This document shows positions 1-64,000 of a stretch of 64,000 bases of DNA, piece after piece. Under the pieces are notes generated by a model. That model was given only the letters and a program-made list of their open reading frames with translations. It was not told where the DNA came from and ran no database searches. The number at the start of each line of letters is the position of its first letter. Within the stretch, counting starts at the first letter, position 1. Source of the stretch: a bacterium (GTDB taxonomy: Bacteria; Patescibacteriota; Minisyncoccia; Phycocordibacterales; UBA5272); the NCBI GenBank assembly GCA_023267595.1, contig JAHFNB010000003.1, forward strand, positions 66,165 to 130,164, in the 5' to 3' direction. The translations under genes were made by a program, and so were the position numbers.

Positions 1-1330
1 ATAACGCATAGCGAAGTGGCCATAATACATTTCCTTTTCCATGTTCTTCTGCATATGGCATAATAGCCTGTTTAATAGATTCAATACTTGAAAAATCTGT
101 TGTAGGTAACAATCGTTGAACTTCTTCTAAATACATTTTGGAAGTTTGTGGAAGATCATCTTTCCAAACTACTTGTTCTATATCAATATCTGGAGGATCA
201 ATAAAAAATCTAAAATCAGATTGCTCGATATTTACAAGTTCACCATATATAGAAATACGATCAATAATATGAGGAAGTAATTTTTTCAACAATACATCTC
301 CGTATGCTTTCATATATGGCCGTACAGACTCTAATTGTGCCTCTTCAGACTGTTTCTTTATATGTTCTTTATTTATCCAACGTAACTTCTCTTCATGAAG
401 TTCAGCACCACTTTTATGAATACGTGCTATATCAAAATTTTTAATAAATTCTTCTGGTGTAAAAATCTCTTGCTCACCGCCTGCATTCCAACCCAAAAGT
501 GCGAGAAAGTTTATGATTGCATCAGATAAAAAACCATCACGACGATAATCCAAGATATCTTTTGCTCCATCACGTTTTCCTAATTTCTTTGTCCCCTCTT
601 CACCTAAGATTGGTGGAAGTGTTACAAATACTGGTGGTGTAATTTCAAGAGCATCATATAAAGAAAGATATTTTGGAGTAGATGCAATAAACTCATCTGC
701 GCGCATAATATGTGTTACCCCCATTTCTAGATCATCAATGATATGTGCAAAATTATACGTTGGATAGCCATCACTTTTTATAAGAATAAAATCATCAAGT
801 GCTTCTACTCCAGCGGATAACTCTCCACGTACTGCATCTGTCCATGTATATTCTTTTAGAACAGGTACTTTAAAACGAAGTGGCTTCTTACCGTCCCATT
901 CATCAAACTCCTCTGGTCTATAATCACGATAAAGAAATGCCTTTTTTACTTCTTTGGCATGATTGCGAAATTTCTCTATTTCTTCTTCAGAAAATGGATC
1001 AGGGTATGCAAATCCTTTTTCAAGCAAAATACGTGCATATTTTTCATATCTATCAAGGCGTTGTGATTGAAGATATGGTGCATGTTCTCCACCAATATCT
1101 GGTCCTTCATCCCACGTAATACCTAACCATCGTAATGACTCTATAATATGTTCTAGAGAACCTTCTACTTCTCTTACTTTATCAGTATCTTCTATACGAA
1201 GAATAAAAGTTCCTTTATGTTTCTTTGCCCATGCCCATGCATAAAGTGCAGTTCGTACCCCACCTACATGCATAAATCCTGTGGGACTTGGAGCAAACCG
1301 TGTAACAATTTTTTTCGTAGATTCTGACAT
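1..1330 (-). CDS. gltX: glutamyl-tRNA synthetase, N-terminal ~443 codons; 3' end runs off the window start
   Basis: The minus-strand translation from the ATG at 1330 reads MSESTKKIVTRFAPSPTGFMHVGG, which contains the class I HIGH motif. A KLGKRDG (KMSKS-like) motif lies further downstream. This ORF is missing from the ORF track because it is edge-truncated. Confidence 0.85.
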   Translation of the reverse strand, partial: MSESTKKIVTRFAPSPTGFMHVGGVRTALYAWAWAKKHKGTFILRIEDTDKVREVEGSLEHIIESLRWLGITWDEGPDIGGEHAPYLQSQRLDRYEKYARILLEKGFAYPDPFSEEEIEKFRNHAKEVKKAFLYRDYRPEEFDEWDGKKPLRFKVPVLKEYTWTDAVRGELSAGVEALDDFILIKSDGYPTYNFAHIIDDLEMGVTHIMRADEFIASTPKYLSLYDALEITPPVFVTLPPILGEEGTKKLGKRDGAKDILDYRRDGFLSDAIINFLALLGWNAGGEQEIFTPEEFIKNFDIARIHKSGAELHEEKLRWINKEHIKKQSEEAQLESVRPYMKAYGDVLLKKLLPHIIDRISIYGELVNIEQSDFRFFIDPPDIDIEQVVWKDDLPQTSKMYLEEVQRLLPTTDFSSIESIKQAIMPYAEEHGKGNVLWPLRYAL

Positions 1331-1333
1331 GAA

Positions 1334-2440
1334 TTATGAATGACTAAGTCCTATACGAATAAGTTCACGCGCAATAATAGATGCTGCATTACGAGATGTT
1401 TCAAACTGTTTTCCACTCTGTGACATTTTTTCATATGTTACTTTGTCTTCTAAGATACGAGATATTTCCGTAAGCAAAATAGCATTCCCTATATTATTTT
1501 CTTCAAGAACCATAGCAACACCATGACTTGCCATTGTATACGCATTAGTTTTTTGATCTCGACTTACTTTTTCACCAATAGGAATAACTAGCATAGGTAA
1601 TTGCCATAATGCCATTTCAAACATAGCAGATCCAGCACGAGTAATAACCATATCTACTTTTGAATAAAATATTCCTGGGTCAATAAATCCATCCATAAAA
1701 TATCTATCTTTATACTGATGACTTTTCAAGATAGATTCTGTTACCTGCTTCATTTGAGTAAGATTATTTACCCCAACTTGATGAACAATATCATACTTGT
1801 TTAAAAGTTCTGGAAGCACACGTAGTATTGCTTCATTTATTGTCACACTACCCTGTGAACCGCCAAGTATTAAAATAACTGGACGTTCTTTACCTCCATA
1901 AATACGTTCGTACTCAGGTGGAGGTAATATTAAATCTCTAATTGGTTGTCCTGTTAACGCAATTTTTTCTTGTGGATAAAATCGACTTGCTTCTGCATAA
2001 GAAAGAGCAACACGTAATGCAAATTTCCCTGCCCATATAGTGGTACGTCCTGCCACAGTATCTGATTCATGAATAATAACAGGAATAGAGAGTAATCGTG
2101 CAGCAAAGAGATTTGGGAAACTGGCATATCCACCTTTCGCAAAGATAACATCAGGGTAAAGTGAGTACATTTTAAATACTGCAATAACACATCCAACAAT
2201 AGTTTTTAAAAATCCTGTAATAGTTTCTAATGATGGATACAAATGTAATTTTCCTGCAGGAATCTGTACAAACTTTATTTGTGATTCAAAAAGCATTTTT
2301 TCATCATATGGTTGATCAGAAAAAAAATAAATATCTGGTTGCACTATTTTTTGTACAAATACTTCTTTGCGAATACGTTCAACTACCGCAATAAGCGGAT
2401 AAAAATGTCCTCCTCCTGCGCCTGTAATTACTATTTTCAT
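1334..2440 (-). CDS. murG: UDP-GlcNAc:undecaprenyl-PP-MurNAc-pentapeptide GlcNAc transferase
   Basis: The 368-aa product has the N-terminal GAGGGHFYP motif typical of MurG. It lies directly downstream of ftsW and mraY. Confidence 0.85.
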   Translation of the reverse strand: MKIVITGAGGGHFYPLIAVVERIRKEVFVQKIVQPDIYFFSDQPYDEKMLFESQIKFVQIPAGKLHLYPSLETITGFLKTIVGCVIAVFKMYSLYPDVIFAKGGYASFPNLFAARLLSIPVIIHESDTVAGRTTIWAGKFALRVALSYAEASRFYPQEKIALTGQPIRDLILPPPEYERIYGGKERPVILILGGSQGSVTINEAILRVLPELLNKYDIVHQVGVNNLTQMKQVTESILKSHQYKDRYFMDGFIDPGIFYSKVDMVITRAGSAMFEMALWQLPMLVIPIGEKVSRDQKTNAYTMASHGVAMVLEENNIGNAILLTEISRILEDKVTYEKMSQSGKQFETSRNAASIIARELIRIGLSHS

Positions 2441-3537
2441 ACAAAATTATATGTTGATTTTGAAATATTAAGCAGTACCCCTAATTCGAAAAGTGCCGTC
2501 ATAAGTGCAGTACCACCATGAGAAATAAGAGGAAGTGGTACACCAGTTAACGGTGTAATACCAAGCATTGAACTTATATTTAATGTTGCTTGTGAAAGAA
2601 TAATCATTGTGATTCCAATAGCAAGAAGTCGCCCAAATTGGTCAGGAGAAAACTTAGCAATAAGATATCCCCTCATTGCTACTATAGCATATAGTGTAAT
2701 GATAAAAAGAACTCCTAAGAAACCAAGTTCCTCTCCTAAGACTGCAAATATCGAATCCCCTATTGGTTCCGGTAAATAGTTAAACTTCTGAACACTTTGC
2801 CCTAAACCTCGTCCTGTAATACCTCCACTACCAAGGGCAATAAGTGATTGATTAAGTTGCCATGAAGAACCACGTGGATCATGTGCACTATCTAGAAATG
2901 TCTTGACCCGCTCAAGCATGTAAGGACGAATAGCAATGATTGTTACAAATCCTAGTAACCCAAGCAAAATAAGTGCGTAAATCTGTTTCTTTCTAGCACC
3001 ACCCACAAAATAGGTGACAAATGATGCTGTCATAATGACAAGGTACGTACCAAAATCAGGCTGCGCAAGTAATAATACAGTAATTACTCCTGCACCAAGT
3101 GCGTACGGCAAAAACCCATAACGCCAATCTTTAAAATTATTTCTATGTCTTGCACACCATACAGCAACCACAAGTACAAAAGTAAACTTAAGCATTTCAC
3201 TTGGCTGAAGAGAAAGTGACCCAATATCTATCCAACGATGTGCACCTCCATGATAACGAGAAAGTCCTGGAACAAAGACAAGTGATGTAATACCCACTGC
3301 TAATCCAAAAAATATATATGCATATTTCTTATACCACATATATGGAATCATAATACCGATACATAGTGCGCATGCTCCACCTAATAATGCATAAACAAGT
3401 TGTGTTTCTATAACTGCATAAAACTTTGCTTCATTTACAGAAAGCACACCAAGTGCAGCAGAACCAAAAATTATAAGTCCTCCAATTAACAATAGAATTG
3501 TCGTAATAAGAAGTGTTTTATCAACGCGATCAAACAT
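2437..3537 (-). CDS. ftsW: SEDS-family peptidoglycan glycosyltransferase (FtsW/RodA)
   Basis: The 366-aa polytopic membrane protein is SEDS-like and sits between mraY and murG. Confidence 0.75.
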   Translation of the reverse strand: MFDRVDKTLLITTILLLIGGLIIFGSAALGVLSVNEAKFYAVIETQLVYALLGGACALCIGIMIPYMWYKKYAYIFFGLAVGITSLVFVPGLSRYHGGAHRWIDIGSLSLQPSEMLKFTFVLVVAVWCARHRNNFKDWRYGFLPYALGAGVITVLLLAQPDFGTYLVIMTASFVTYFVGGARKKQIYALILLGLLGFVTIIAIRPYMLERVKTFLDSAHDPRGSSWQLNQSLIALGSGGITGRGLGQSVQKFNYLPEPIGDSIFAVLGEELGFLGVLFIITLYAIVAMRGYLIAKFSPDQFGRLLAIGITMIILSQATLNISSMLGITPLTGVPLPLISHGGTALMTALFELGVLLNISKSTYNFV

Positions 3538-3543
3538 ATAGGG

Positions 3544-4614
3544 TTAACTAATAAGCACAATAATAACCCCAAGAAGTGCACACATATACGACACTATCCA
3601 ATAACGCATAGTAACTTTATGGGCAGGCCATCCTTTTGCTTGAAAATGATGATGCAGTGGTGCAACTAGAAATAGTTTCCGTTTAAAAACTTTTTTCCAT
3701 ACAAGTTGTAAGATAACTGAAAGTGTCGTTACAACAAGCGGTAAAGCAATAATAGGTAAATACATAACTGCATTTGTAAGAAAAGCAATCACGGAAAGTG
3801 AAAGTGACAAAGCAAGCATCCCTGTTTCCGTTAAGTAAAAAAGTGCTGGAGGAATATTAAACCACAAGAATGCCATAATACCGCCCAATATAACAAAACA
3901 TAATGCTGCTATATCTACCTGTCCATGTGCATAGGCTATCATGCCATAGGCAGTAAATACAGCAGACATAACACCACCTGATAATCCATCTATTCCATCA
4001 ATAACCCCTGTCGAAAATGTTGCAAGAGTTACAACAACAAAAAAGAGTATAAAAAGTAATCCTCCTAAATAGAGATTGCCATAAAAAGGCATATATACGT
4101 AGTCAACGCCTAGTTTTGCATAAAACCACCATCCTGCAAATAATCCTAAAGATGCAACGGCAAGTATTCGTATTGGAAACGAAAGTCCACCACCGATATA
4201 AGAATTAAACTTACTTCCAAAGGCTTCAACAACTAAAAGATCATCGAGCATTCCAACAATTGCCCCTACAAACATTGCCATAAGTGGTAACCATGTTTGA
4301 TTACGAGAAATAAAAACTAGTTTTTCAGTAAATGTAGTTGGATACACTTTTGAAAGTCCCCAGAATAAAAGAGCAGTAATAAACACTGATGTCCAAACTA
4401 CAATACCCCCCATACGTGGCACATGAACTTTTTCATCATTATGAAGCATTGCAGAAATAGTTGCTTCTTTACCATCTATTGTTTTGGTGACATTTTTCTT
4501 TTTCCAAAGTTCATGCCGTACTAAAAAACGCCCAATCGATGGCGCAAGTACGATACCAATCATGAAAGAAACAATAGCCGGAAGTAGTACTTTAAACGGA
4601 TCTAGTGCAAACAT
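3544..4614 (-). CDS. mraY: phospho-N-acetylmuramoyl-pentapeptide transferase
   Basis: This is a polytopic membrane protein with DDLLVV and PLHHHFQ motifs characteristic of MraY. Confidence 0.85.
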   Translation of the reverse strand: MFALDPFKVLLPAIVSFMIGIVLAPSIGRFLVRHELWKKKNVTKTIDGKEATISAMLHNDEKVHVPRMGGIVVWTSVFITALLFWGLSKVYPTTFTEKLVFISRNQTWLPLMAMFVGAIVGMLDDLLVVEAFGSKFNSYIGGGLSFPIRILAVASLGLFAGWWFYAKLGVDYVYMPFYGNLYLGGLLFILFFVVVTLATFSTGVIDGIDGLSGGVMSAVFTAYGMIAYAHGQVDIAALCFVILGGIMAFLWFNIPPALFYLTETGMLALSLSLSVIAFLTNAVMYLPIIALPLVVTTLSVILQLVWKKVFKRKLFLVAPLHHHFQAKGWPAHKVTMRYWIVSYMCALLGVIIVLIS

Positions 4615-4663
4615 ATACTAAGTATATCATACGAAAATCCCAAAAAGTCCTTGTGTATAAACC

Positions 4664-5602
4664 CTACTTTTGCTTTATTGGTTCTATACTTTTTTGTAAT
4701 GCTTTATAAAGAGTAACTATATCAGAAAAACGCCCATCACGAGTTGACCCAAGAACTACAATAACTACAGGGTGTCCTACAGTTGTATCTACAACAACTG
4801 CCAAGTTACCACCTGCACTATCAGTAAATCCCGTTTTTGAGGCTTCTGTGCCCAATAGTTCTTCTATTTCTTGATTTGTATTTGGGATACCAATTATTTT
4901 TCCTGTACTTGCAGTAACCGTCACACGATTATGTGTTGTTGCATCAAGAATTTCTGGATATTTCTTTCGTGCAATTGCAAAAAGTTTTGCAACATCAAGT
5001 GCAGACCCCTCGCCTCCTAATACAGGACCATCGTCTAATCCTGCAGGATGATTAAAATAAAGTGTTGTTAAACCTAATAATGTTGCGTCATTATTCATAT
5101 CTTTTACAAATGCCTTACGCCCCCCTAGTCCATCTGCAATCGCGAGGGCTCCATCATTAGAAGAAAAAACAAGTGTGTACTTCAGAAGTTCCCCTAACTT
5201 CCACACCTGATTCTTCTTAAGACCTAGATCATATGCTCCGTCAATACTTTCTTTATGTATGGTAACACTTGTTTTTGTATCATGATGAGTAAGTGCAGTT
5301 ATCATAGTCATTATTTTTGTAATACTTGCAAGAGGAAGTGTGTCATTCTCATGTTTTCCAGAAATAATTTTTTTATCAACAATATCATATACAACATAGG
5401 CTTTTGCATTCACAGTAACAGATGAAAATGCTTGCGAAGCATAGAGTGATGAATCTTTTTGTGTCGTCTCTTGTGGAATAATAAATCCAAATCGTGACGT
5501 TTTTACAGGATATGCAATTGTAGAAAGACATAATAATGTCACAATAGCAGTGACATAAATAAATGATAACTCTATGTAATCATGACGTGCGCGATTGATC
5601 AT
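4664..5602 (-). CDS. D-alanyl-D-alanine carboxypeptidase (serine-type, PBP5/6-like)
   Basis: It has an N-terminal transmembrane/signal segment and an ASITK SxxK active-site motif. The length and layout match S11 peptidases. Confidence 0.65.
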   Translation of the reverse strand: MINRARHDYIELSFIYVTAIVTLLCLSTIAYPVKTSRFGFIIPQETTQKDSSLYASQAFSSVTVNAKAYVVYDIVDKKIISGKHENDTLPLASITKIMTMITALTHHDTKTSVTIHKESIDGAYDLGLKKNQVWKLGELLKYTLVFSSNDGALAIADGLGGRKAFVKDMNNDATLLGLTTLYFNHPAGLDDGPVLGGEGSALDVAKLFAIARKKYPEILDATTHNRVTVTASTGKIIGIPNTNQEIEELLGTEASKTGFTDSAGGNLAVVVDTTVGHPVVIVVLGSTRDGRFSDIVTLYKALQKSIEPIKQK

Positions 5603-5604
5603 AC

Positions 5605-6111
5605 CTACAAAGTCCGTGATGTTAATTTTTCTACAAGTGAGGTGTGAATTGATTCATAATCAGGTAATTCTTCTATTTTTGTAATACCTAGATGCTTCAT
5701 AGCATCCCCCGTTAAGGTGCACACTTCACCATTTCGAGTAATAAGACCTCGAACAGTAAGTGTACGGATAGACTGTGCTGATTGCACACCACGAATATAC
5801 GAAATATTTTCTCGTGTTGCTTCACCCAAATATGCAACTAATGTAAGAACTTGTAATGTTGATGGTGTTAAATCTCCTTGCAATTCTTCTGTCCAAAATG
5901 CTTCCACCAATGATGCTTGTGATGGATCTGTCACGATAGATAATTCATTATTGGTATGGAGAAGCGCTAAACCAACTGCATGAAGTGCATCTTCAAGTGA
6001 AGAAATATTATTTTTTACATCATCTATACCTACCCCAAGTATCTTTGCAAGTGTTGGTATAGAAATGGCTTCTCCTGAAAGGAATAAAATAGTAATAATT
6101 TTCTGAAGCAT
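5605..6111 (-). CDS. scpB: segregation and condensation protein B
   Basis: The N-terminus reads ...ILFLSGEAISIPTLAKILGV, an ScpB-like winged helix. It is immediately downstream of scpA. Confidence 0.8.
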   Translation of the reverse strand: MLQKIITILFLSGEAISIPTLAKILGVGIDDVKNNISSLEDALHAVGLALLHTNNELSIVTDPSQASLVEAFWTEELQGDLTPSTLQVLTLVAYLGEATRENISYIRGVQSAQSIRTLTVRGLITRNGEVCTLTGDAMKHLGITKIEELPDYESIHTSLVEKLTSRTL

Positions 6112-6141
6112 ACTTGTTGTAAGTGTATCATAAGAAAATAT

Positions 6142-6876
6142 CTACTGATTTCCATTTGATATTACTTGATTTGTAATATGAATATCTCCTCCATCAACAC
6201 TTTGCTCTGCATTAATTGTACCCAAACGTAATAATTCAAGAAGTGCAATAAAATGTACAATGAGTAACTTTTTCTGCTCTTCTATTCCTTGTGCACCATT
6301 GGCTAATGTACTTAATGTCACCTCCTTTAAGGTACGTACTCGTTCTAATAATTTTTCGATAACATTTTCTATACGAAGTGCCTGTTCAACAGCAACTTTT
6401 ACAAGTTGTTTTGGTGTTACGAATGACTGAAGGGTTAACATAGCAATCGATTGAAGCATGGCACTTGTTACTCGAGGATCTGGTACAAAGACAGATCCAC
6501 CTTTATATGAAATACGTTCACGGTTATATAATTGATTTTTATTATACATGCCATCAATTCTCGCACAACAACCAACCAAGAGTGCATACAATTCCAACTT
6601 ATGTTCTAAATCATGAACCTGTTTTTCCTCTTCTTCTGTATATACAACACCAGGAAGCAATGACTTTGCTTTGATGAGCATAAGCGTAGAGGCAACCACA
6701 ATAAACTGAGAAATATCTACCAGATTTTTTTGATCAAGTGTTTTTATATATGCAATATATTCATCTGCAACTGATACAAGAGAAATCTCTGTAATCGACA
6801 ATTTCTTTTGGTCTATAAGTTCAAGTAATTTTGTATATGGCCCTTCAAATCTATCTAGTTTTACAGTAAATTCCAT
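6142..6876 (-). CDS. scpA: segregation and condensation protein A
   Basis: The 244-aa product has a kleisin-like N-terminus and is paired with scpB. Confidence 0.75.
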   Translation of the reverse strand: MEFTVKLDRFEGPYTKLLELIDQKKLSITEISLVSVADEYIAYIKTLDQKNLVDISQFIVVASTLMLIKAKSLLPGVVYTEEEEKQVHDLEHKLELYALLVGCCARIDGMYNKNQLYNRERISYKGGSVFVPDPRVTSAMLQSIAMLTLQSFVTPKQLVKVAVEQALRIENVIEKLLERVRTLKEVTLSTLANGAQGIEEQKKLLIVHFIALLELLRLGTINAEQSVDGGDIHITNQVISNGNQ

Positions 6877-6944
6877 ACACTACAGTCTACAGTTTACAGT
6901 CAACAGTTGCTAGTGAATTAATGTATATCTTTCTAAACTATTAA

Positions 6945-8081
6945 CTATTTAAGGATATCCCAAATAAGAGGATCATTTCCTCCGTCTATTTTAAATACAG
7001 ATACTCCACCTAATTTATAAAGTTTTGCTAGTCTAATTTTATCGGCTATAGCAACAGAATCTGAATACCATACGAGATACTGTCTATAACTACCAAGTGG
7101 TTGATTATCAACACCAGTGCTTGTTGCATACGTAAAACTTGCTTCTCCTGCACTATTACGCGTAGGTATCATTTGTAAAGATTTTACCAATGCATCTGCA
7201 TAATTAAAATTCATTGATCCGATACGAATATACTTTGTGGTAGTTGTTCCAATAGCAGGGATAATTTGATATTTATTCCCATATGTTGCAACTCCTAATA
7301 TTAATTTCTTCGCAGGAATATCACGAAGTGCAAGCGTAGCAATCTTTTCTACCCAATCAATATCTGCAACGGGTCTGTAGAGACCAACATCCCGTCTTTC
7401 AAACATAAGTTGTGCATCATCATCTGCTTGATCATATGCCATGAGACGTATTTGATCGCATGCACTACCTATTATTTTATAATCATTTGAATATTCAACT
7501 CGAGATAAAATTGCTTTTGATGTTGTTGCATATTTACTTTCAGGAGGAGTTCGTGCTTCTACTGTACAAATAAGTTTCTTTTTATCTTTATGAAGAGCCA
7601 CTGATAAATCGCGGAGAAAAACAGAAAAATATGGCTTTATTTCTGCTACTTTATTTTCATAATCAATATCTATACCATCAAAATTATATTTTCTAACAAG
7701 AGCCACAATATCTTTAATGTGTGCATCACGTTTCTTTTTCTGTGCCAAAAGAAGATATACTGCATTTTTTTCTTTTGCAGTTTGAGGATACGATAAAATA
7801 CTTGGATATATCTTTATATTCTTCTTTCGCGCTTCTTGTATAAGAAATGGCCATGGTTCTTCTTCTATTTTAAGAGCATTTTTGATTGTTCCATCACTTT
7901 GTAGTTCAAAAGCAAAAGGACTAATTTGTGTAATAGAATCAAGGTGAGCAAGTGTTGTACTTGCCCCTTCTGTCTTTCTCCAATATGGAATCCAGATTGC
8001 CTTATCAAAGGCAGTTGCAGCATGTACCTCCCCTAATAATCCTCCTACTGCTATTAAAAAATAAAGAGCATAACGTTTCAT
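6945..8081 (-). CDS. secreted glycoside hydrolase family 18 (chitinase-like) protein
   Basis: It has an N-terminal signal peptide (MKRYALYFLIAVGGLLGEVHA) and the FDGIDIDYE (DxxDxDxE) GH18 catalytic motif. Confidence 0.6.
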   Translation of the reverse strand: MKRYALYFLIAVGGLLGEVHAATAFDKAIWIPYWRKTEGASTTLAHLDSITQISPFAFELQSDGTIKNALKIEEEPWPFLIQEARKKNIKIYPSILSYPQTAKEKNAVYLLLAQKKKRDAHIKDIVALVRKYNFDGIDIDYENKVAEIKPYFSVFLRDLSVALHKDKKKLICTVEARTPPESKYATTSKAILSRVEYSNDYKIIGSACDQIRLMAYDQADDDAQLMFERRDVGLYRPVADIDWVEKIATLALRDIPAKKLILGVATYGNKYQIIPAIGTTTTKYIRIGSMNFNYADALVKSLQMIPTRNSAGEASFTYATSTGVDNQPLGSYRQYLVWYSDSVAIADKIRLAKLYKLGGVSVFKIDGGNDPLIWDILK

Positions 8082-8090
8082 TGAATTATA

Positions 8091-9497
8091 TTATGTAAAC
8101 GTTATTTTTAATTCTCGTAGTGTTTTCTCTGGTGCAGGAGATGGTGCATTCATTAGTAAATCCTTTCCTTCACCTGTTTTTGGAAATGCAATTACTTCAC
8201 GGATATTAGGTTCGTTGAGTAAAACCATAAGTAAACGATCAAGTCCCCATGCAATACCACCGTGAGGCGGTGTACCTGATGAAAGTGCAAGTATCATATG
8301 CTTGAAATTCTTTTCTATTTTTTCATCACTATATCCCATAATTTCAAATACACGACGGAGTAGAAGTGCATTATGATTTCGAATAGAACCACCACCTATT
8401 TCATATCCATTACATGCAATATCATATTGAGATGTCATAATTTCTCCAATATTTTTCTTATCTAACAAATCATTCATGTGAGAATTCTGTGGCGCAGAGA
8501 AAGGATTATGTGTGAATGTCCATTCACCTGTACCATCTACATTATCTGCACCTGTCTTTTCAAACATTGGAAAATCTACCACCCAACAAAATGCAAGGAG
8601 ATTATCATCTTCTTTATCTTCACGGATATCTGGTTTATCAGTTCCATATTTTTCCATTGCTTCTTTGTATGTAAGTACAGGAAATGGAACTGTTTGAATT
8701 CTTTTTTCTGGAAAAAGTTCAGTGACAAGTTTAATAAGAAGATCTTCATTTATTTTCATTACATCTTCTTTGGTAACAAAACTCATTTCCATATCAAGTT
8801 GTGTGAACTCTGGTTGTCTATCACCACGAGTATCTTCATCACGCATACATTTTGCAATTTGGAAATATCGTTCGAATCCTCCCGCCATTAATAACTGTTT
8901 ATATTGTTGTGGAGATTGTGGTAGTGCATAAAAACTCTTTGGCCATAAACGTGACGGTACTAAATAACTGCGTGATCCTTCTGGTGTTGGGTTTGTAAGT
9001 AGTGGTGTTTCTACTTCTATAAAATTTTCTGCATCAAAATAATCACGAATATATTTCACCACCTTGTGGCGGGTACGGATATTATGTTGTATACGAGTAC
9101 GACGTTGATCAAGGTATTTAAACTCAAGACGAACTTCTTCACCTACTTCATATCCATCAGTTGCAATATCAAATGCAGGCGTCATTGCTTCATTTAATAC
9201 TTCAATTGCCAAAACTTCAAGTTCTACATCTCCATTTATTACCCCCTCCTTAACATTTTTTTCTGGTCTCTTATTCACCTGTGCAGTAACGGCCAAAACC
9301 CACTCAGGACGGACTTTTTGGGCTTCTAGGAGGGCTACATCATGGTTTGGAAGAACTACTGCTTGTACCTTTCCTGTAGCATCTCTTAGGTCTAAGAAGA
9401 CCATCTTCCCTTGGTCACGACGAACATCTACCCAACCTTTTACAAGTACTTCTTTTCCAATAGAAGATGATATGTCTTTAATTAAAGTTCTTTCCAT
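8091..9497 (-). CDS. aspS: aspartyl-tRNA synthetase, short form without the insertion domain
   Basis: It is a class IIb enzyme with an N-terminal OB-fold. The motif FERYFQIAKCMRDEDTRGDRQPEFTQLDMEMSF matches AspRS rather than AsnRS. Confidence 0.8.
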   Translation of the reverse strand: MERTLIKDISSSIGKEVLVKGWVDVRRDQGKMVFLDLRDATGKVQAVVLPNHDVALLEAQKVRPEWVLAVTAQVNKRPEKNVKEGVINGDVELEVLAIEVLNEAMTPAFDIATDGYEVGEEVRLEFKYLDQRRTRIQHNIRTRHKVVKYIRDYFDAENFIEVETPLLTNPTPEGSRSYLVPSRLWPKSFYALPQSPQQYKQLLMAGGFERYFQIAKCMRDEDTRGDRQPEFTQLDMEMSFVTKEDVMKINEDLLIKLVTELFPEKRIQTVPFPVLTYKEAMEKYGTDKPDIREDKEDDNLLAFCWVVDFPMFEKTGADNVDGTGEWTFTHNPFSAPQNSHMNDLLDKKNIGEIMTSQYDIACNGYEIGGGSIRNHNALLLRRVFEIMGYSDEKIEKNFKHMILALSSGTPPHGGIAWGLDRLLMVLLNEPNIREVIAFPKTGEGKDLLMNAPSPAPEKTLRELKITFT

Positions 9498-9523
9498 AGT
9501 TTTATTCTACCTTAATATACTTA

Positions 9524-10504
9524 TTACTCCAATCCAACTTGAGTACGAACTTTCTTCATAGTCTGTTCTGCACGAGATCTTGCTTGTGCGCCTCCATCTT
9601 TTAAAATAGTTAAGAGAGTTTCTGGGTTTTTCATAAGTTCATCATATTTTTCTTTCTTCTCTTCTCGCCATTTCATAATAGTTGCAAGTAATTCTTCTTT
9701 CGCATCTTTGTAACTATATCCCCCATCTTCAAATTTTGCACGAAGAGAGACATCTTCACTCTCATTCAAAAATAGTTTATGAATTTTATAAATATTATTT
9801 TCATCAGGATTTTTCTTTTCTGAAGGTGTGGCACTATCTGTGACAATACTCATCACACGTTTTTTCAAATCTTCATCAGAGCAAAAAAGTTCAATGTGAT
9901 TGTTATAACTCTTACTCATTTTCTGACCATCAATTCCTGGAATTATTGCAACTCCTTCTACAATTAATTCTTTGGGTTCTTTAAATTGTTCAACTCCAAA
10001 TGCGCGATTATAATACCCTGCAATATCTCGTGTGTATTCTATATGTTGCTTCTGATCTGCTCCAACTGGTACAACATCTGCATCATACATCAAAATATCT
10101 GACGCCATAAGTACTGGATAATCAAAGAGTCCGACATTTACATCTTTATTTTTTGCTTCACTATCTTTAAACGCATGTGCACGCATAAGGTATGGCATCG
10201 TAATACAATTATTAAATATCCACGTAAGTTCTGTTACTTCGGGAACAGAGGACTGCTTAAATAGTTTTGTACTACTCATATCTAATCCACAAGCAATATA
10301 TGAAGCCGCAGCCTCTAAGGTCTGAGTATGTAACTCTTCTTTATTTTTAACACTAGTGAGGGCATGATAATCTGCCAAGAAAATAAAACTCTCATAATCA
10401 CCACTATTAGCAAGTTCTATATTTTGTTTCATTGCCCCAAAATAATTTCCAAAGTGAAGTCTTCCTGTTGGCTTTATTCCTGAGACGAGAATTTTCTTTG
10501 ACAT
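9524..10504 (-). CDS. trpS: tryptophanyl-tRNA synthetase
   Basis: The sequence contains SGIKPTGRLHFGNY (HIGH-type) and KMSKS motifs. I placed the start at MSKKILVSG rather than the longer ORF-track start, which overlaps the upstream gene. Confidence 0.8.
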   Translation of the reverse strand: MSKKILVSGIKPTGRLHFGNYFGAMKQNIELANSGDYESFIFLADYHALTSVKNKEELHTQTLEAAASYIACGLDMSSTKLFKQSSVPEVTELTWIFNNCITMPYLMRAHAFKDSEAKNKDVNVGLFDYPVLMASDILMYDADVVPVGADQKQHIEYTRDIAGYYNRAFGVEQFKEPKELIVEGVAIIPGIDGQKMSKSYNNHIELFCSDEDLKKRVMSIVTDSATPSEKKNPDENNIYKIHKLFLNESEDVSLRAKFEDGGYSYKDAKEELLATIMKWREEKKEKYDELMKNPETLLTILKDGGAQARSRAEQTMKKVRTQVGLE

Positions 10505-10512
10505 AATGTGTA

Positions 10513-11919
10513 CTATTGTATCATTTTCTGCTCTTTTATAATAAATCGTGCTATATATGAACCTACTATCATCCCAAGTAAGGACATCGTAAACCCAATC
10601 AACACAGGTGGAATCTCTGTTCCGAAATGTTCTGCTAATTGCCACGCACTAATACCTCCTATTATAGATACAAGCGCCCCGAAACTATTTACTCGTTTTG
10701 AATATAAACCAAATGCAAGTGGAATAAATCCAGCAACTAATGTCACACTATAAGCACTACTAACCAAATCATAAATGTGCGCATCTGGATTATATGCAAG
10801 AATAATTCCTCCAATACCTACAAAGATAACACTGATTTGAATAATTACCATGCGGAGTTTATCTCCCATGTTCTTAAAAAAAGGTTTGACAATATTTTCT
10901 GAAACAAGTGTTGCAGGAGCAAGCAACGCACCAGATGCTGTCGATAAGATAGCAGAGATAAGTGCACCAAAAAATAAAATCTGAAGAAGTAAACTTGTAT
11001 GTTCAGAAATTAATGTTGGAATAAGTAGTTGTGAGTCTGATGCAAGAAGTTGTGGATATATATGTGCTGCAATACTTGCAATAGCAATTGGGACCATAAC
11101 GATAACAAAGTACATACCTCCACCAATAATTGATGCCCACATACTCTCTTTTTCATTTCTCGCACTCATGGCACGTTGATAAATATCTTGTTGTGGAATA
11201 CTTCCAAAACCAATAGTCATAAGTGCTGTGATAAATCCAGCCCATGCAAGTAATGAATGCTCAGTTGGTAATACATTAAAATACCCATCTGGTACTATGG
11301 TAAAAAATCCTTCAACGCCTCCAACAAGTGGGAGTACTGCTACTAAGACCGCAACTAAACCAACAATAATAATAATTGTCTGTATCGTGTCATGAAGCGC
11401 AACAGATACCATACCTCCAAGGACTGTATACAAAGCCACAACAACTGCAGAAATAATCATCCATACTTGTATCGATAATACTGGTAACACACTATGGAGA
11501 AGTACACCAAGTGCGAGAAATTGTGCAGCAACCCAACCAAAATAACTTACTACAATAACTAGTGAGAGAAATGTAGCAATAAGTGTGTTATAACGATGTT
11601 TGAAATAATCCCCAATAGTAAGAAAACTTAAACGATACAACTTACGATTAAAAAATATTCCAGCAATAATAAGGCAAAGTCCTGCACCAAATGGATCATC
11701 AATAACATTACTAAACCCTCCTTCCGCAAACTTGCTCCCTGCACCTAATATTGATTCACTACCAAACCATGTAGCAAACACAGTAGAGAGAGCCATGTAA
11801 AATGGAAGAGATCTTCCTGCTAAAACATAATCTTCTGAACTCTTTACTTTACGCGCAGCATAGATACCTATACCAATCATGACAACCGTATAGATGAGTA
11901 TAGATATCGGAAGCAACAT
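10513..11919 (-). CDS. sodium:solute symporter family transporter
   Basis: The 468-aa polytopic membrane protein has an SSF-like N-terminus (ARKVKSSEDYVLAGRSLPFYMALSTVFATWFGSES). Confidence 0.7.
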   Translation of the reverse strand: MLLPISILIYTVVMIGIGIYAARKVKSSEDYVLAGRSLPFYMALSTVFATWFGSESILGAGSKFAEGGFSNVIDDPFGAGLCLIIAGIFFNRKLYRLSFLTIGDYFKHRYNTLIATFLSLVIVVSYFGWVAAQFLALGVLLHSVLPVLSIQVWMIISAVVVALYTVLGGMVSVALHDTIQTIIIIVGLVAVLVAVLPLVGGVEGFFTIVPDGYFNVLPTEHSLLAWAGFITALMTIGFGSIPQQDIYQRAMSARNEKESMWASIIGGGMYFVIVMVPIAIASIAAHIYPQLLASDSQLLIPTLISEHTSLLLQILFFGALISAILSTASGALLAPATLVSENIVKPFFKNMGDKLRMVIIQISVIFVGIGGIILAYNPDAHIYDLVSSAYSVTLVAGFIPLAFGLYSKRVNSFGALVSIIGGISAWQLAEHFGTEIPPVLIGFTMSLLGMIVGSYIARFIIKEQKMIQ

Positions 11920-11927
11920 GGGTGTTT

Positions 11928-13019
11928 TTATAATCCTTCTTCTTTCAAGCCTTCAATAAATGACATTGCTTTCTTTGAAAGTTTTTTCGGCATTGCAATT
12001 GATAGTTTTATAAGTACATCTCCTCGCTTTCCTTTTTCATGAATATGAGGGACTCCTCTTCCTCGTACACGCAGTATTTCTCCATGTGTTGCACCAACAG
12101 GAATATCTACATCAAGAGTTCCATCTAATCCTTCAATGGTATGTTTAACTCCTAGGAGTGCGTCTGTTAGTTTTATTTCATGCGTAGTTATAAGGTCATG
12201 TCCTTCACGTTTCCACATTTTATGAGATTGTACATTTATTTTTACATACAAATCTCCTGTAGCGCCACCTGCAATTGCTTCACCCATCTGTGACATACGC
12301 ATCATCTCACCGTTTGAGATTCCTGCAGGAACTTTAATATGCACTTCTTCACGAGTATTTACAACACCATTACCTCGACAATCATGACATTTCTCTTCAG
12401 GAATCTTCCCTACACCACGGCACACATCACACGTACGTACTGATTGAAAATTACCCATGAATGTTTTCTTTACTTCATGAACTTTTCCTTGTCCATTACA
12501 TATAGTACATGTTTTCATTTTTGTACCACTCTTTGCTCCAGATCCAGAACATGTCTTACACACACTTACTTTTGAGATGAGAACGTTACGTTCTGTTCCA
12601 AAAATACTTTCGTGAAATGTTACGTCAAGTTCAAGAGAAATATCTCGTCCACGTTTTACGCGTGACCCAGAACCAAATGGAGACCCTCCAGAAAACATAT
12701 CACCAAAAATATCTCCGAGATCACCAAAATCAAATTGCATATTTGCAAAATCAGATGCATCGAATCCTCCAAAACCACCCATACCTCCTGATTGCGGACC
12801 CTGACCATTAAATGTCTGACCGTACGTATCATATTCCTTTCGCTTCTTCTCATCAGAAAGTACTTGATAGGCTTCATTTACTTCTTTGAATTTTGCTTCA
12901 TCGCCACCTTTTTTATCAGGGTGATATTTTGCCGCAAGTTTATAGAATGCTTTTTTAATCTCATCCTTTGAAGCATTTTTATCGACACCAAGCAGATTGT
13001 AATAGTCCTTTGTTGCCAT
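11928..13019 (-). CDS. dnaJ: chaperone DnaJ
   Basis: It has a J-domain (YYNLLGV...HPDK), a G/F-rich region and four CxxCxGxG zinc-finger repeats. Confidence 0.9.
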
Positions 13020-13042
13020 ATGAGAAGTATTCTAACATACCA

Positions 13043-14929
13043 CTATGCATTTGGTGTAGTTTCATCTTTTGATGTATCAGTGTTTGGATTTGTGTTTGTA
13101 TTTTCTGTATTCTGTCCATTGTTATCTGTCGACTGTTTCATTGCTTCCCCGATTTTCATCATCACATTTGAAAGCATATCTGTTTTGGTTTTTATATCAT
13201 TAATATCATCACCATTTCGAGATGTTTTTACTGCTTCAATTGCCTCTGTTATTTCTTTCTTTACATCATCACCTATTTTTCCTTCTGCATCTTTAAGTGC
13301 CTTCTCTCCAGTATGGATCATTGCGTCTGCAATATTTTTACTTTCTACCAACTCCATTTTCTTTTTATCTTCATCAGCATGAGTTTCTGCGTCCGCCTGC
13401 ATTTTTTTAATATCTTCATCAGAAAGTCCAGAAGATGCTTCGATACGAATAGACTGTTCTTTACCTGATGTCTTATCTTTTGCTTTCACATTTAAGATTC
13501 CATTTGCATCCACATCAAACGTAACTTCTACTTGTGGTATACCACGTGGTGCAGGTGGAATACCATCGAGAATAAATCTACCGAGAGATTTATTATCAGT
13601 TGCAAGCGGTCGTTCACCTTGCGTAATATGAATCTCAACAGATGTTTGATTATCAGCAGCCGTAGAAAATGTTTGAGACTTTGATGTTGGAATTGTTGTA
13701 TTTTTTTCTACAAGTTTTGTTGCTACGCCACCCATCGTTTCAATACCAAGTGATAGTGGAATAACATCAAGAAGTAATACATCCTTTACATCACCTTGAA
13801 GAACACCTGCCTGTACTGCAGCCCCGAGCGCCACTACTTCGTCTGGATTAATTGATCGATTTGGTTCTTTACCAAAGAGTGCTTTTACTGCTTCTACAAT
13901 CATAGGCATTCTCGTCTGACCACCAACCATAATAATTTCGTGAATCTCTTCTTTTTTAAATGGAGAATTATCAAGGGCACGTTTTGTAATCTCTAAAGAA
14001 CGATCGATAAATTCTTTTGCAATTTCTTCTAACTGTGCACGTGTTACTTTCATGAGCAAATGCTTTGGTCCATCTGCGCCTGAGGTAATAAATGGGATAT
14101 TAATTTCTGTTTCTAATTGAGTAGACAATTCATGCTTTGCTTTTTCTGCTGCTTCGTCAAGTCGTTGAAGAGCAAGAGTGTCTTTTGTAACATCGATACC
14201 TTGATCTTTCTTAAACTCCTTTGCAATATATTCCACAAACTTCTGATCAATATCACGACCTCCTAAGTGTGAGTCACCGTCAACTGACTTTACTTCGACC
14301 ACTCCATCACCAACTTCGAGAATAGAAATATCAAATGTCCCTCCTCCAAAGTCATACACAGCAATCTTTTCATTTTTAATACTATTAAATCCATATGCAA
14401 GAGCAGCCGCCGTTGGTTCTGGAATAATACGCATCACTTCAAGACCGGCAATTTTACCTGCATCCACCGTTGCTTGACGTTGTGTATCATTAAAATATGC
14501 AGGTACAGTAATAACGGCTTGTGTAATTTTCTCACCAGTTTTTGCTTCTACATCTGTCTTTATTTTTTGTAAAATCATTGCAGAGATTTCTTCTGGACGA
14601 GAATCTTTTCCACCAAGAGTAATAAGAACTCCTCCGTTATCACTTGCTTTTATTTTATATGCAACACGAGGAATATCATTCTGTACTTCTTTGTCAGAAA
14701 AAGAGTGACCCATAAAACGTTTTACACCATAAACAGTATTTTCTGGATTAGTTACTGCTTGGCGCTTTGCAATTTGCCCAACTGCACGTTCACCATTTTT
14801 ATTAATCGACACAATAGAAGGCGTCGTACGATTACCTTCAAGATTTTCTATAATTTTTGGATGCCCTGCTTCTATGATTGCAACTGCAGAGTTTGTTGTC
14901 CCTAAGTCAATTCCAATTATTTTTGCCAT
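13043..14929 (-). CDS. dnaK: chaperone DnaK (Hsp70)
   Basis: [17 protein letters not shown] and the other Hsp70 signatures are present over 628 aa. Confidence 0.95.
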
Positions 14930-14965
14930 AAGTATAGTTGATAGTTAATAGTTTGTAGTTTGTAG

Positions 14966-15595
14966 TTAATTCTTTTCAAAGTGTCCAACATGTACACGGG
15001 CTGGTCGTAATATCATATCATTCATCTTGTAACCATTCTGGAGTATACGTATGATTTTATCATTTTGATTCTGATCTTCAACATGTATGTGTTCCATACT
15101 TTCATGAAGATGCGGATCAAACTGATCCCCTATCTTTCCAAATTGTACTACTCCTTCACTTTCTAACACAGAACGTAATTGTCCGAAAATATATTCGATA
15201 CCAATACGCCAATTTTTATCTACCTTCTCCCATGCATCCACATTTCCTTGTGCCATATCATATGCATCTAGTATTGGGAGTAATTTTTCAATGAATTGTT
15301 TTGTTGCAAATGCTCTATCGGATCTACGATTACTTTCTACTTCTTTCTTAAAGTTCGCATAATCTGCACGTGTACGTTGACTTAAATCTAGATATTCTTG
15401 TTTTTCAGATTCTAATTTCTTAATCTTTTCACGAAGTTTTTTAATAGTCGTACGAGCATCTACCTCACCTCCCTCCTCCGAAAAATCTCCGGCGGATAAA
15501 TCTTCATTTACTTCTTCAAAAGTAACATCATCCTTTTGGTTATTTATTATTGGTTCTTCGTTATTAGTTGTTTCAATTTCTTCTTTATTGTTCAT
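14966..15595 (-). CDS. grpE: nucleotide exchange factor GrpE
   Basis: The 209-aa product has an acidic N-terminus and coiled coil. It completes the grpE-dnaK-dnaJ operon order. Confidence 0.85.
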   Translation of the reverse strand: MNNKEEIETTNNEEPIINNQKDDVTFEEVNEDLSAGDFSEEGGEVDARTTIKKLREKIKKLESEKQEYLDLSQRTRADYANFKKEVESNRRSDRAFATKQFIEKLLPILDAYDMAQGNVDAWEKVDKNWRIGIEYIFGQLRSVLESEGVVQFGKIGDQFDPHLHESMEHIHVEDQNQNDKIIRILQNGYKMNDMILRPARVHVGHFEKN

Positions 15596-15721
15596 ATATT
15601 CTAAGGTTTACAAAATCAGAGAGTTCAATCATTACTGTAGTACTGAGATACCTATTCTACCATTTTTTACGCACATATTCTATATAAATTATTTGAGAAA
15701 AAAAGTCAAGATTGTATAAGA

Positions 15722-15745
15722 CAAAGCACCCTAATGGGTGCTTAC
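15722..15745. other. perfect hairpin AAGCACCC-TAAT-GGGTGCTT between the small membrane ORFs and grpE
   Basis: An 8-bp inverted repeat is visible in the sequence. It is not a CIRCE element (wrong spacing and half-site) and the T-run is not adjacent. Confidence 0.4.
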
Positions 15746-15758
15746 GATTGCTCGAGAC

Positions 15759-16058
15759 TCATAACACGAGCATAATACTTCTATCTTTTTTGACAAAATA
15801 AAGCCAATGGTCCCACAAAACATACACAACCGAGAGAAACCAAATAAAGAGTACCGTAAGATCACCGATATTCAAAAAAGAAAATAGTTCTCCCCGTTCT
15901 GAACGAATAAATATAAAGAACGGGATTAAGATTGTAATACTATACAAGCAAAAGGCAATCTTTGGTCTAAAAGAATTGATGCATGCCCAGACAAGGAAAT
16001 CTGTATAGGTATTTATAACTCTTTGTACTTTATTCATGATATCCTCTGAAAAGAGCAA
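15759..16058 (-). CDS. hypothetical small membrane protein
   Basis: This is an ORF with hydrophobic segments. I recognise no family. Confidence 0.3.
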   Translation of the reverse strand: MLFSEDIMNKVQRVINTYTDFLVWACINSFRPKIAFCLYSITILIPFFIFIRSERGELFSFLNIGDLTVLFIWFLSVVYVLWDHWLYFVKKDRSIMLVL

Positions 16059-16317
16059 AGTTTGTTTTATGGAGCATTCGGAAATCTTGTATTGCTTTTT
16101 TTATTTCAAGATATAATCCAAATATGCTAACAGGAAGCAGGAGAATCACGTAACTCATCTTTCCTTCATCGATCCCCTGATAAAAAGCAAAGAGAGACAA
16201 GAAAAAATAAACCCATAACTCCAGAGATCCACCAAATGAAAAAAGATGGCGTACAACCTGTAACTTCATTCTTGTTACTGTTTTCATGGCACTTTCCTTA
16301 TTCCTTAATCTCACCAC
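16030..16317 (-). CDS. hypothetical small membrane protein
   Basis: This is an ORF with hydrophobic segments that overlaps the next ORF. I recognise no family. Confidence 0.3.
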   Translation of the reverse strand: MVRLRNKESAMKTVTRMKLQVVRHLFSFGGSLELWVYFFLSLFAFYQGIDEGKMSYVILLLPVSIFGLYLEIKKAIQDFRMLHKTNFALFRGYHE

Positions 16318-16334
16318 ATACTAACATACCTAAA

Positions 16335-16368
16335 ATAAAAAACTGCACTATAATGCAGTTTTTTATTT
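16335..16368 (-). terminator. rho-independent terminator after rpsI (bidirectional hairpin)
   Basis: The sequence AAAAACTGCA-ctataa-TGCAGTTTTT is flanked by an A-run and a T-run. Confidence 0.55.
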
Positions 16369-16371
16369 TTA

Positions 16372-16779
16372 TTAACGCTTACTCCAAGTTGGAGCCTTAC
16401 GAGCCTTCTTAAGACCGAATTTCTTACGTTCTACTTGTCTAGAATCACGCTTCAAGAATCCAAGTTTCTTTAATGTATTTTTTACTTGTTCATCTCGCTC
16501 TACAAGTGTACGAGAAAGTCCATGGCGCACTGCTTCTGCTTGTGCATGTATTCCTCCTCCTACAACACGTACAGTTACAGCAAACTTTTCACCTACTTCA
16601 CCTTTTGAAATTGCCTCCTGTGCAATCATTTGAAGTTCTCCTGTTGTAAAATAATCTTTTACATCTTTATCATTAATAGTGAACGTTGTTTTTGTGGCAG
16701 GTGTAATACGAACACGTGCAATTGCCGTTTTTCTACGTCCTACTGCTTCTATATAACGATTTTTTGTATCTGTTGCCAT
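16372..16779 (-). CDS. rpsI: 30S ribosomal protein S9
   Basis: The N-terminus reads MATDTKNRYIEAVGRRKTAIARV and the C-terminus reads ...RKAPTWSKR. Confidence 0.9.
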   Translation of the reverse strand: MATDTKNRYIEAVGRRKTAIARVRITPATKTTFTINDKDVKDYFTTGELQMIAQEAISKGEVGEKFAVTVRVVGGGIHAQAEAVRHGLSRTLVERDEQVKNTLKKLGFLKRDSRQVERKKFGLKKARKAPTWSKR

Positions 16780-16797
16780 AATGTATTAATAGTAAAA

Positions 16798-17142
16798 TTA
16801 TTCCTCAATAATGAGATTCTTTAAACGAATATCTTGAAGTTTATTCTTTGGAAGCATACCGCGTACTGCATGAGTAAGTAATTCTCCATATCCCTTCTTT
16901 TCTACAACGTATCGTAGTGGCATCTGCTTAAGACCTCCTGGATAACCAGAATATGACTTGTGAACACTTTCTTTCATCTTATTACCTGTTACTTTGATCT
17001 TTGACGCATTTACTACTTTTACCGTAACATCTGCAACACGATTCTTTACAAAATTAACATTATCTTTTGCATTAAGAAGAGCCGCTACTTCTGAAGCGAG
17101 ACGTCCTAATACTTTATCTGTTGCATCAATAGTGTGTGTCAT
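16798..17142 (-). CDS. rplM: 50S ribosomal protein L13
   Basis: MTHTIDATDKVLGRLASEVAALL is an L13 N-terminus. Confidence 0.85.
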   Translation of the reverse strand: MTHTIDATDKVLGRLASEVAALLNAKDNVNFVKNRVADVTVKVVNASKIKVTGNKMKESVHKSYSGYPGGLKQMPLRYVVEKKGYGELLTHAVRGMLPKNKLQDIRLKNLIIEE

Positions 17143-17150
17143 GGTAGTAA

Positions 17151-17504
17151 TTATACAAATTCAATAACGGCTCTTTCTGAACTATCAGAAACACGTGTTG
17201 GTAACTTTAAAATACGAGTATATCCACCAGAGACATCCTTATATTTCACTGCATAATCCTTGAAAAGTTTTGCAGTTTCATCTTCTTGATTCATGATACG
17301 AGAAGCAACCAAACGACGACGTGCAACAGAATCCTCTTTGGCGAGTGTAACTAATCGCTCAACAAAAGGACGAATTTCTTTTGCGCGAGCAAGTGTTGTT
17401 TCAATACGACCATGACGTACGAGATTGACGAGAAGTCCACGAACAAACGCCTTTCTTTCGTTTTTTTCTCTTCCAAATTTTCTGAATGATTTATGATGCT
17501 TCAT
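17151..17504 (-). CDS. rplQ: 50S ribosomal protein L17
   Basis: RIETTLARAKEIRPFVERLVTLAK is an L17 signature. Confidence 0.9.
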   Translation of the reverse strand: MKHHKSFRKFGREKNERKAFVRGLLVNLVRHGRIETTLARAKEIRPFVERLVTLAKEDSVARRRLVASRIMNQEDETAKLFKDYAVKYKDVSGGYTRILKLPTRVSDSSERAVIEFV

Positions 17505-17554
17505 ATCGTTAATGATGGTTCCCTACTATACCATACAAGGTGACCTTTTTGCTA

Positions 17555-18517
17555 CTATTTGAGCGTAAGGCCTAAGTCTCCGAGTGCCTTTTTAATTTCT
17601 GTAATTCCTTTTTCTCCTAGGCCATCAGTAGAAAGTAAATCAACTTCACTCTTACGAGCAAGCCCTCCCGCAGTACGAATACCTGCAGAAACAAGTGCAT
17701 TTTCCGTACGAGTAGAAAGACCTAAGTCTTCTATTTTTACTTTACTTGCATCTGTTACATCAAGTGAATCAGATGAATCGACAATAGGAATTACCTTTTC
17801 ATCCTTTGGCATTTCAACTACTTTTTCACGGAATCCAACAACTGCTTGTAATTGTGTAATCATTGTATGAATAGCATCTTCAAGAACTTCATGAGGAGTA
17901 ATCGTTCCATCTGTTTCAATTGAAACACGAAGACGATTATGGTCAGTACGATCACCAACACGCATATTCTCTACTTCATACGAAGCGCGACGAATAGGTG
18001 TGAATGATGCATCAAGTGCAATTGTTCCAATATCTGACTTTTCTTTTTGTAAAATCTCACGAGGAATATATCCAAGACCTTTTTCAACGGTAATTTCAAT
18101 AGCAATATCCACATCTTTTGCAGTTGATTCACAAATGTATTGATCTTTGTTCATGATCTCAAGTTGTGTAGGAAGTGTAATTTCCTTAGCAGTAATAGTC
18201 TTTGCACCTTTAATATGAAGTGTAGCCTTTTGAGCATCATCGCCATGTAATTTAAAGCGTGTCTTTTTAAGATTTAAAATAATAGCAATAACATCTTCTT
18301 TAATACCATCAATAGCAGAGAACTCATGCTTTACCCCATCAATAGAGAGTGATGTAATTGCAGCCCCTGGTATAGAAGAAAGAATGATACGACGAAGTGA
18401 GTTACCAAGTGTGTGGCCATAGCCTGGATAGAGACCATCTATCTCATAGACGCCTGATGTGGCATCTTCTTTAACAATTTTTGGCTTTGAAGGCAAAATA
18501 ATAGAATGTGAAGACAT
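17555..18517 (-). CDS. rpoA: DNA-directed RNA polymerase alpha subunit
   Basis: The 320-aa product has an N-terminal dimerisation domain and a C-terminal domain. It occupies the rpoA position between rpsD and rplQ. Confidence 0.9.
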   Translation of the reverse strand: MSSHSIILPSKPKIVKEDATSGVYEIDGLYPGYGHTLGNSLRRIILSSIPGAAITSLSIDGVKHEFSAIDGIKEDVIAIILNLKKTRFKLHGDDAQKATLHIKGAKTITAKEITLPTQLEIMNKDQYICESTAKDVDIAIEITVEKGLGYIPREILQKEKSDIGTIALDASFTPIRRASYEVENMRVGDRTDHNRLRVSIETDGTITPHEVLEDAIHTMITQLQAVVGFREKVVEMPKDEKVIPIVDSSDSLDVTDASKVKIEDLGLSTRTENALVSAGIRTAGGLARKSEVDLLSTDGLGEKGITEIKKALGDLGLTLK

Positions 18518-18656
18518 ATGAAAAATTAAGGTCTTGTATTAGTTATTAGTAGTACGTACACCTGCCCCTTATAAGTAAAGTTCCCCTATTCTACCTCAAA
18601 ATTGCAAAATATGCAAGTTCATGGTAGTGGAGAACTATACTCCCACCTGACCACCA

Positions 18657-19277
18657 CTAACGTGAGTAGTACTCAAGCACTTTTTGGGTATCAAACATCC
18701 CTTCAACTTCTCGTGGTACACCTTTTACTTCCGCAGATAATGTATCTGGATTTACTGTAATAATATGACTAGGGCTCATATTCATCAATCGTTCTGCAAG
18801 TCCTGTGAAAATCTTTGCAGATTTACTACCCTCACGGATAGCAATAACATCTCCAATTTTAACTTGATGAGAAGCAACAGTTACACGACGACCATTAACA
18901 AGAATATGTCCATGAGAGACTAACTGACGAGCAAGTGCACGTGTGTGTGCAAATCCTGCACGATATACCATGTTATCTAATCGTGACTCAAGTTCACGTG
19001 CAAGTTTAAGTGCAGGAGTTGTGGAACCTTCTCCTGTATCATGCTTTGCAGTTGCATGTTTTACATATTTAGCAAATTGCTTTTCCATAAGACCATACGT
19101 AATACGCATCTTTTGCTTTGCGCGAAGTTGTTCTCCATATTCAGAAACACTTGAACGATGCTTTCGTTCACTGTCTAATTTTCCTGGAGCATATGGGCGC
19201 TTTTTAAACGCACACTTTTCACGACCACATAGTGATTCTCCAAGTCGGCGGCAAGTTTTACAGGTTATTCTACTCAT
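18657..19277 (-). CDS. rpsD: 30S ribosomal protein S4
   Basis: It contains an S4 domain ([37 protein letters not shown]) and an N-terminal Cys cluster. Confidence 0.9.
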
Positions 19278-19282
19278 AAATG

Positions 19283-19717
19283 TTATATGTGACGTGGCTT
19301 ACGTGCCTTTGGTCCATTGTGTGGAACCGGCGTCTTATCAATAATAGAAACGATATCTACTCCAAAGGTAGAGAATCCTCGGATAGCAGACTCACGACCA
19401 GATCCTACACCTTTTACAATAACATTAACAGTTTTGATACCGATTTGTTGTGCTTTTTCTCCCATAAGTTCACCGATCTTTGATGCGGCAAATGGTGTAC
19501 CCTTTTTTGCGCCTTTAAATCCAAGAGATCCAGATGATGACCATGCTAAGATATTTCCTTCTTTATCCGCAAGTGACAAACGAGTATTGTTGTATGAAGA
19601 TTCCACAAACAAAGTACCTTCAACAATTCTCTTCTTGATTACCTTTGCAAGTGATCGCGCTTTAAGAGCACTATCTACTCCAGAACTATTCTTTTTTACG
19701 ATTCGTTTCTTTCCCAT
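19283..19717 (-). CDS. rpsK: 30S ribosomal protein S11
   Basis: The 144-aa product carries S11-like motifs: GIAHIKSTFNNTIVTVTD-like [16 protein letters not shown] and [13 protein letters not shown]. Confidence 0.9.
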
Positions 19718-19728
19718 ATTTTTATTGA

Positions 19729-20109
19729 TTATGTCTTTTCTGTCTTACGGCGCCCACTACCCATTGTACGACGTACATTTCCACGTACAGTACGACTATT
19801 TGTTTTTGTACGTTGACCACGAGCCGGTAAATGTTTTGTGTGACGTGTACCACGATATGCTTTAATATCTTTTAAACGTTTTATATTTTGTTGATGTTCA
19901 CGTTTGAGGTCTCCTTCTGTTTTAAAGAGTTCAATTTCACGACGAATGAGATTTTCTTGATCAGGAGTAAGTTCAGTAGTTTTCATACCATCACTTAACC
20001 CTAATTTCTTGATAATCATTTTTGCTCGAGGGCGTCCAACACCATATACCGCCGTAAGAGCAATTTCTAGACGTTTATTTTCTGGGAGGGTAATACCTGA
20101 GATACGCAT
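19729..20109 (-). CDS. rpsM: 30S ribosomal protein S13
   Basis: MRISGITLPENKRLEIALTAVYGVG is an S13 N-terminus. Confidence 0.9.
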   Translation of the reverse strand: MRISGITLPENKRLEIALTAVYGVGRPRAKMIIKKLGLSDGMKTTELTPDQENLIRREIELFKTEGDLKREHQQNIKRLKDIKAYRGTRHTKHLPARGQRTKTNSRTVRGNVRRTMGSGRRKTEKT

Positions 20110-20139
20110 ATAGTATGTAAATTAAATCTATTGAAGGGT

Positions 20140-20253
20140 TTAACCTTGTGATTGTTTATGTTTAGGATTCTCACAAATAACACGAAGTACGCCACCACGT
20201 TTTATCATTTGACACTTTGAACAAATTGGTTTTACTGATGATCGTACTTTCAT
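20140..20253 (-). CDS. rpmJ: 50S ribosomal protein L36
   Basis: The minus strand translates to [37 protein letters not shown]. It is absent from the ORF track because it is under 60 aa. Confidence 0.85.
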
Positions 20254-20318
20254 GAGAAATATGGGGACTATTGTACTATATCTTCAGAGATTTTGCAACT
20301 GATTTATCCAAAATAGCC

Positions 20319-20531
20319 TTAGAGACGCTTGATTATTCTTCCTTTTCCTCCGTAGGGGTCGATTTGGACACTTACCTTGTCTCCGACTAGAACTTTTATT
20401 TTATGTATTCGCATACGACCACCAAGATAGGTAATTATCTCTTTACCACTACCTATGTCTACACGAAAGAGTGTGCTTGGAAGTGCTTCCACAACGCGTC
20501 CTTCTACAATTTCAATATCAGATTCTTCCAT
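20319..20531 (-). CDS. infA: translation initiation factor IF-1
   Basis: An internal start gives MEESDIEIVEGRVVEALPSTLFRVDIGSGKEIITYLGGRMRIHKIKVLVGDKVSVQIDPYGGKGRIIKRL, an S1-like IF-1. The longer track ORF overlaps the upstream gene. Confidence 0.85.
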   Translation of the reverse strand: MEESDIEIVEGRVVEALPSTLFRVDIGSGKEIITYLGGRMRIHKIKVLVGDKVSVQIDPYGGKGRIIKRL

Positions 20532-20568
20532 AGTAAGAGTGTTAGTGTACCAGAGATACACTTCTTTA

Positions 20569-21966
20569 TCAACGCTTTGGCAGCATTTCTGTGATAGTAA
20601 TTTTTGAAATATCAGATGGAAATGTTGAAAGCCATAATGGTGAAAAACTAATCTCTGCACTTTCGATTGAATCAATACTCTTCATAAGAGGTTTAAACTC
20701 TTCCCGTTTTTTCCCAACGACTAATGTTTTTACAACATCAGGGTCTGTATTCCAAATAACCCGAGGTGTACCTTCTACTAAGATATCAAGGTTACTACTT
20801 GATGCAATTCTGTCAGCATCCTTTCGTGAAAACGTGAGTGTATCTGTATACGAGAGACGTACTGACTCACCATTATAATCACGTACAGATTCCCCTATCT
20901 TCTTTGCAAATTCTGGAGCAGATACAAACATGAGATACCCTGTTGCAGTAACTTCATACGTTGATGTAAGACCTTGCATCACTTGTTGTTCATTATCCCT
21001 ATAGACAATATCAATAGCACTATAGAGACCAATATAACCATCCTTCTTCATCGTAGAGAGATCTGTTTTTAATTTTTGCGCAGTTTCAAGAGCAAGTTCA
21101 TCTTTTGCAGCATTTATATCTGCAAGTGAAGCAAGCGTCATATTTCCCGATGCTCCACCTGTGATAGAACCGCTACTTCGTGCAAAAAATGTTGTATATC
21201 GCGGAGTACCTTTAAATCCTGGAATTGTAAAATCAGTCGGAGCACTATTGTAATCTGCACCATAACTATCTGCATATACAATAACTTCTACACTTCCTGG
21301 AGTATCCCCTTTCTTACCAGGAACAGTGACTGACTGATTAATTCTATAAATTTTCCCATTTGCAGATTCAAAACGAGTATTTTTAATTAATTTCTGAGGT
21401 TCAGAATCATAGTTATTGTAAATAACAATTGAACCAGATGCCTTTGCTTGGACTTTTTTCGTTTCAGAAAGCGGAAGTGTTTTATTTTTTGTAAGAGAAG
21501 ATGTTGCAACAATAAAAGGAACGACAGATGCAGTTGTGGGGTTTAAGCCAAATGAAATAGTTTTATGTAAACCTTCGACATCTTGATGTTTTGGGACAAT
21601 AGTTACTGTTGCACTATTAAACACATAGGTAAGCAATAAACCTCCTACGATTAAAACACTTACAACTGTAATAAAAGCCCATGTCCCTAGTGAATTATTA
21701 TTTCTATAACGAGTGCGTGGATCACGATAGACAATATCACCTCGTGGTCTTTCTGCCTCTTCTTCATAATCATCTTGCCTCATTCGTCGTGGATACATTT
21801 CCATCTGATCAATATTTCTCCTTTCACGAGACACTTTTATAGGAATATGAACAGGCCTGTCATCATTATCCTCACGCGCGTATGAGCGTGATTCAAATTG
21901 TGCAACACGAGATGACAAATCTCGATTAGACTTTGAACGAGTGTATGGTTTGCGAATGTCTTGCAT
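20569..21966 (-). CDS. hypothetical membrane-anchored protein
   Basis: It has a basic, disordered N-terminus, one transmembrane segment (WAFITVVSVLIVGGLLLTYVF) and a large extracytoplasmic domain. I recognise no family. It sits where secY/adk/map would normally precede infA. Confidence 0.5.
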   Translation of the reverse strand: MQDIRKPYTRSKSNRDLSSRVAQFESRSYAREDNDDRPVHIPIKVSRERRNIDQMEMYPRRMRQDDYEEEAERPRGDIVYRDPRTRYRNNNSLGTWAFITVVSVLIVGGLLLTYVFNSATVTIVPKHQDVEGLHKTISFGLNPTTASVVPFIVATSSLTKNKTLPLSETKKVQAKASGSIVIYNNYDSEPQKLIKNTRFESANGKIYRINQSVTVPGKKGDTPGSVEVIVYADSYGADYNSAPTDFTIPGFKGTPRYTTFFARSSGSITGGASGNMTLASLADINAAKDELALETAQKLKTDLSTMKKDGYIGLYSAIDIVYRDNEQQVMQGLTSTYEVTATGYLMFVSAPEFAKKIGESVRDYNGESVRLSYTDTLTFSRKDADRIASSSNLDILVEGTPRVIWNTDPDVVKTLVVGKKREEFKPLMKSIDSIESAEISFSPLWLSTFPSDISKITITEMLPKR

Positions 21967-22309
21967 ATGGAAGAGAAGCGTTTTCTATACCTTCCAGTGT
22001 AACATTTACAGGTACTCCATTTGTGTAAAACTGTGTATAAGAAGTATTTTCAAGTGCTGTTCCAATCCATGTTGCGTAACGTGGTGCAATTAATCGAAAA
22101 TCAGTTGGTATTCTGTCATGAAGCGAAATAAATTCGAGTGTATATAAAATTCCATCTGCTAATTTTGATCCTGCAATATGATTCATACCTTCTGCCTCAA
22201 TATGTTTGTAACCAATCGGATGCGTATGAGAAACAATAACATGACCATCAACAATATAGTTGATTAACGTTGCAGTATCTCCAACAGAAATAGAAAGATA
22301 GGGATTCAT
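21926..22309 (-). CDS. hypothetical protein
   Basis: This is a 127-aa ORF with no motif I recognise. Confidence 0.35.
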   Translation of the reverse strand: MNPYLSISVGDTATLINYIVDGHVIVSHTHPIGYKHIEAEGMNHIAGSKLADGILYTLEFISLHDRIPTDFRLIAPRYATWIGTALENTSYTQFYTNGVPVNVTLEGIENASLPYARHSQTIHSFKV

Positions 22310-22372
22310 GAGGATAGTATACAGTTAACAGTTAACAGTTAACAGTAGAATACACACAAACAGATGAAGAAA

Positions 22373-24265
22373 TTAAGATAAAACTGCTTTAATACGACGG
22401 ATGCCTTGTGATACAGATTCTTCTTTTTGAATTTTGAAAGTTCCCAATACTCCAGTACGTTCCACATGTGGTCCACCACAAAACTCCATCGAAAACATAT
22501 TTTTGTCTCCACGATTCTTCCCTTCTCCTACGTGATAGATACTCACCATATCACCATACTTTGCATCAAATAAACCTATTGCTCCACGAGATCGTGCTTC
22601 ATCATAGGAAACTTCTTCACGAATAACTGGTAAATCTTGTGCTATAACATCATTAACAATATCTTCTACTTTCTTTTTCTGTTCATCAGTAAGTTTTTCT
22701 CCATGAGAAAAATCAAACCGTAATCGTTCAGGCGTGATATTACTTCCCTTTTGTAAAACATGGTCACCCAATACAAGGCGTAATGCTTCATGAAGTAAAT
22801 GTGTTGCAGTATGATACTTTACTTCCATTTCACCATCTCCACCTAAGCCACCCTTGAATTTACCTGCACTTGCTGTACGAGATTCTTCAGAATGTTTTTT
22901 CTTTTCTTCATCAAATGATACTCGATCAACACCAATCCCTCTTTCTTTAGCAAGTTCTTCTGTTAATTCAATTGGGAAACCATACGATTGAAGAAGATTA
23001 AATGCATTAACGCCTGAAATATCTGCATCCGCAATCTTTTCAAACTCTTTAATACCATTTTCTAATGTCTTTCGGAATTTCTCTTCTTCTTTTTCTAGTT
23101 CGCTTATAATTATTCCTTTTTTACTCTCTAGATTTTTATACTCGTCTTTATAAACATCAATAAATGTTTGAGCAATATCTTTTGTAAAAGAATCATTGAT
23201 AGCAAGATTACGAGCAAATCGTACAGAACGACGAATAAGACGACGTACGAAATACATCTGGTCTTTATTTCCTGGTACTACATCATCTCCGATCAAAAAT
23301 GTTGCTGCACGAATGTGATCAAGTATTACTCGCATTGCATACGTTGTTGTTTCATCATGTCCATATTTCTTATCTGAACGATTTTCCAATATCTCTTTTG
23401 CTTTATCAAACACATCTATATTAAATACATCAGGATCATTACGAAGTGCTGCGACATATCGCTCAAGACCTGATCCATGATCCACATTCATCTGGGGCAA
23501 TTCTTCAAAACCATTTTGTGTTTTCTTGTATTGCATAAACACATTGTTCCCAATTTCCAAAAATCGTCCGCAGTCACAATTCACATGACAAGGCGCATCT
23601 TTGTATATTGATGTTTCATGCATTTTCTTAGTACCATCTCCATCAAAATCATAAAACATTTCAGAGTCTGGTCCACCTGGTTCACCTTCTGGCATATTCG
23701 CAGGCACTCCGGCACGACTCCACCAATTTTTCTTTTCAGAATAATAAAATATATGTTCATCATCTTTTATTCCATCAACTTCTGGGTTTTCTCCCACTTT
23801 TACATCAAGCCCTTTTCCTTTAAAAAGTTTTTGCCACAATTCTGCAGACAATGTATCACGTGGAATACTTAATTCATCATTTCCTTTAAAACAAGTTACA
23901 TAAAAATTCTTTGGCTCAAGTTTTAGTTCATCTATCAAAAATTCCCACATCCACTGTATCTGATCTTCTTTGAAATAATCCCCGAAAGACCAATTTCCTA
24001 ACATTTCAAAAAATGTGGTGTGACGATTATCACCCACCTCCTCTATATCTTGTGAACGAAATGATTTTTGAGAATCTGCGATTCTCGTACCAAGTGGATG
24101 AGGTTGTCCAAGTAAATATGGCACCATCGGTTGCATACCACTTCCGGTAAAGAGTGTTGTCGGATCATTCTCAGGAATAAGTGAAGCAGATGGAACAATA
24201 GCATGTTCCTTTTCTTTCATAAAAGAAAGAAACTTACTGCGAACTTCGCTTGTAGTGTATGACAT
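22373..24265 (-). CDS. alaS: alanyl-tRNA synthetase, short form of 630 aa
   Basis: The N-terminus (...FTGSGMQPMVPYLLG...FEMLGNWSFGDYFK) is a class II AlaRS catalytic core. An HTATHLLHEALR editing-domain motif is present. It lacks the long C-terminal extension of canonical AlaRS. Confidence 0.9.
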   Translation of the reverse strand: MSYTTSEVRSKFLSFMKEKEHAIVPSASLIPENDPTTLFTGSGMQPMVPYLLGQPHPLGTRIADSQKSFRSQDIEEVGDNRHTTFFEMLGNWSFGDYFKEDQIQWMWEFLIDELKLEPKNFYVTCFKGNDELSIPRDTLSAELWQKLFKGKGLDVKVGENPEVDGIKDDEHIFYYSEKKNWWSRAGVPANMPEGEPGGPDSEMFYDFDGDGTKKMHETSIYKDAPCHVNCDCGRFLEIGNNVFMQYKKTQNGFEELPQMNVDHGSGLERYVAALRNDPDVFNIDVFDKAKEILENRSDKKYGHDETTTYAMRVILDHIRAATFLIGDDVVPGNKDQMYFVRRLIRRSVRFARNLAINDSFTKDIAQTFIDVYKDEYKNLESKKGIIISELEKEEEKFRKTLENGIKEFEKIADADISGVNAFNLLQSYGFPIELTEELAKERGIGVDRVSFDEEKKKHSEESRTASAGKFKGGLGGDGEMEVKYHTATHLLHEALRLVLGDHVLQKGSNITPERLRFDFSHGEKLTDEQKKKVEDIVNDVIAQDLPVIREEVSYDEARSRGAIGLFDAKYGDMVSIYHVGEGKNRGDKNMFSMEFCGGPHVERTGVLGTFKIQKEESVSQGIRRIKAVLS

Positions 24266-24300
24266 AGTCCTTTGATTATAACGTAGAAATATAGAAAATG

Positions 24301-24329
24301 AAAAAGGCGCCGCATTGCAACGCCTTTTT
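24301..24329 (-). terminator. rho-independent terminator after the small GC-rich ORF (bidirectional)
   Basis: The stem GGCGTTGC-aat-GCGGCGCC (read on the minus strand) is an 8-bp stem with two G-U pairs. It is flanked by AAAAA and TTTTT. Confidence 0.55.
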
Positions 24330-24346
24330 AAACTCGGCCGTTCCTA

Positions 24347-24544
24347 CTACTTGAATGAAACGGCCTGACATCCCCTGATCATCGGTTGACGATCGGTTTT
24401 GCCTTTGATGACTCGCCGTGAGCCATCTCTCCCGCCGTTTATACCGACACTCACCGGAACTTTTCCGGCAACTGCTTTGTCGATATCTTCGGCCGTCCAT
24501 GCGAGCATGGGCACAACTTTTTTCTTGTTTCCCTGATTGTCCAT
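24347..24544 (-). CDS. small (65-aa) basic protein of unknown function, encoded in a GC-rich segment
   Basis: A clean ORF reads MDNQGNKKKVVPMLAWTAEDIDKAVAGKVPVSVGINGGRDGSRRVIKGKTDRQPMIRGCQAVSFK. An AAGGAG Shine-Dalgarno sits 7 nt upstream, a terminator follows and a promoter lies upstream. The segment is visibly more GC-rich than its surroundings. Confidence 0.45.
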   Translation of the reverse strand: MDNQGNKKKVVPMLAWTAEDIDKAVAGKVPVSVGINGGRDGSRRVIKGKTDRQPMIRGCQAVSFK

Positions 24545-24595
24545 TGCTAATCTCCTTGCTTTTAGTGAATTGGGTACTACAGTGTTCTACTATAT

Positions 24596-24623
24596 ACTAT
24601 ACACTAATATATAGAAAAGTCAA
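24596..24623 (-). promoter_or_regulatory. sigma70-like promoter for the small GC-rich ORF
   Basis: On the minus strand the sequence reads TTGACT-16 nt-TATAGT, about 45 nt upstream of the ATG. Confidence 0.4.
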
Positions 24624-24631
24624 TAGACGTA

Positions 24632-25099
24632 TTATTTTACAAAATGAGTAATTTTATCAAGTGGAACTGCAACGAGTATAGTTCCAATAGTAATCAGTAA
24701 AAGTCCGATCCCTGATTCTAAAGTAATTTTTTCTGTAAGAAATAGAAAAGCAAGAATTGCAGTAAATACAATTGAGAGTTTATCAATCACCGTAACCGTA
24801 ATAGCAGACCCTCCTGCAAGTGCATGATAGAAAAATATCCATGATAATGCACCGCCTATTCCAGATAGGATGACATACACCCATTGTTTATTGCTTAGTG
24901 ATGAAAGTGCCGTCACTGAAACTTTTCCTAATGAGAGTGCAGCAATACTTACAATAATAGCCATGGTGATACCTCTGATTGCAGTAAGAAGATTTGCATC
25001 CACTCCTTTTAATCCCATCTTTGCAAAAATAGTGCCAAGTGATGCCATAACTGCACCGAGTAATGCGTAAATAATATACATATTATAAAAGTGTAGCAT
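24632..25099 (-). CDS. EamA/DMT-family small membrane transporter
   Basis: The ~155-aa product has 4-5 transmembrane helices and an EamA-like N-terminus (YALLGAVMASLGTIFAKMGL). Confidence 0.5.
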   Translation of the reverse strand: MLHFYNMYIIYALLGAVMASLGTIFAKMGLKGVDANLLTAIRGITMAIIVSIAALSLGKVSVTALSSLSNKQWVYVILSGIGGALSWIFFYHALAGGSAITVTVIDKLSIVFTAILAFLFLTEKITLESGIGLLLITIGTILVAVPLDKITHFVK

Positions 25100-25155
25100 T
25101 CACACTATAAATACGTTAGGATGATACTAACAGGGTTCATTCAAGAGGTATACCA

Positions 25156-25707
25156 ATGAAAAAGACACCTAGCAGTATCACAGTAGAACTAGAAAAGGCA
25201 ATTGATGTTACCAAGAAGAATATACAGCATACGTTTTCATTTGCGAGCAAGTGTGGAAAATCACGTTGTCAATATTGTAAAAGATTAAAATCAATTCAAG
25301 GAGTATTTACAAAAACAAAAATATTACTTGAAGGTATCATCTCTTCACTCTATGAGGATAGTACACCGAAAAAGACATTCGAAAAACATCCAAGAAAAGA
25401 ATACGGAAACTACAATGGTTGGATTTCACCTGATGGTGAATACATAGACGTGTGGAACCTTGGTGGGCATGACAGATACTTTGAACTCTTTCCTAAAAAG
25501 AAATCTCTCAAGTTCGAATATATAAAAGTACATGCATCAGGCCATCGTTCTGAAATTATTTTCTACGATGATAAAAAAACTCCAACTGAAAATCAGATGG
25601 GTATGCTACGTGAAATCTTTGCGGATGCGATGATTAATGATTTCAAAATAACTTTTTCATTTGCATATGATCCAAATCACCCAGATCCATTAGATTTACC
25701 TTTTTAA
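25156..25707 (+). CDS. hypothetical protein
   Basis: This 183-aa ORF has a Cys pair (CQYCK). I recognise no family. It is followed by a terminator. Confidence 0.45.
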   Translation: MKKTPSSITVELEKAIDVTKKNIQHTFSFASKCGKSRCQYCKRLKSIQGVFTKTKILLEGIISSLYEDSTPKKTFEKHPRKEYGNYNGWISPDGEYIDVWNLGGHDRYFELFPKKKSLKFEYIKVHASGHRSEIIFYDDKKTPTENQMGMLREIFADAMINDFKITFSFAYDPNHPDPLDLPF

Positions 25708-25734
25708 ACCGCCATATGGCGGTTTACGTTTTTT
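25706..25734 (+). terminator. rho-independent terminator
   Basis: AAACCGCCA-ta-TGGCGGTTT is followed by ACGTTTTTT. Confidence 0.55.
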
Positions 25735-25765
25735 AAATCTTAAACTCTATTTTACTAACTAATAC

Positions 25766-25805
25766 AAAAAACCGGTGGCTCCCCAATGGGGCGCCAACCG
25801 GTTTT
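25766..25805 (-). terminator. rho-independent terminator for the minus-strand gene 25833..26444 (bidirectional hairpin)
   Basis: AAAAACCGGTGGC...GCCAACCGGTTTT is a long imperfect inverted repeat with a T-run on the minus strand. Confidence 0.55.
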
Positions 25806-25832
25806 GAAGTCTTTCAACCAACTAACAACAGA

Positions 25833-26444
25833 CTAAGTGCGAACTTCTTTCAAGTTCCAAAAACTGGAAACTTGTGGTACAAAGTCCTTTAGATTGACCT
25901 GATAGACAAGACCTCCAACATGATCGTAGACTTGACGGGTCAACGAAATACCTGGATAAGGATATCTCGTCACTTTCAAATAATATTCCCTTACCCATCG
26001 CTCTGCACTACTACCATAATGCTTATTACCAACGTGGAGAATCTTGACCCATTTCATCTTCCATCGGTAACCACCATAATCTCTTTCCTCATGTATGTCG
26101 ATGTTAAACCTTGTCGTCACACAGATGCGGAAGATGGTTTTGTTTCCGTCACAACAACGAATAATGAACTCTACTTCTCGTTCGGAGTATTCACCATATG
26201 CATCAGTCAGATTGACCATATCGTAAACTTTGACTTGATCATACGTGCCATCTAGCATCCGGGCGACATACGAAAGAGAGAAACCTTCTTCATGTTGCTT
26301 GATTCTCGGTTCCTCATCCTCATCTAGATCTTTATAGTCTTTATACCTGTTGACTGCATCGTTCCGAAACAACTGGAACACGTCCATCGCGGCCTGCGTG
26401 CTTTCGCACAAATTCATTTTTAAAAAGGGCATTTCGATCTCCAA
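25833..26444 (-). CDS. hypothetical protein
   Basis: This 203-aa ORF is somewhat GC-elevated. It has its own consensus promoter and terminator. I recognise no family. Confidence 0.45.
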   Translation of the reverse strand: MEIEMPFLKMNLCESTQAAMDVFQLFRNDAVNRYKDYKDLDEDEEPRIKQHEEGFSLSYVARMLDGTYDQVKVYDMVNLTDAYGEYSEREVEFIIRCCDGNKTIFRICVTTRFNIDIHEERDYGGYRWKMKWVKILHVGNKHYGSSAERWVREYYLKVTRYPYPGISLTRQVYDHVGGLVYQVNLKDFVPQVSSFWNLKEVRT

Positions 26445-26500
26445 AAGGAAAGTTCTGATTAGATCTACTTGTCGCAGCCAAAAGGCATATTGACAGTTAT

Positions 26501-26529
26501 ATTATAGCATATATTTATTAAAAAGTCAA
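26501..26529 (-). promoter_or_regulatory. sigma70-like promoter for gene 25833..26444
   Basis: On the minus strand the sequence reads TTGACT-17 nt-TATAAT, a perfect -10. Confidence 0.5.
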
Positions 26530-26598
26530 GTAATAGAAACCTTATACACAAAGACTCTTTTCAAGGAAGAGCATCTTAACAACGAAGACAAAGTAATC

Positions 26599-27717
26599 TT
26601 AAATCTTAAACTCTATAACGTCGCCATCTTTGACAATGTATTCCTTTCCTTCCGTTCGTAATACTCCTTGTGCTTTTGCTTCAGCGAAACTTCCTACGCG
26701 GAGTAAATCTTCGTATGCAACAATTTCTGCACGAATAAACTTATCTTTAAAATCTGTATGAATGACAGATGCGGCCATTGGTGCAGTACTTCCTTTCTTA
26801 ATAGTCCACGCACGTGTTTCCATTTCTCCCGTTGTCAGATACGTTTGTAATCCAAGTAAATCGTATCCTGCTTTAATCAGACTATCTACTCCACTATCGT
26901 GTGCACCTAATTCATTTCGCATTTCATCACGCTCCACACCAACGAATTCTTTCAATTCATCTTCTATTTTTGCATCTACTACTACGTAGTGAAACTTATG
27001 TTCATTAAAATATGCAATAAGTTTTTTAAACCTATCATCACCTGCCTCGCCTGCAGGCAAGTTCATCTCATCTAGATTTTTGCCTCCTGATTGCTTATTC
27101 AATACATACAAAATAGGTTTCATTGTAATTAAATGTAAATCACGTATCAATCTTAATTCTTCTTCATTAAACAAAAGTAAGTTTGCTAGTTTTCCTTCAT
27201 TAAGGGCTATTTTAAGTTGATCGAGCAATCCTTGTAACTTTATTGCATCTTTATCTCCACGTTTTACATCTCGCCCAATAGTTTGACTACGTTTATCAAC
27301 TGTTTGCATATCTGCCAGAATGAGTTCCATGTTGATGATATCAATATCACGCAGTGGATCTATTGTCCCTTCCACGTGAATCAAATCACTATTTTCATAT
27401 ATACGTACAACTTCTGCTATCGCATCTGTCTCACGAATATGTGAAAGAAATTGATTTCCCAACCCTTCGCCTTCACTTGCACCTTTTACAAGACCTGCAA
27501 TATCAACGAACTCGATGACTGCAGGAATAATCTTTTTCGAGTTACTTAACGTTGCAAGTTTTTCCAATCGATCATCTGGCACAGGAACAATACCTACCGA
27601 TGGATCAATAGTACAAAATGGATAATTATCCGCAGGAACAGACTTCTTTGTAAGCGCATTAAAGAGTGTTGATTTACCAACATTTGGAAGACCGACAATT
27701 CCGATACTTAGCGACAT
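26599..27717 (-). CDS. ychF: ribosome-binding ATPase YchF (Obg-like)
   Basis: GIVGLPNVGKSTLFNALT is a P-loop, and the C-terminal TGS domain is present over 372 aa. Confidence 0.85.
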   Translation of the reverse strand: MSLSIGIVGLPNVGKSTLFNALTKKSVPADNYPFCTIDPSVGIVPVPDDRLEKLATLSNSKKIIPAVIEFVDIAGLVKGASEGEGLGNQFLSHIRETDAIAEVVRIYENSDLIHVEGTIDPLRDIDIINMELILADMQTVDKRSQTIGRDVKRGDKDAIKLQGLLDQLKIALNEGKLANLLLFNEEELRLIRDLHLITMKPILYVLNKQSGGKNLDEMNLPAGEAGDDRFKKLIAYFNEHKFHYVVVDAKIEDELKEFVGVERDEMRNELGAHDSGVDSLIKAGYDLLGLQTYLTTGEMETRAWTIKKGSTAPMAASVIHTDFKDKFIRAEIVAYEDLLRVGSFAEAKAQGVLRTEGKEYIVKDGDVIEFKI

Positions 27718-27745
27718 AATCGCTCTATTCTAACACAGAAAATAA

Positions 27746-27976
27746 TTAATTCTTGAATAGTTCCTGTAACTCTTTCTGATACTTCTTCATCACATCCAAA
27801 CTTGCATACATCTCCGGCTTTCCTTGTTTCTTTAATGCATCTATTTCTTTTGCTATCTTACTGAATAAATCTGGATTCTTTTCTACTGCATGAGTAAGTG
27901 CCTCCTGTTGATCTTTGGGAAGATTTTTTGTGTTGTATTTTACTGCTTGTTTTAAGAAAAATCCTTTGATTGACAT
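27746..27976 (-). CDS. hypothetical small protein
   Basis: This ORF has an internal start MSIKGFFLKQ... that avoids overlap with the next gene. I recognise no family. Confidence 0.35.
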   Translation of the reverse strand: MSIKGFFLKQAVKYNTKNLPKDQQEALTHAVEKNPDLFSKIAKEIDALKKQGKPEMYASLDVMKKYQKELQELFKN

Positions 27977-27980
27977 AGTA

Positions 27981-28652
27981 TTATTTTGCGGCACTCTTAA
28001 TAACCTTATCAAACTCCTCTACAGACTGAGGATTACTAATCATCTTTCCATTCACAAAAAATGTAGGAGTACCCATGACTCCTAACTTTGCCCCTTCTTG
28101 ATATTCTGCCATTATCTTTGCCTCAACAGATGCACTATTTAAATCTGCTTCGAATTTCTTTGTATCTAATTTAAGAATTGTTGCATAGGCGATAAAAGCA
28201 TCGCGTGCATTTAATGCTCCAGACCATTCAGGCTGTTTATCATAGAGAATGTCATGCATCTCCCAAAACTTTCCTTGAAGACCTGCTGCTTCAGATGCTT
28301 TTGCTGCAAGGAGTGCATTTTGGTGAATCTGTGTTAATGGAAAATGTCGAAATACAACTTTTAAGATTCCTGCATTATCTGCCGTAACTTTTCTTACAAG
28401 TGGTTCATAGGCACCACATGCAGGACATTGGAAATCTCCAAACTCTACGAGTGTCACTGTGCCTGCTTGTGCACCGCGTACATGGTCAGTATCTGAAACA
28501 ATGACTTCAGGTGTTACTACTTTTCCTGTATTAATTGCATAGAAATAGTACGCAAAAAGAAGAACTATAATACCTACGATGACAGCAACAAATTTCCCTT
28601 CTGGTCTAGCGAGAAAATCAGATAGTTTTTTCATATTTCTCAAGTATAACAC
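27981..28652 (-). CDS. DsbA-family thiol:disulfide oxidoreductase (membrane-anchored)
   Basis: It has an N-terminal transmembrane segment and a GDFQCPACG CxxC thioredoxin-fold motif. Confidence 0.7.
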   Translation of the reverse strand: MLYLRNMKKLSDFLARPEGKFVAVIVGIIVLLFAYYFYAINTGKVVTPEVIVSDTDHVRGAQAGTVTLVEFGDFQCPACGAYEPLVRKVTADNAGILKVVFRHFPLTQIHQNALLAAKASEAAGLQGKFWEMHDILYDKQPEWSGALNARDAFIAYATILKLDTKKFEADLNSASVEAKIMAEYQEGAKLGVMGTPTFFVNGKMISNPQSVEEFDKVIKSAAK

Positions 28653-28659
28653 AGGTAAA

Positions 28660-29487
28660 TTATGATAAAACTTTCCCCTCTATACACATAAATAATGGTA
28701 TTTCTTTTCGTGCTTTATTTTCTGCTTTTTCACGTCCACCATCTTTACTTAGTCTATGACTAATCCACTCTTCGAGATGTGTAATGCCAAAATTATATTT
28801 CGCAAGTGTCTTTACATATACTTGCAATGGTCGATGAAATGAAATTGTAAACTTCTTATCTATTTTACTTCCTGGAGTCATATCTATTTTCACATGGGAA
28901 TCCGACATATATTCGTCTACTCTACGGTACTGAACTTTTTCTTTATCATCGTAGTCCCATCGTGTTTGTCGTGGATTACGAAAACTAGGATGATTAAGTA
29001 CAAAGATAAATCTCCCATTTTTTGATAAAACTCTTTTTACTTCTTGTATAGTTTTTTGTAAGTATTCTATATTTTGAAGTGCAAGAATACAGACCACAAT
29101 ATCAAACGTTCCATCTTTTACCATATACATATCATCTGATGATGCGACATGATATGTCACTTTATGCGTTCCTTTTTCTGTAAGTGATGTGTTTTTCTTT
29201 TCTGCAAGAGAAATTAGTTCACGACTCACATCAACACCAGTAACGAGAGCACCTTGTTCACGTAACATTTGTGAAAATATTCCCTGCCCACATGCAAGAT
29301 CAAGAATCTTCTTTCTTCTAACATCACCTACAATACGTATAAGGTTTGGAAAAATAACACGTGCATGATACGTATCATCATTTTTTTCTAGATGTGCATC
29401 ATACCATTCTGCTACATTCCCCCATGAGGTTTCAGAAGTAGTTCTTCGTGGAGATTTGTGTGAAGATTTTGAATATTCTTTTTTCAT
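28660..29487 (-). CDS. class I SAM-dependent methyltransferase
   Basis: ILDLACGQGIFS is a motif I glycine-rich loop, and the protein has a Methyltransf_11-like layout. Confidence 0.7.
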   Translation of the reverse strand: MKKEYSKSSHKSPRRTTSETSWGNVAEWYDAHLEKNDDTYHARVIFPNLIRIVGDVRRKKILDLACGQGIFSQMLREQGALVTGVDVSRELISLAEKKNTSLTEKGTHKVTYHVASSDDMYMVKDGTFDIVVCILALQNIEYLQKTIQEVKRVLSKNGRFIFVLNHPSFRNPRQTRWDYDDKEKVQYRRVDEYMSDSHVKIDMTPGSKIDKKFTISFHRPLQVYVKTLAKYNFGITHLEEWISHRLSKDGGREKAENKARKEIPLFMCIEGKVLS

Positions 29488-29607
29488 AATATAAAGAGTA
29501 ACTTTTACGTAAAAATAATTATACCATTTTCTTCGTACCTTCCTTGCAAATGTAAGGTATATATACTAAAATCCGCACAGGATTCTTTACTCTAAAGGAT
29601 AACGCAT

Positions 29608-30378
29608 ATGGCTTACTTTGCTAGAAGAATTGGCTATGGGGCCAACGACGGGGACAATGGTTCATCATTTCTTGCTCTTATAGAACTTGCGAAAAAGAAA
29701 GGAGGAACTGCGATTGCTTTTTTCTTGTATCGATATGTCGTATATTTTGATTCCAAAGACAGAGAAATCACAATGATCCCCTTAGAAGGTCCGAAAAATC
29801 AGGAGGAGGCAAAAGCCTATTTACCTTGGGCCAAGAATAGTAAATTTCCAGGATGGAAAGAAAGTTATTGGCAAAAAACCACAGGATGGCTTTATGCCGT
29901 GGGAGTAGGCGGCGGTTATGGACTATTTAATGAAGGGACATGGGTTCGTGTGGGAATGCCGTCTCCATGGAAAAATCGTCGAAAGAAAAAACCTCTGGAA
30001 GTTGGCAACAATTCTCATTTACTTCGAATTAGCATATCTCTTCTTGCTTCCTTAAAAAAACAAAGAGATGACATTGAATTGCAAATCGGAGACTTAGAAG
30101 TACAAGAAGATGAAGATGGTGTGATCAGTGCTCATTATTTTTCGGAACCAAATATCTTGGGAGGCTATTGGTATATTGAAGTCGAGAACGAAAAACTCTT
30201 CTTTAAACTCAAGGAACAATTTGAAATGTTGCAGCAGGAGGTAGAGGAATTGGAAATGAAAGTTCTCAACCTAACCGATGAACTTCGCTTCAAATTTGCC
30301 AAAGAAAAAAATGTTCCCTACTGGAGACGCGATCCAGAACTCGGACATCTCGTGCGACCAGTTGACATGGTTAACTAA
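29608..30378 (+). CDS. hypothetical protein with C-terminal coiled coil
   Basis: This 256-aa ORF has a heptad-rich C-terminus. I recognise no family. Confidence 0.45.
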   Translation: MAYFARRIGYGANDGDNGSSFLALIELAKKKGGTAIAFFLYRYVVYFDSKDREITMIPLEGPKNQEEAKAYLPWAKNSKFPGWKESYWQKTTGWLYAVGVGGGYGLFNEGTWVRVGMPSPWKNRRKKKPLEVGNNSHLLRISISLLASLKKQRDDIELQIGDLEVQEDEDGVISAHYFSEPNILGGYWYIEVENEKLFFKLKEQFEMLQQEVEELEMKVLNLTDELRFKFAKEKNVPYWRRDPELGHLVRPVDMVN

Positions 30379-30390
30379 CAACGATTCTTT

Positions 30391-30420
30391 GCAGCACTAT
30401 AATCAGTGCTGCTTTTTTAT
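30391..30420 (+). terminator. rho-independent terminator
   Basis: GCAGCACT-ataatc-AGTGCTGC is followed by TTTTTTATTTTT. Confidence 0.6.
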
Positions 30421-30469
30421 TTTTGTAAAACAATATAGCAAAATATAATGTATAGGAATTACCTATGTA

Positions 30470-32263
30470 TTATCTATCTGGTGGGATTTCGTAATAAGAA
30501 ATAAGGAACTTAACTAATTTGAAAAATGGATCTGTTAATGTAGCAGACGCATATTCTGCACCTTTTGGATATGTGTGAAATAAGAAAATAATATATTTTG
30601 GTTCATATGCAGGGAAATATCCAAAAAATGAGTGGAGATATCTATCATCATAATAGCCACCACCTGGCTTTACCATTTGTGCAGTTCCTGTCTTTGCAGC
30701 AATACTATAATGATTCATCTTATAAGCACCATCTTTGAGTGCGGTATCAACAACCGTCACGAGCATACGCGATATTCTTTCACTAGTATCTTTACTAATA
30801 ATCTGTTCACCATCATCTTCTGCAATTTTCTTTGTCTCACCATTTTGATACACAATACTATCAACAACATGTGGCGTCACAAGATATCCTCCATTACCAA
30901 GTGCTGCAAGTGCTCTCACTGTTTGAATAGGAGTAACTGCTATACCCTGACCAAATCCTGCAGTCGCACTATCTACAAAAACATTACTATCCAGATTTTT
31001 TGTAAGACCACTTGCTTCAGATGGTAAATCAATTCCTGTTTCAGATCCTAGACCAAACTTTTTGAAATATTCTTGAAACCTTTTTGCACCAAGTTGCTCA
31101 ACAAGAAATACAATACCAACATTAAGTGATTTACTTAAAATAGTTTGCATTGAAGTATTTGGTCCACGTGCTTTTCCATCAAAATTACGAACTTTATACC
31201 CATTTAAATCTCGAAAACCAGTATCTGTATAGGTGGTTGTTGCTTCATTGATGACCTTAGCATCAATAGCAGATGCCATAGTAATTGGTTTTATAATACT
31301 TCCCATTTCATAGACACCAGAAACATTCTGGTTTAAAAAAACACTAGGGTCTTTTACATTAGAATACACATTTGGGTCAAAGGAAGGTAATCCATCCATA
31401 GCAATAATTGCTCCTGTTGTTGGATCCATAATGATTCCTCCTATGATGTCAGAGTTCCATGTAGCACGAGTTTCAAGAAGTGCATTATGAAGGGCGCGTT
31501 CTGCTTCTGCATCAATAGTAAGAATGATATTTCCTTCTTGTTTATCTTTGTTTGAAATAACTGTTTTTTCTATATCCGTAAAAAGTTCTGCGAAAAAATT
31601 AACCGTCTGGTCACTACTCGTACGTGAAAGTACGTCATCATAATATCGCTCTAGACCATACTGACCTTTTACCCGAGAACCATCATTACCAACAAATCCT
31701 ATAACCTTACTTCCTATTGTCTCTTGTGGATATGCACGTTTATTATCTTTAACAAAACTTACCCCAACAATCTTTTGCGCTTTTATAATTGCTACAGTTT
31801 CACTAGAGATGTCTTTTGCAATTTCTTCATAAGGATCATTTTTCTTTGATGCTTTTTCTAAGAAGATGGTTTTGTCCAATGAAATATACTGAGAGATCTT
31901 TGTATAAACCATATCAGGATTAGTTAGTTGTGTAGGATCAATAGCAATACGATATGTCGTACGAAGTTGTGCTACAGGAACTGGATCTTTCTTAAACTCT
32001 GAAAAAAATACTGTTCCTCTATCAAAACTAATTGGTGTTAATGAAATATATTGTTTATTTGCTAGATCAATATAATAAGAATGTTTAAACCCTTGGATAT
32101 AGAGTGCTCGTACAAGAATAATTCCGACAAAAATAGACCATACAAAAAAGACAAGATGCGCCCTATTCTTTGAGCGCATCTCTTGGTCTTCTGTTGTAAA
32201 ACCAGAATCTCTAGTGTGCATAGAGCACAGTATAACTTGCAATTTGATCTTTGCGTACTGCAA
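30470..32263 (-). CDS. ftsI: class B penicillin-binding protein (FtsI-like transpeptidase)
   Basis: It has an N-terminal transmembrane segment and MGSIIKP (SxxK), SKSLN (SxN-like) and KTGTA motifs. It lies downstream of mraZ-rsmH-ftsL. Confidence 0.8.
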   Translation of the reverse strand: MQYAKIKLQVILCSMHTRDSGFTTEDQEMRSKNRAHLVFFVWSIFVGIILVRALYIQGFKHSYYIDLANKQYISLTPISFDRGTVFFSEFKKDPVPVAQLRTTYRIAIDPTQLTNPDMVYTKISQYISLDKTIFLEKASKKNDPYEEIAKDISSETVAIIKAQKIVGVSFVKDNKRAYPQETIGSKVIGFVGNDGSRVKGQYGLERYYDDVLSRTSSDQTVNFFAELFTDIEKTVISNKDKQEGNIILTIDAEAERALHNALLETRATWNSDIIGGIIMDPTTGAIIAMDGLPSFDPNVYSNVKDPSVFLNQNVSGVYEMGSIIKPITMASAIDAKVINEATTTYTDTGFRDLNGYKVRNFDGKARGPNTSMQTILSKSLNVGIVFLVEQLGAKRFQEYFKKFGLGSETGIDLPSEASGLTKNLDSNVFVDSATAGFGQGIAVTPIQTVRALAALGNGGYLVTPHVVDSIVYQNGETKKIAEDDGEQIISKDTSERISRMLVTVVDTALKDGAYKMNHYSIAAKTGTAQMVKPGGGYYDDRYLHSFFGYFPAYEPKYIIFLFHTYPKGAEYASATLTDPFFKLVKFLISYYEIPPDR

Positions 32264-32528
32264 ATGTCGCGTTATCTATTCGTGTATAATTTTCAGAAGC
32301 AAGCACTGAATCTGTAATAGATGCAACTTTATTTGCATAACTCACTTCAAGTGTAGATAATACAGATGTTGCTTCTCGTGTAGCAAGAGTGTTTTGTTTA
32401 CGTTCAATTACAGAAAAAACAAGAGACAGGAGAATGATACAGTATGCAAGTATAAGAATACTTAATGTTGAAAGAAGTGTGTGTACTGTTTTTTCGTAGA
32501 GTGCTGTTTGTGTGTAATGTGTTTTCAT
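32211..32528 (-). CDS. FtsL-like small bitopic cell-division protein
   Basis: The 105-aa single-TM protein sits between rsmH and ftsI. Confidence 0.4.
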   Translation of the reverse strand: MKTHYTQTALYEKTVHTLLSTLSILILAYCIILLSLVFSVIERKQNTLATREATSVLSTLEVSYANKVASITDSVLASENYTRIDNATFAVRKDQIASYTVLYAH

Positions 32529-32550
32529 ACTGTCTTCTTGTTTATAATGA

Positions 32551-33483
32551 CTATAATTTTTCTACTATTCGTAATTGTGCACTGCGTGCACGTGGGTTTT
32601 TTTCTAATTCTTCTTCACTTGGAATAATTGCTTTTTTATTAATAATTTTTAACGTTTCTTCCTGCGATCGTAATCCTTGTTTTACAATACGATCTTCAGT
32701 ACTATGAAATGTAATAATGCATGCACGTCCTCCTTGTGCAAGTACGTGTGGGAGTGAAGTAAGGAGATCTTTAATACTTCCTATTTCATCATTTACCGCC
32801 ATACGCAATGCTTGGAATGTTTTGGTGGCAAAGTGTGTCTTTCTGTGACGATATGTTACTGGAACAGATGATCCGATAACATCGACTAACTCAGAGGTCG
32901 TTTCAATTGGTTTAATCATTCGGCGATTAATAATTGCACGAGCAATACGACGAGCATATGTTTCATCTGCAAATCCGTACAAAATATCTGCAATGGTTGA
33001 CTCACTCCAAAAGTTAACTATGTCGTACGCGGTCGTTACATCTTCACGTGGGTGTGCATCAAAAGTCATTTGAAGTTTTTCATTTGTTCGAAAAGAAAAC
33101 CCTCTTCCTGAAACTTCTAACTCTTGTGAAGAAATCCCCAAGTCTGCAAGAACACCATCTACATGAGATATTTTTAATTTTTTAAGAATATCCTGTAAGT
33201 GGCGAAAGTTTGCATGAACAAAATGAGTTGTGGGAGCATTCTTTAAGGAACCGATAACTTTTTTTGCATCTGCAAGAGCAGTTTGGTCAAGGTCAATACA
33301 AATGAGTGTTCCCTTTTTACCTATTGCCTTAGCAATCTCTATACTATGACCTGCACGATTTGTCGTGCAATCAACATAAATACCACCTTTTGTAAGAGCC
33401 AATCCTTCTATTGATTCGTGTAAAAGTACAGGGATATGTTGCATATATTTGGTGTTAGAAGTAAGAGACTTAAAGCACAACAA
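32551..33483 (-). CDS. rsmH: 16S rRNA (cytosine1402-N4)-methyltransferase
   Basis: HIPVLLHESIEGL...GGIYVDCTTNRAGHS is an RsmH/MraW signature. Confidence 0.85.
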   Translation of the reverse strand: MLCFKSLTSNTKYMQHIPVLLHESIEGLALTKGGIYVDCTTNRAGHSIEIAKAIGKKGTLICIDLDQTALADAKKVIGSLKNAPTTHFVHANFRHLQDILKKLKISHVDGVLADLGISSQELEVSGRGFSFRTNEKLQMTFDAHPREDVTTAYDIVNFWSESTIADILYGFADETYARRIARAIINRRMIKPIETTSELVDVIGSSVPVTYRHRKTHFATKTFQALRMAVNDEIGSIKDLLTSLPHVLAQGGRACIITFHSTEDRIVKQGLRSQEETLKIINKKAIIPSEEELEKNPRARSAQLRIVEKL

Positions 33484-33499
33484 TGCAATGCATATCTTG

Positions 33500-33934
33500 T
33501 TATATAATTCCTAATTCACTTAACTTTCCTGCTAAGACATCTGCTTCTCCACTTATCTTTGTCGTTAAATGTTTCCAAGCATCTTCGTTCCAGATTTCTA
33601 CACGTGCGTGCATACCTGCTAGAACGATTTTATTTGATAACTTCGCAAATATTTTTAATGTCTCTGGTATAACGATACGTCCTGCTTTATCGACATCAGT
33701 TTCGAATGCATTTCCAAGCATGAAGCGATTAAAGTCCCGTGTATCTTTATTACCAAATGGAGAAAGTGCTAATTTTTCTGCTACCCTTTCCCATTCTTTA
33801 ACTGGAAAAATAAACAATGAATTATCTAGTCCATTGGTGACTACCACTTTCTTTCCCAAATCATTACGCCACTTTGAGGGGAGCGTAAGTCGTTTTTTAG
33901 GATCGAGGTCGTGTGTGTAAGTACCAATTAACAT
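33500..33934 (-). CDS. mraZ: transcriptional regulator MraZ
   Basis: MLIGTYTHDLDPKKRLTLPSKWR is the MraZ N-terminus, with the start taken at the internal Met. It is the first gene of the dcw sub-cluster. Confidence 0.85.
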   Translation of the reverse strand: MLIGTYTHDLDPKKRLTLPSKWRNDLGKKVVVTNGLDNSLFIFPVKEWERVAEKLALSPFGNKDTRDFNRFMLGNAFETDVDKAGRIVIPETLKIFAKLSNKIVLAGMHARVEIWNEDAWKHLTTKISGEADVLAGKLSELGII

Positions 33935-34131
33935 AAAACATAATTGATGAAGAAAAACTCCCACTTTCCTCCACTAACAACCATTATATCCCACTTTGTT
34001 GTCTTTTAACTAGAAAATACCTGTGGATAGCCTAAAATCAGTTAACAGTCTACAGTTAATAGTTTGCAGTAATACCAAAATACACAACTCTTGGTTGTGT
34101 ATTCCGTAAACTGTTGACTGTAGAGTATTAG

Positions 34132-35595
34132 TTATTCTTTCGGTCTTACAAGCGGAAAGAGGTGTACCTCACGAATAGGTTTATCTGCCAAGTATGCAAA
34201 TAATCGTTCACCAAATCCGAAACCACACACTGGTGGCATACCATGTTCTAGCATTTCTACGAAACTATCATCTGCCATCATAGCCTCTTCATCACCTCCT
34301 GCTAACATTTCTTGTTGCTTAGTAAATCGTGCTTTTTGATCTATTGGATCATTTAACTCACTATACCCTTTTCCGATTTCACTACCGGCTAATATTGGTT
34401 GGAATATTTGTGCTGTCCCAAGTTTACTTTTACCATCAGTATTTTCCTTTGCAAGAGGAGCAACAAGTACTGGGTGATTAATTAAAAATGCAGGACCAGA
34501 AATATTCTTACGACAATACTTCCACAAGGTATCCATTAATCGTTCACGATTCTCTCCTGTATAAGTTACTTTCAATTCTTGCAATTTACTTTTTATATCA
34601 TCATCTGTTGCTTTTTTAATATCTATGTTTGTTTGACGAAAAATTTCATCTGTATAGTCAATCTTTTTCCATTCAGAAGATAAATCAAAAGTGTGTCCGC
34701 GCGTTGTAAATACTGTTGTACCAAATACTTCTGTTGCTATTTTCTTATACAATTCTTCAACAAGTATCATGCCCTGTTCGTAGTCTGCGTATGCCATATA
34801 GAACTCACAATTAGTAAACTCTTGTACGTGTTCTGGAGATGATCCTTCATTACGATATACTCGCCCTATTTCAAATGTTCGAGGAAATCCTGCAGCCATA
34901 AGACGCTTCTGCCAAAGTTCTCCAACAGAAATACGCATGAACACATCTAGATCAAAATCATTGTGATGTGTTGCAAATGGCCGTGCTTCTGCACCTCCTG
35001 TTGTAACTTCAAGTGTTGGAGTATCAACTTCAAGAAATTTCTTTTCTTTTAAAAACTCACGTGTTACGTCCCAAAACTTACTTTTCTTTTCAAAGAGTTC
35101 TCGTAACTCTGGGTTAGTCAAAATATCGAGATATCGCTCACGCATACGTAGTTCTTCATCGACAATACCATGATATTTATCAGGAAGCGGGAGTAATGCT
35201 TTTGAAAGCATTGAGATAGCATTTATTAAAATACTTTCCTGACCAGATTTTGTAATAAAAAGTGTTCCTGTTACTTCAATAAAATCCCCGATATCTACAT
35301 AGTGTGTATAAAATGTGTGGGCTATTTCTCCTTCTGGTAATTTTATAACACCTTGTAACTTTGCAGTACCATCATAAAGATCAATAAAGATAAGTGCACC
35401 TTGTCCACGAGATGACATGACACGGCCGGCAATAATTACTTGTACTTCATCTTTTTCAAATCCTGAAAAATTACGAACAACATCTGCTATTTCATGAGTA
35501 CGACGAGAAACACTTGGGTATACATCAACACCCGATGATTGTAATGCCTGTAACTTTTTGAGACGTTCAGAACGTAATTCTTCTAAAGATGCCAT
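34132..35595 (-). CDS. lysS: lysyl-tRNA synthetase (class II)
   Basis: The 487-aa product has an N-terminal OB-fold and class II motifs. Confidence 0.85.
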   Translation of the reverse strand: MASLEELRSERLKKLQALQSSGVDVYPSVSRRTHEIADVVRNFSGFEKDEVQVIIAGRVMSSRGQGALIFIDLYDGTAKLQGVIKLPEGEIAHTFYTHYVDIGDFIEVTGTLFITKSGQESILINAISMLSKALLPLPDKYHGIVDEELRMRERYLDILTNPELRELFEKKSKFWDVTREFLKEKKFLEVDTPTLEVTTGGAEARPFATHHNDFDLDVFMRISVGELWQKRLMAAGFPRTFEIGRVYRNEGSSPEHVQEFTNCEFYMAYADYEQGMILVEELYKKIATEVFGTTVFTTRGHTFDLSSEWKKIDYTDEIFRQTNIDIKKATDDDIKSKLQELKVTYTGENRERLMDTLWKYCRKNISGPAFLINHPVLVAPLAKENTDGKSKLGTAQIFQPILAGSEIGKGYSELNDPIDQKARFTKQQEMLAGGDEEAMMADDSFVEMLEHGMPPVCGFGFGERLFAYLADKPIREVHLFPLVRPKE

Positions 35596-35629
35596 AGAAA
35601 TAGATGTTAGGTTATAGGTTGTAGTTTAT

Positions 35630-35674
35630 AGTAAATACAAATAAATACAAAGCATGACAGTAGGTCATGCTTTG
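35630..35674 (-). terminator. rho-independent terminator after greA
   Basis: CAAAGCATGAC-agtag-GTCATGCTTTG is an 11-bp stem, followed on the minus strand by a T-rich run. Confidence 0.55.
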
Positions 35675-35710
35675 TTCTCTTATCTGTGGTCTACTATCTA
35701 CTGACTGTCC

Positions 35711-36169
35711 CTAGGCTATTTCTTTGATTGTATATACAACATCACCTTTTGGTGTTTGTACTGTTGCTTGATCTCCTTTTTTCTTTCCGAGTAATGCCTT
35801 TCCAAGTGGAGATTCATTTGAAATTTTCCCTGCCATAGAATCTGCCTCTTCACTTCCAACAAGAGTAAACTGACGCTCCTCTTTATCCCCTTTCTTAGTA
35901 ACTTTAATTGTTGCTCCAACCTCTACTACTCCTGTATGATGCTTATCCATAATTACCGCATTTTTAAGAATCTGTTCTAAGTGAACAATTCTTTCTTCTA
36001 TATTTGCTTGGTCTTCACGAGCCTGATGATATTCTGCATTTTCTGATAAATCACCTAGAGATTTTGCATACAAAAGTGCATCGGCTATTTCTTTGCGACG
36101 AATGGTTTTGAGAGTGTTAAGTTCTCCTTCAAGTTCTGTTTTCTTATCTAGTGTTAGGTATTCCATTGG
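35711..36169 (-). CDS. greA: transcription elongation factor GreA
   Basis: MEYLTLDKKTELEGELNTLKTIRRKEIADAL...DLSENAEYHQARE is GreA. Confidence 0.85.
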   Translation of the reverse strand, partial: PMEYLTLDKKTELEGELNTLKTIRRKEIADALLYAKSLGDLSENAEYHQAREDQANIEERIVHLEQILKNAVIMDKHHTGVVEVGATIKVTKKGDKEERQFTLVGSEEADSMAGKISNESPLGKALLGKKKGDQATVQTPKGDVVYTIKEIA

Positions 36170-36282
36170 TTCATAGAATAGCACAGTTTTACTACAGACG
36201 TAATATTGACAATCAAATATAAATATAGTACAATATACAAGTAGGGTGTCCTTTTAATATAATACAAAACAAGGAGAATACT

Positions 36283-36825
36283 GTGGGGAAACTTTATCTC
36301 TTTCTTTTTTCTTTCTGCTTTTCATTCTCTACCTTTGCACAAGTAATTGTGCAGGTAGTGAAATATCAAGTGGAGGACCGTCTCACAAAGAAAATTGTTC
36401 GTTGTGAACAAAACAAGATACTTGATAATGTCATCACAACAACTGATTGCTATACCGGAGATCTCCTCGGTATAACTGAAGAACTACTTGATGGAAAGGT
36501 AATCAAATCAGTACATGTCAACGGTAATGTTGGCATAGTATCCACTGGTACAGCAGTTGACAATCTTCAGCCAGGGATGGTTACTTCAGGAATGATGGCA
36601 TTCGGAACTCAACAAGGGAAGATTGGTGAAATTCCTGTAACTGCACGAGCATGGAGAAAAAACAATGAGATAATTCGTGAAATAATTCTTTCGAATGGAA
36701 AAATTATTTACCGGAACGGTTACACATCAAATAACAAGATTCCCGACTGGAGCGAAGAGATAGAAAGAGAATCTGCTACCTCACGGAGAATTATTTTTTG
36801 GGAGACCGCACGACGGATACAATAA
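36283..36825 (+). CDS. hypothetical secreted protein
   Basis: It has a signal peptide (MGKLYLFLFSFCFSFSTFAQ). I recognise no family. Confidence 0.45.
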   Translation: MGKLYLFLFSFCFSFSTFAQVIVQVVKYQVEDRLTKKIVRCEQNKILDNVITTTDCYTGDLLGITEELLDGKVIKSVHVNGNVGIVSTGTAVDNLQPGMVTSGMMAFGTQQGKIGEIPVTARAWRKNNEIIREIILSNGKIIYRNGYTSNNKIPDWSEEIERESATSRRIIFWETARRIQ

Positions 36826-36843
36826 AACCGTTGTGCAACAAGA

Positions 36844-36874
36844 AGGGCTATGCTATGCATAGCCCTCTTTTATT
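36844..36874. terminator. bidirectional rho-independent terminator
   Basis: AGGGCTATGC-tat-GCATAGCCCT is a perfect 10-bp stem, followed by CTTTTATTT. It lies between convergent genes. Confidence 0.6.
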
Positions 36875-38573
36875 TCGTATATTCTGTATTATCTCGCATC
36901 CATTCAATAGTTTCTTTTGCTGCAAACACGGCACCAAATGGATTATGTCTATCCCCTTTTTCCATAATCACAACGAAAGCATACCTCGGATTTTCATAAG
37001 GGAAATATCCGCTAATCCATGAGTTTACTAATTGTTTACTCACTCCTAATTCTGCAGTACCAGATTTTGCAGCAATAGTTACTCCATAAATATCAAGTGC
37101 TTTTCCTGTACCTCCGTCACCATGTACAACCAACCGCATTCCTTCACGAATAACCTTTAAATCTTTTTCTTTGAGGCTAAGTAGTGCATTCTTCGTAGTT
37201 ATCCCCTCGAGAACATGTGGTGTTACCAATTCTCCACCATTTGCAATTACAGCAACCGCACGCACTAGTTCTAGTGGAGTAAGTTGAAATCCATACTGAC
37301 CAATTGCTGTATGGTATGTATTTCCAACTAACCAATCTTCATTAAAAACTTTTTTCTTCCATGCTTGTGATGGAACAACACCATATTCTTCTCCTGGTAA
37401 ATCAATTCCTGTTGTTGTCCCAAATCCAAACATGGTTGCATATTTATTTATTCTATCTATTCCTAACCCTGCTTGATCTTGGTATCCACCACCTACTTGA
37501 TAAAAATATTCATCAGATGATTCTTCGAGTGCTTTTCTCATGTCAGTATATCCATGTGCTTTCCAATCTTTAAAAATAGTGTCTGGACCACCATATTTAT
37601 TTTTTATTACTAACTGACCAGAACTATAAATATTTTTCTCAGGAGTAATTACCCCTTCCATAAGAGCAGCAATTGCAATAAATGGTTTTACTGTTGACCC
37701 TGGAGTAAATAATCCTCCAATAGCACGATTGAGAAATACATGGCGCTTATCAACTAAGTTTTTTCTTACTTGTGCTTTTTCCTCATCAGTATTTGCATTT
37801 GTCATAATACTATTGTCGTATTCAGGATAACTGGTAATAGCAAGTATTGCTCCAGTATGAACATCCATAATAACCCCTGCACCTCCTGTGAATGATGCTT
37901 TGTGTGCAAGTTCTACAATTCGTTCATACAATTTTGCCTGTACATCTTTATCTATTGTTGTCGTAATATTCTGCCCAGACATTGGTGGAGCAATCACATT
38001 TTCTGCTTCAATTTGATGTAATGCATTAATAGCAATAATTCGTTCGCCAGATAATCCTTGAAGAACAGTTTGATACTGTTTTTCTAACCCATCTTTCCCT
38101 ATATATTCATCTTGCCAAAAAATACCACTATCATCTTTTCTTGGATAACTAACATATCCAAGAAGATGTGAGAATCCTCCTTCTTTAATATATACACGCT
38201 TAGGAATATCAATAGAAGATGTTGCAAGCATATTCCACGCAAGCAATTTTCCGTTTCTATCTGATATAGTTCCGCGCAATGCAAAAAGCGGGATCGTCTT
38301 AAGATGATTCTTATCTGCTTTTTCCGAATATACTTTTTCGTTTATTATTTGCATACTAAATAATCGGTATGTAAATAATGTAATAAGAAGAAAACATCCA
38401 AAGAGTACTATATAAAATATATGCTTTCCTAAGGGACGTTCGAGATGACCCTCCATTTGTTCTATATTTAATTTCGAAAGGTTTTGCGAATCTAGAAAAA
38501 CATCTTCTGGAAGAATTTCATGAGACATCGCCTGCTTAGCGCGACGTGTAAATGTACGACGAAATAAATTCAT
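36870..38573 (-). CDS. mrdA: class B penicillin-binding protein 2 (elongasome transpeptidase)
   Basis: It has an N-terminal transmembrane segment and GSTVKP (SxxK) and KSGTA motifs. It is downstream of mreB-mreC. Confidence 0.8.
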   Translation of the reverse strand: MNLFRRTFTRRAKQAMSHEILPEDVFLDSQNLSKLNIEQMEGHLERPLGKHIFYIVLFGCFLLITLFTYRLFSMQIINEKVYSEKADKNHLKTIPLFALRGTISDRNGKLLAWNMLATSSIDIPKRVYIKEGGFSHLLGYVSYPRKDDSGIFWQDEYIGKDGLEKQYQTVLQGLSGERIIAINALHQIEAENVIAPPMSGQNITTTIDKDVQAKLYERIVELAHKASFTGGAGVIMDVHTGAILAITSYPEYDNSIMTNANTDEEKAQVRKNLVDKRHVFLNRAIGGLFTPGSTVKPFIAIAALMEGVITPEKNIYSSGQLVIKNKYGGPDTIFKDWKAHGYTDMRKALEESSDEYFYQVGGGYQDQAGLGIDRINKYATMFGFGTTTGIDLPGEEYGVVPSQAWKKKVFNEDWLVGNTYHTAIGQYGFQLTPLELVRAVAVIANGGELVTPHVLEGITTKNALLSLKEKDLKVIREGMRLVVHGDGGTGKALDIYGVTIAAKSGTAELGVSKQLVNSWISGYFPYENPRYAFVVIMEKGDRHNPFGAVFAAKETIEWMRDNTEYTK

Positions 38574-38694
38574 ATATAAATACTATACCACAGAGTACAA
38601 GTGTAAAAATTGGGACTCGTGCTACACCAAAAACAATATCACCGTACAGTGCTAAAAGAATAAGTATAAGAAAAATAAATCGACGACGTATCAT
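38536..38694 (-). CDS. tiny single-TM ORF in the position normally occupied by mreD
   Basis: Manual translation gives MIRRRFIFLILILLALYGDIVFGVARVPIFTLVLCGIVFIYEFISSYIYTSR (52 aa). It overlaps the mrdA start and is below the ORF-track cut-off. Confidence 0.2.
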   Translation of the reverse strand: MIRRRFIFLILILLALYGDIVFGVARVPIFTLVLCGIVFIYEFISSYIYTSR

Positions 38695-38699
38695 AAAAC

Positions 38700-39485
38700 T
38701 TATTGATTCATGTAAAATACATTTGAAGTAAGAGGATTATACACCCCACGAACATATACGTACCATGAACTTAGTTGATCATCCCGAGCAATATCAATTA
38801 TCGTACCGAGTATCATTGTTTGATTGCTCTTTAAATAAATTGTATCTCCGATTTCTATTATAGAATCTCGTGGTACTTCAGCAATATATGATCCCCCACC
38901 TGCACCTTGTAAATATAAAGTAAGCGATGAAGATGCAGTTACTCCTTCCACTTTTTGATTAGATGCTGAAAATAGAGTACACAATGATGTACGATTATAT
39001 ACTTCAGTAATACTACACACTGCTTGTCTACCACGTATGTAAACTAATCCATGTTCTACAATACCATCCCTAAAACCTTTTGAAAGAATAATATTCGAAT
39101 ATACGTGAGTTACATCCTGCATAATTGGATACATAACAAGTGTTGATTCTTCATGCACAGTACCACTCTCATGAAGCATAATACTTTCTTTTAAGTGAGC
39201 ATCTTTATCTGCTAACTGATTCTCTAGTCGCTCTATAGTAAGAGAAAGTGTTTTATTTTTTTCTAAGAGACTATTTCGAGATGAGAAATATGAATAAACT
39301 TGAGCAAAAGTATTCGAAAACCATCCCTTAGTTTCTCCATAAGAAACTGTAGCCCCTTCTGTATAAGGATATATGTGTGTGCGGAACACTGGCCAGAAAT
39401 AAATAATACTTGCACATACTATAAAAAAAATACTGTAGTACCAATACTTTCTTTTATTACGTTTTCTATCGGAAAGATATGTCAT
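38700..39485 (-). CDS. mreC: rod shape-determining protein MreC
   Basis: It has an N-terminal transmembrane segment, a coiled coil (LSLTIERLENQLADKDAHLKE) and a beta-rich C-terminus. It lies downstream of mreB. Confidence 0.7.
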   Translation of the reverse strand: MTYLSDRKRNKRKYWYYSIFFIVCASIIYFWPVFRTHIYPYTEGATVSYGETKGWFSNTFAQVYSYFSSRNSLLEKNKTLSLTIERLENQLADKDAHLKESIMLHESGTVHEESTLVMYPIMQDVTHVYSNIILSKGFRDGIVEHGLVYIRGRQAVCSITEVYNRTSLCTLFSASNQKVEGVTASSSLTLYLQGAGGGSYIAEVPRDSIIEIGDTIYLKSNQTMILGTIIDIARDDQLSSWYVYVRGVYNPLTSNVFYMNQ

Positions 39486-40515
39486 CAGTGTTTTGTACTA
39501 GTATATCTTTAAAAGTTTCAATATGTTCTAGAATAACTCCTGTTCCACGCGCAACTGCCGTAAGAGGATCATCTGCAATAGTCACAGGAACTTTTAATTG
39601 CATTTCAAGTAACTGTGGAAGATTCCGGATCATGGCACCACCACCTGAGAGTACCATTCCTTTATGCATAATATCTGATAATACTTCAGGTGGTGTAGTT
39701 TCCAATACTTCACGAATTGCCTCGACTAATTGAGCAACAGACGCATACATTGCTTCACGAATATCTACATCAGTAATAATGGCTTCACGAGGAAGTCCTG
39801 TCACAAGATCACGTCCCTTAACACTTAATTCTTCTCCTTCCCTATCTGGCAAAGCAGAACCAATAGTAATTTTTATACGTTCTCCTGTTTTTTCTCCTAT
39901 TAACATTTTAAACTCATCACGCATATAACTAATAATATCTTCGGTGAGTTTATCGCCTGCTACTTTTATTGATTTTGCACGCACAACACCAGAGAGTGCA
40001 ATCACTGCAATATCAGTTGTACCACCACCAATATCGACAATCATGCTTCCAACTGGATCGTGTATTGGCATATGAACACCAATCGCGGCTGCCATTGGTT
40101 CTTCGACAATATACACTTCACGTGCACCGGCTGACTTTGCTGCATCATACACTGCACGCATTTCTACATTTGTAATACCAACAGGAATACCAATAACAAC
40201 ACGTGGGCGTAATAATTTTTTGTCTGAATCATTTGCTTTATTAATAAAATACGAAAGCATTTCTTCAGTAACTTCATAATCTGAAATAACACCATCAACA
40301 AGAGGTCGTACAATACGAATATGTGATGGTGTACGTCCCATCATATCTTTTGCTTCTGTCCCAACTGCAACAACACGAGATGTTTTTGTATTTAAAGCAA
40401 CAACTGAAGGTTCATTGATAACAATACCTCGCCCACGAAGATAGACAAGACAATTTGCAGTACCTAAATCAATCCCAATATCATTAGAAAATTGTCGATA
40501 AAATCGCTCAAACAT
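39466..40515 (-). CDS. mreB: rod shape-determining protein MreB
   Basis: GIDLGTANCLVY and the actin-fold phosphate loops are present over 349 aa. Confidence 0.9.
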   Translation of the reverse strand: MFERFYRQFSNDIGIDLGTANCLVYLRGRGIVINEPSVVALNTKTSRVVAVGTEAKDMMGRTPSHIRIVRPLVDGVISDYEVTEEMLSYFINKANDSDKKLLRPRVVIGIPVGITNVEMRAVYDAAKSAGAREVYIVEEPMAAAIGVHMPIHDPVGSMIVDIGGGTTDIAVIALSGVVRAKSIKVAGDKLTEDIISYMRDEFKMLIGEKTGERIKITIGSALPDREGEELSVKGRDLVTGLPREAIITDVDIREAMYASVAQLVEAIREVLETTPPEVLSDIMHKGMVLSGGGAMIRNLPQLLEMQLKVPVTIADDPLTAVARGTGVILEHIETFKDILVQNTDDISFR

Positions 40516-40611
40516 AGGAGCATTCTAGCATAAAGAATGATACTCGTATCCTTTACAAAATTACCCAATTTATGTAGTGTAAATACGTCTTCTGTTACAG
40601 ACTTTTATTTC

Positions 40612-41889
40612 TTAACACTCTTTCGTATACATAGTGAGTAATTGTTCGATAGTCACTATTTCACTTTTTTCAGATTTTCTTTCTTTTATTTCAACACCTC
40701 CACTTGCAAGTGATTTATCACTTACAACAACACGCATAGGAATACCTATCAAGTCACTATCAGCAAATTTTGCTCCAGCAGACTCTTCTCTATCATCAAA
40801 TAAAACTTCTACATGCGCATCAGTTAAATTCTTATATAATTGCTCTGCTTTTTCATACGACTCTCCACTTTTATCTTTTGAAAGAGTTAGTAAGTGTATT
40901 GAAAATGGTGCAATTGATTCTGGCCAGATGAGTCCTTTATCATCAGCATATTTTTCAACAATAACTCCCATAAGGCGTGTAGGACCAATTCCATAACACC
41001 CCATGTACACATCTTTCTTGTCTCCATTTTCATCAGTATAGGTATAATCAAATGCTTTGCTAAACTTTGTATTAAGAGGAAATATATTTCCTACTTCACA
41101 TGCTTTCACTTGTTCAAAGGCGGTAAAATCAATCCCCAACTTTTGTGCATTTTCATCAGTAACAACCTCTTTGTTATATGCGATATTATTTTTTCTATCG
41201 AGATATATTGTGTCTTCACCTGCTTCACAGAGCGTTTGAAATTCATGTGAGAAATCTTTTGTAAAATCTCCTCCTCCTGCAAGAGTTATAAAAGTATCAT
41301 CACCAAGACCTATTTCACGAAAGATATCTAAGTAGGATTTTTTTGCAATTTCATAGTACGTCTTTAAGTCATCTTCATCTTTATGGAAACTATATAAATC
41401 TTTCATTCGAAACTCCCTCCCACGAAGAAGTCCAGATTTTGCACGTGCTTCATTACGAAACTTTGTTTGAATCTGATAAAAAGAAACAGGTAAATCTTTG
41501 TATGAACGTGTGTATTCCTGAGCAATAGGTGTAATCATTTCTTCATGTGTAGAACCTAAAATATACGAAGCAGATGATTTTTCTTCGGATACTTTGTTTG
41601 CAGGAAGTGTTTTCATGAGAACATCAACTGTTTCAATACGTCCCGTTGTCTCCCATGTTTCTTTTGGAGATAATGCGGTCATGAGAAGTTCATTTCCTAT
41701 TTGATCCATGTGACGACGAATACTACTTTCTATTTTTGAAAGAACACGAAGCCCAAGCGGAAGCATAGTATAGACTCCTGCCATCTCCTTATGAATAAAT
41801 CCTGCACGAGTAAGTAAAATTGCATTCTTGGAAACTTCATCTTTCGGAGCATCCTTTCTGGTTTTGGTAAATAAATGTGATTGTCGCAT
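40612..41889 (-). CDS. proS: prolyl-tRNA synthetase, short form without the editing domain
   Basis: MRQSHLFTKTRKDAPKDEVSKNAILLTRAGFIHKEMAGVYTMLPLGLRVL parallels the ProRS N-terminus. The class II core is present over 425 aa. Confidence 0.8.
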   Translation of the reverse strand: MRQSHLFTKTRKDAPKDEVSKNAILLTRAGFIHKEMAGVYTMLPLGLRVLSKIESSIRRHMDQIGNELLMTALSPKETWETTGRIETVDVLMKTLPANKVSEEKSSASYILGSTHEEMITPIAQEYTRSYKDLPVSFYQIQTKFRNEARAKSGLLRGREFRMKDLYSFHKDEDDLKTYYEIAKKSYLDIFREIGLGDDTFITLAGGGDFTKDFSHEFQTLCEAGEDTIYLDRKNNIAYNKEVVTDENAQKLGIDFTAFEQVKACEVGNIFPLNTKFSKAFDYTYTDENGDKKDVYMGCYGIGPTRLMGVIVEKYADDKGLIWPESIAPFSIHLLTLSKDKSGESYEKAEQLYKNLTDAHVEVLFDDREESAGAKFADSDLIGIPMRVVVSDKSLASGGVEIKERKSEKSEIVTIEQLLTMYTKEC

Positions 41890-41904
41890 GAAAAATAGTA
41901 TACC

Positions 41905-43014
41905 TTATCCTCTAATGTCATGAATAGTCACAAGAACAAGGAGAAGAATAAGCATAAAAAATCCAACTACGTTTACAAGTGAATAATATTTAAATGGGAC
42001 TTTACGTTTCGTTATAGTTTCAAAACATACCACAATAATTCTCCCTCCATCTAATGCAGGAAGGGGAAGACTATTGAAGATTGCTAAATTAATAGAAAGG
42101 ACTGCAACAAGGGTAAGTATAGAAGCAATACCAGTACTACTAGTTTCCCCTACTATTTTTGCTATACCAATTGGACCAGAAAGTGATGATAAAATATTCT
42201 CTCCTTTTCCTAAGGATGTAACAAGAGACAACAAACCACTAAGAGTTGTTACCGTCATATCGTACGTTTGTCTACTTCCTATCTTTATTGCTTCGCCAAG
42301 TGATGTCTCTATTGTTCCAACACTATCTACTGATATTCCTATCACTTTTTTCTCAGGAACAATACCATACACCGATGCTATTACTGTTTGTGCAATGGTA
42401 CCATCAGTTCGTCTATAGGTAATTGCAAATGCATCATTTGGATGATTCCCAATAAATGAAACAAGAGACGTTGCTGTTGTTAGATTTGCTTGCATCCCAC
42501 CTGCGGTTACTTTTATAAGAATACTTCCTGGAACAATGCCGGCTTGATATGCAGGACTTTCACGAACTGCATCTATCACAATTAATTGTGTGTTCTTCAC
42601 ACGAGACCCATAGACTGCATCACTTGTGCTTATATGTACATTTCCATATGAAATACCTATGAAGATAACGAGTGCAAGAAGCATATTCATAACAACACCT
42701 GCAACAAGCACAGATAATTGTGCCCACCAAGGTCTATTACCAAATGCACGAGGATGATTCTTTGCCCCACCTTCTAATCCATCTTCTTTACTGCCATTTT
42801 CTCCCCAAATAGAAACAAAGCCACCGAGTGGTAGTGAATTAATAGTATAGGTCGTCTCACCATGCTTTTTTGAAAATAACTTTGGTGGAAACCCAAAGGC
42901 AAACTCATCTACTCGCATATTTGTCCACTTTGCTACTATAAAATGTCCGAACTCATGCACAATGACCAAAACAAGTAAAATAACTAAAAATAGAAAAATG
43001 GAAAATAATGACAT
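41905..43014 (-). CDS. rseP: RIP zinc metalloprotease RseP (site-2 protease)
   Basis: HEFGHFIVAKW is an HExxH motif. The protein also has a PDZ region and a C-terminal transmembrane segment. Confidence 0.8.
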   Translation of the reverse strand: MSLFSIFLFLVILLVLVIVHEFGHFIVAKWTNMRVDEFAFGFPPKLFSKKHGETTYTINSLPLGGFVSIWGENGSKEDGLEGGAKNHPRAFGNRPWWAQLSVLVAGVVMNMLLALVIFIGISYGNVHISTSDAVYGSRVKNTQLIVIDAVRESPAYQAGIVPGSILIKVTAGGMQANLTTATSLVSFIGNHPNDAFAITYRRTDGTIAQTVIASVYGIVPEKKVIGISVDSVGTIETSLGEAIKIGSRQTYDMTVTTLSGLLSLVTSLGKGENILSSLSGPIGIAKIVGETSSTGIASILTLVAVLSINLAIFNSLPLPALDGGRIIVVCFETITKRKVPFKYYSLVNVVGFFMLILLLVLVTIHDIRG

Positions 43015-43049
43015 AAAGACCAGTATAACAGATAGACACTCGTAGTTAT

Positions 43050-43604
43050 TTACTCTCCCATTACTTCTTTTTGTTTCTTTTCAAAAAGTTCTTCAAGTGT
43101 TGTATTTGTAGCATCTACTATTTTTTGACATTCTGCACGTAATCTATGTTGCTCATCTTCACCAAACTCTCCTTCTTTTGCTTTTTTATCAATATCTTTA
43201 TTGGTATCTTCACGTAGAGAGCGTACTTTAACGCGTGCATCTTCAAGTCTATCTTTTAAGAGTTTTACCAATTTTTCTCGAGTCTCCGTTGTAAGAGACG
43301 GAAAATGTACACGAAGTCCCTGATCATCTGTCGAAACTGACAATCCTAAATCTGCTTCGTTGATTGCTTTTTCCATTTGACCAAACACACTTTTATCCCA
43401 CGGTGCTACTCGAAGTGTTCGAGGATCTTCAATCGTAATACTTGCCGCATGAGCAATTGCGGTACGTGCTCCATACATATCTATATGAACCAAATCAAGA
43501 ACTTGAGGTGTTGCACGACCTGTTTGAATAGAACGATATTCACTTTTTAACCAATCAATTATTTTTTCTATTGAAAGATGTATCTCGTTAAAATTAAATG
43601 CCAT
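43050..43604 (-). CDS. frr: ribosome recycling factor
   Basis: The 184-aa product has an RRF signature (MAFNFNEIHLSIEKIIDWLKSEYRSIQTGRA). Confidence 0.9.
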   Translation of the reverse strand: MAFNFNEIHLSIEKIIDWLKSEYRSIQTGRATPQVLDLVHIDMYGARTAIAHAASITIEDPRTLRVAPWDKSVFGQMEKAINEADLGLSVSTDDQGLRVHFPSLTTETREKLVKLLKDRLEDARVKVRSLREDTNKDIDKKAKEGEFGEDEQHRLRAECQKIVDATNTTLEELFEKKQKEVMGE

Positions 43605-43625
43605 ATATAAAGTATAGAGATTATA

Positions 43626-44306
43626 TCACTTTACAACAGGAAGCGACAATGCGAGATATTCCAATAGTGCCTTACCTGATGCAGAAGCATCTGACGCATA
43701 TGATGCCATATACAATGTATCTAACACATATCGTGACTCTATTTTTTTTTCTGAAAGAAGTAAGGCAATCGAAAGTATAAACTGTCGGACTGCTTCTCTG
43801 TCTTTTCTACCTTCTTCATCTATACGTGCAAGTAATTCAATAATAAATAGTAACTTCATTCGTAATGAATGTGGTGTTTGTAAAAACTCCTTTACTTTAT
43901 CTTCATGCTTCATGCTCCGTTCTTCGTTTTGTATTTTCATTTCATGCACCCGTGAAAGTATCGTACCTATAAGATTTTCTTTATTACTTGTAAGTACTAT
44001 AAATCGCACACCAACTGGTGGTTCTTCAAGTATCTTAAGCATCGCATTTTGTGCAGGAACAGATGCAGTATGAAAAGAAATAAGTCCAATTTTTTCATCA
44101 TTATATGGTGTATATGCCCACGTAATAATGGTACGTGCAGTTTCTATATCTAAAACAGTTTGATTAAAAAATCTATGTGCAGGTGATACCATTTGTAATT
44201 CTTGAAAAAGTACATCTGCTATATCATCACGTTTTTCATGAACGATAAGCACAGCATGATGTGTAGGTATTTCAGAGAGTTTCATAGATAAAGTATAGCA
44301 AATCAA
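43626..44306 (-). CDS. holB: DNA polymerase III delta'-like protein, short and without a P-loop
   Basis: NAMLKILEEPPVGVRFIVLTSNKENLIGTILSRV matches the clamp-loader LKxLEEPP...SR motif. No GxxGxGK Walker A is visible. Confidence 0.55.
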   Translation of the reverse strand: MICYTLSMKLSEIPTHHAVLIVHEKRDDIADVLFQELQMVSPAHRFFNQTVLDIETARTIITWAYTPYNDEKIGLISFHTASVPAQNAMLKILEEPPVGVRFIVLTSNKENLIGTILSRVHEMKIQNEERSMKHEDKVKEFLQTPHSLRMKLLFIIELLARIDEEGRKDREAVRQFILSIALLLSEKKIESRYVLDTLYMASYASDASASGKALLEYLALSLPVVK

Positions 44307-44346
44307 TACTCATACCTAAGGAGCATCAAAAACAGGTTAATCTTTT

Positions 44347-45399
44347 TTATTTCTTAGCAAAAATTGAACGTTTATAAGTATCCAAATGTTCTAGCGCAAT
44401 ACCTGTTCCTTTTGCAACACAATAAAATGCATCTTCTGCAAGCACTGCTTTTACACCAGTACGACGTTCGACCAAGTCCGGAAAATGACGAAGCATTGAT
44501 GAACCACCACTCATAATAATCCCATTATCAATAATATCACTTGCTAATTCTGGTGGAGTTTCTTGAAGGACATCTTTTATTGCTTTAATCATCATACGTA
44601 ATTCTTTATCAATTGCTTTTACAATTTCATTTGTTCTAATTTCAACAGTACGTGGAAGTCCTGCAATAAAATCACGCCCTTTTACTTTCATAGCCAATTC
44701 TTCCTCAACAGGAAGTGCAGACCCGATTTTGATTTTTATTTCTTCTGCAGTTTGATCTCCAATTGCGAGATTATATGTCTTCTTAATGTAATCAATAATT
44801 GCTTGATCAACTTTATTTCCTGCACACTTCACTGAAGTAGAACACACAATACCTCCAAGCGAAATCACTGCAACATCTGTTGTACCACCACCAATGTCCA
44901 CTATCATTCTTCCTTGTGCTTCATGGATAGGAATACCCGCACCAATTGCAGCAAGAATCGGTTCTTTTACAACGTATGCATTTCGGGCACCGGCTTTTAA
45001 TGCTGCTTCAATAACTGCGCGTCGTTCAGTAGATGTAACTCCTGCAGGTACAGAAATCATAACGTCGGGTTTAAATATATTGAATCCTCCAAGTGCTTTA
45101 TTAATATAATAACGAAGCATTGCTTCTGTAACACGATAATCTGCAATCACTCCATCACGCATCGGACGATATGCAATAATAGAATCAGGAGTTTTTCCAA
45201 TCATATCTTTTGCTTCATTTCCTACTGCCATTATTTTGTTATCAATTTCAGATACTGCAACAACAGATGGTTCAACAAGTACGACACCTTTTCCTGGAAG
45301 ATATACAAGCGTGTTTGCTGTTCCCAAATCAATACCAAGTGACTTTATGAAAAAACCCATAGATGAGTGTATTATACCATACTTATAATTGCCCTGCAT
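44347..45399 (-). CDS. MreB-like actin homolog (second paralog)
   Basis: GIDLGTANTLVYL and the actin-fold motifs are present. This is a paralog of the mreB at 39466..40515. Confidence 0.85.
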   Translation of the reverse strand: MQGNYKYGIIHSSMGFFIKSLGIDLGTANTLVYLPGKGVVLVEPSVVAVSEIDNKIMAVGNEAKDMIGKTPDSIIAYRPMRDGVIADYRVTEAMLRYYINKALGGFNIFKPDVMISVPAGVTSTERRAVIEAALKAGARNAYVVKEPILAAIGAGIPIHEAQGRMIVDIGGGTTDVAVISLGGIVCSTSVKCAGNKVDQAIIDYIKKTYNLAIGDQTAEEIKIKIGSALPVEEELAMKVKGRDFIAGLPRTVEIRTNEIVKAIDKELRMMIKAIKDVLQETPPELASDIIDNGIIMSGGSSMLRHFPDLVERRTGVKAVLAEDAFYCVAKGTGIALEHLDTYKRSIFAKK

Positions 45400-45473
45400 G
45401 CCAAAAAATCCTTATAAAATAAGCATTTTTCGTACATATCAGTGACTTTCCTTTACTGGTATACTGACATAGT

Positions 45474-47336
45474 ATGAGAGTCTTAACAGTTGCGCCACTT
45501 GCTACAGGAATCCCTTACGAAGAACTTTCTTATTTCTCAAAAGATGATGTAGAAGCAGGTGATCTAGTTGAAGTGTTAATAAAACGCAGAATATGCCGTG
45601 CACTTGTTATAGATTCTCAAGAAGCACAATCAGAACGCCAATCTCTACGTCATGCATCATTTGGTCTTAAAAAAATTTCAAGAGTTATCACCAAAGAATT
45701 TTTACCACATCGTATATGGAATGCATTAACCTACGCATCATCCTATCTTATGATTCCTCTTGGAATAGTACTCTATGATTTACTCTCGGAAAAATCTTTT
45801 GATATGCTCGTACCACTTTCTATTCCACATGAAGGAAAAGGGTTTGAAATACTTCTCTTAGAACAAAATTATGAAAATCGTATCACACGATATAAAACAA
45901 CTATTCGTGAAACATTTTCAAAAAAGAAATCTCTAGTAATTTTCTTTCCCACTATTACTGACCTTGAATATGCACAAGAAAAACTTTCTCGAGGTATTGA
46001 TGACTACGTCATTACATTACATAGTGGCCTTACCGACAAGCAATATAAAGCATCCTTACATACATTACATAATGAAACTCACCCACTTTTAATTCTTTCT
46101 ACACCATCACTACTTCCATGGATTCGAAGCGACCTAGGCCTCACCATTATTGAACGAGAGCATAGTCATTATTACTACACACATGGTGATGATGGATATG
46201 ATATGCGTTTTGTTATAGAACAACTTTCTCACGGTGCAAATATCCCCTGTCTCTTAGGATCACATATGCTCACACTTCGTGCACACATGCTCTACAAACA
46301 AAAAGATGCTCATGAAGTTATGCCACTTCAATTTCGAAATGATTCCCCTATTTCAGTAGTTCCTATGACAGATGAAAATATAAGTGCAAGCCCATACTTA
46401 TCCCGCATTGCACTATCTATACTGCACCAATCATCTCTTTTAAAACAAGGACACTACTTTTTATATGCACATAGAAAAGGTATGTACCCAACAACAATAT
46501 GCTCTGATTGCGGAACATTATTTACGTGTCCAAAATGCAATCGTCCTTATGTACTTCATAATATTGGTGGTATACGCACGTATGTATGTCACGGATGTGA
46601 ACATATAGTTCAACTAACTGAAGATATAACACTTTCATGTCGTCATTGTGGAGGATGGCGTATGGCAACCCTTGGTATTGCAACAACAGGTGTAGAAGAA
46701 GAACTAAAACGTCTCCTTATTCCCACGTTTATTATTGATGGCGAACATACTAATACTCGTACAAAAGTAAAAAAGGTTTATAAAGATTGGATGGAGGCAC
46801 CATATGGTGTACTTATCGGAACAGAAATGGCACACAACGTTGTTGAAGTATGTGATGGTATTATTATCCTTTCTCTTGACTCACTCTTTTCTCTTCCTGA
46901 GTATCGTACTGATGAAAAAATTTTGAATCTCGTTACAGAAATGGCAGAAAAAGTTCGTAATGATAGTGAACATCATGGAAAATTAATACTACAGACACGA
47001 TTAAAAAAGATGCCAGTTATAGATCAAGTAACTGCAGCAAGTTTTAAAGATGTATACGATACACTCCTTAAAGAACGAGAACAGTTTTTATTACCCCCTT
47101 TTTATACAGTAATAAAAGCATCATTTAATAATCTCCCTGATGCTCTTCGTAGTCGTATGGAACAAGAACTAGAACCATATGTTGTAGAATGGTTTGAACA
47201 TGGCCGTGGTGTTACACTCCTTTTTATTCATATTAAAGAAAGTGAATGGGCAAATAATCCTTCTGTACGAGAACGCATTAAAAGAATTGTGTATGATGGA
47301 AAACCACATATAAATCCACTACATTTTTTTATATAA
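45474..47336 (+). CDS. priA: primosomal protein N' (PriA) homolog with degenerate ATPase motifs
   Basis: A Cys-rich zinc-binding region is present (CSDCG...CPKCN...CHGCEH...CRHCGG). LHSGL and GTEMA motifs align to PriA. The priA-def-fmt synteny is conserved. Walker A reads HEGKGFE and Walker B reads IIEREH, both non-canonical. Confidence 0.7.
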   Translation: MRVLTVAPLATGIPYEELSYFSKDDVEAGDLVEVLIKRRICRALVIDSQEAQSERQSLRHASFGLKKISRVITKEFLPHRIWNALTYASSYLMIPLGIVLYDLLSEKSFDMLVPLSIPHEGKGFEILLLEQNYENRITRYKTTIRETFSKKKSLVIFFPTITDLEYAQEKLSRGIDDYVITLHSGLTDKQYKASLHTLHNETHPLLILSTPSLLPWIRSDLGLTIIEREHSHYYYTHGDDGYDMRFVIEQLSHGANIPCLLGSHMLTLRAHMLYKQKDAHEVMPLQFRNDSPISVVPMTDENISASPYLSRIALSILHQSSLLKQGHYFLYAHRKGMYPTTICSDCGTLFTCPKCNRPYVLHNIGGIRTYVCHGCEHIVQLTEDITLSCRHCGGWRMATLGIATTGVEEELKRLLIPTFIIDGEHTNTRTKVKKVYKDWMEAPYGVLIGTEMAHNVVEVCDGIIILSLDSLFSLPEYRTDEKILNLVTEMAEKVRNDSEHHGKLILQTRLKKMPVIDQVTAASFKDVYDTLLKEREQFLLPPFYTVIKASFNNLPDALRSRMEQELEPYVVEWFEHGRGVTLLFIHIKESEWANNPSVRERIKRIVYDGKPHINPLHFFI

Positions 47337-47375
47337 TTACTGGCTACCATTGACTATTTATGGTAAAATAGTGTT

Positions 47376-47915
47376 ATGAAAGTGCCGCATACGATTATTC
47401 AAATAGACAAACGTAAAGATAATCCTCTACGTAAACATGCACGACTTATTACAAAAGATGAGTTTAATACTCCATACCTACAAGATGTTATTTTTGCAAT
47501 GCATGAAGCACTCAGTAAAGAATCAGACGGGGTTGCACTTGCTGCACCACAAATTGGACTTTCTCTTTCTATCTTTGTTGTATCTCCAAATGCATATCCA
47601 CCAGACACAAAAACAAAACCCCTTGTTTTTATAAATCCGCGTATTGTTAAAAAATCAAAGAAAACTGCAGAATTACAAGAAGGATGTCTCTCAGTCAGAT
47701 GGATATACGGAACAACAAGACGTGCACTCAATGCAACTGTAGAGGCTTATGATGTATCTGGCAAGAAATTTACCTATGGAGCATCCGGTCTTATTGCTCA
47801 TATTTTTCAACATGAGATAGATCATTTATCTGGAATACTTTTTACTGACCATGGTTTCAATTTCGAAGAATATACAGAGGAAGAAGTAAGAGAAGCCACA
47901 AAGAAGAAAAAATAA
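47376..47915 (+). CDS. def: peptide deformylase
   Basis: The three deformylase motifs are present: LAAPQIG, EGCLS and HEIDHL. Confidence 0.9.
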   Translation: MKVPHTIIQIDKRKDNPLRKHARLITKDEFNTPYLQDVIFAMHEALSKESDGVALAAPQIGLSLSIFVVSPNAYPPDTKTKPLVFINPRIVKKSKKTAELQEGCLSVRWIYGTTRRALNATVEAYDVSGKKFTYGASGLIAHIFQHEIDHLSGILFTDHGFNFEEYTEEEVREATKKKK

Positions 47916-47917
47916 TT

Positions 47918-48799
47918 ATGAGTACTCCTATTTCTTTTGCATTTTTTGGTACAGGAGCACTTGCTGAAAGTGTTCTTGCATCCCTTGTACGTAACGGATA
48001 CCCACCAAACCTTATTGTCACAAAACCAGATGCACCATCTGGTCGTCATATGCATATGACATCCCCTCATATAAAAGTATGGGGAGATATGAAAGAAATA
48101 CCTGTACTACAACCAAATACATTAGATGACGTTTTTATCTCTCACCTACCACCTATCACCTTTGACCTATTCATCGTTGCTAGTTATGGAAAAATAATTC
48201 CTGAAACTATTTTATCTATTCCAAAACATGGTGTACTTAATGTTCATCCATCACTCCTACCAGAATATCGTGGACCTTCCCCTATTGAATCAGTACTACT
48301 TGATGGAAAGATAACAACTGGTGTAAGTATTATGCAATTAGACAAAGAAATGGATCATGGGCCAATACTTGTACAAAATGCATTTATGATAAATCCTGAA
48401 GAAACTTCAGGTACTCTAGAAGTACGCGCGGGTCAACTCGGCGGTGATTTACTTTCACAAATACTTCCTTCATATATAGATGGATCACTCATTCCACAAG
48501 AACAGGATCACGAAAAAGCAACTATTTGTAAAAAAATTACAAAAGAAATGGGAGAAATAAAACTAACTAATAGTGCAGATGACCTACGTAGAAAATTCCG
48601 TGCACTTACTCCATGGCCCTCAGTTTATTTTTTTATTACACATCATGATAAACAAATACGTGTAAAAGTAACAGGAGTAGATTTAGTAACTCCATTCGAA
48701 AACACTGTTACTGCAGAAGAAATAATAACTTCAGTCATACCAGAAGGTAAAAAAGAGATGGATTTTGAAAGTTTTAAACGAGGATATATGGGTAGTTAA
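47918..48799 (+). CDS. fmt: methionyl-tRNA formyltransferase
   Basis: HPSLLPEYRGPSPIE is the formyltransferase core. The gene follows def. Confidence 0.9.
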   Translation: MSTPISFAFFGTGALAESVLASLVRNGYPPNLIVTKPDAPSGRHMHMTSPHIKVWGDMKEIPVLQPNTLDDVFISHLPPITFDLFIVASYGKIIPETILSIPKHGVLNVHPSLLPEYRGPSPIESVLLDGKITTGVSIMQLDKEMDHGPILVQNAFMINPEETSGTLEVRAGQLGGDLLSQILPSYIDGSLIPQEQDHEKATICKKITKEMGEIKLTNSADDLRRKFRALTPWPSVYFFITHHDKQIRVKVTGVDLVTPFENTVTAEEIITSVIPEGKKEMDFESFKRGYMGS

Positions 48800-48865
48800 C
48801 AGACAACAGAAATTCAAAAAACAAGGACTTATATTTTAAAAAAACCAAAGTAATTTTATTGTGTT

Positions 48866-49594
48866 TTATTTGATATCGATTTTTTGTACGATAACATCCT
48901 GCACAGGTCTATCTCCACTATCTGTTGAAGTGTTTCCAATAGAGAGTGCAACATCCAACCCTTTTGTGACATGACCAAACACAGTATGTTTACCGATCAA
49001 CCACGGAGTACCTGCAACTGCAGTTACAATAAAGAATTGACTGCCATTTGTATTTGGTCCAGCATTTGCCATTGCAAGAGTCCCTTGTGCGAATTGATCT
49101 CCGGCGTGGAATTCGTCTTTAAATGTATATCCAGGACCTCCTGTTCCCCAACGCATTTTTTGAGCAACATCTTTTGAAAGTGGATCACCACCTTGAATCA
49201 TAAAGTCACGAATGACACGATGAAAACGAGTTCCATCATAAAATCCTGAAACTGCTAACTTTGCAAAGTTCTGTACAGTATGTGGTGTATCTGTTGCAAA
49301 TACAATTTCAATAACACCTTTGTTTGTTGTAATGGTTGCACTGGTAATTTTCTCTGGAAGATTCATAGTAGTAGTTGCTTTTGTAGTTATTTTATTTATA
49401 GTAGTAGTTGCTTTTGTAGTGGTTGTTTGTGTTTTATTTGTAGTCTCTATGCTCTGTGTACTTGATGCTGCTAGTTGTTCTACTTGTACTTGTGGTAAGT
49501 CCATATTTCCTTGTAAAAAATAAGCAATACCCCCTAGAACGACAATAAGAAGGGTTATTACTACATAGGTAACTTTTGTATCATGATCTATCAT
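48866..49594 (-). CDS. membrane-anchored cyclophilin-type peptidyl-prolyl isomerase with a Thr-rich linker
   Basis: It has an N-terminal transmembrane segment, a T/K-rich low-complexity linker and a cyclophilin domain (HRVIRDFMIQGGDP). Confidence 0.8.
   Translation of the reverse strand: MIDHDTKVTYVVITLLIVVLGGIAYFLQGNMDLPQVQVEQLAASSTQSIETTNKTQTTTTKATTTINKITTKATTTMNLPEKITSATITTNKGVIEIVFATDTPHTVQNFAKLAVSGFYDGTRFHRVIRDFMIQGGDPLSKDVAQKMRWGTGGPGYTFKDEFHAGDQFAQGTLAMANAGPNTNGSQFFIVTAVAGTPWLIGKHTVFGHVTKGLDVALSIGNTSTDSGDRPVQDVIVQKIDIK
49341..49460. repeat. tandem ~21-nt repeat encoding the Thr-rich linker of the cyclophilin
   Basis: AGTAGTAGTTGCTTTTGTAGT is repeated, encoding KATTT(I/M)N repeats on the minus strand. 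Confidence 0.6.
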
Positions 49595-49601
49595 AGGTAA
49601 T

Positions 49602-49964
49602 TTATACTAATCGTTTTAATAATGCTTTTACTTTATGTGCACTTCGTCTAAACACAGAACGCTCTTTATCTTTATATGAGGCTATTTCTCGTGTCAGCAT
49701 ATCTTTTAATGTATCTATCGCTTTATACAAATCATCTTGTGTTGTACGCATCATCGTTTCTTTTCCTCGTATATGTAATTGTGCTTCTGCCTGAAACACA
49801 TCTCCATGTTGATGATGATTTGTTGTTTTTGAAAGTTCAACGGAAAGTTTTGCACTCGTATCATCACGCGGAATATATTTTTCTAATGCTTCCATTTTCG
49901 TAAGTACATAGTCACGTATTGCGTCTGTCATCTCCATATGAACACCAGTGATTATAATATGCAT
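49602..49964 (-). CDS. hpf: ribosome hibernation promoting factor (RaiA/YfiA family)
   Basis: MHIIITGVHMEMTDAIRDYVLTKMEALEKYI is an S30AE/HPF N-terminus. Confidence 0.8.
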   Translation of the reverse strand: MHIIITGVHMEMTDAIRDYVLTKMEALEKYIPRDDTSAKLSVELSKTTNHHQHGDVFQAEAQLHIRGKETMMRTTQDDLYKAIDTLKDMLTREIASYKDKERSVFRRSAHKVKALLKRLV

Positions 49965-50073
49965 AATTAAAGTACAATAAAGTTAATAACCTAAGTATAC
50001 ATCAAAAATAGACCCTCTGTATACACAGGTTATATAGCATAAAACCTCTTAGGTTTGGTATACTCTACTATAT

Positions 50074-50658
50074 ATGCAAACACACACATTTACTTATGGA
50101 GAAATCTTTACTCATGCTTGGGCAAAAGTAAAAGAACATGCATGGTATATATTCCGTGTTTTTATTTTGATAGCCATAATCATGGGCGTTGCTCAAAAAC
50201 TTTTTCTCGTAACTCCACTTATTGATCTATTTGTCGGTATTGCTATAGTTGCAATCTCACTAGTTATAGCCTCTGGTAAGAAACCAACATTCGAGGATCT
50301 CTTCGAGAGTTTCAAAACCTACAAAATAACATTCCATTATTTCGTTGCTTCACTTCTCGTTTTACTCTCCGTTATACTAGGAACAATTCTTCTTATTCTT
50401 CCTGGTATTTACTTGGCAGTTCGCTTACAATTCTACAAGTTTTTGATAGTAGAAAATGAAACCATGAGTCCAACACATGCACTCAAAGAAAGTATGAGAA
50501 TTACGAAAGGTAAATTCTGGAAACTTTTTGGATTTGTTATCCTCATTATTTTACTCAACCTTCTTGGACTCCTTTGTCTTGGTATTGGACTACTTATCAC
50601 TATTCCTGTATCTATACTTGCTCATGCATTTCTCTATAAAAAACTCACGAGCAAATAA
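50074..50658 (+). CDS. hypothetical integral membrane protein
   Basis: The 194-aa product has 4-5 transmembrane helices. I recognise no family. It lies upstream of the two-component system. Confidence 0.45.
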   Translation: MQTHTFTYGEIFTHAWAKVKEHAWYIFRVFILIAIIMGVAQKLFLVTPLIDLFVGIAIVAISLVIASGKKPTFEDLFESFKTYKITFHYFVASLLVLLSVILGTILLILPGIYLAVRLQFYKFLIVENETMSPTHALKESMRITKGKFWKLFGFVILIILLNLLGLLCLGIGLLITIPVSILAHAFLYKKLTSK

Positions 50659-50718
50659 ACATAGTCTTCTGTAAAAGTTACCTTGACTATATTTTAATAA
50701 AAGTTTAATATAATAAGT

Positions 50719-51390
50719 ATGACTATACTTATTATTGAAGATGAGAAAAAACTCGTAGAAATCCTGAAAAAAGCACTTCGTGGAGAACGTTATGCATTTG
50801 ATATTGCATATGATGGAGAAGAAGGTTTTCAAAAAGCCCTCACAGGAAACTATGGTTTAATCATCCTTGATCTTTCTCTTCCAAAAAAAGATGGCATGGA
50901 CGTGTGTAAAGAACTTCGGGCTCGTATGATTCATACCCCTATCATCATGCTCACCGCACGTGGTGTTATAGAAAATAGAGTAAATGGATTAGATGTTGGT
51001 GCAGATGATTACCTTTTGAAACCATTTTCACTTGATGAATTGTTTGCTCGTATTCGTGCCGTGCTTCGCCGTCGTAAAGTAACAGAGATTCCACTTTTTA
51101 ATATCGCAGACCTTGTTGTCGATGGAAAACGTCATCAAGTAACACGTGCTAGTAAAGCACTTTCACTAACACCCAAAGAATACAGACTACTTGATACACT
51201 TATCCGCAATAAAGGCCAAGCAATCACACGTAAACAATTAATAGAAGAAGCATGGGGACCTCATTTTGTAGAAACTAATAATGAATTAAATGTTCATATT
51301 CGTTATCTCCGTCGAAAAATAGATTCTGATAGAGACGAACCACTGATTCAAACTATTCGTGGTGTAGGCTACGCACTTCGCGAAGCCTAA
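50719..51390 (+). CDS. OmpR-family response regulator
   Basis: It has a receiver domain (ILIIEDE...DLSLPKKDG) and a winged-helix C-terminus. Confidence 0.85.
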   Translation: MTILIIEDEKKLVEILKKALRGERYAFDIAYDGEEGFQKALTGNYGLIILDLSLPKKDGMDVCKELRARMIHTPIIMLTARGVIENRVNGLDVGADDYLLKPFSLDELFARIRAVLRRRKVTEIPLFNIADLVVDGKRHQVTRASKALSLTPKEYRLLDTLIRNKGQAITRKQLIEEAWGPHFVETNNELNVHIRYLRRKIDSDRDEPLIQTIRGVGYALREA

Positions 51391-51395
51391 AACTC

Positions 51396-52886
51396 ATGTA
51401 CGACGAACTCAAAAAACTAGAAAGTATACTACTCAAAGATGACAAGAACTTCCGTGCGGTGATGGATACATCCCCCATCATGCTTTGGCTTACAGAAAAG
51501 AAACTTACTGTCTATTTTAATAAAAGTTGGCTTAAATTTACTGGACGATCACTTGCAAAAGAACTAGGTAAAGGGTGGCTAGATAATGTGCACCCTGAAG
51601 ATTTGGCATTTTGTTGGAGAATCATTCCTGCTGCTTTTCATGCACAAACTCCTTATGAAATAGAATACAGGCTAAAACATCATAGTGGTAAATATAAATG
51701 GATACTAGAACAAGGCACTCCTATTTTTACAAAAGACGGAACATTTAAAGGATACGTTGGAGGATGTGTTGATATCGACGCACAGAAAAAGATAGAGATG
51801 AGATTACGCGAAAGTGAAGAACGCTATCGAAGACTGTTCGAAACTGCACATGATGGTATTTTAATCTTGGATTCAAAAACAGGAGAAATAACAGATGTTA
51901 ACCCATTCTTAGAAGAATTACTTGGCTATTCAAAAAAAGAATTCTTGGGGAAAAAACTCTGGGAAGTTGGAACATTTAAAAATATTAAAGAGAGTAAAGA
52001 AATGTTTAAAATACTTCAAGAAACTGGTTACGTACGGTATGAAGATCTTCCTCTTGAAACCAAAAATGGAAGGCATGTTGAAGTTGAATTTGTGAGTAAT
52101 GCCTATGTAGTGGGTGATGAACGTGTTATGCAATGCAATATTCGTGATATTACAGAAAGAAAGAAAATAGAGGTTGCCGATAAAGCACTCTTACTTCTTG
52201 AACAAGAAAGAGTAAAGAGTATTTTTATTGCAGATGCAACCCATGAACTACGTACTCCGCTTGCTATTATCAAAGGTAATATAGATTTGGCACTTCGTAC
52301 AACAAAAAATAACAAAACTATAACTGATACATTTAAGGCAATTGACACCGAAGTAACTCATCTTGCTAACATTCTTTCAGATATGACCATTCTGACAACA
52401 AATCAAAATTTTAATCAAATGATAACAACTAAGAAAATAAATCTCTCAGACTTGATTACTCGTATTGTAAAACGCTCACATATTATTGCTTTACCAAAAA
52501 ATATCAAAATCCACATGAAGAAATTACCTATACTTGCTATACAAGGAAATGCAATGTACTTAGAGAAACTCTTCTCTAATATTATTGCAAATGCAATTTT
52601 TTATGGAAAGGAAAAAGGGAAAGTAACTATTACAACAAAAAAGGAAAAAGGAAGAGTGCTCATCAGTATTTCTGATAATGGTATCGGTATACCTGCTCAA
52701 GATATCCCGCATATCTTTGAAAGATTTTATAGAACAAATGCGGCTCGCATTGTTAATCATGAAGGCACAGGTCTTGGGCTTGCCATATCTAAATGGGCAA
52801 TAGAAGCCCACAGTGGAACCATACATGTAACCAGTAAAGAAAAAAAAGGGACAACGTTCACCATTACTCTTCCTTTGGTGAAATAG
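51396..52886 (+). CDS. sensor histidine kinase with two PAS domains
   Basis: It has an H-box (HELRTPLAIIKGNIDLAL) and N/G boxes (GTGLGLAISK). PAS-like repeats lie N-terminal. No transmembrane segment is obvious, suggesting a cytoplasmic sensor. Confidence 0.85.
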   Translation: MYDELKKLESILLKDDKNFRAVMDTSPIMLWLTEKKLTVYFNKSWLKFTGRSLAKELGKGWLDNVHPEDLAFCWRIIPAAFHAQTPYEIEYRLKHHSGKYKWILEQGTPIFTKDGTFKGYVGGCVDIDAQKKIEMRLRESEERYRRLFETAHDGILILDSKTGEITDVNPFLEELLGYSKKEFLGKKLWEVGTFKNIKESKEMFKILQETGYVRYEDLPLETKNGRHVEVEFVSNAYVVGDERVMQCNIRDITERKKIEVADKALLLLEQERVKSIFIADATHELRTPLAIIKGNIDLALRTTKNNKTITDTFKAIDTEVTHLANILSDMTILTTNQNFNQMITTKKINLSDLITRIVKRSHIIALPKNIKIHMKKLPILAIQGNAMYLEKLFSNIIANAIFYGKEKGKVTITTKKEKGRVLISISDNGIGIPAQDIPHIFERFYRTNAARIVNHEGTGLGLAISKWAIEAHSGTIHVTSKEKKGTTFTITLPLVK

Positions 52887-53116
52887 CAGGTCTTGACACC
52901 AGGTATCAGTATAAAAAATATAAAGCATACTCCGTAAGGCTTTTATATCTATACAAGACTTTATACACATACATAGATCATTTTGCATACATTATAGATT
53001 GACACCTATATATCAAAAGACTACACTATTAAAATAACATTAAATTATTGATATTGCTGTTTGACATAAGAGTCTCTGTGTTTTCAATTCAATAAAAGTA
53101 TTTCTATAAATAAACC

Positions 53117-53761
53117 ATGAGCAAAACAATACATACTATTCTTGCAGAATACAAAACTACTCATAGTCTATATAGTGACTTCTGCCCTATCATGTTCAAT
53201 TTACTCGAAGATATGCTCAAAAAAGGTAAATACAAATACCATATCAACACAAGAATAAAAGATGTTTTAAGTTTACATGAAAAAATTGAACGAAAGAAAA
53301 GTAATGGTGTTCATTATAAACACATCCACGACATAGATGATATTGTTGGTATACGAATTGTTTTTTATACAGAAGCCGATAGAAAACGATTTCTACGTGC
53401 TATGCACAGAGAATTTACTAGTGCTATGACTATAGAAAAAGCAAAAGGTCCTCATGGATATTCTTCTATACATGCAATCACATCACTTGGGGAAAAACGT
53501 TCTGAACTTAGTGAATACAAACGATTCAAAGGATTAAAGTGTGAAATACAATTAACCCTGATACTAGATCACGCATGGGCAGAAGTAGAACATGACATCT
53601 TATACAAAGCAGGAGGCGTTGCAAATAAACTAGATCCGAAACACTATGAAAGTTTAAAAACTCGTATGGAGAAAGTTATGTCACAATATATAAAACAAGC
53701 ATCATCAGAATTAGAAAGTATAGTACAGGAAATAAAACGCATAAAGATTATTAAGAAATAG
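53117..53761 (+). CDS. RelA/SpoT-domain protein (small alarmone synthetase-like nucleotidyltransferase)
   Basis: Four synthetase motifs are present: RIKDVLSL (RxKD), DIVGIRIV, GYSSIH and EIQLT...HAWAEVEH..LYK. The protein is 214 aa with no hydrolase or regulatory domains. Confidence 0.75.
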   Translation: MSKTIHTILAEYKTTHSLYSDFCPIMFNLLEDMLKKGKYKYHINTRIKDVLSLHEKIERKKSNGVHYKHIHDIDDIVGIRIVFYTEADRKRFLRAMHREFTSAMTIEKAKGPHGYSSIHAITSLGEKRSELSEYKRFKGLKCEIQLTLILDHAWAEVEHDILYKAGGVANKLDPKHYESLKTRMEKVMSQYIKQASSELESIVQEIKRIKIIKK

Positions 53762-53808
53762 GAGTCAGTTGCTTAAAAGAGTTTAATTTTGTATTATAAA
53801 GCCTACAT

Positions 53809-53880
53809 TCCGTGGTAGCTCAGCGGTAGAGCAGCTCGCTGTTAACGAGTTGGTCGTAGGTTCGATCCCTACCCACGGAG
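53809..53880 (+). tRNA. tRNA-Asn (anticodon GTT)
   Basis: A manual cloverleaf fold works. The acceptor arms TCCGTGG/CCACGGA pair perfectly. The D-stem is GCTC/GAGC. The anticodon stem GCTCG/CGAGT carries the loop CTGTTAA. The T-arm is GTAGG-TTCGATC-CCTAC and the discriminator is G. No CCA is encoded. Confidence 0.9.
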
Positions 53881-55587
53881 CAGTATTGGACACACGTCCA
53901 CGAAAGCCTCATTTCGGTCTGAAATATCAATGATATTTTTAGGTTCGAACTGAGGATTTTTCGTTTTTGCTTGAAGAAGTCCTTTTTGAATTACTTCGTA
54001 CAAGATTCCCTTTGTACTACTTAGATTTTTTTCTTTTAATGTTAAGTTCGAACCTAAGAGACGTAATGCTTCCACCTTCTCATCATAAGTTCCATTTTCA
54101 ATTATTTCTTCAACTTCTACTAAGATTTCAAATTTGTCATCTACGCTCTTTGTAATCACCTTATCTCCTCGTTTAAGCCCCATTTTTGCCCTTAGATGGC
54201 CTATTTCTTCTTGGGTTTTAGCTATCCTTAAAGAAGTGTCTTCCTCATCAAATATTCCTTTTTGGTAGCCGTCTCTTATTTTTTGCTTCTCTTTCTCAAG
54301 TCGTTCTATTTTTTTAATATGACCTTCTTCTACTTCTCCCTTTAACTTTCCTTCTTCTCGTTCTAACATTACTATGCTACTAAGACACCAATCTTTTAAA
54401 GCTGGAGAGATTGCTAATGGTAGTATAAAGTTCTTTTTGAGATGTATGTCTATATCTGATTCCTTAACACTCCCTCCGGGGCACTCTCTATCTCTTTTTC
54501 GAGTACAGTGGTAGTAGATATAGCGAAGCTTTGTACTATTTTTTATCTTTGTTAAAGGTATTTTACATTTTGGGCAATCCTCCTTGTTTTTATATGAGAA
54601 TTTATACTTACAATTCAGACATATCATCTGTTCTTTCTTCTCTGCTGTTACAGACCCTCCACAATTACCACACAGCATAAACCTTTTATATGGGAATTCT
54701 TCTACATAGGTCCACGCTCTTTCTGCACCTGTTCTATGTATCATACTAAGTATCTTCTTATGCTCTTTTTCTGTTATCACTCTTGGAACATCTTTATTTA
54801 CTTCATATCTAACGAGATCTCCATTATCGTCTTTGCCGTAAAAGAACCCTGCGTAGAACGGATCCTTGAGCATGTAGTAGAAGCTTGATAGTTTTATTGC
54901 CACCCCACCAATATTCTTTCTTTGGGTTGTTGTTAAGTTATATTTTTCAACACTGAGTCTATGTAATTGTCTTACCGAGTATTTCTCACTAAGGAATAAC
55001 TTAAAGATGTTCCTTACAATACCAAATCTTTCTCTGTCAGGTAGAATCTTTCTTAACCCTTTTTCTCCTTTATCATTTAGATATCCTACCTTGGCAATTC
55101 CGCCCGGGTACCCCATTCTTCGTTTTTTAACAAGCCCGCGCATAACGTTTTCTCCCTTATTATCATTTTCCATCTTTGCTTGTATACAAAGCATATTGAA
55201 GAAGAATTTATCGCTTGGAGTATTGGAGAATATCTGTTGGTGGGTAATTATGTATTTAAGTTTTCCCTCATCCATCAAATCAATCAGCCTTCCTGCATCT
55301 CCAGCATTACGAGACAATCTATCTGGGTGCCATGTAATAATTCCATCGATCACACCTTTTTCTATTCCTCTTATCATTTGTTCAAATACTGGACGAGTTC
55401 TTGACTTCTTAGCTGATTTTGATTCACGAAATATACTTTCCTTCGGTATATGTACTTTGTATTCTTTTGCTAACTTTAGATTTTGTTCTATCTGTGACTC
55501 AATAGAAAGAACCTGTCTATCTTCTTGCTCACTTGATTTTCTACTATACTCTCCAAACTTTACTTTTGATAAGTCGTAATTTTTCAT
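53869..55587 (-). CDS. large serine recombinase (integrase)
   Basis: It has an N-terminal resolvase-type catalytic domain (YSRKSSEQEDRQ...ITWHPDRLSR), a recombinase domain and a Cys-rich zinc ribbon (CGNCGG...CLNCKYKF...CPKCK). Its 3' end overlaps the last 12 nt of tRNA-Asn. Confidence 0.85.
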   Translation of the reverse strand: MKNYDLSKVKFGEYSRKSSEQEDRQVLSIESQIEQNLKLAKEYKVHIPKESIFRESKSAKKSRTRPVFEQMIRGIEKGVIDGIITWHPDRLSRNAGDAGRLIDLMDEGKLKYIITHQQIFSNTPSDKFFFNMLCIQAKMENDNKGENVMRGLVKKRRMGYPGGIAKVGYLNDKGEKGLRKILPDRERFGIVRNIFKLFLSEKYSVRQLHRLSVEKYNLTTTQRKNIGGVAIKLSSFYYMLKDPFYAGFFYGKDDNGDLVRYEVNKDVPRVITEKEHKKILSMIHRTGAERAWTYVEEFPYKRFMLCGNCGGSVTAEKKEQMICLNCKYKFSYKNKEDCPKCKIPLTKIKNSTKLRYIYYHCTRKRDRECPGGSVKESDIDIHLKKNFILPLAISPALKDWCLSSIVMLEREEGKLKGEVEEGHIKKIERLEKEKQKIRDGYQKGIFDEEDTSLRIAKTQEEIGHLRAKMGLKRGDKVITKSVDDKFEILVEVEEIIENGTYDEKVEALRLLGSNLTLKEKNLSSTKGILYEVIQKGLLQAKTKNPQFEPKNIIDISDRNEAFVDVCPILLRG

Positions 55588-55612
55588 AGCTTCAGTTGTA
55601 ATTAACGCACAC

Positions 55613-55789
55613 TTACTTATTAAGGCAAGTGACTATCTTATTTTGGTGATGTTTTTTCGCCAGAAGTGTAAGATGCGATAATGCTTCAGCAAACTCTAAC
55701 AAGTCTTGACGCTCTAACATAACCCCATAATCTCGGTAAATTATGGAGGACAGTTCTTTTAACTTGTAGTGTTTTGTATTTGCTGACAT
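55613..55789 (-). CDS. small putative DNA-binding protein next to the integrase (possible excisionase or regulator)
   Basis: The 58-aa product reads MSANTKHYKLKELSSIIYRDYGVMLERQDLLEFAEAL..., which is HTH-like. An AAAGGTGG RBS lies about 10 nt upstream. The longer track ORF starts further upstream. Confidence 0.3.
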   Translation of the reverse strand: MSANTKHYKLKELSSIIYRDYGVMLERQDLLEFAEALSHLTLLAKKHHQNKIVTCLNK

Positions 55790-55882
55790 GAATAGAAAAC
55801 CACCTTTCACCAGACAGGGCTCAGCCCTGAAACCTGTCCAGTGAAAGATGGGTTTTAATTGGGCTGAGATAGAATGCAAAAA

Positions 55883-55928
55883 GCCCCAAGATTAGTCTGA
55901 CTCTCTATGAGTTAGATTAATCTTGGGG
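55883..55928. repeat. 46-nt near-perfect palindrome
   Basis: The outer arms GCCCCAAGATTA...TAATCTTGGGGC are 12 bp and perfect, with partial inner pairing. Confidence 0.6.
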
Positions 55929-56244
55929 CTTCTTCCAACCTTCGGTTTTCACAAAGGCAATCGACATGGCAGTAATTACTATACCGTCAAAAGTTTACTT
56001 CAAAGCATCCTACCTCGTTACTGTATTAGGATAATGGTTAGACAGATTACAGCTGTCTGCACCTGTAGACACTTAGTGTCTCACGGTTGTTTGCGGTCGA
56101 TTCATTCCAATATTGTTTTGTTCCTGTCTGATTATAATTGTAGCACCTTCATTATTCCACACAAGATGGCTCAAAATGTACCCTCGACCCACTTATTTAG
56201 TATCGTTTGATTCTTTCATTTTTTTCAATTAATCAAAGGTTTTT

Positions 56245-56385
56245 GCTCAAACTGATTTCGTTGCAGAAATCAGTTTTTCAATCACTGTGTGTGTTTTTGC
56301 GTTTGCTGATTACGTGTCAGAAATCAAGTTTTCAGCAAGTTTGGTCAATCTGATTTCGTTTCTTTTTTCAGTTTTTCAGTTTTGT
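56245..56385. repeat. array of CTGATTT/AAATCAG half-sites and TTTTCAGT direct repeats upstream of the CPBP gene
   Basis: AAACTGATTT-cgttgcag-AAATCAGTTT is a 10-bp inverted repeat. It is followed by GCTGATTACGTGTCAGAAATCAAG, TCTGATTTCGTTTC and TTTTTCAGTTTTTCAGTTTTG. Confidence 0.5.
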
Positions 56386-56401
56386 AAGCGATAATAGTGC
56401 T

Positions 56402-56887
56402 ATGTACATAAGGATATTCAAGCAATACATGTCTCCGTTCTTGATCGGTGCGCTCGTCATGGCGCTGTATGCTTGTTACATCACGAACATTGGTTTACCT
56501 TCCTTCATAAGTGGTGACACTGTGTGTGTCGCAATGCTTGAGGAAGTTCTAAAGTTAGGCGCTGGAATCTTCCTGATCTATGTATTGAAACTTACCCCGG
56601 GTAGGATCATTTTGTCCTCCGCAGGTTTTGGATTCTATGAGCAGTTGGAACATCTTACCTACAGCATTGGCACCTTCAGTTTTGTTCCAATTGTGATGCA
56701 CACGGTTTCAGGTCTGGTTATGGCTCATTTTCTGCTCAAAGCTTTCCAAGGTGAGCACAAGCGTCATAAGTATGTTTTCTATGCCTTACTGGGCGGAATT
56801 TCGGTCCACGCGGTGTACAACATCCTTCCCAGTGTGACCTTAAAGATCTTATATGTCGTCTTGGTTGGTTTTCTTGTGGGAATCTAA
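56402..56887 (+). CDS. CPBP/Abi (PrsW-like) family intramembrane metalloprotease
   Basis: The 161-aa polytopic protein carries the three family motifs EEVLK (EExxK/R), FGFYE (FxxxE/H) and HAVYN (HxxxN). Confidence 0.5.
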   Translation: MYIRIFKQYMSPFLIGALVMALYACYITNIGLPSFISGDTVCVAMLEEVLKLGAGIFLIYVLKLTPGRIILSSAGFGFYEQLEHLTYSIGTFSFVPIVMHTVSGLVMAHFLLKAFQGEHKRHKYVFYALLGGISVHAVYNILPSVTLKILYVVLVGFLVGI

Positions 56888-57205
56888 TCTCATCACTCCT
56901 GTGATAAGTGCTATCGCAAGCATTGAGAACCACCTCACTTCAAAGGTAACCCTATCTTCCATCCATGTGCATTCTCCGTCTCTGGACCATGATAAGCAGT
57001 TGTCTCCTGCGAATGCTACTGCCGCCAATGTAAGGAGTATTAAACATCCAGTCCAAACGATGACACCGAAGACCTTTCTCCACGTCTTTACCTTATAGAA
57101 ATATTTGTGAGCTTCTTCAGCAAATGTTGTATGAACAACATACAGCACTCCGAAGGCAATGAATGTCTTTACTGCTCCTACGAAGATCTTGTCTAAGATT
57201 TCCAT
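56849..57205 (-). CDS. hypothetical small membrane protein (3 TM)
   Basis: This 118-aa ORF has three hydrophobic helices. Its 3' end overlaps the convergent CPBP gene by 39 nt. Confidence 0.4.
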   Translation of the reverse strand: MEILDKIFVGAVKTFIAFGVLYVVHTTFAEEAHKYFYKVKTWRKVFGVIVWTGCLILLTLAAVAFAGDNCLSWSRDGECTWMEDRVTFEVRWFSMLAIALITGVMRLDSHKKTNQDDI

Positions 57206-57208
57206 AGG

Positions 57209-57376
57209 CTACTTTTTATTATCTGGCCAGTACTCTTTCTTCAGCCAATAAACCAGTCCGGCATAGAGACTGTAACGAAGGAGGATTCCTAAGACCTCTT
57301 TCAGATCGAATGCTTGGGTGATGCTGTATCCTGCCATCAATCCAAGGATTGCGTATATTGCGTATTCTTTTTTCAT
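57209..57376 (-). CDS. hypothetical very small membrane protein (2 TM)
   Basis: Manual translation gives MKKEYAIYAILGLMAGYSITQAFDLKEVLGILLRYSLYAGLVYWLKKEYWPDNKK. It is below the ORF-track cut-off and immediately upstream of the 118-aa ORF. Confidence 0.3.
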   Translation of the reverse strand: MKKEYAIYAILGLMAGYSITQAFDLKEVLGILLRYSLYAGLVYWLKKEYWPDNKK

Positions 57377-57377
57377 G

Positions 57378-57527
57378 CACTGTAGCGGTTTACTTATGTC
57401 TCACTGGAGTCGCTCCGACAAGAGACTCCCCACCGTTGCGATAGACTTGCGTCCATCCATATCCAGTTTCCCAGACATGACCGCTACAGTGACTCCGATG
57501 GGGAGACTCTTGTACTGTAGCGGTTTT
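57378..57527. repeat. GC-rich non-coding segment with three copies of ACTGTAGCGGTT (direct, inverted, direct)
   Basis: CACTGTAGCGGTTT lies at 57378..57391. Its reverse complement GACCGCTACAGTG lies at 57479..57491. ACTGTAGCGGTTTT lies at 57514..57527. AGAGACTCCCC and GGGGAGACTCT motifs sit in between. Confidence 0.6.
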
Positions 57528-57607
57528 AATTGTTTGCCATGCCATGAATGGTTTAGGCTATAGGTTACATGTTATCAAATTTTATATCCTTTATCTATCT
57601 TATTTAA

Positions 57608-60205
57608 TCAATCAACTTCTTTTAAGATATCTAAAGCTTTTTGTGATCTAAGTAGTTTCATTATTGTCGGTGCATCTAACTTTTTATCTTTAAGTATCTT
57701 TGCAACTGATTCTCTCCATGTTAAATCTCCTGATTCACTGAAAGTATTTCTAATCTCCCTTATTGTCGAAAGTGCTTCGTTTGCCCACTTTCTGAAGTCT
57801 GACAGTCTCCATATAGATACTTCGTTTAAGTGTGGTACTGCTCCTTTTTTAACTTTATCAGCAGGCGTAATAAGCACAGGTATAATATTTGCTTTTTCAG
57901 ATATAGAGACATTCTTCTTTATCCAATCTGGGTGTGACGATACTTGTCTTGCTTTGTTGACGTCTATGGTCGCACCGTCTAAAGCTCCAGAATGATCTTC
58001 AAACACGATGCAGTTATCCGAATTAATCCACCAAGGATCAGGTGACCCATCACTTTCTTCTTTCCCTGATTGAAAGCCGAGCATCTCTCCTAATTGTTTA
58101 TGTGCATTTTCAAACGGTTTTGGGTTTGATGAATCCCTTGAATCTAACCCAGTTATTATTTCTGATTCTCTTCGTGAATATTTCCTTCCGTGGGTGGTTC
58201 CTAAGTTTGTTAGAATTTCTTCTATCCTTTCTATTTGCTCAAACACCATCTCTTCCTCAAGGTCTTTTTCTTTCATTGTTATGTCAGAGTATCGTCCAGC
58301 CAATGTTACAAGCCAAGGTATCCCCACAGCACATTCTTTAGCGTTACCAAATTCTTGTTTTGATCTTGTTTCAAAAACCTTATTACCGTTTGCTTTATAG
58401 GCTAAGTAAGCAGATGACCCTGCTAAATAATGCCAAAGTGCTCTATATCCACGTACGTTAGTGTCTTTAAGCTTAGAAAGAACCTTGTCTGCTTCAATAA
58501 GAGCAGATTCATAATCTTTTTGCCACAATTTCATTTGGTATGCAACTTCATGAGAAACTGATTCCTTTAGATCTTGCATTGCTGGAAAAGGCTCTTGAGT
58601 AACTGTTTTACGAGATTCAACAATCTGCTGGTTAACTTGTTCCCATTTTTCTCCATTTTCAAGAAAAACCTCTAAGTTCTCGACTATATCTTTGTTTGTT
58701 GTTTTTTGAGATTGTTCTATTCCGAATTTTAGTTCTGCTTGTAATTCAGGATGAAAGTATTTTCTGCGATTTTTATCCGCAAGGTAGTCAGGAAGTTCTT
58801 GACCAGATATTACCACGGCAGAATAATCCTCAAGTCCACGAGTGCATCTTCCTATGGCTTGTAGTACTCGTGTTTGAATACGTTCATTAAATAGTGCGTT
58901 AGCACCCATTCGAGACATTAAGAACCTTTCTTGTAAGTTCATTGCTCGTGGTAACCCTTCAACAAAAAGGAGTCGGCATTCATCTCCGGGGAAGTCTATA
59001 CCATCATAACGGTTTGCTACAACAACAGTTGCTTTTGATGAACTAACGAATGACTCTTTTGAAGTTTCAATGTCTTCAGATTTGAAAACAGAGTATCCAT
59101 GTTCTTCAACATGAGAAATAACTTCATCTCGCATTTTGTTACTTGGAACAAGAATAAGGCTTCTCTCGGTTTTTTCCATTAGGTTTATCCTGAGATCCTT
59201 CACTTCTTCCTCTTCGAGAGACATATCTGGGAAAATGAAGAACCTTCTCCCTACACCCCCAATTGGAACTGGCAGTCTATGTATACTTGTTCTTCCAACA
59301 AGACGCTCAAGGTCTCCTCCTTCTCCTAATGTTGCCGACATATAAATTCTCTGTTTTGCATTATTAAATGCTGGCAATGTCCAAGTTGGCGGTATTAATG
59401 GTCTTATTAATATCTCCTGTGATGAGAAATAAAGATGGCATGCATGAAGATGATCTTTAATCATGTTCCACGAATATACAAGGTCTGTATCTTTTGTAGA
59501 GACATCTAATATTTCAATTAGTTGATCCTTAATTTCAGAGAATTCAGATGTTGGTAGTTTATCTACCCAAGTCCGATCTGCTATACCATCAACTTCTCCT
59601 ATCAATCGAGAGTAGATAAGTGTCTCAAGGCGAGGTTTTAGCAAGTTTGCTATTGATGTATGAATAGTTGTATGTAGTGGATTTAATCGGTCTATCTTTA
59701 TGGACCATAATTCTGATATGTAGTTTTCTGCTGAATGAATGTCATCTAAGATTATTATTTCTGCATCATTAAAGAATGGACTACTGTTAAACAAGCTACT
59801 ATAGGTAGTAACAGCAATCTTGTCAGCATTTTTATATTCAGCACGTTCAGATGCGTTGTAATCTTTTGACGATCCTGTGAATCCATTAACACTTAGTCCA
59901 TACTTCTCATTTGCTTGATCCACAACTTGGTTAACTAATTGTTTTGTTGGGACAAGATAAACAATTCGCTCTTTATATTTCCTCCTCCTCCATTCTCCTA
60001 TTAGAAGGCCTGCGAGAGTTTTGCCGCTCCCCGTTGGTAATTGCATGGCCACATCAGGTAAATTTATAGCTGTCGCAACGTAGTTGTCCATCAGCTCCTT
60101 CTGGTGTGGTTGTACTGCTGGGTGTTTACGACGAGGAAGGTCCAGAAAGAGTTTTTCTGGTGTGTCTGGTACTGATTTAGGTTGTTCTGTTTCTTTAAAT
60201 GCCAT
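57608..60205 (-). CDS. SF2 DExH-box helicase (Cas3-like motif pattern) with an uncharacterised ~350-aa C-terminal domain
   Basis: The helicase motifs are I LPTGSGKT, Ia YLVPTKQLV, II IILDDIH, III YMSATLG and VI QAIGRCTRG. There is no N-terminal HD or other nuclease domain. The C-terminal region contains SPDPWWINSDNCIVFEDHSG, a possible but imperfect PD-(D/E)xK-like patch. It is the last gene of the hsdR-hsdM-hsdS operon. Confidence 0.75.
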   Translation of the reverse strand: MAFKETEQPKSVPDTPEKLFLDLPRRKHPAVQPHQKELMDNYVATAINLPDVAMQLPTGSGKTLAGLLIGEWRRRKYKERIVYLVPTKQLVNQVVDQANEKYGLSVNGFTGSSKDYNASERAEYKNADKIAVTTYSSLFNSSPFFNDAEIIILDDIHSAENYISELWSIKIDRLNPLHTTIHTSIANLLKPRLETLIYSRLIGEVDGIADRTWVDKLPTSEFSEIKDQLIEILDVSTKDTDLVYSWNMIKDHLHACHLYFSSQEILIRPLIPPTWTLPAFNNAKQRIYMSATLGEGGDLERLVGRTSIHRLPVPIGGVGRRFFIFPDMSLEEEEVKDLRINLMEKTERSLILVPSNKMRDEVISHVEEHGYSVFKSEDIETSKESFVSSSKATVVVANRYDGIDFPGDECRLLFVEGLPRAMNLQERFLMSRMGANALFNERIQTRVLQAIGRCTRGLEDYSAVVISGQELPDYLADKNRRKYFHPELQAELKFGIEQSQKTTNKDIVENLEVFLENGEKWEQVNQQIVESRKTVTQEPFPAMQDLKESVSHEVAYQMKLWQKDYESALIEADKVLSKLKDTNVRGYRALWHYLAGSSAYLAYKANGNKVFETRSKQEFGNAKECAVGIPWLVTLAGRYSDITMKEKDLEEEMVFEQIERIEEILTNLGTTHGRKYSRRESEIITGLDSRDSSNPKPFENAHKQLGEMLGFQSGKEESDGSPDPWWINSDNCIVFEDHSGALDGATIDVNKARQVSSHPDWIKKNVSISEKANIIPVLITPADKVKKGAVPHLNEVSIWRLSDFRKWANEALSTIREIRNTFSESGDLTWRESVAKILKDKKLDAPTIMKLLRSQKALDILKEVD

Positions 60206-60229
60206 GTAGGTGTATTAATTTTAGCATTC

Positions 60230-61357
60230 TCAGACATTCTTAGAGAGTATTGATGAAAACAGGTCATCAATAAGGCCTGAAGATTCCCTTTGCTTTGCAC
60301 TAAAGACGAGTATTTCGTTAACTTTATCTGCAAATTCGTCTTGCTTTTCAATTGGTGGAACTATTACTTGAAGGTTTTTGAGATCCTCAGTATTTAAACT
60401 TTGAACAGTAACTCCTGTCTTTACCATTTTAAGAATCTCTTCCTTTCTCGTTTTAAGTTGTGTGTACATGAAAAGAGTATTTACTTTCTTTGGATCTAAG
60501 TTTATTAGAGATTTTAGATCCTGATTAATGGTAAGTTCTTTTTCATTTATTGCTATTGGTAATGTATGCTGAAGTATCCCACTTCTCGTCACTATAAGTA
60601 TACTGTTTGCTGGTATTATATTAGTTGCCGATTTTTCTATGGCGTCATAAGTTATATGGTCTTGAGAATCTGATATATAATCATTTTTCATATCTTTAGG
60701 AGAAACCCACGGTATCTCTCCATTCCAGAATAATTGATTGCTTTTCGAAGGAGTTCCACCTCCAACAAAATCGAAGTATTTAGTTAGTTTCCCTTTTTCC
60801 CACCCTTGTTCATTTTGCAAAGATGACCCAAACATCTTATCGAATACGGAAGGTATTAATTCAGACATTTTTTGATCTGCTTCAAATCTTTGTTTTTTTA
60901 ATCTCTCAGCTTCTTTTAAAGTTTTTACTATTTCCTTTTGCTCACTAATTTTAGGGAGATTAGAGATCTCATACTCAAGTATTTCTTTTAGTTTTACTGT
61001 TGGATAAGTGGCCCCCGTGGCACGGGACCCTAAGTATGAAAGAAAGTCATTATTCCAAGCAAGAATATAGAACAGGTATTCTATGTCGCACACACCTTCT
61101 TTTGGTATCAGTATTGCAAATGCATTTGAGACAACTTGTTCACTTCTTAGTAAGGTAATTGCACCTCTGGTTGGTCTCACTTTTGATATCAGAACTGAAT
61201 TACTTGGTGCTATCACAGCTCCAGACACAGAAGGCTTTTGCTTTTCAAGAATCTCCTTAGTGTTAATATCTATATCTCCAATTTCTATGTATGGAACTGT
61301 TCCAACTGAAGCTTTCTTTAGATCAATATCTTGAATTATGTCCTTAATTTTTAGCAT
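60230..61357 (-). CDS. hsdS: type I restriction-modification specificity subunit
   Basis: It has two target-recognition halves with conserved VRPTRG. The central and C-terminal conserved regions carry LPKISEQKEIVKTL and PPIEKQDEFADKV. Confidence 0.8.
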   Translation of the reverse strand: MLKIKDIIQDIDLKKASVGTVPYIEIGDIDINTKEILEKQKPSVSGAVIAPSNSVLISKVRPTRGAITLLRSEQVVSNAFAILIPKEGVCDIEYLFYILAWNNDFLSYLGSRATGATYPTVKLKEILEYEISNLPKISEQKEIVKTLKEAERLKKQRFEADQKMSELIPSVFDKMFGSSLQNEQGWEKGKLTKYFDFVGGGTPSKSNQLFWNGEIPWVSPKDMKNDYISDSQDHITYDAIEKSATNIIPANSILIVTRSGILQHTLPIAINEKELTINQDLKSLINLDPKKVNTLFMYTQLKTRKEEILKMVKTGVTVQSLNTEDLKNLQVIVPPIEKQDEFADKVNEILVFSAKQRESSGLIDDLFSSILSKNV

Positions 61358-61359
61358 AA

Positions 61360-62838
61360 TTATAGTTTATCTTGCAGTCTTTTTAATCCTTCAACTATTT
61401 CTTTCTCGAGATGCAATACCTCTTCAATAATTTTTTTAGGATCACGATGTGTTACTACTTGAGTGGTTGCTGGTTTATACCTTGAAGCAGTTAAGTTGTA
61501 ATCTTCACTTACAATTTCTTCTTTACTTACAAGCCAACTATGTGGACCCTCTTCTTTTTTACTGTATGCAGATACTAAATCTTTAAGATTGTTATTTACT
61601 GGGTCAGGGTGCCGTTTGTCATCAAGCGTAAAGCCGTCGCCAGTCACTTCATAAAACCAAACTTTCTCTGTCTTTCTTCCTTTTGTGTAGAAGATTATAG
61701 CTGTCTTCACTCCTGCGTATGGTTTAAATACTCCTGATGGCAAACTTACAACAGCGTCTATCTTAGAGGTATCCACAAGTAGTTGTCTCATTTTCTTGTG
61801 AGCTCCAGTCGAACCAAAGAGAACCCCTTCTGGTACAACTACAGCACATCTTCCTCCATCACTTAAATGATCGTACATGTACTTTAGGAAAAGAAGCTCA
61901 GTCTTTGTTGTACTTAGCCCTATATCTTCCTGTATTGAATCTTGATTTACATTTCCAGAGAATGGAGGATTTGCAAGAATGAGGTCATACTTCTTTTTCT
62001 TTTCTTCGGGTAGTGTGATGGGGTCGAAGTTTACTACGTTTGATTGTGCAAGATCGTGCAGGTAAAGGTTCATTACTGCAACCTTAATCATATCTGCATC
62101 ATTATCAAACCCATTTATTGCCTTAGATTTAAGGAATTCATATTGAGCTGGTGTTAGTTCGTCACCATGCTCGTTTCCTTGTGCGAGTTCTTCTTTTGAA
62201 GTATTTGTTCTCAGTATGTGCTTATAGGCTTCTATTAGAAATCCTGCTGTACCACACGATGGATCAAGTATTAAATCAGATGCTTTGGGTTTCGTTAGTT
62301 CAACCATCGCTTTAATAATGTGTCGAGGTGTTCTAAATTGCCCGTTGGTTCCTGATACGGCAATCTTATTCAAGAGATATTCATACATGTCTCCTTTAAT
62401 ATCAGTATCGTATTTCTCTGTATTGTTGTAGTCCATTCCGTCAATAAGACTTACTACAGATTTTAATGTTGGTCGATTATATATTTTAAGATGAGCCTGA
62501 CGGAACAAAGTCTTACCTGTGGGTGAAAGCTTTGGTAGTTCGTGTAAATGTTCGAAGACATCGGATATTGTATTGTAAAGTTCATCTCCTGAAAGGCGAC
62601 TGATTACTCGCCAACTGAACTTACTTATATTTCCATTGAAGATACTTTCATATTTTTTACCTGAGAGACTGGCCATTCTTTCCTGCTGTTCATCTACTTC
62701 TGTTAGTGATTTTATGAACATCAAGTAGCTAATCTGTTCAATAGCAGTCATTGGATTATTCACTCCACCAGCAAACAACTCGTCCATGATACGATCTACT
62801 TTTTGTTTTATGTCTGAGTTTGTGAATTGTAGTTTCAT
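61360..62838 (-). CDS. hsdM: type I restriction-modification N6-adenine DNA methyltransferase subunit
   Basis: LDPSCGTAGFL is motif I and LILANPPFSG is motif IV (NPPF). The 492-aa protein has an HsdM N-terminal domain. Confidence 0.9.
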   Translation of the reverse strand: MKLQFTNSDIKQKVDRIMDELFAGGVNNPMTAIEQISYLMFIKSLTEVDEQQERMASLSGKKYESIFNGNISKFSWRVISRLSGDELYNTISDVFEHLHELPKLSPTGKTLFRQAHLKIYNRPTLKSVVSLIDGMDYNNTEKYDTDIKGDMYEYLLNKIAVSGTNGQFRTPRHIIKAMVELTKPKASDLILDPSCGTAGFLIEAYKHILRTNTSKEELAQGNEHGDELTPAQYEFLKSKAINGFDNDADMIKVAVMNLYLHDLAQSNVVNFDPITLPEEKKKKYDLILANPPFSGNVNQDSIQEDIGLSTTKTELLFLKYMYDHLSDGGRCAVVVPEGVLFGSTGAHKKMRQLLVDTSKIDAVVSLPSGVFKPYAGVKTAIIFYTKGRKTEKVWFYEVTGDGFTLDDKRHPDPVNNNLKDLVSAYSKKEEGPHSWLVSKEEIVSEDYNLTASRYKPATTQVVTHRDPKKIIEEVLHLEKEIVEGLKRLQDKL

Positions 62839-62839
62839 T

Positions 62840-64000
62840 TTATTCTACGATAGTTAATGCTGGGCTTGTGCGTACTGTATCAAACACTACCTTAATCTTT
62901 GATTCAAAGCCATTGATATATGTACGAGTTCCTCCAAGTTGTGAAAATGGTGGCTCATCAAGGAAAGAGTAGTCTCCCTCTTCGAATTTCGCTAATAGTT
63001 TTGGACTCTGACTTAATTGCTTAATAAGTATCTTTAGAAGACGAGCTTGTTCCAGATTAAGATCTTGGTCAGTTTTAATACTCTCTACAAGTTCCAACAA
63101 CTGCTCTTCTCTTGTTGGTAATTTAGCTACACCAAGACCGGCTTTTACAAAGTCTAATAGTCCTCCAAACACACGGTAAGCACGAGAAAGGTTTCTTTCA
63201 TTGAAGTATTCTGTTGGTTTATCAAATACATTAGTCTTAAGATATTCTGATATTTCTTCTTCGTCGCCTTCACTAATCTTATCTGCAAACCCTTTGTTCT
63301 CTTCCACTATTTGCTTTATGATTTTCTCCCATTTTGTAATGTAAACAAGGCGGTCTACTTTTTCTCCTTCAGGCCCGACTTCAATCATTTCTGTAAGAAC
63401 GATTTCATCAGTACCTGTGTATGTTTGTACTTCCGGTGGAGGAGGTGGAGGTGTTCCTGTGCCACCACCATTATTCCCCCCAGTTGAAACAGGAAGCGGG
63501 GCTTCAAAGTCATATTCTTCCTCGAAATACTTTACGACTTCACAAAAGTCTTGAACGAGAAACTCTTTCTTTTCTTCTCCATTAGGGAAGGTGTATTTTC
63601 TTGTTCCTCTGCCTTTTATTTGAATGTATGTTGTGGGAGAGGCAATCGGACGAGCAAGTATAATATTTTGAATCTCGGGGCAATCAAAGCCAGTAGTTAA
63701 CATATCTACACTTACTGCAACACGAGGATAGAAGTTCTCATCCTTTCTAAATTGCTTAGCTAAATCTGAAGCACCTTGAACTCTTGATGTTATAACCTCT
63801 GCAAACTTTCCATTGTGTTCTGGTGTCATTCTATTTAATTCTCGGGCAAGAGCGACTGCGTGGTTCTGTGAGACTGCAAAAATCACTGACTTACCTATTG
63901 CCCCGTCAGGTGTTTTGAGCGCGTTCTGTAAGAACTGTGTACAAATCAATTCATTTCTCTTTGGTATAAGAACTCGTTTTTCAAGTTGAGAGATTCTGTA
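62840..64000 (-). CDS. hsdR: type I restriction enzyme R subunit, C-terminal part; 5' end runs off the window end
   Basis: Helicase motif VI QIKGRGTR and a DMLTTGFDCPE helicase C-terminal domain are present. The reading frame stays open through position 64000 (...YRISQLEKRVLIPKRNE-LICTQ...), so the gene continues beyond the window. Confidence 0.8.
   Translation of the reverse strand, partial: YRISQLEKRVLIPKRNELICTQFLQNALKTPDGAIGKSVIFAVSQNHAVALARELNRMTPEHNGKFAEVITSRVQGASDLAKQFRKDENFYPRVAVSVDMLTTGFDCPEIQNIILARPIASPTTYIQIKGRGTRKYTFPNGEEKKEFLVQDFCEVVKYFEEEYDFEAPLPVSTGGNNGGGTGTPPPPPPEVQTYTGTDEIVLTEMIEVGPEGEKVDRLVYITKWEKIIKQIVEENKGFADKISEGDEEEISEYLKTNVFDKPTEYFNERNLSRAYRVFGGLLDFVKAGLGVAKLPTREEQLLELVESIKTDQDLNLEQARLLKILIKQLSQSPKLLAKFEEGDYSFLDEPPFSQLGGTRTYINGFESKIKVVFDTVRTSPALTIVE

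What the first reader, a model, noticed from the sequence alone, without database searches (positions are those of the whole stretch)
53809..55587. tRNA-Asn with a large serine recombinase overlapping its 3' end; T-arm-like inverted repeats mark the attachment region
The tRNA-Asn(GTT) is intact. A 572-aa serine integrase on the opposite strand ends 12 nt inside it. Just downstream, the 13-mer TTAGGTTCGAACT, which resembles the tRNA T-arm GTAGGTTCGATCC, occurs at 53939..53951 and as a perfect inverted copy at 54045..54057. This is the classic footprint of an element that integrated into a tRNA 3' end and restored it with its own copy. The cargo to the right (iteron-like DNA, membrane proteins, helicase, type I RM) is typical of a defence island. 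I could not find the other att site within the window.
Basis: partly seen in the sequence, partly recalled or inferred. Interest (0 to 1): 0.6.

Follow-up and report, generated by a model that had tools for sequence, protein, structure and literature searches.

The report
Serine-integrase defence island in tRNA-Asn
A 12-kb mobile defence island sits at the very end of a tRNA-Asn gene in a candidate-phyla-radiation bacterium, inserted by a large serine integrase whose own gene carries extra copies of the tRNA-like DNA word that the enzyme appears to recognise at its insertion site.

Summary
The tRNA-Asn(GTT) is intact. A 572-aa large serine recombinase (LSR) gene ends inside it.

This is an integrated element of about 12.2 kb (window 53882 to about 66050). 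It carries a type I RM system, a PDC-S28 helicase and a LOOT RNA. The second att site lies 2 kb past the window end.

It does not rebuild the tRNA. attL and attR share only GGAGC, the last bases of the tRNA, so the tRNA body is chromosomal. The int gene spans attP. Integration replaces a 14-codon tail (584-aa form) with 'RG-stop' read from the tRNA antisense strand.

The 'T-arm-like repeats' are two copies of a DNA word, GTTCGAACCT. In 30 relatives (mean 40% aa identity) it is invariant at synonymous sites, while codons vary at almost all the other conserved residues. A third copy is the tRNA T-arm in attL, 11 nt from the core. The P arm holds it in attP, 16 nt from the core. This +5 offset is the LSR attP/attB rule.

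Relatives across Parcubacteria abut tRNA-Asn in the same way. I rate it a new variant of a known kind. The function of the internal copies is inferred, not shown.

The parts
53809..53881 (+). tRNA-Asn(GTT), intact. It serves as attB for the element. Its acceptor 3' strand and T-arm form the B arm.
   Evidence: ARAGORN; Rfam RF00005, 69.6 bits. Acceptor pairing tccgtgg/ccacgga is all Watson-Crick.
53877..53881 (.). attL common core GGAGC: the last 3 nt of the acceptor stem, the discriminator G and 1 nt. It is the only sequence shared with attR (window-equivalent 66046-66050). The crossover dinucleotide should lie within it.
   Evidence: attL ..cccacGGAGC|agtattgg; attR ..catgtGGAGC|cgtaaaaatc.
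53858..53865 (-). B-arm copy of the motif (int-sense TCGAACCT; this is the tRNA T-stem 5' strand plus T-loop). It starts 11 nt from the core.
   Evidence: It holds the same position in 11 related loci with tRNA-Asn.
53869..55587 (-). Large serine recombinase, integrated form, 572 aa. The last two codons and the stop (R-G-*) are read from the tRNA antisense strand.
   Evidence: PF00239 E=5e-24; PHROG 95 integrase E=5e-55. AF2 model with pLDDT 83 matches full-length SPbeta SprA, PhiC31, Bxb1 and A118 integrases, E from 1e-19 to 1e-8. R16, S18, R90 and R93 are invariant.
53941..53950 (-). Internal motif copy 'site A' (int-sense GTTCGAACCT, codons xxG TTC GAA CCT = FEP). It lies 83 nt from the T-arm copy.
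   Evidence: TTC/GAA/CCT in 30 of 30 genes (codon entropy 0). The preceding base is G in 30 of 32 genes, whatever the amino acid.
54044..54053 (-). Internal motif copy 'site B' (int-sense GTTCGAACtT; family consensus GGTTCGAACCTA, codons GGT TCG AAC CTA = GSNL, in a different reading frame). It lies 103 nt from site A.
   Evidence: TCG in 29 of 29 genes (background 17%) and AAC in 30 of 30.
55613..55879 (-). Small ORF (88 aa) directly upstream of int on the same strand. Homologues sit in the same position in three related elements. Candidate regulator or directionality factor (inferred).
   Evidence: 36-38% identity to ORFs in L026, L029, L028. No Pfam, PHROG or PADLOC hit.
56239..56378 (.). 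Three imperfect 42-nt direct repeats, each with an internal hairpin. Function unknown.
   Evidence: 74-76% identity; spacing 54 and 44 nt.
57440..57559 (-). LOOT RNA (Rfam RF03000), a structured RNA that belongs to the conserved backbone of this element family.
   Evidence: 58.4 bits; gathering score 46.4. Present in 10 of 13 family loci and absent from 129 kb of control loci.
57608..60205 (-). DEAD/DinG-like helicase, 865 aa. Full-length match to the candidate defence protein PDC-S28.
   Evidence: E=1.4e-119, residues 6-851; Pfam DEAD/ResIII/Helicase_C_2.
60230..61357 (-). Type I RM specificity subunit HsdS.
61360..62838 (-). Type I RM methyltransferase HsdM.
   Evidence: MTase_I E=9e-149.
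62840..64000 (-). Type I RM restriction subunit HsdR; C-terminal part only. The 768-aa gene runs to window-equivalent 65146. A 267-aa ORF follows (65209-66012), then the P arm (66022-66045) and the attR core (66046-66050).

Best explanation
**What it is.** Window 53882 to window-equivalent 66050 (12.17 kb) is an integrated mobile element of a Parcubacteria/Minisyncoccia bacterium. A large serine recombinase inserted it at the extreme 3' end of tRNA-Asn.

**The att sites.** Recombination between attP and attB happened within GGAGC, which spans the acceptor end and the discriminator. The whole tRNA body stays chromosomal and only the trailer is swapped.
- The B arm is the tRNA acceptor 3' strand plus T-arm. 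The word TCGAACCT starts 11 nt from the core there.
- The P arm carries the same word (TAGAACCT here) 16 nt from the core.
- A 5-bp outward shift of this kind distinguishes attP from attB half-sites of LSRs.

**The int gene spans attP.** The free form would encode 584 aa ending ..ILLHMLNEVRTLVLTTE. Integration replaces the last 14 codons with R-G-stop from the tRNA antisense strand, giving 572 aa.

**The internal copies.** Two more copies of the word lie inside int, in direct orientation, 83 and 186 nt from the T-arm copy. They sit in two further reading frames and are kept invariant at synonymous sites.
- My best reading (inferred, about 45%) is that they are extra integrase half-sites. They would act as accessory, arm-like sites that help assemble or regulate the recombination complex.
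- The swap of the Int tail may bias directionality (inferred, about 30%).

**Cargo and backbone.** The cargo is a type I RM system plus a PDC-S28 helicase. A LOOT RNA and a small ORF upstream of int belong to the conserved backbone.

**Shown versus inferred.** Shown: the anatomy, membership in the LSR family, the family-wide tRNA association, the nucleotide-level constraint and the two states of the gene. Inferred: binding of Int to the motif, the current mobility of the element and the role of the tail swap.
For: **LSR identity.**

**Structural variation at the tRNA.** In one sample two contigs branch inside the tRNA with exactly k-1 = 140 nt of overlap. The alternative contig (L004) shares a 10.7-kb left flank that is identical apart from two tRNA bases, and it has no island.

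**Family pattern.** Among 80 metagenomic relatives, the int stop lies 12-41 nt inside an opposite-strand tRNA-Asn in 11 loci. It lies inside tRNA-Gln in 4 loci and tRNA-Trp in 1. Further cases are tRNA genes interrupted by a group I intron.

**The motif.** All 32 genes have TCG, AAC, TTC and GAA at the motif codons, and 30 of 32 have CCT. Of 59 conserved residues, 52 (including the catalytic R16 and S18) have codon entropy of about 0.8 or more. The five motif codons have entropy 0.

**Third copy and the two states.** In 14 loci without a tRNA, the ORF reads on into xxVRT[WYF], which is GTTCGAACCT, always 29 codons after FEP. That is 88 nt, against 83 nt to the T-arm copy. Proteins P0005, P0043, P0045 and P0107 have the same tails.

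**The element's own P arm.** The core-to-motif gap is 16 nt in attR and 11 nt in attL. The reconstructed attP-form tail HMLNEVRTLVL resembles P0005's RMMNEVRTCVL.

**Right flank is chromosome.** The ECF sigma/DUF5667/PG-binding/sortase cluster is conserved in relatives that have no island.

**Cargo.**. **LOOT.**
Against: - I did not find the predicted empty site (..cccacGGAGCcgtaaaaatc..) or the circular attP junction in any contig. The only island-free allele (L004) has a different, imported trailer.
- attR is seen on one assembly only. I could not read the last 2.3 kb of that contig.
- The P' arm shows no inverted copy of the motif, so the site is not symmetric.
- The +5 rule is inferred from sequence, and across elements as well as within this one. 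No binding data exist.
- The 17-nt repeat at 66194-66210 offers a simpler classical boundary.
- The P-arm copy in this element has one mismatch (TAGAACCT).
- Site B in this window also has one mismatch to the family consensus.
Confidence: 0.72

Rival explanations
1. Classical tDNA island. The crossover is in the T-stem, the element carries its own copy of the last 17 nt of the tRNA and restores the gene, and the island runs from 53866 to the 17-nt direct repeat TCCCTACCCACGGAGCA at window-equivalent 66194-66210.
For: There is a perfect 17-nt direct repeat 12.3 kb away (blastn-short E=2e-4). Two other family loci show 13-15-nt repeats of the tRNA 3' end: L036 and L067. L004 diverges from the window exactly at 53873, inside this repeat.
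Against: The DNA left of that repeat (..gtgaccgg) shows no resemblance to the family's conserved P arm. In contrast, 66022-66050 matches the P arm in sequence and in spacing (16 nt), and it gives the expected read-through peptide. The 143 nt between 66051 and 66193 resemble the native tRNA trailer of L004 and of relatives: a terminator hairpin followed by an inverted, split copy of the tRNA 3' end. L004's 3' end is Nomurabacteria-type, so that breakpoint reflects import of foreign DNA and not this element.
Confidence: 0.12
2. The conserved GTTCGAACCT copies inside int act at the RNA level, or bind a factor other than Int. Examples are a long-range helix between the two self-complementary copies in the int mRNA, a T-arm mimic, antisense interplay with tRNA transcripts, or operators for the small upstream ORF.
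For: GTTCGAAC is self-complementary. RNAalifold on 29 sequences predicts only the pairing of copy A with copy B. In this window the two copies form a perfect 13-bp duplex. int and the tRNA are convergent and overlap.
Against: The conserved word is asymmetric: CCT is conserved on one side only, and the common denominator with the T-arm is TCGAACCT. Four loci have GGCTCGAACC at site B with an unchanged site A, which is an uncompensated C.A mismatch. No covariation is available, and the alifold energy is only -2.75. The same word sits in the att arms at the 11/16-nt spacing expected for protein half-sites.
Confidence: 0.2
3. The element is a fixed, no longer mobile remnant. The integrated-form Int (572 aa, tail truncated by the tRNA) is inactive and the island is now ordinary chromosome.
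For: No attP circle or exact empty site was found among contigs carrying the flanking gene. The integrated form lacks the 14-aa tail. Site B and the P-arm copy each carry one mismatch to the consensus.
Against: The int ORF is intact with all catalytic residues. Two independent samples carry it 100% identical. The same population holds an island-free allele at this tRNA. Most family members in the databases are in the same integrated configuration, so the truncated tail is the normal prophage-like state.
Confidence: 0.25

Closest known systems
Large serine integrases of phages and integrative elements (SPbeta SprA, PhiC31, Bxb1, A118/LI Int, TP901-1)
   Same: The domain order is the same: a resolvase catalytic domain with the Ser nucleophile, a recombinase domain, a zinc ribbon and a coiled coil. 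The predicted fold matches over about 570 columns. The common core is short (5 bp). An arm motif sits 5 bp further out in attP than in attB. The geometry rule itself is established knowledge from Rutherford, Van Duyne and colleagues (2013), recalled and not re-read here.
   Different: The target is the 3' end of a tRNA gene. The int gene spans attP, so integration changes the protein's C-terminus. Two extra copies of the arm motif lie 83 and 186 nt from the T-arm copy, inside the coding sequence. Canonical LSRs need only about 40-50-bp sites and no accessory sites.
tRNA-gene genomic islands with tyrosine integrases (Islander/TIGER type)
   Same: The integrase gene abuts the tDNA and the cargo island lies downstream of the tRNA. 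The tRNA stays functional and the site is a hot spot with alternative occupants.
   Different: The recombinase is of the serine family. Hudson et al. [quoted passage not shown] The main text of the LSR census by Durrant et al. 2022 (PMC10083194) never mentions tRNA. Hackl et al. 2020 (bioRxiv 10.1101/2020.12.28.424599) report that 27 of 937 integrative elements in Prochlorococcus (tycheposons and cryptic elements) carry an LSR. Here there is no long tDNA duplication made by this element: only GGAGC is shared.
Myxophage Mx8 intP/intX (attP inside the integrase gene)
   Same: attP lies within the 3' end of int, and integration into a tRNA locus replaces the C-terminal codons. The prophage therefore encodes a different integrase form. 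This is established knowledge, recalled and not re-read here.
   Different: Mx8 Int is a tyrosine recombinase. Here the replaced tail is 14 aa, the substitute is 2 aa plus a stop read from the tRNA antisense strand, and the functional effect is untested.
res sites of Tn3/gamma-delta resolvase and Sin (accessory recombinase-binding subsites)
   Same: Several copies of a recombinase-type binding word lie in a row next to the crossover site, at spacings of 83 and 103 nt.
   Different: Those are small serine recombinases acting on directly repeated res sites within one molecule. Here the copies are single asymmetric words, not dimer sites. They lie on one side only, inside a coding sequence, and no binding has been shown.

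Membership tests
Large serine recombinase (serine integrase) | N-terminal resolvase-type catalytic domain with a Ser nucleophile and conserved Arg/Asp residues | tested here: met
   PF00239 E=4.9e-24. YSRKSS with R16 and S18, and DRLSR with R90 and R93, are invariant in 30 homologues.
Large serine recombinase (serine integrase) | Recombinase domain, zinc-ribbon domain and an inserted coiled coil C-terminal to the catalytic domain | tested here: met
   PF07508 is precomputed for many homologues. Weak PF13408 hit, below the Pfam gathering threshold, and conserved Cys pairs C306/309, C323/326 and C338/341. The AF2 model has long helices at 395-442 and 448-468. Foldseek matches full-length SprA, PhiC31 and Bxb1.
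Large serine recombinase (serine integrase) | Short common core in attL/attR, and an attP half-site motif displaced about 5 bp outward relative to attB | tested here: met
   The core is GGAGC only. The core-to-motif gap is 11 nt in the B arm and 16 nt in the P arm. Across the family the distances are 83 and 88 nt. This is sequence inference only.
Large serine recombinase (serine integrase) | Catalyses attP x attB recombination without accessory sites | not testable with these tools
The conserved extra motif copies raise the question of whether this clade departs from the rule.
Classical tDNA genomic island (Islander definition) | Tyrosine-family integrase | tested here: not met
   The integrase is of the serine family.
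Classical tDNA genomic island (Islander definition) | The island is bounded by the regenerated tDNA and a displaced tDNA fragment (a direct repeat of tens of nt) | tested here: inconclusive
   A 17-nt fragment exists at window-equivalent 66194-66210. The family-type P arm and core lie 144 nt before it, so the fragment probably records an older event.
Anti-phage defence island | Carries recognised defence systems | tested here: met
   A complete type I RM system (REase_I, MTase_I, Specificity_I) plus a full-length PDC-S28 candidate.
Accessory-site serine recombinase systems (res-like) | Additional recombinase-binding subsites next to the crossover site that are required for the reaction | not testable with these tools
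   Only the sequence signature was tested: two extra motif copies with zero synonymous variation. Binding and requirement are unknown.

The most novel reading that the evidence does not exclude
A widespread clade of large serine integrases in candidate-phyla-radiation bacteria does not use the minimal two-half-site att logic. It would instead use an extended attP of about 250 bp. In this attP, phased copies of the zinc-ribbon half-site word (a tRNA T-arm mimic) are written into the integrase's own coding sequence in different reading frames. Integration itself rewrites the enzyme's C-terminus. Together these would give a self-contained, possibly RDF-independent, control of directionality at a tRNA 3' end.
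Probability: 0.25. Interest if true: 0.8.

Novelty: new variant of a known kind. Interest (0 to 1): 0.6.

Why it matters
**A target class that censuses have largely missed.** Serine integrases are valued as genome-engineering tools because their att sites are short and need no cofactors. Their natural targets are thought to be mostly protein-coding genes. This locus and its relatives show a large, environmentally widespread clade that targets the conserved 3' end of tRNA-Asn, with some members at tRNA-Gln or tRNA-Trp. Gene-cluster-based LSR censuses would miss this target class.

**An unusually clean overlapping code.** The recognition word is copied inside the enzyme's own gene and held invariant against synonymous drift, in two reading frames in the integrated form and a third in attP-state genes. 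If the copies are accessory sites, they would be new for large serine integrases and could explain directionality in this clade.

**Practical uses.**
- The two C-terminal signatures separate integrated from free elements in metagenomes: ..LLRG(QDSNLEP..) against ..VRTW..
- The association gives the orphan LOOT RNA a genomic context.
- It identifies a route by which defence systems move in CPR bacteria.

Tried and rejected
1. **17-nt repeat as attR.** I first took the repeat at 66194-66210 as attR and placed the crossover at the T-loop/T-stem junction. I dropped this when the family P arm and the read-through tail were found 144 nt upstream.
2. **L004 as the empty site.** I first treated it as the empty site and predicted a 21-kb insert followed by the PAP2 region. 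I rejected this for two reasons. The PAP2 and 87-aa proteins exist on that one contig only. L004's tRNA is also a chimera with a Nomurabacteria-type 3' end.
3. **Walking beyond the window.** The HsdM look-up reached window-equivalent 72838. As a result, 72839-75140 and the cause of the shared contig end stay unread.
4. **Genome-contig scan.** The source MAG is not among the species representatives, so the scan served only for synteny.
5. **Viral-contig scan.** It gave only distant or partial relatives, so there is no support for a phage.
6. **Cargo comparison.** Apart from the type I RM genes in one locus (L101), the cargo is not shared with other family islands. Only int, the small upstream ORF and LOOT recur.
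7. **A motif that tracks the target tRNA.** The Gln-targeting loci carry the same GTTCGAACCT, so there is no covariation to exploit.
8. **Conserved RNA structure in the int 3' region.** Nothing appeared beyond the motif-to-motif pairing.
9. **Tandem 'iterons'.** TRF found nothing notable. The repeat finder found three imperfect 42-mers.
Full report
**1. The observation**

ARAGORN finds one tRNA in the window, tRNA-Asn(GTT) at 53809-53881 on the + strand. Rfam agrees. The ORF 53869-55587 on the - strand encodes 572 aa. Its stop codon is the reverse complement of 53869-53871, in the 3' strand of the T-stem.

TTAGGTTCGAACT lies at 53939-53951 and its exact reverse complement at 54045-54057. A search for the palindrome TAGGTTCGAACCTA with up to 2 mismatches finds only these two sites in 64 kb, against 0.15 expected. 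Both copies are inside the ORF, in the codons for FEP and GSNL.

**2. The protein**

- Pfam gives Resolvase (E=5e-24) and a weak recombinase zinc ribbon, below the gathering threshold. PHROGs gives 'integrase' (E=5e-55).
- In an alignment of 30 homologues (37-61% identity), the serine-recombinase catalytic residues are invariant: R16 and S18 in YxRKSS, R90 and R93 in DRLSR. So are three Cys pairs.
- A profile search of the PDB hits SPbeta SprA over residues 9-312.
- An AlphaFold model (pLDDT 83) shows the catalytic domain, the recombinase domain, the zinc ribbon, a long coiled coil and a folded C-terminal region. Foldseek aligns it over about 570 columns to full-length SprA, PhiC31, Bxb1 and A118 integrases.

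It is a large serine recombinase. Names attached to homologues place the organism in Parcubacteria/Minisyncoccia.

**3. Evidence that the DNA to the right of the tRNA is variable**

- The source contig (ENA k141_7355775, 141 kb) was recovered, and so was a second sample's contig that carries the island.
- Looking up the flanking RelA/SpoT protein found a further contig, L004. Its 10.7-kb left flank is identical to the window except for two bases in the tRNA acceptor 3' strand. The tRNA there is followed by a terminator, 500 nt of non-coding DNA, an 87-aa ORF and a PAP2 gene. There is no integrase.
- In that sample, the island contig and L004's contig overlap by exactly 140 nt, which is k-1 for k=141. 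That is a graph branch inside the tRNA, so both arrangements co-exist in one population.
- L004 is not the simple empty site. Its tRNA joins the native 5' acceptor strand (tccgtgg) to a 3' strand (tcgcgga-CCA) identical to that of Nomurabacteria relatives, whose own 5' strand is tccgcga.
- L004's tail is 88% identical in DNA to those relatives, while the rest of the genome is about 71% identical.
- The PAP2 and 87-aa proteins occur on that single contig only. L004 therefore appears to carry imported DNA that recombined inside the tRNA.

**4. The family**

A metagenome scan returned 80 related loci.

- In 11 of them the int stop lies 12-41 nt inside an opposite-strand tRNA-Asn. In 4 it lies inside tRNA-Gln, and in 1 inside tRNA-Trp.
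- Several 'tRNA-less' cases turned out to be tRNA genes interrupted by a group I intron.
- Many contigs end about 110 nt after the int stop.
- The conserved C-terminus ..SVCPTLLRG, continued in some proteins as QDSNLEPTP.., is the translation of the tRNA acceptor and T-arm read backwards.

**5. The 'T-arm-like repeats' are a DNA-level signal**

- All 32 family genes use S=TCG (background 17%), N=AAC, F=TTC and E=GAA, and 30 of 32 use P=CCT. The base before TTC is G in 30 of 32, whatever the amino acid. The residue before S varies (G/R/C/A/S), while its third codon base is T or C in all 32 genes.
- As a control, I took 59 residues that are at least 90% conserved in 30 genes (mean aa identity 40%). 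Fifty-two of them, including the catalytic R16 and S18, have codon entropy of about 0.8 or more. The five motif codons have entropy 0. L515 (CTA 22/28) and K520 (AAA 26/27) are partly constrained.
- The conserved word is GTTCGAACCT. It occurs twice in direct orientation, 103 nt apart, in two reading frames. In integrated loci a third copy is the tRNA T-arm (..TCGAACCTAC), 83 nt further on, or 92 nt in two loci.

**6. A third state and the true att sites**

- In 14 loci with no adjacent tRNA, the ORF continues past ..LL into xxxxVRT[W/Y/F]. In most of them the DNA there is again GTTCGAACCT (some carry one to three mismatches), in a third frame. It always starts 29 codons after FEP. That places it 88 nt from site A instead of 83, which is 5 bp further out.
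- Closer homologues have the same tails, for example P0005 with TLLRMMNEVRTCVL. I read these as genes in the attP state.
- With that template, the element's own P arm is recognisable at window-equivalent 66022-66050: AGGTTCTAACttcgttcaacatgtGGAGC|cgtaaaaatc.
- attL reads cccacGGAGC|agtattgg. Only GGAGC is shared.
- In the int-sense strand the motif starts 11 nt after the core in attL (TCGAACCT, the T-arm) and 16 nt after it in attR (TAGAACCT).
- Joining the P arm to int gives a 584-aa protein ending ILLHMLNEVRTLVLTTE. It shares 12 of 21 residues with P0005's tail.
- A 5-bp outward shift of the zinc-ribbon-domain motif in attP relative to attB is the established geometry of LSR sites. I cite this from memory (Rutherford et al. 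2013; not re-read).
- The island therefore spans 53882-66050 (12.17 kb). The tRNA body is chromosomal, and integration swaps 14 codons of int for R-G-stop.

**7. What lies beyond attR**

- The segment 66051-66193 resembles the native tRNA trailer seen in L004 and in relatives: a terminator hairpin, then an inverted copy of the tRNA 3' end split by a 24-25-nt hairpin.
- It ends at a direct 17-nt copy of the tRNA 3' end at 66194-66210. I read this as the trace of an older event. It remains the basis of the main rival model.
- Further right lies an ECF sigma/DUF5667/PG-binding/ice-binding/sortase cluster. This cluster is conserved, without any island, in related genomes.
- Both independent assemblies stop at window-equivalent 75140. 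I could not read the last 2.3 kb.

**8. Cargo and backbone**

- PADLOC identifies a complete type I RM system and a full-length PDC-S28 helicase. HsdR has 80-89% identical relatives binned in other phyla.
- Other family islands do not share this cargo, apart from the type I RM genes in one locus (L101).
- Rfam finds a LOOT RNA at 57440-57559 on the - strand. It is the only LOOT hit in the window.
- Ten of 13 family loci scanned have a LOOT RNA, and in most of them it lies 1.9-2.5 kb upstream of int on the same strand. Seven control loci totalling 129 kb have none.
- The 88-aa ORF just upstream of int has positional homologues in three elements.
- Three imperfect 42-nt repeats lie at 56239-56378.

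**9. How it most likely works**

Shown:
- an LSR gene spanning its own attP;
- a tRNA-3'-end target;
- two states of the gene;
- a recognition-like word in both arms at the 11/16-nt spacing;
- two further copies under strict nucleotide constraint.

Inferred:
- Int binds the word, presumably through its zinc-ribbon domain.
- The internal copies act as accessory half-sites.
- The tail swap distinguishes the free and integrated enzyme forms.

The RNA-level rival is a helix between the self-complementary copies. It is weakened by three results. The conserved word is asymmetric. Four loci carry an uncompensated change at site B. RNAalifold finds nothing beyond that pairing. It is not excluded.

**10. 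Comparison with what is known**

- The island type, a defence island at a tRNA gene, is ordinary.
- The recombinase is not what that type normally uses. Hudson et al. [quoted passage not shown] The main text of Durrant et al. 2022 does not mention tRNA.
- Hackl et al. 2020 report 27 of 937 integrative elements in Prochlorococcus (tycheposons and cryptic elements) with an LSR, so the combination is not wholly unprecedented.
- attP within int recalls Mx8 intP/intX, which involves a tyrosine integrase (cited from memory).
- I found no description of conserved arm-motif copies inside an LSR gene, nor of the link between LOOT RNA and this integrase family. My literature access was limited.

Verdict: new variant of a known kind; interest 0.6.

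Noticed in passing
window 57440-57559 (-); L026 7974-8091, L029 7921-8039, L037 7358-7476, L035 6238-6363, L067 5784-5899 and 14551-14668, L048 7471-7586, L063 5600-5726, L028 7673-7786, L034 3986-4103: The orphan Rfam family LOOT RNA (RF03000) occurs in 10 of 13 loci that carry this integrase family, in most of them 1.9-2.5 kb upstream of int on the same strand. It gives no hit in 129 kb of control CPR loci or in the rest of the window. It appears to be a backbone component of these elements.
   Followed up: partly
L028 11729-11942, L034 11717-12008, L042 11752-11934: The tRNA gene that abuts the integrase is interrupted by a group I intron (Rfam RF00028, 60-92 bits). This is why ARAGORN did not call it. 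The T-arm and acceptor end still overlap the int 3' end.
   Followed up: partly
L004 10753-10867; window-equivalent 66051-66210 (L017 6629-6788); L008 8150-9115: The native trailer of tRNA-Asn in this lineage is a terminator hairpin followed by an inverted copy of the tRNA 3' end (acceptor strand plus T-arm half) split by a 24-25-nt hairpin. Nomurabacteria relatives carry 2-3 tandem copies with a period of about 470 nt. In the source genome a 143-nt unit is flanked by 16-17-nt direct repeats of the tRNA 3' end. It may be a miniature element or the scars of earlier integrations.
   Followed up: partly
L004 10693-10767: In the island-free allele the tRNA-Asn is a chimera. It has the native 5' acceptor strand and a Nomurabacteria-type 3' strand with an encoded CCA, giving two G.U pairs. 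The DNA that follows (87-aa ORF, PAP2) is 88% identical to Nomurabacteria, against about 71% for the rest of the genome.
   Followed up: partly
window 60230-64000 and L017 7693-9999: The type I RM proteins have very close relatives in distant bins. HsdR is 87-89% identical to proteins assigned to Burkholderiales and about 80% identical to proteins from Jorgensenbacteria and Gracilibacteria. HsdM is 77% identical in locus L101. This suggests recent inter-phylum transfer, or binning errors.
   Followed up: no
window-equivalent 75140 (end of ENA contigs k141_7355775 and k141_419439): Two assemblies from different samples both stop at the same position, 21.3 kb to the right of the tRNA. A repeat or another variable junction probably lies there. 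I could not read that sequence.
   Followed up: no
L048 11640-11660 versus L067 10030-10050: The same element (99.9% identical) from two metagenomes differs by an 8-nt indel (CCGAGTAG) exactly in the att core. L048 has the canonical 16-nt attP spacing and a read-through ORF. L067 has 8 extra tRNA-like bases, and a full tRNA-Asn lies 9.5 kb away. This is unexplained.
   Followed up: partly
window 55613-55879 (-): The small ORF immediately upstream of int has positional homologues (36-38% identity over 39 aa) in L026, L029 and L028, and no family annotation. It is a candidate regulator or recombination directionality factor.
   Followed up: partly
window 56239-56378: Three imperfect 42-nt direct repeats (74-76% identity), each containing the hairpin CTGATTTC..GAAATCAG, lie between two unannotated small ORFs.
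   Followed up: no

What the first reader, a model, noticed from the sequence alone, without database searches (positions are those of the whole stretch)
57608..64000. Type I RM operon extended by a Cas3-like DExH helicase carrying an unknown C-terminal domain
hsdR (partial), hsdM, hsdS and an 865-aa helicase are packed with 1-25 nt spacers on the minus strand, so they are probably co-transcribed. The helicase has clear SF2 motifs (LPTGSGKT, DDIH, SAT, QAIGRCTRG), and their spacing resembles Cas3/HamB-type defence helicases. It has no HD or other recognisable nuclease. Its ~350-aa C-terminal region matches nothing I can name, apart from a weak PD-(D/E)xK-like patch (SPDPWWI...IVFEDH). A second helicase tacked onto a complete type I system is not a canonical architecture. 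It could be a new accessory or independent defence module that uses the RM system's modification status. The two small membrane-protein genes immediately downstream (57209..57376 and 56849..57205) could be effectors.
Basis: partly seen in the sequence, partly recalled or inferred. Interest (0 to 1): 0.75.

Follow-up and report, generated by a model that had tools for sequence, protein, structure and literature searches.

The report
Hna defence helicase-nuclease beside restriction operon
The "unknown" 865-aa helicase after the type I restriction-modification genes belongs to the known Hna (PADLOC PDC-S28) family of single-protein anti-phage helicase-nucleases, and it rides with the restriction system on a small mobile island, so it is an ordinary defence-island arrangement and not a new kind of system.

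Summary
hsdR (partial), hsdM, hsdS and an 865-aa SF2 helicase gene lie head-to-tail on the minus strand with 1, 2 and 24 nt spacers.

The helicase is not unknown and not Cas3-like. It matches PADLOC PDC-S28 over its full length (E 1e-119), and DefenseFinder calls that family Hna. Its AlphaFold model matches the Hna cryo-EM structure first (Foldseek E 1e-37, full length), then XPD, DinG and CasDinG.

Among about 95 homolog loci no neighbour family recurs. Type I RM genes are near about 9 and operonic in 5, in three different gene orders. The small downstream ORFs are never conserved.

The locus is a 12.3 kb serine-recombinase island at tRNA-Asn in a Paceibacterota genome. Hna most likely acts autonomously and is probably co-transcribed with the RM genes. 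This is a new member of a known kind, of modest interest.

The parts
62840..64000 (-). hsdR, 3' part. The full gene is 768 aa and runs off the window end. Type I restriction subunit of the EcoAI/type IB-like family.
   Evidence: Helicase_C, EcoEI_R_C, NF046051 EcoAI/FtnUII, PADLOC REase_I. The full gene is seen in the identical contig at L001 5060-7366.
61360..62838 (-). hsdM, type I N6-adenine methyltransferase (492 aa)
   Evidence: N6_Mtase 4.8e-61, HsdM_N, PADLOC MTase_I 8.6e-149.
60230..61357 (-). hsdS, specificity subunit with two target-recognition domains (375 aa)
   Evidence: Methylase_S with 2 matched stretches, PADLOC Specificity_I 6.8e-46.
57608..60205 (-). hna-like gene: 865-aa Hna/PDC-S28 family helicase-nuclease
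   Evidence: PADLOC PDC-S28 1.4e-119 over residues 6-851. PDC-S28 equals DefenseFinder Hna. PDB Hna 10uj_A 8.2e-35. Foldseek top hit is Hna 9yhn, E 1.4e-37.
58706..60118 (-). SF2 helicase core (residues ~30-500): HEL1 and a DinG/XPD-type HEL2, with no Fe-S cluster cysteines between motifs I and II
   Evidence: Pfam DEAD 37-164, ResIII and Helicase_C_2 344-467. Motifs I, II, III and VI are invariant in 61 family representatives. Structural hits to XPD, DinG and CasDinG. Residues 63-154 contain no Cys (sequence).
60017..60040 (-). Motif I / Walker A, LPTGSGKT (K62)
   Evidence: Invariant in the family.
59735..59746 (-). Motif II, DDIH (DExH-type)
   Evidence: D154, D155 and H157 are invariant.
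58835..58861 (-). Motif VI, QAIGRCTRG
   Evidence: Q449, R453 and R456 are invariant.
58136..58750 (-). All-helical region (residues ~486-690) linking the helicase to the nuclease
   Evidence: Secondary structure of the AF2 model, helices 486-708. Aligned within the full-length match to Hna.
57611..58135 (-). C-terminal PD-(D/E)xK nuclease domain (NUC, residues 691-865)
57944..58045 (-). Nuclease active-site segment SPDPWWINSDNCIVFEDHSGALDGATIDVNKARQ. P722/D723, E736, H738 (in place of the canonical Lys), K751 (relocated Lys) and Q754.
   Evidence: Family alignment with S. meliloti Hna: P712/D713=P722/D723, E727=E736, K729=H738, E743=K751, Q746=Q754. K738 and K751 are mutually exclusive, 17 vs 43 of 61.
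57440..57559 (-). LOOT RNA (Rfam RF03000), 48 nt after the hna stop. It belongs to the island, not to Hna.
   Evidence: 58.4 bits against a gathering score of 46.4. Present in all five serine-recombinase islands of the near clade and in none of 89 other Hna loci.
56849..57376 (-). Two small ORFs (55 aa and 118 aa) that follow the LOOT RNA. They are island cargo of unknown function, not conserved partners of Hna.
   Evidence: No Pfam, PADLOC or NCBIfam hit. No homolog in any Hna locus. The 118-aa ORF has two hydrophobic segments.
53869..55587 (-). Large serine recombinase (572 aa), the island's integrase
   Evidence: Resolvase domain 4.9e-24, XisF-like 2.4e-30. Homologous recombinases lie next to near-clade hna genes in L083, L084, L092 and L093.
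53809..53881 (+). tRNA-Asn(GTT), the integration site. Its 3' 20 nt (53863..53882) are repeated at the far end of the island, beyond the window at about coordinate 66191-66210.
   Evidence: Direct repeat D5 at L001 3996-4015 and 16324-16343, 19 of 20 identical.

Best explanation
The 865-aa protein is a member of the Hna family (PADLOC PDC-S28). This is a single-polypeptide anti-phage system made of a DinG/XPD-like SF2 ATPase without an Fe-S cluster, a helical linker, and a C-terminal PD-(D/E)xK nuclease.

By analogy with S. meliloti Hna, it most likely idles in an ATP-bound, nuclease-off state. A phage cue, such as a phage SSB or accumulating ssDNA, would release it to act as a Mg2+-dependent 3'-5' ssDNA exonuclease. 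That would stop phage replication at the cost of the cell (abortive infection).

It works on its own. Here it is appended to an EcoAI-type type I RM operon and is probably co-transcribed with it. The two independent defences travel together as cargo of a 12.3 kb island. A large serine recombinase integrated that island at tRNA-Asn in a Candidatus Paceibacterota genome.

Shown: family membership, fold, domain architecture, conserved catalytic residues, island structure, and the lack of an obligatory partner.

Inferred: exonuclease polarity, ATP autoinhibition, the SSB trigger, the abortive-infection outcome, and co-transcription.

In this branch of the family the catalytic lysine appears to have moved from the ExK position (His738 here) to Lys751 on the following helix.
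For: Sequence and structure:
- Full-length PADLOC PDC-S28 match, E 1.4e-119 and 3.9e-117.
- The same Bacillus proteins are called PDC-S28 by PADLOC and Hna by DefenseFinder.
- phmmer against the PDB finds Hna 10uj/9yhn/9ykj at E 8.2e-35.
- AF2 model: pLDDT 84.9, pTM 0.84. Foldseek top hits are the Hna monomer (E 1.4e-37, TM 0.62/0.65 over 904 columns) and the Hna dimer, then XPD, DinG and CasDinG.

Active site:
- Alignment with S. meliloti Hna places P722/D723 on P712/D713 and E736 on E727.
- Lys is at position 738 or at 751 but never both, in 60 of 61 representatives (Fisher 3e-14), with ~5 changes on a rough tree.

Autonomy:
- More than 3000 homologs span many phyla at 55-64% identity.
- No neighbour family recurs in more than 6 of 81 loci.
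- HsdM/HsdS lie within 10 kb in 4 of 80 species-representative loci.
- The 59%-identical L092 has hna alone beside the recombinase.
- hna alone restores resistance in S. meliloti (PMC12445080).
- Mechanism of S. meliloti Hna: PMC13381803.

Island:
- tRNA-Asn, a 20-nt direct repeat and the recombinase.
- The host was identified from the fmt gene.
Against: - Identity to the only biochemically studied Hna is 22%. No member of this branch has been tested.
- The residue equivalent to catalytic K729 is His (K729A kills the S. meliloti nuclease). Activity therefore depends on the inferred relocation to K751.
- The S. meliloti dimer-loop residues T30/D31/P34 and the ATP-contact R36 are not conserved here; they align to K27, H28, a gap and Q32. 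The ATP/dimer autoinhibition and the SSB trigger may therefore differ.
- Tight same-strand linkage to type I RM genes recurs in five loci in three different gene orders. That could reflect more than co-transport.
- Co-transcription is inferred only from spacing and a consensus scan that is not calibrated for this phylum.
Confidence: 0.82

Rival explanations
1. The helicase is an accessory of the type I RM system and functionally depends on it. For example, it could read modification status or process DNA ends made by HsdR, so that the four genes form one extended system.
For: - The spacer is 24 nt on the same strand, with no terminator-like site.
- Close relatives L084 (hsdR-M-S-hna, 2 nt gap) and L083 (hsdM-S-R-hna, 1 nt gap, a different type I family) repeat the linkage.
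- L074 and L081 have hna embedded between hsdM and hsdS.
- L007 has a divergent hsdR next door.
- There is a precedent for RM-dependent embedded genes: PrrC-EcoprrI is cited in preprint 10.1101/2024.01.29.577857 as almost exclusively embedded.
Against: - Only 4 of 80 unbiased loci have HsdM/HsdS within 10 kb (5 if the divergent hsdR of L007 is counted), and 2 of 80 are operonic.
- L092, L094 and L095 in the near clade show no RM genes in the sequenced flanks.
- The RM families and gene orders differ between linked loci. That fits repeated independent juxtaposition and not a co-evolved complex.
- S. meliloti Hna works alone (PMC12445080).
- Embedding of autonomous defence genes in type I RM operons, 96.7% co-oriented, is a described general phenomenon (preprint 10.1101/2024.01.29.577857; TgvAB, PMC11411939).
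Confidence: 0.1
2. The nuclease domain is catalytically dead because the ExK lysine is replaced by His. The protein would then act only as an ATPase/translocase or sensor.
For: H738 aligns with S. meliloti K729, whose K729A mutation abolishes nuclease activity.
Against: - D723 is invariant and E736 is in 60 of 61 representatives.
- A Lys at 751 is present exactly in those family members that lack K738 (43 vs 17, none with both).
- The whole domain is under strong conservation, with 70% mean column identity among relatives that are 55-64% identical.
- Active-site residue migration is well known in the PD-(D/E)xK superfamily (general knowledge, not tested here).
Confidence: 0.06
3. It is a housekeeping DinG/XPD-type repair helicase, or a Cas3 or Hachiman HamB helicase, that merely happens to lie next to the RM operon.
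For: Weak HMM hits to CasDinG (1.7e-18), dinG_rel, Cas3 and HamB models. Structural similarity to XPD and DinG in the helicase core.
Against: - Those hits cover only parts of the helicase core and fall far below the curated cut-offs.
- There is no Fe-S cluster, no HD domain and no HamA/DUF1837 partner. No cas, HamA or DUF1837 family was hit among the ORFs scanned from 53.8 kb to the window end.
- The gene sits on a mobile island and is patchily distributed across phyla.
- The full-length best matches are Hna and PDC-S28.
Confidence: 0.02

Closest known systems
Hna (helicase-nuclease abortive infection) of Sinorhizobium meliloti, SMa2245; PDB 9YHN/10UJ (monomer) and 9YKJ (dimer); DefenseFinder 'Hna', PADLOC 'PDC-S28'
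   Same: - Similar length, 865 vs 845 aa.
- The same order of parts: HEL1, a DinG-like HEL2 without Fe-S, a helical linker, then the PD-(D/E)xK NUC domain.
- All SF2 motifs, the PD and E catalytic residues, and the Q in the following helix.
- Best sequence and structure match over the full length.
- A patchy, horizontally transferred distribution.
   Different: - Only 22% identical.
- The canonical ExK lysine is His738, with Lys751 in its place.
- The dimer-loop residues and R36 are not conserved.
- The gene is appended to a type I RM operon on a serine-recombinase island in a Paceibacterota genome, not carried alone on a rhizobial megaplasmid.
- No experimental data exist for this branch.
DinG/XPD (Rad3) helicases, including ExoDinG and CRISPR type IV CasDinG
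   Same: RecA-lobe arrangement and a Helicase_C_2-type second lobe. PMC13381803 notes that Hna resembles ExoDinG 3'-5' ssDNA exonucleases.
   Different: - No Fe-S domain.
- The nuclease is a C-terminal PD-(D/E)xK domain, not an N-terminal DnaQ-like exonuclease.
- Matches to these families are partial and below family cut-offs.
Autonomous defence genes embedded in or appended to type I RM operons (PrrC-EcoprrI; TgvAB in V. cholerae VPI-2; 'guilt-by-embedding' candidates)
   Same: Same-strand, near-zero-spacer placement next to hsd genes. It recurs in several unrelated hsd operons. The likely benefit is co-regulation and co-transfer of layered defences (preprint 10.1101/2024.01.29.577857; PMC11411939).
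   Different: PrrC is found almost only inside type I RM loci. This family is outside RM loci in roughly 90% of cases.
Cas3 and Hachiman HamB
   Same: SF2 DExH ATPases used in defence together with a nuclease.
   Different: - Only the P-loop region matches (E 1e-4 to 1e-7, residues ~33-130).
- No HD domain, no HamA partner and no cas genes.
- A different C-terminal lobe family.

Membership tests
Hna / PADLOC PDC-S28 | Full-length match to the family profile | tested here: met
   PDLC04986 E 1.4e-119 (residues 6-851 on profile positions 9-822 of 831). PDLC04987 E 3.9e-117. PDC-S28 and DefenseFinder Hna name the same proteins.
Hna / PADLOC PDC-S28 | N-terminal SF2 helicase core with intact ATPase motifs (I, II DExH, III, VI) | tested here: met
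   LPTGSGKT, DDIH, SAT and QAIGRCTRG are present and invariant in 61 representatives. Pfam DEAD, ResIII and Helicase_C_2.
Hna / PADLOC PDC-S28 | DinG/XPD-like fold lacking the Fe-S cluster | tested here: met
   After Hna itself, Foldseek finds XPD, DinG and CasDinG. There is no cysteine between motifs I and II (sequence).
Hna / PADLOC PDC-S28 | [quoted passage not shown] | tested here: met
Hna / PADLOC PDC-S28 | Catalytic triad P-D ... E-x-K (S. meliloti D713, E727, K729) | tested here: inconclusive
   D723 and E736 are present. The K position is His738. An invariant Lys751 is present and is mutually exclusive with K738 across the family. Catalytic competence was not measured.
Hna / PADLOC PDC-S28 | Acts as a single-gene system with no conserved partner gene | tested here: met
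   No neighbour family occurs in more than 6 of 81 loci. The small downstream ORFs are not conserved. L092 has hna alone.
Hna / PADLOC PDC-S28 | ATP-stabilised autoinhibited dimer through the HEL1 loop (T30/D31/P34), relieved by phage SSB | tested here: inconclusive
   The N-terminal loop is strongly conserved within this clade. The S. meliloti residues align to K27, H28 and a gap. Oligomeric state cannot be tested with these tools.
Hna / PADLOC PDC-S28 | Abortive-infection phage resistance phenotype; 3'-5' ssDNA exonuclease activity | not testable with these tools
   Requires experiments. Known only for S. meliloti Hna (PMC13381803, PMC12445080).
Cas3 | HD nuclease domain, Cas3-type helicase C-terminal region, and cas gene context | tested here: not met
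   No HD domain hit. Cas3 models match only residues ~33-132 at E 1e-5 to 1e-7. TIGR01587 scores 22.7 against a cut-off of 102. No Cas family was hit among the ORFs scanned from 53.8 kb to the window end.
Hachiman HamB | Full-length HamB profile match and an adjacent HamA (DUF1837) nuclease | tested here: not met
   HamB models match only residues ~34-117 at E 6.5e-5 or weaker. No DUF1837 gene is in the locus.
Type I restriction-modification system (the upstream three genes) | HsdR, HsdM and HsdS subunits encoded together | tested here: met
   The 865-aa protein is not one of the defining subunits.

The most novel reading that the evidence does not exclude
In Paceibacterota and related lineages, Hna may have become functionally coupled to type I restriction instead of merely co-located with it. 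For example, the operon might ensure that Hna is made only with the RM complex. Its 3'-5' ssDNA exonuclease might finish off DNA opened by HsdR, or it might fire when phage anti-restriction or SSB proteins appear. In addition, the relocated-lysine active site (E-D-H...K) might give this branch a different substrate or regulation from S. meliloti Hna. The evidence does not exclude this: five operonic linkages in three gene orders, and non-conserved regulatory residues.
Probability: 0.1. Interest if true: 0.55.

Novelty: new member of a known kind. Interest (0 to 1): 0.27.

Why it matters
- It removes a false lead. The "unknown C-terminal domain" is the Hna nuclease, and current defence-finder models already capture the gene.
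- It extends Hna to candidate-phyla-radiation bacteria (Paceibacterota). There it is a recurrent cargo of small serine-recombinase islands inserted at tRNA genes.
- It documents that Hna is one of the autonomous systems repeatedly spliced into type I RM operons.
- It points to a lysine-relocation dimorphism in the Hna nuclease that mutagenesis could test directly. This matters for generalising the S. meliloti mechanism to the rest of the family.

Tried and rejected
- **Cas3 and HamB assignment.** Rejected. Only P-loop-level matches, no HD domain and no HamA.
- **Housekeeping DinG/XPD or Lhr.** Rejected. All matches are partial and sub-threshold, and the gene sits on a mobile island.
- **Small membrane ORFs as effectors.** Rejected. 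No family hits and no homologs next to any Hna homolog, even at E <= 10.
- **Conserved partner gene.** All-against-all clustering of 1987 neighbouring ORFs found nothing recurrent.
- **Metagenome scan for close relatives.** It returned only 7 loci, none closer than 58% identity, so it did not help to quantify RM linkage in the near clade.
- **Iterated HsdR profile.** It drifted onto helicases in general and was not used for counting. The HsdM and HsdS profiles were used.
- **N-terminal 98 aa against the PDB.** This was meant to align the Hna dimer loop. It gave no alignment upstream of the P-loop. The question was answered by fetching S. meliloti hna from pSymA.
- **Source names for the protein and its closest relatives.** None are recorded.
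- **Sather et al. 2023.** The original Hna paper is not in the searchable library. Its findings are cited through PMC12445080 and PMC13381803.
- **RNAalifold consensus for the home-made LOOT model.** It missed the long P2 hairpin. The model was used only as a detector.

Full report
**1. Observation.** The minus strand of 57608..64000 carries four head-to-tail ORFs:
- a partial hsdR (62840 to the window end)
- hsdM (61360..62838, 492 aa)
- hsdS (60230..61357, 375 aa)
- an 865-aa ORF (57608..60205)

An identical 141-kb metagenomic contig (L001) shows the whole hsdR is 768 aa. It confirms spacers of 1, 2 and 24 nt. Pfam, PADLOC and NCBIfam identify the first three as an EcoAI-type (type IB-like) type I RM system. 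A consensus scan finds no terminator-like site between hsdS and the helicase gene and no promoter-like site in the 24-nt spacer. Co-transcription is therefore plausible, though the scan is not calibrated for this phylum.

**2. Identity of the helicase.** PADLOC's PDC-S28 models match the protein end to end (E 1.4e-119 and 3.9e-117). Cas3 and HamB models touch only the P-loop region. A published comparison of PADLOC and DefenseFinder shows that the same proteins are called PDC-S28 by one tool and Hna by the other (PMC11811056).

Hna is the helicase-nuclease abortive-infection system discovered in Sinorhizobium meliloti. The gene alone restores phage resistance there (PMC12445080). Its cryo-EM structure and biochemistry were published in 2026 (PMC13381803):
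- two SF2 lobes resembling DinG/XPD but without the Fe-S cluster
- a C-terminal PD-(D/E)xK nuclease
- 3'-5' ssDNA exonuclease activity
- autoinhibition in an ATP-stabilised dimer
- activation by a phage SSB

Sequence search of the PDB finds that Hna entry first (E 8.2e-35). An AlphaFold model of the window protein (pLDDT 84.9, pTM 0.84) hits the Hna monomer first (Foldseek E 1.4e-37, TM 0.62/0.65 over the full length). The Hna dimer comes next, then XPD, DinG and CasDinG. Pfam's Helicase_C_2 hit and the absence of any cysteine between motifs I and II agree with a DinG-like, Fe-S-less core.

A search of 1.84 billion representative proteins with the C-terminal 360 aa finds 694 relatives. All carry the domain at the end of ~860-aa proteins or are fragments of such proteins. 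The domain is therefore specific to this helicase family.

I fetched S. meliloti hna from pSymA and aligned it with 61 family representatives:

| Window protein | S. meliloti Hna |
|---|---|
| P722/D723 | P712/D713 |
| E736 | E727 |
| H738 | K729 (catalytic; K729A is nuclease-dead) |
| K751 | E743 |
| Q754 | Q746 |

Across the 61 representatives, lysine sits either at position 738 (17 sequences) or at 751 (43 sequences). It is never at both, and one sequence has neither (Fisher 3e-14). A rough tree needs about five changes. I read this as relocation of the catalytic lysine onto the following helix, so the nuclease is probably active. This is an inference, not a measurement. The sample was also chosen by similarity to the window protein, so the proportions do not describe the whole family.

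**4. Is it an accessory of the RM system?** More than 3000 homologs exist. The best ones are 55-64% identical and come from very different phyla. I fetched 80 species-representative loci, 7 metagenome loci and 6 loci of the closest relatives.
- Clustering 1987 neighbouring ORFs found no family present in more than 6 of 81 loci. The top two clusters were HsdR-like and HsdM-like.
- Iterated HsdM and HsdS profiles find type I genes within 10 kb in 4 of the 80 unbiased loci.
- In two of these (L074, L081), hna is embedded between hsdM and hsdS.
- A fifth locus (L007, Paceibacterota) has a divergent hsdR.
- Among the closest relatives, L084 repeats the window's hsdR-M-S-hna order with a 2-nt gap.
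- L083 has hsdM-S-R-hna with a 1-nt gap, and its RM system is of a different, EcoR124-like family.
- L092 has hna alone, and L094 and L095 show no RM genes in the sequenced flanks.

The linkage is therefore real and recurrent, but facultative and assembled independently in three gene orders. That pattern is what has been described for autonomous defence genes embedded in type I RM, BREX and DISARM loci, which are 96.7% co-oriented (preprint 10.1101/2024.01.29.577857; TgvAB, PMC11411939). The obligatory PrrC type shows the opposite pattern.

**5. The small ORFs.** The 55-aa and 118-aa ORFs have no family hits and no homolog in any Hna locus. They are separated from hna by 231 nt. That gap contains a LOOT RNA (Rfam RF03000, 58.4 bits). 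Nothing supports them as Hna effectors.

**6. Context.** A tRNA-Asn gene (53809..53881) overlaps the 3' end of a 572-aa large serine recombinase gene (53869..55587). The last 20 nt of the tRNA are repeated 12.3 kb away, just upstream of hsdR and beyond the window end. These repeats delimit an integrated island holding one unassigned 267-aa ORF, hsdRMS, hna, the LOOT RNA, the small ORFs and the recombinase.

Flanking genes are housekeeping (def, fmt, PPIase, HPF). The fmt gene's best named relatives are from Candidatus Paceibacterota. Homologous recombinases accompany hna in L083, L084, L092 and L093. In L092 the recombinase overlaps tRNA-Trp. In this island family hna is the constant cargo and the RM system the variable one.

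**7. Mechanism and confidence.**
- Shown here: membership of the Hna/PDC-S28 family, the fold, the domain order, intact ATPase motifs, conserved acidic nuclease residues, and the absence of an obligatory partner.
- Inferred from S. meliloti Hna: ATP-bound autoinhibition, release by a phage cue such as SSB, 3'-5' ssDNA degradation, and abortive infection.

The regulatory details are the least secure. The dimer-loop residues T30/D31/P34 and R36 are not conserved, and overall identity is 22%.

**8. Verdict.** The gene is a new member of a known defence family in a known kind of arrangement. The residual novelty lies in three things: possible functional coupling to the RM system, the relocated-lysine active site, and the LOOT-bearing island family.

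Noticed in passing
window 57440..57559 (-); L084 10893-11016, L092 5941-6060, L083 13279-13407, L093 6879-7008: An Rfam LOOT RNA (RF03000, listed by Rfam as a metagenome-based sRNA) lies 48 nt after the hna stop. The same RNA occurs in all five near-clade islands that carry a large serine recombinase. A model built from these copies finds none in the 89 other Hna loci (1.6 Mb). LOOT thus appears to be a component of this recombinase-island family in Patescibacteria-like genomes, not a companion of Hna.
   Followed up: partly
window 57375..57392 and 57515..57527 (-); the same arrangement in L083, L092, L093, and further upstream in L084: The 5' half of LOOT's long hairpin (window AAACCGCTACAGT) is repeated directly in front of the ATG of the ORF that follows LOOT 54-66 nt downstream. 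The repeat co-varies with the hairpin between loci (CCGCTAGAGA, CCAACGAC). Folding L093 pairs the hairpin's 3' half with the downstream copy; folding the window keeps the LOOT hairpin. This suggests a cis-acting leader with two exclusive conformations that controls the downstream start codon. The downstream ORFs differ in length and annotation between loci (55, 149, 218, 294 and 384 aa).
   Followed up: partly
window 53809..55587 and beyond the window end (about 66191-66210 in window numbering; L001 3996-4015 and 16324-16343): A 12.3 kb integrative island is bounded by a 20-nt direct repeat (19 of 20 identical) of the tRNA-Asn 3' end. The large serine recombinase gene overlaps the tRNA by 13 nt. 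In L092 a homologous recombinase overlaps tRNA-Trp in the same way.
   Followed up: partly
window 57953..57994 (residues 738 and 751 of the helicase); 61 family representatives: The Hna nuclease domain comes in two forms. One has the canonical FE[DA]K lysine. The other has FED[H/Y/N] plus a lysine 13 residues later (KARQ). The two are mutually exclusive (17 vs 43, none with both) and need about five switches on a rough tree. The characterised S. meliloti Hna is the canonical form, and the window protein is the relocated form.
   Followed up: yes
L074 5396-16747 and L081 6987-16772 (Sulfuritalea and Thiobacillus MAGs): Here hna is embedded inside a type I RM operon: hsdM - second hsdM-like gene - hna - hsdS - hsdR. 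All are on one strand, with gaps of 3 nt or overlaps of 4 to 20 nt. The duplicated hsdM is unusual.
   Followed up: no
window 56000..57500: G+C rises to 41-45% here, against 34-39% in the flanking 1-kb windows. The stretch covers the LOOT RNA, the two small ORFs and a convergent 161-aa membrane ORF (56402..56887 +, weak PrsW-like hit, E 3e-4). That ORF overlaps the end of the 118-aa ORF.
   Followed up: no
L084 15004-15327: A group I intron (Rfam, 70 bits) lies immediately after the serine recombinase gene of the island most similar to the window's. It is possibly inside the tRNA or other target gene at that island's boundary.
   Followed up: no
L094 4693-7719; L095 5824-8092; L093 4973-6298 and L083 11520-12848: Other cargo lies next to near-clade hna genes. 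These include a 1008-aa caspase-like (Peptidase_C14)-DEAD helicase fusion, an AAA_15/21 ATPase with an Mrr_cat nuclease, and ParB_N-N6_N4 methyltransferase fusions. This suggests the islands are small defence islands with swappable modules.
   Followed up: no
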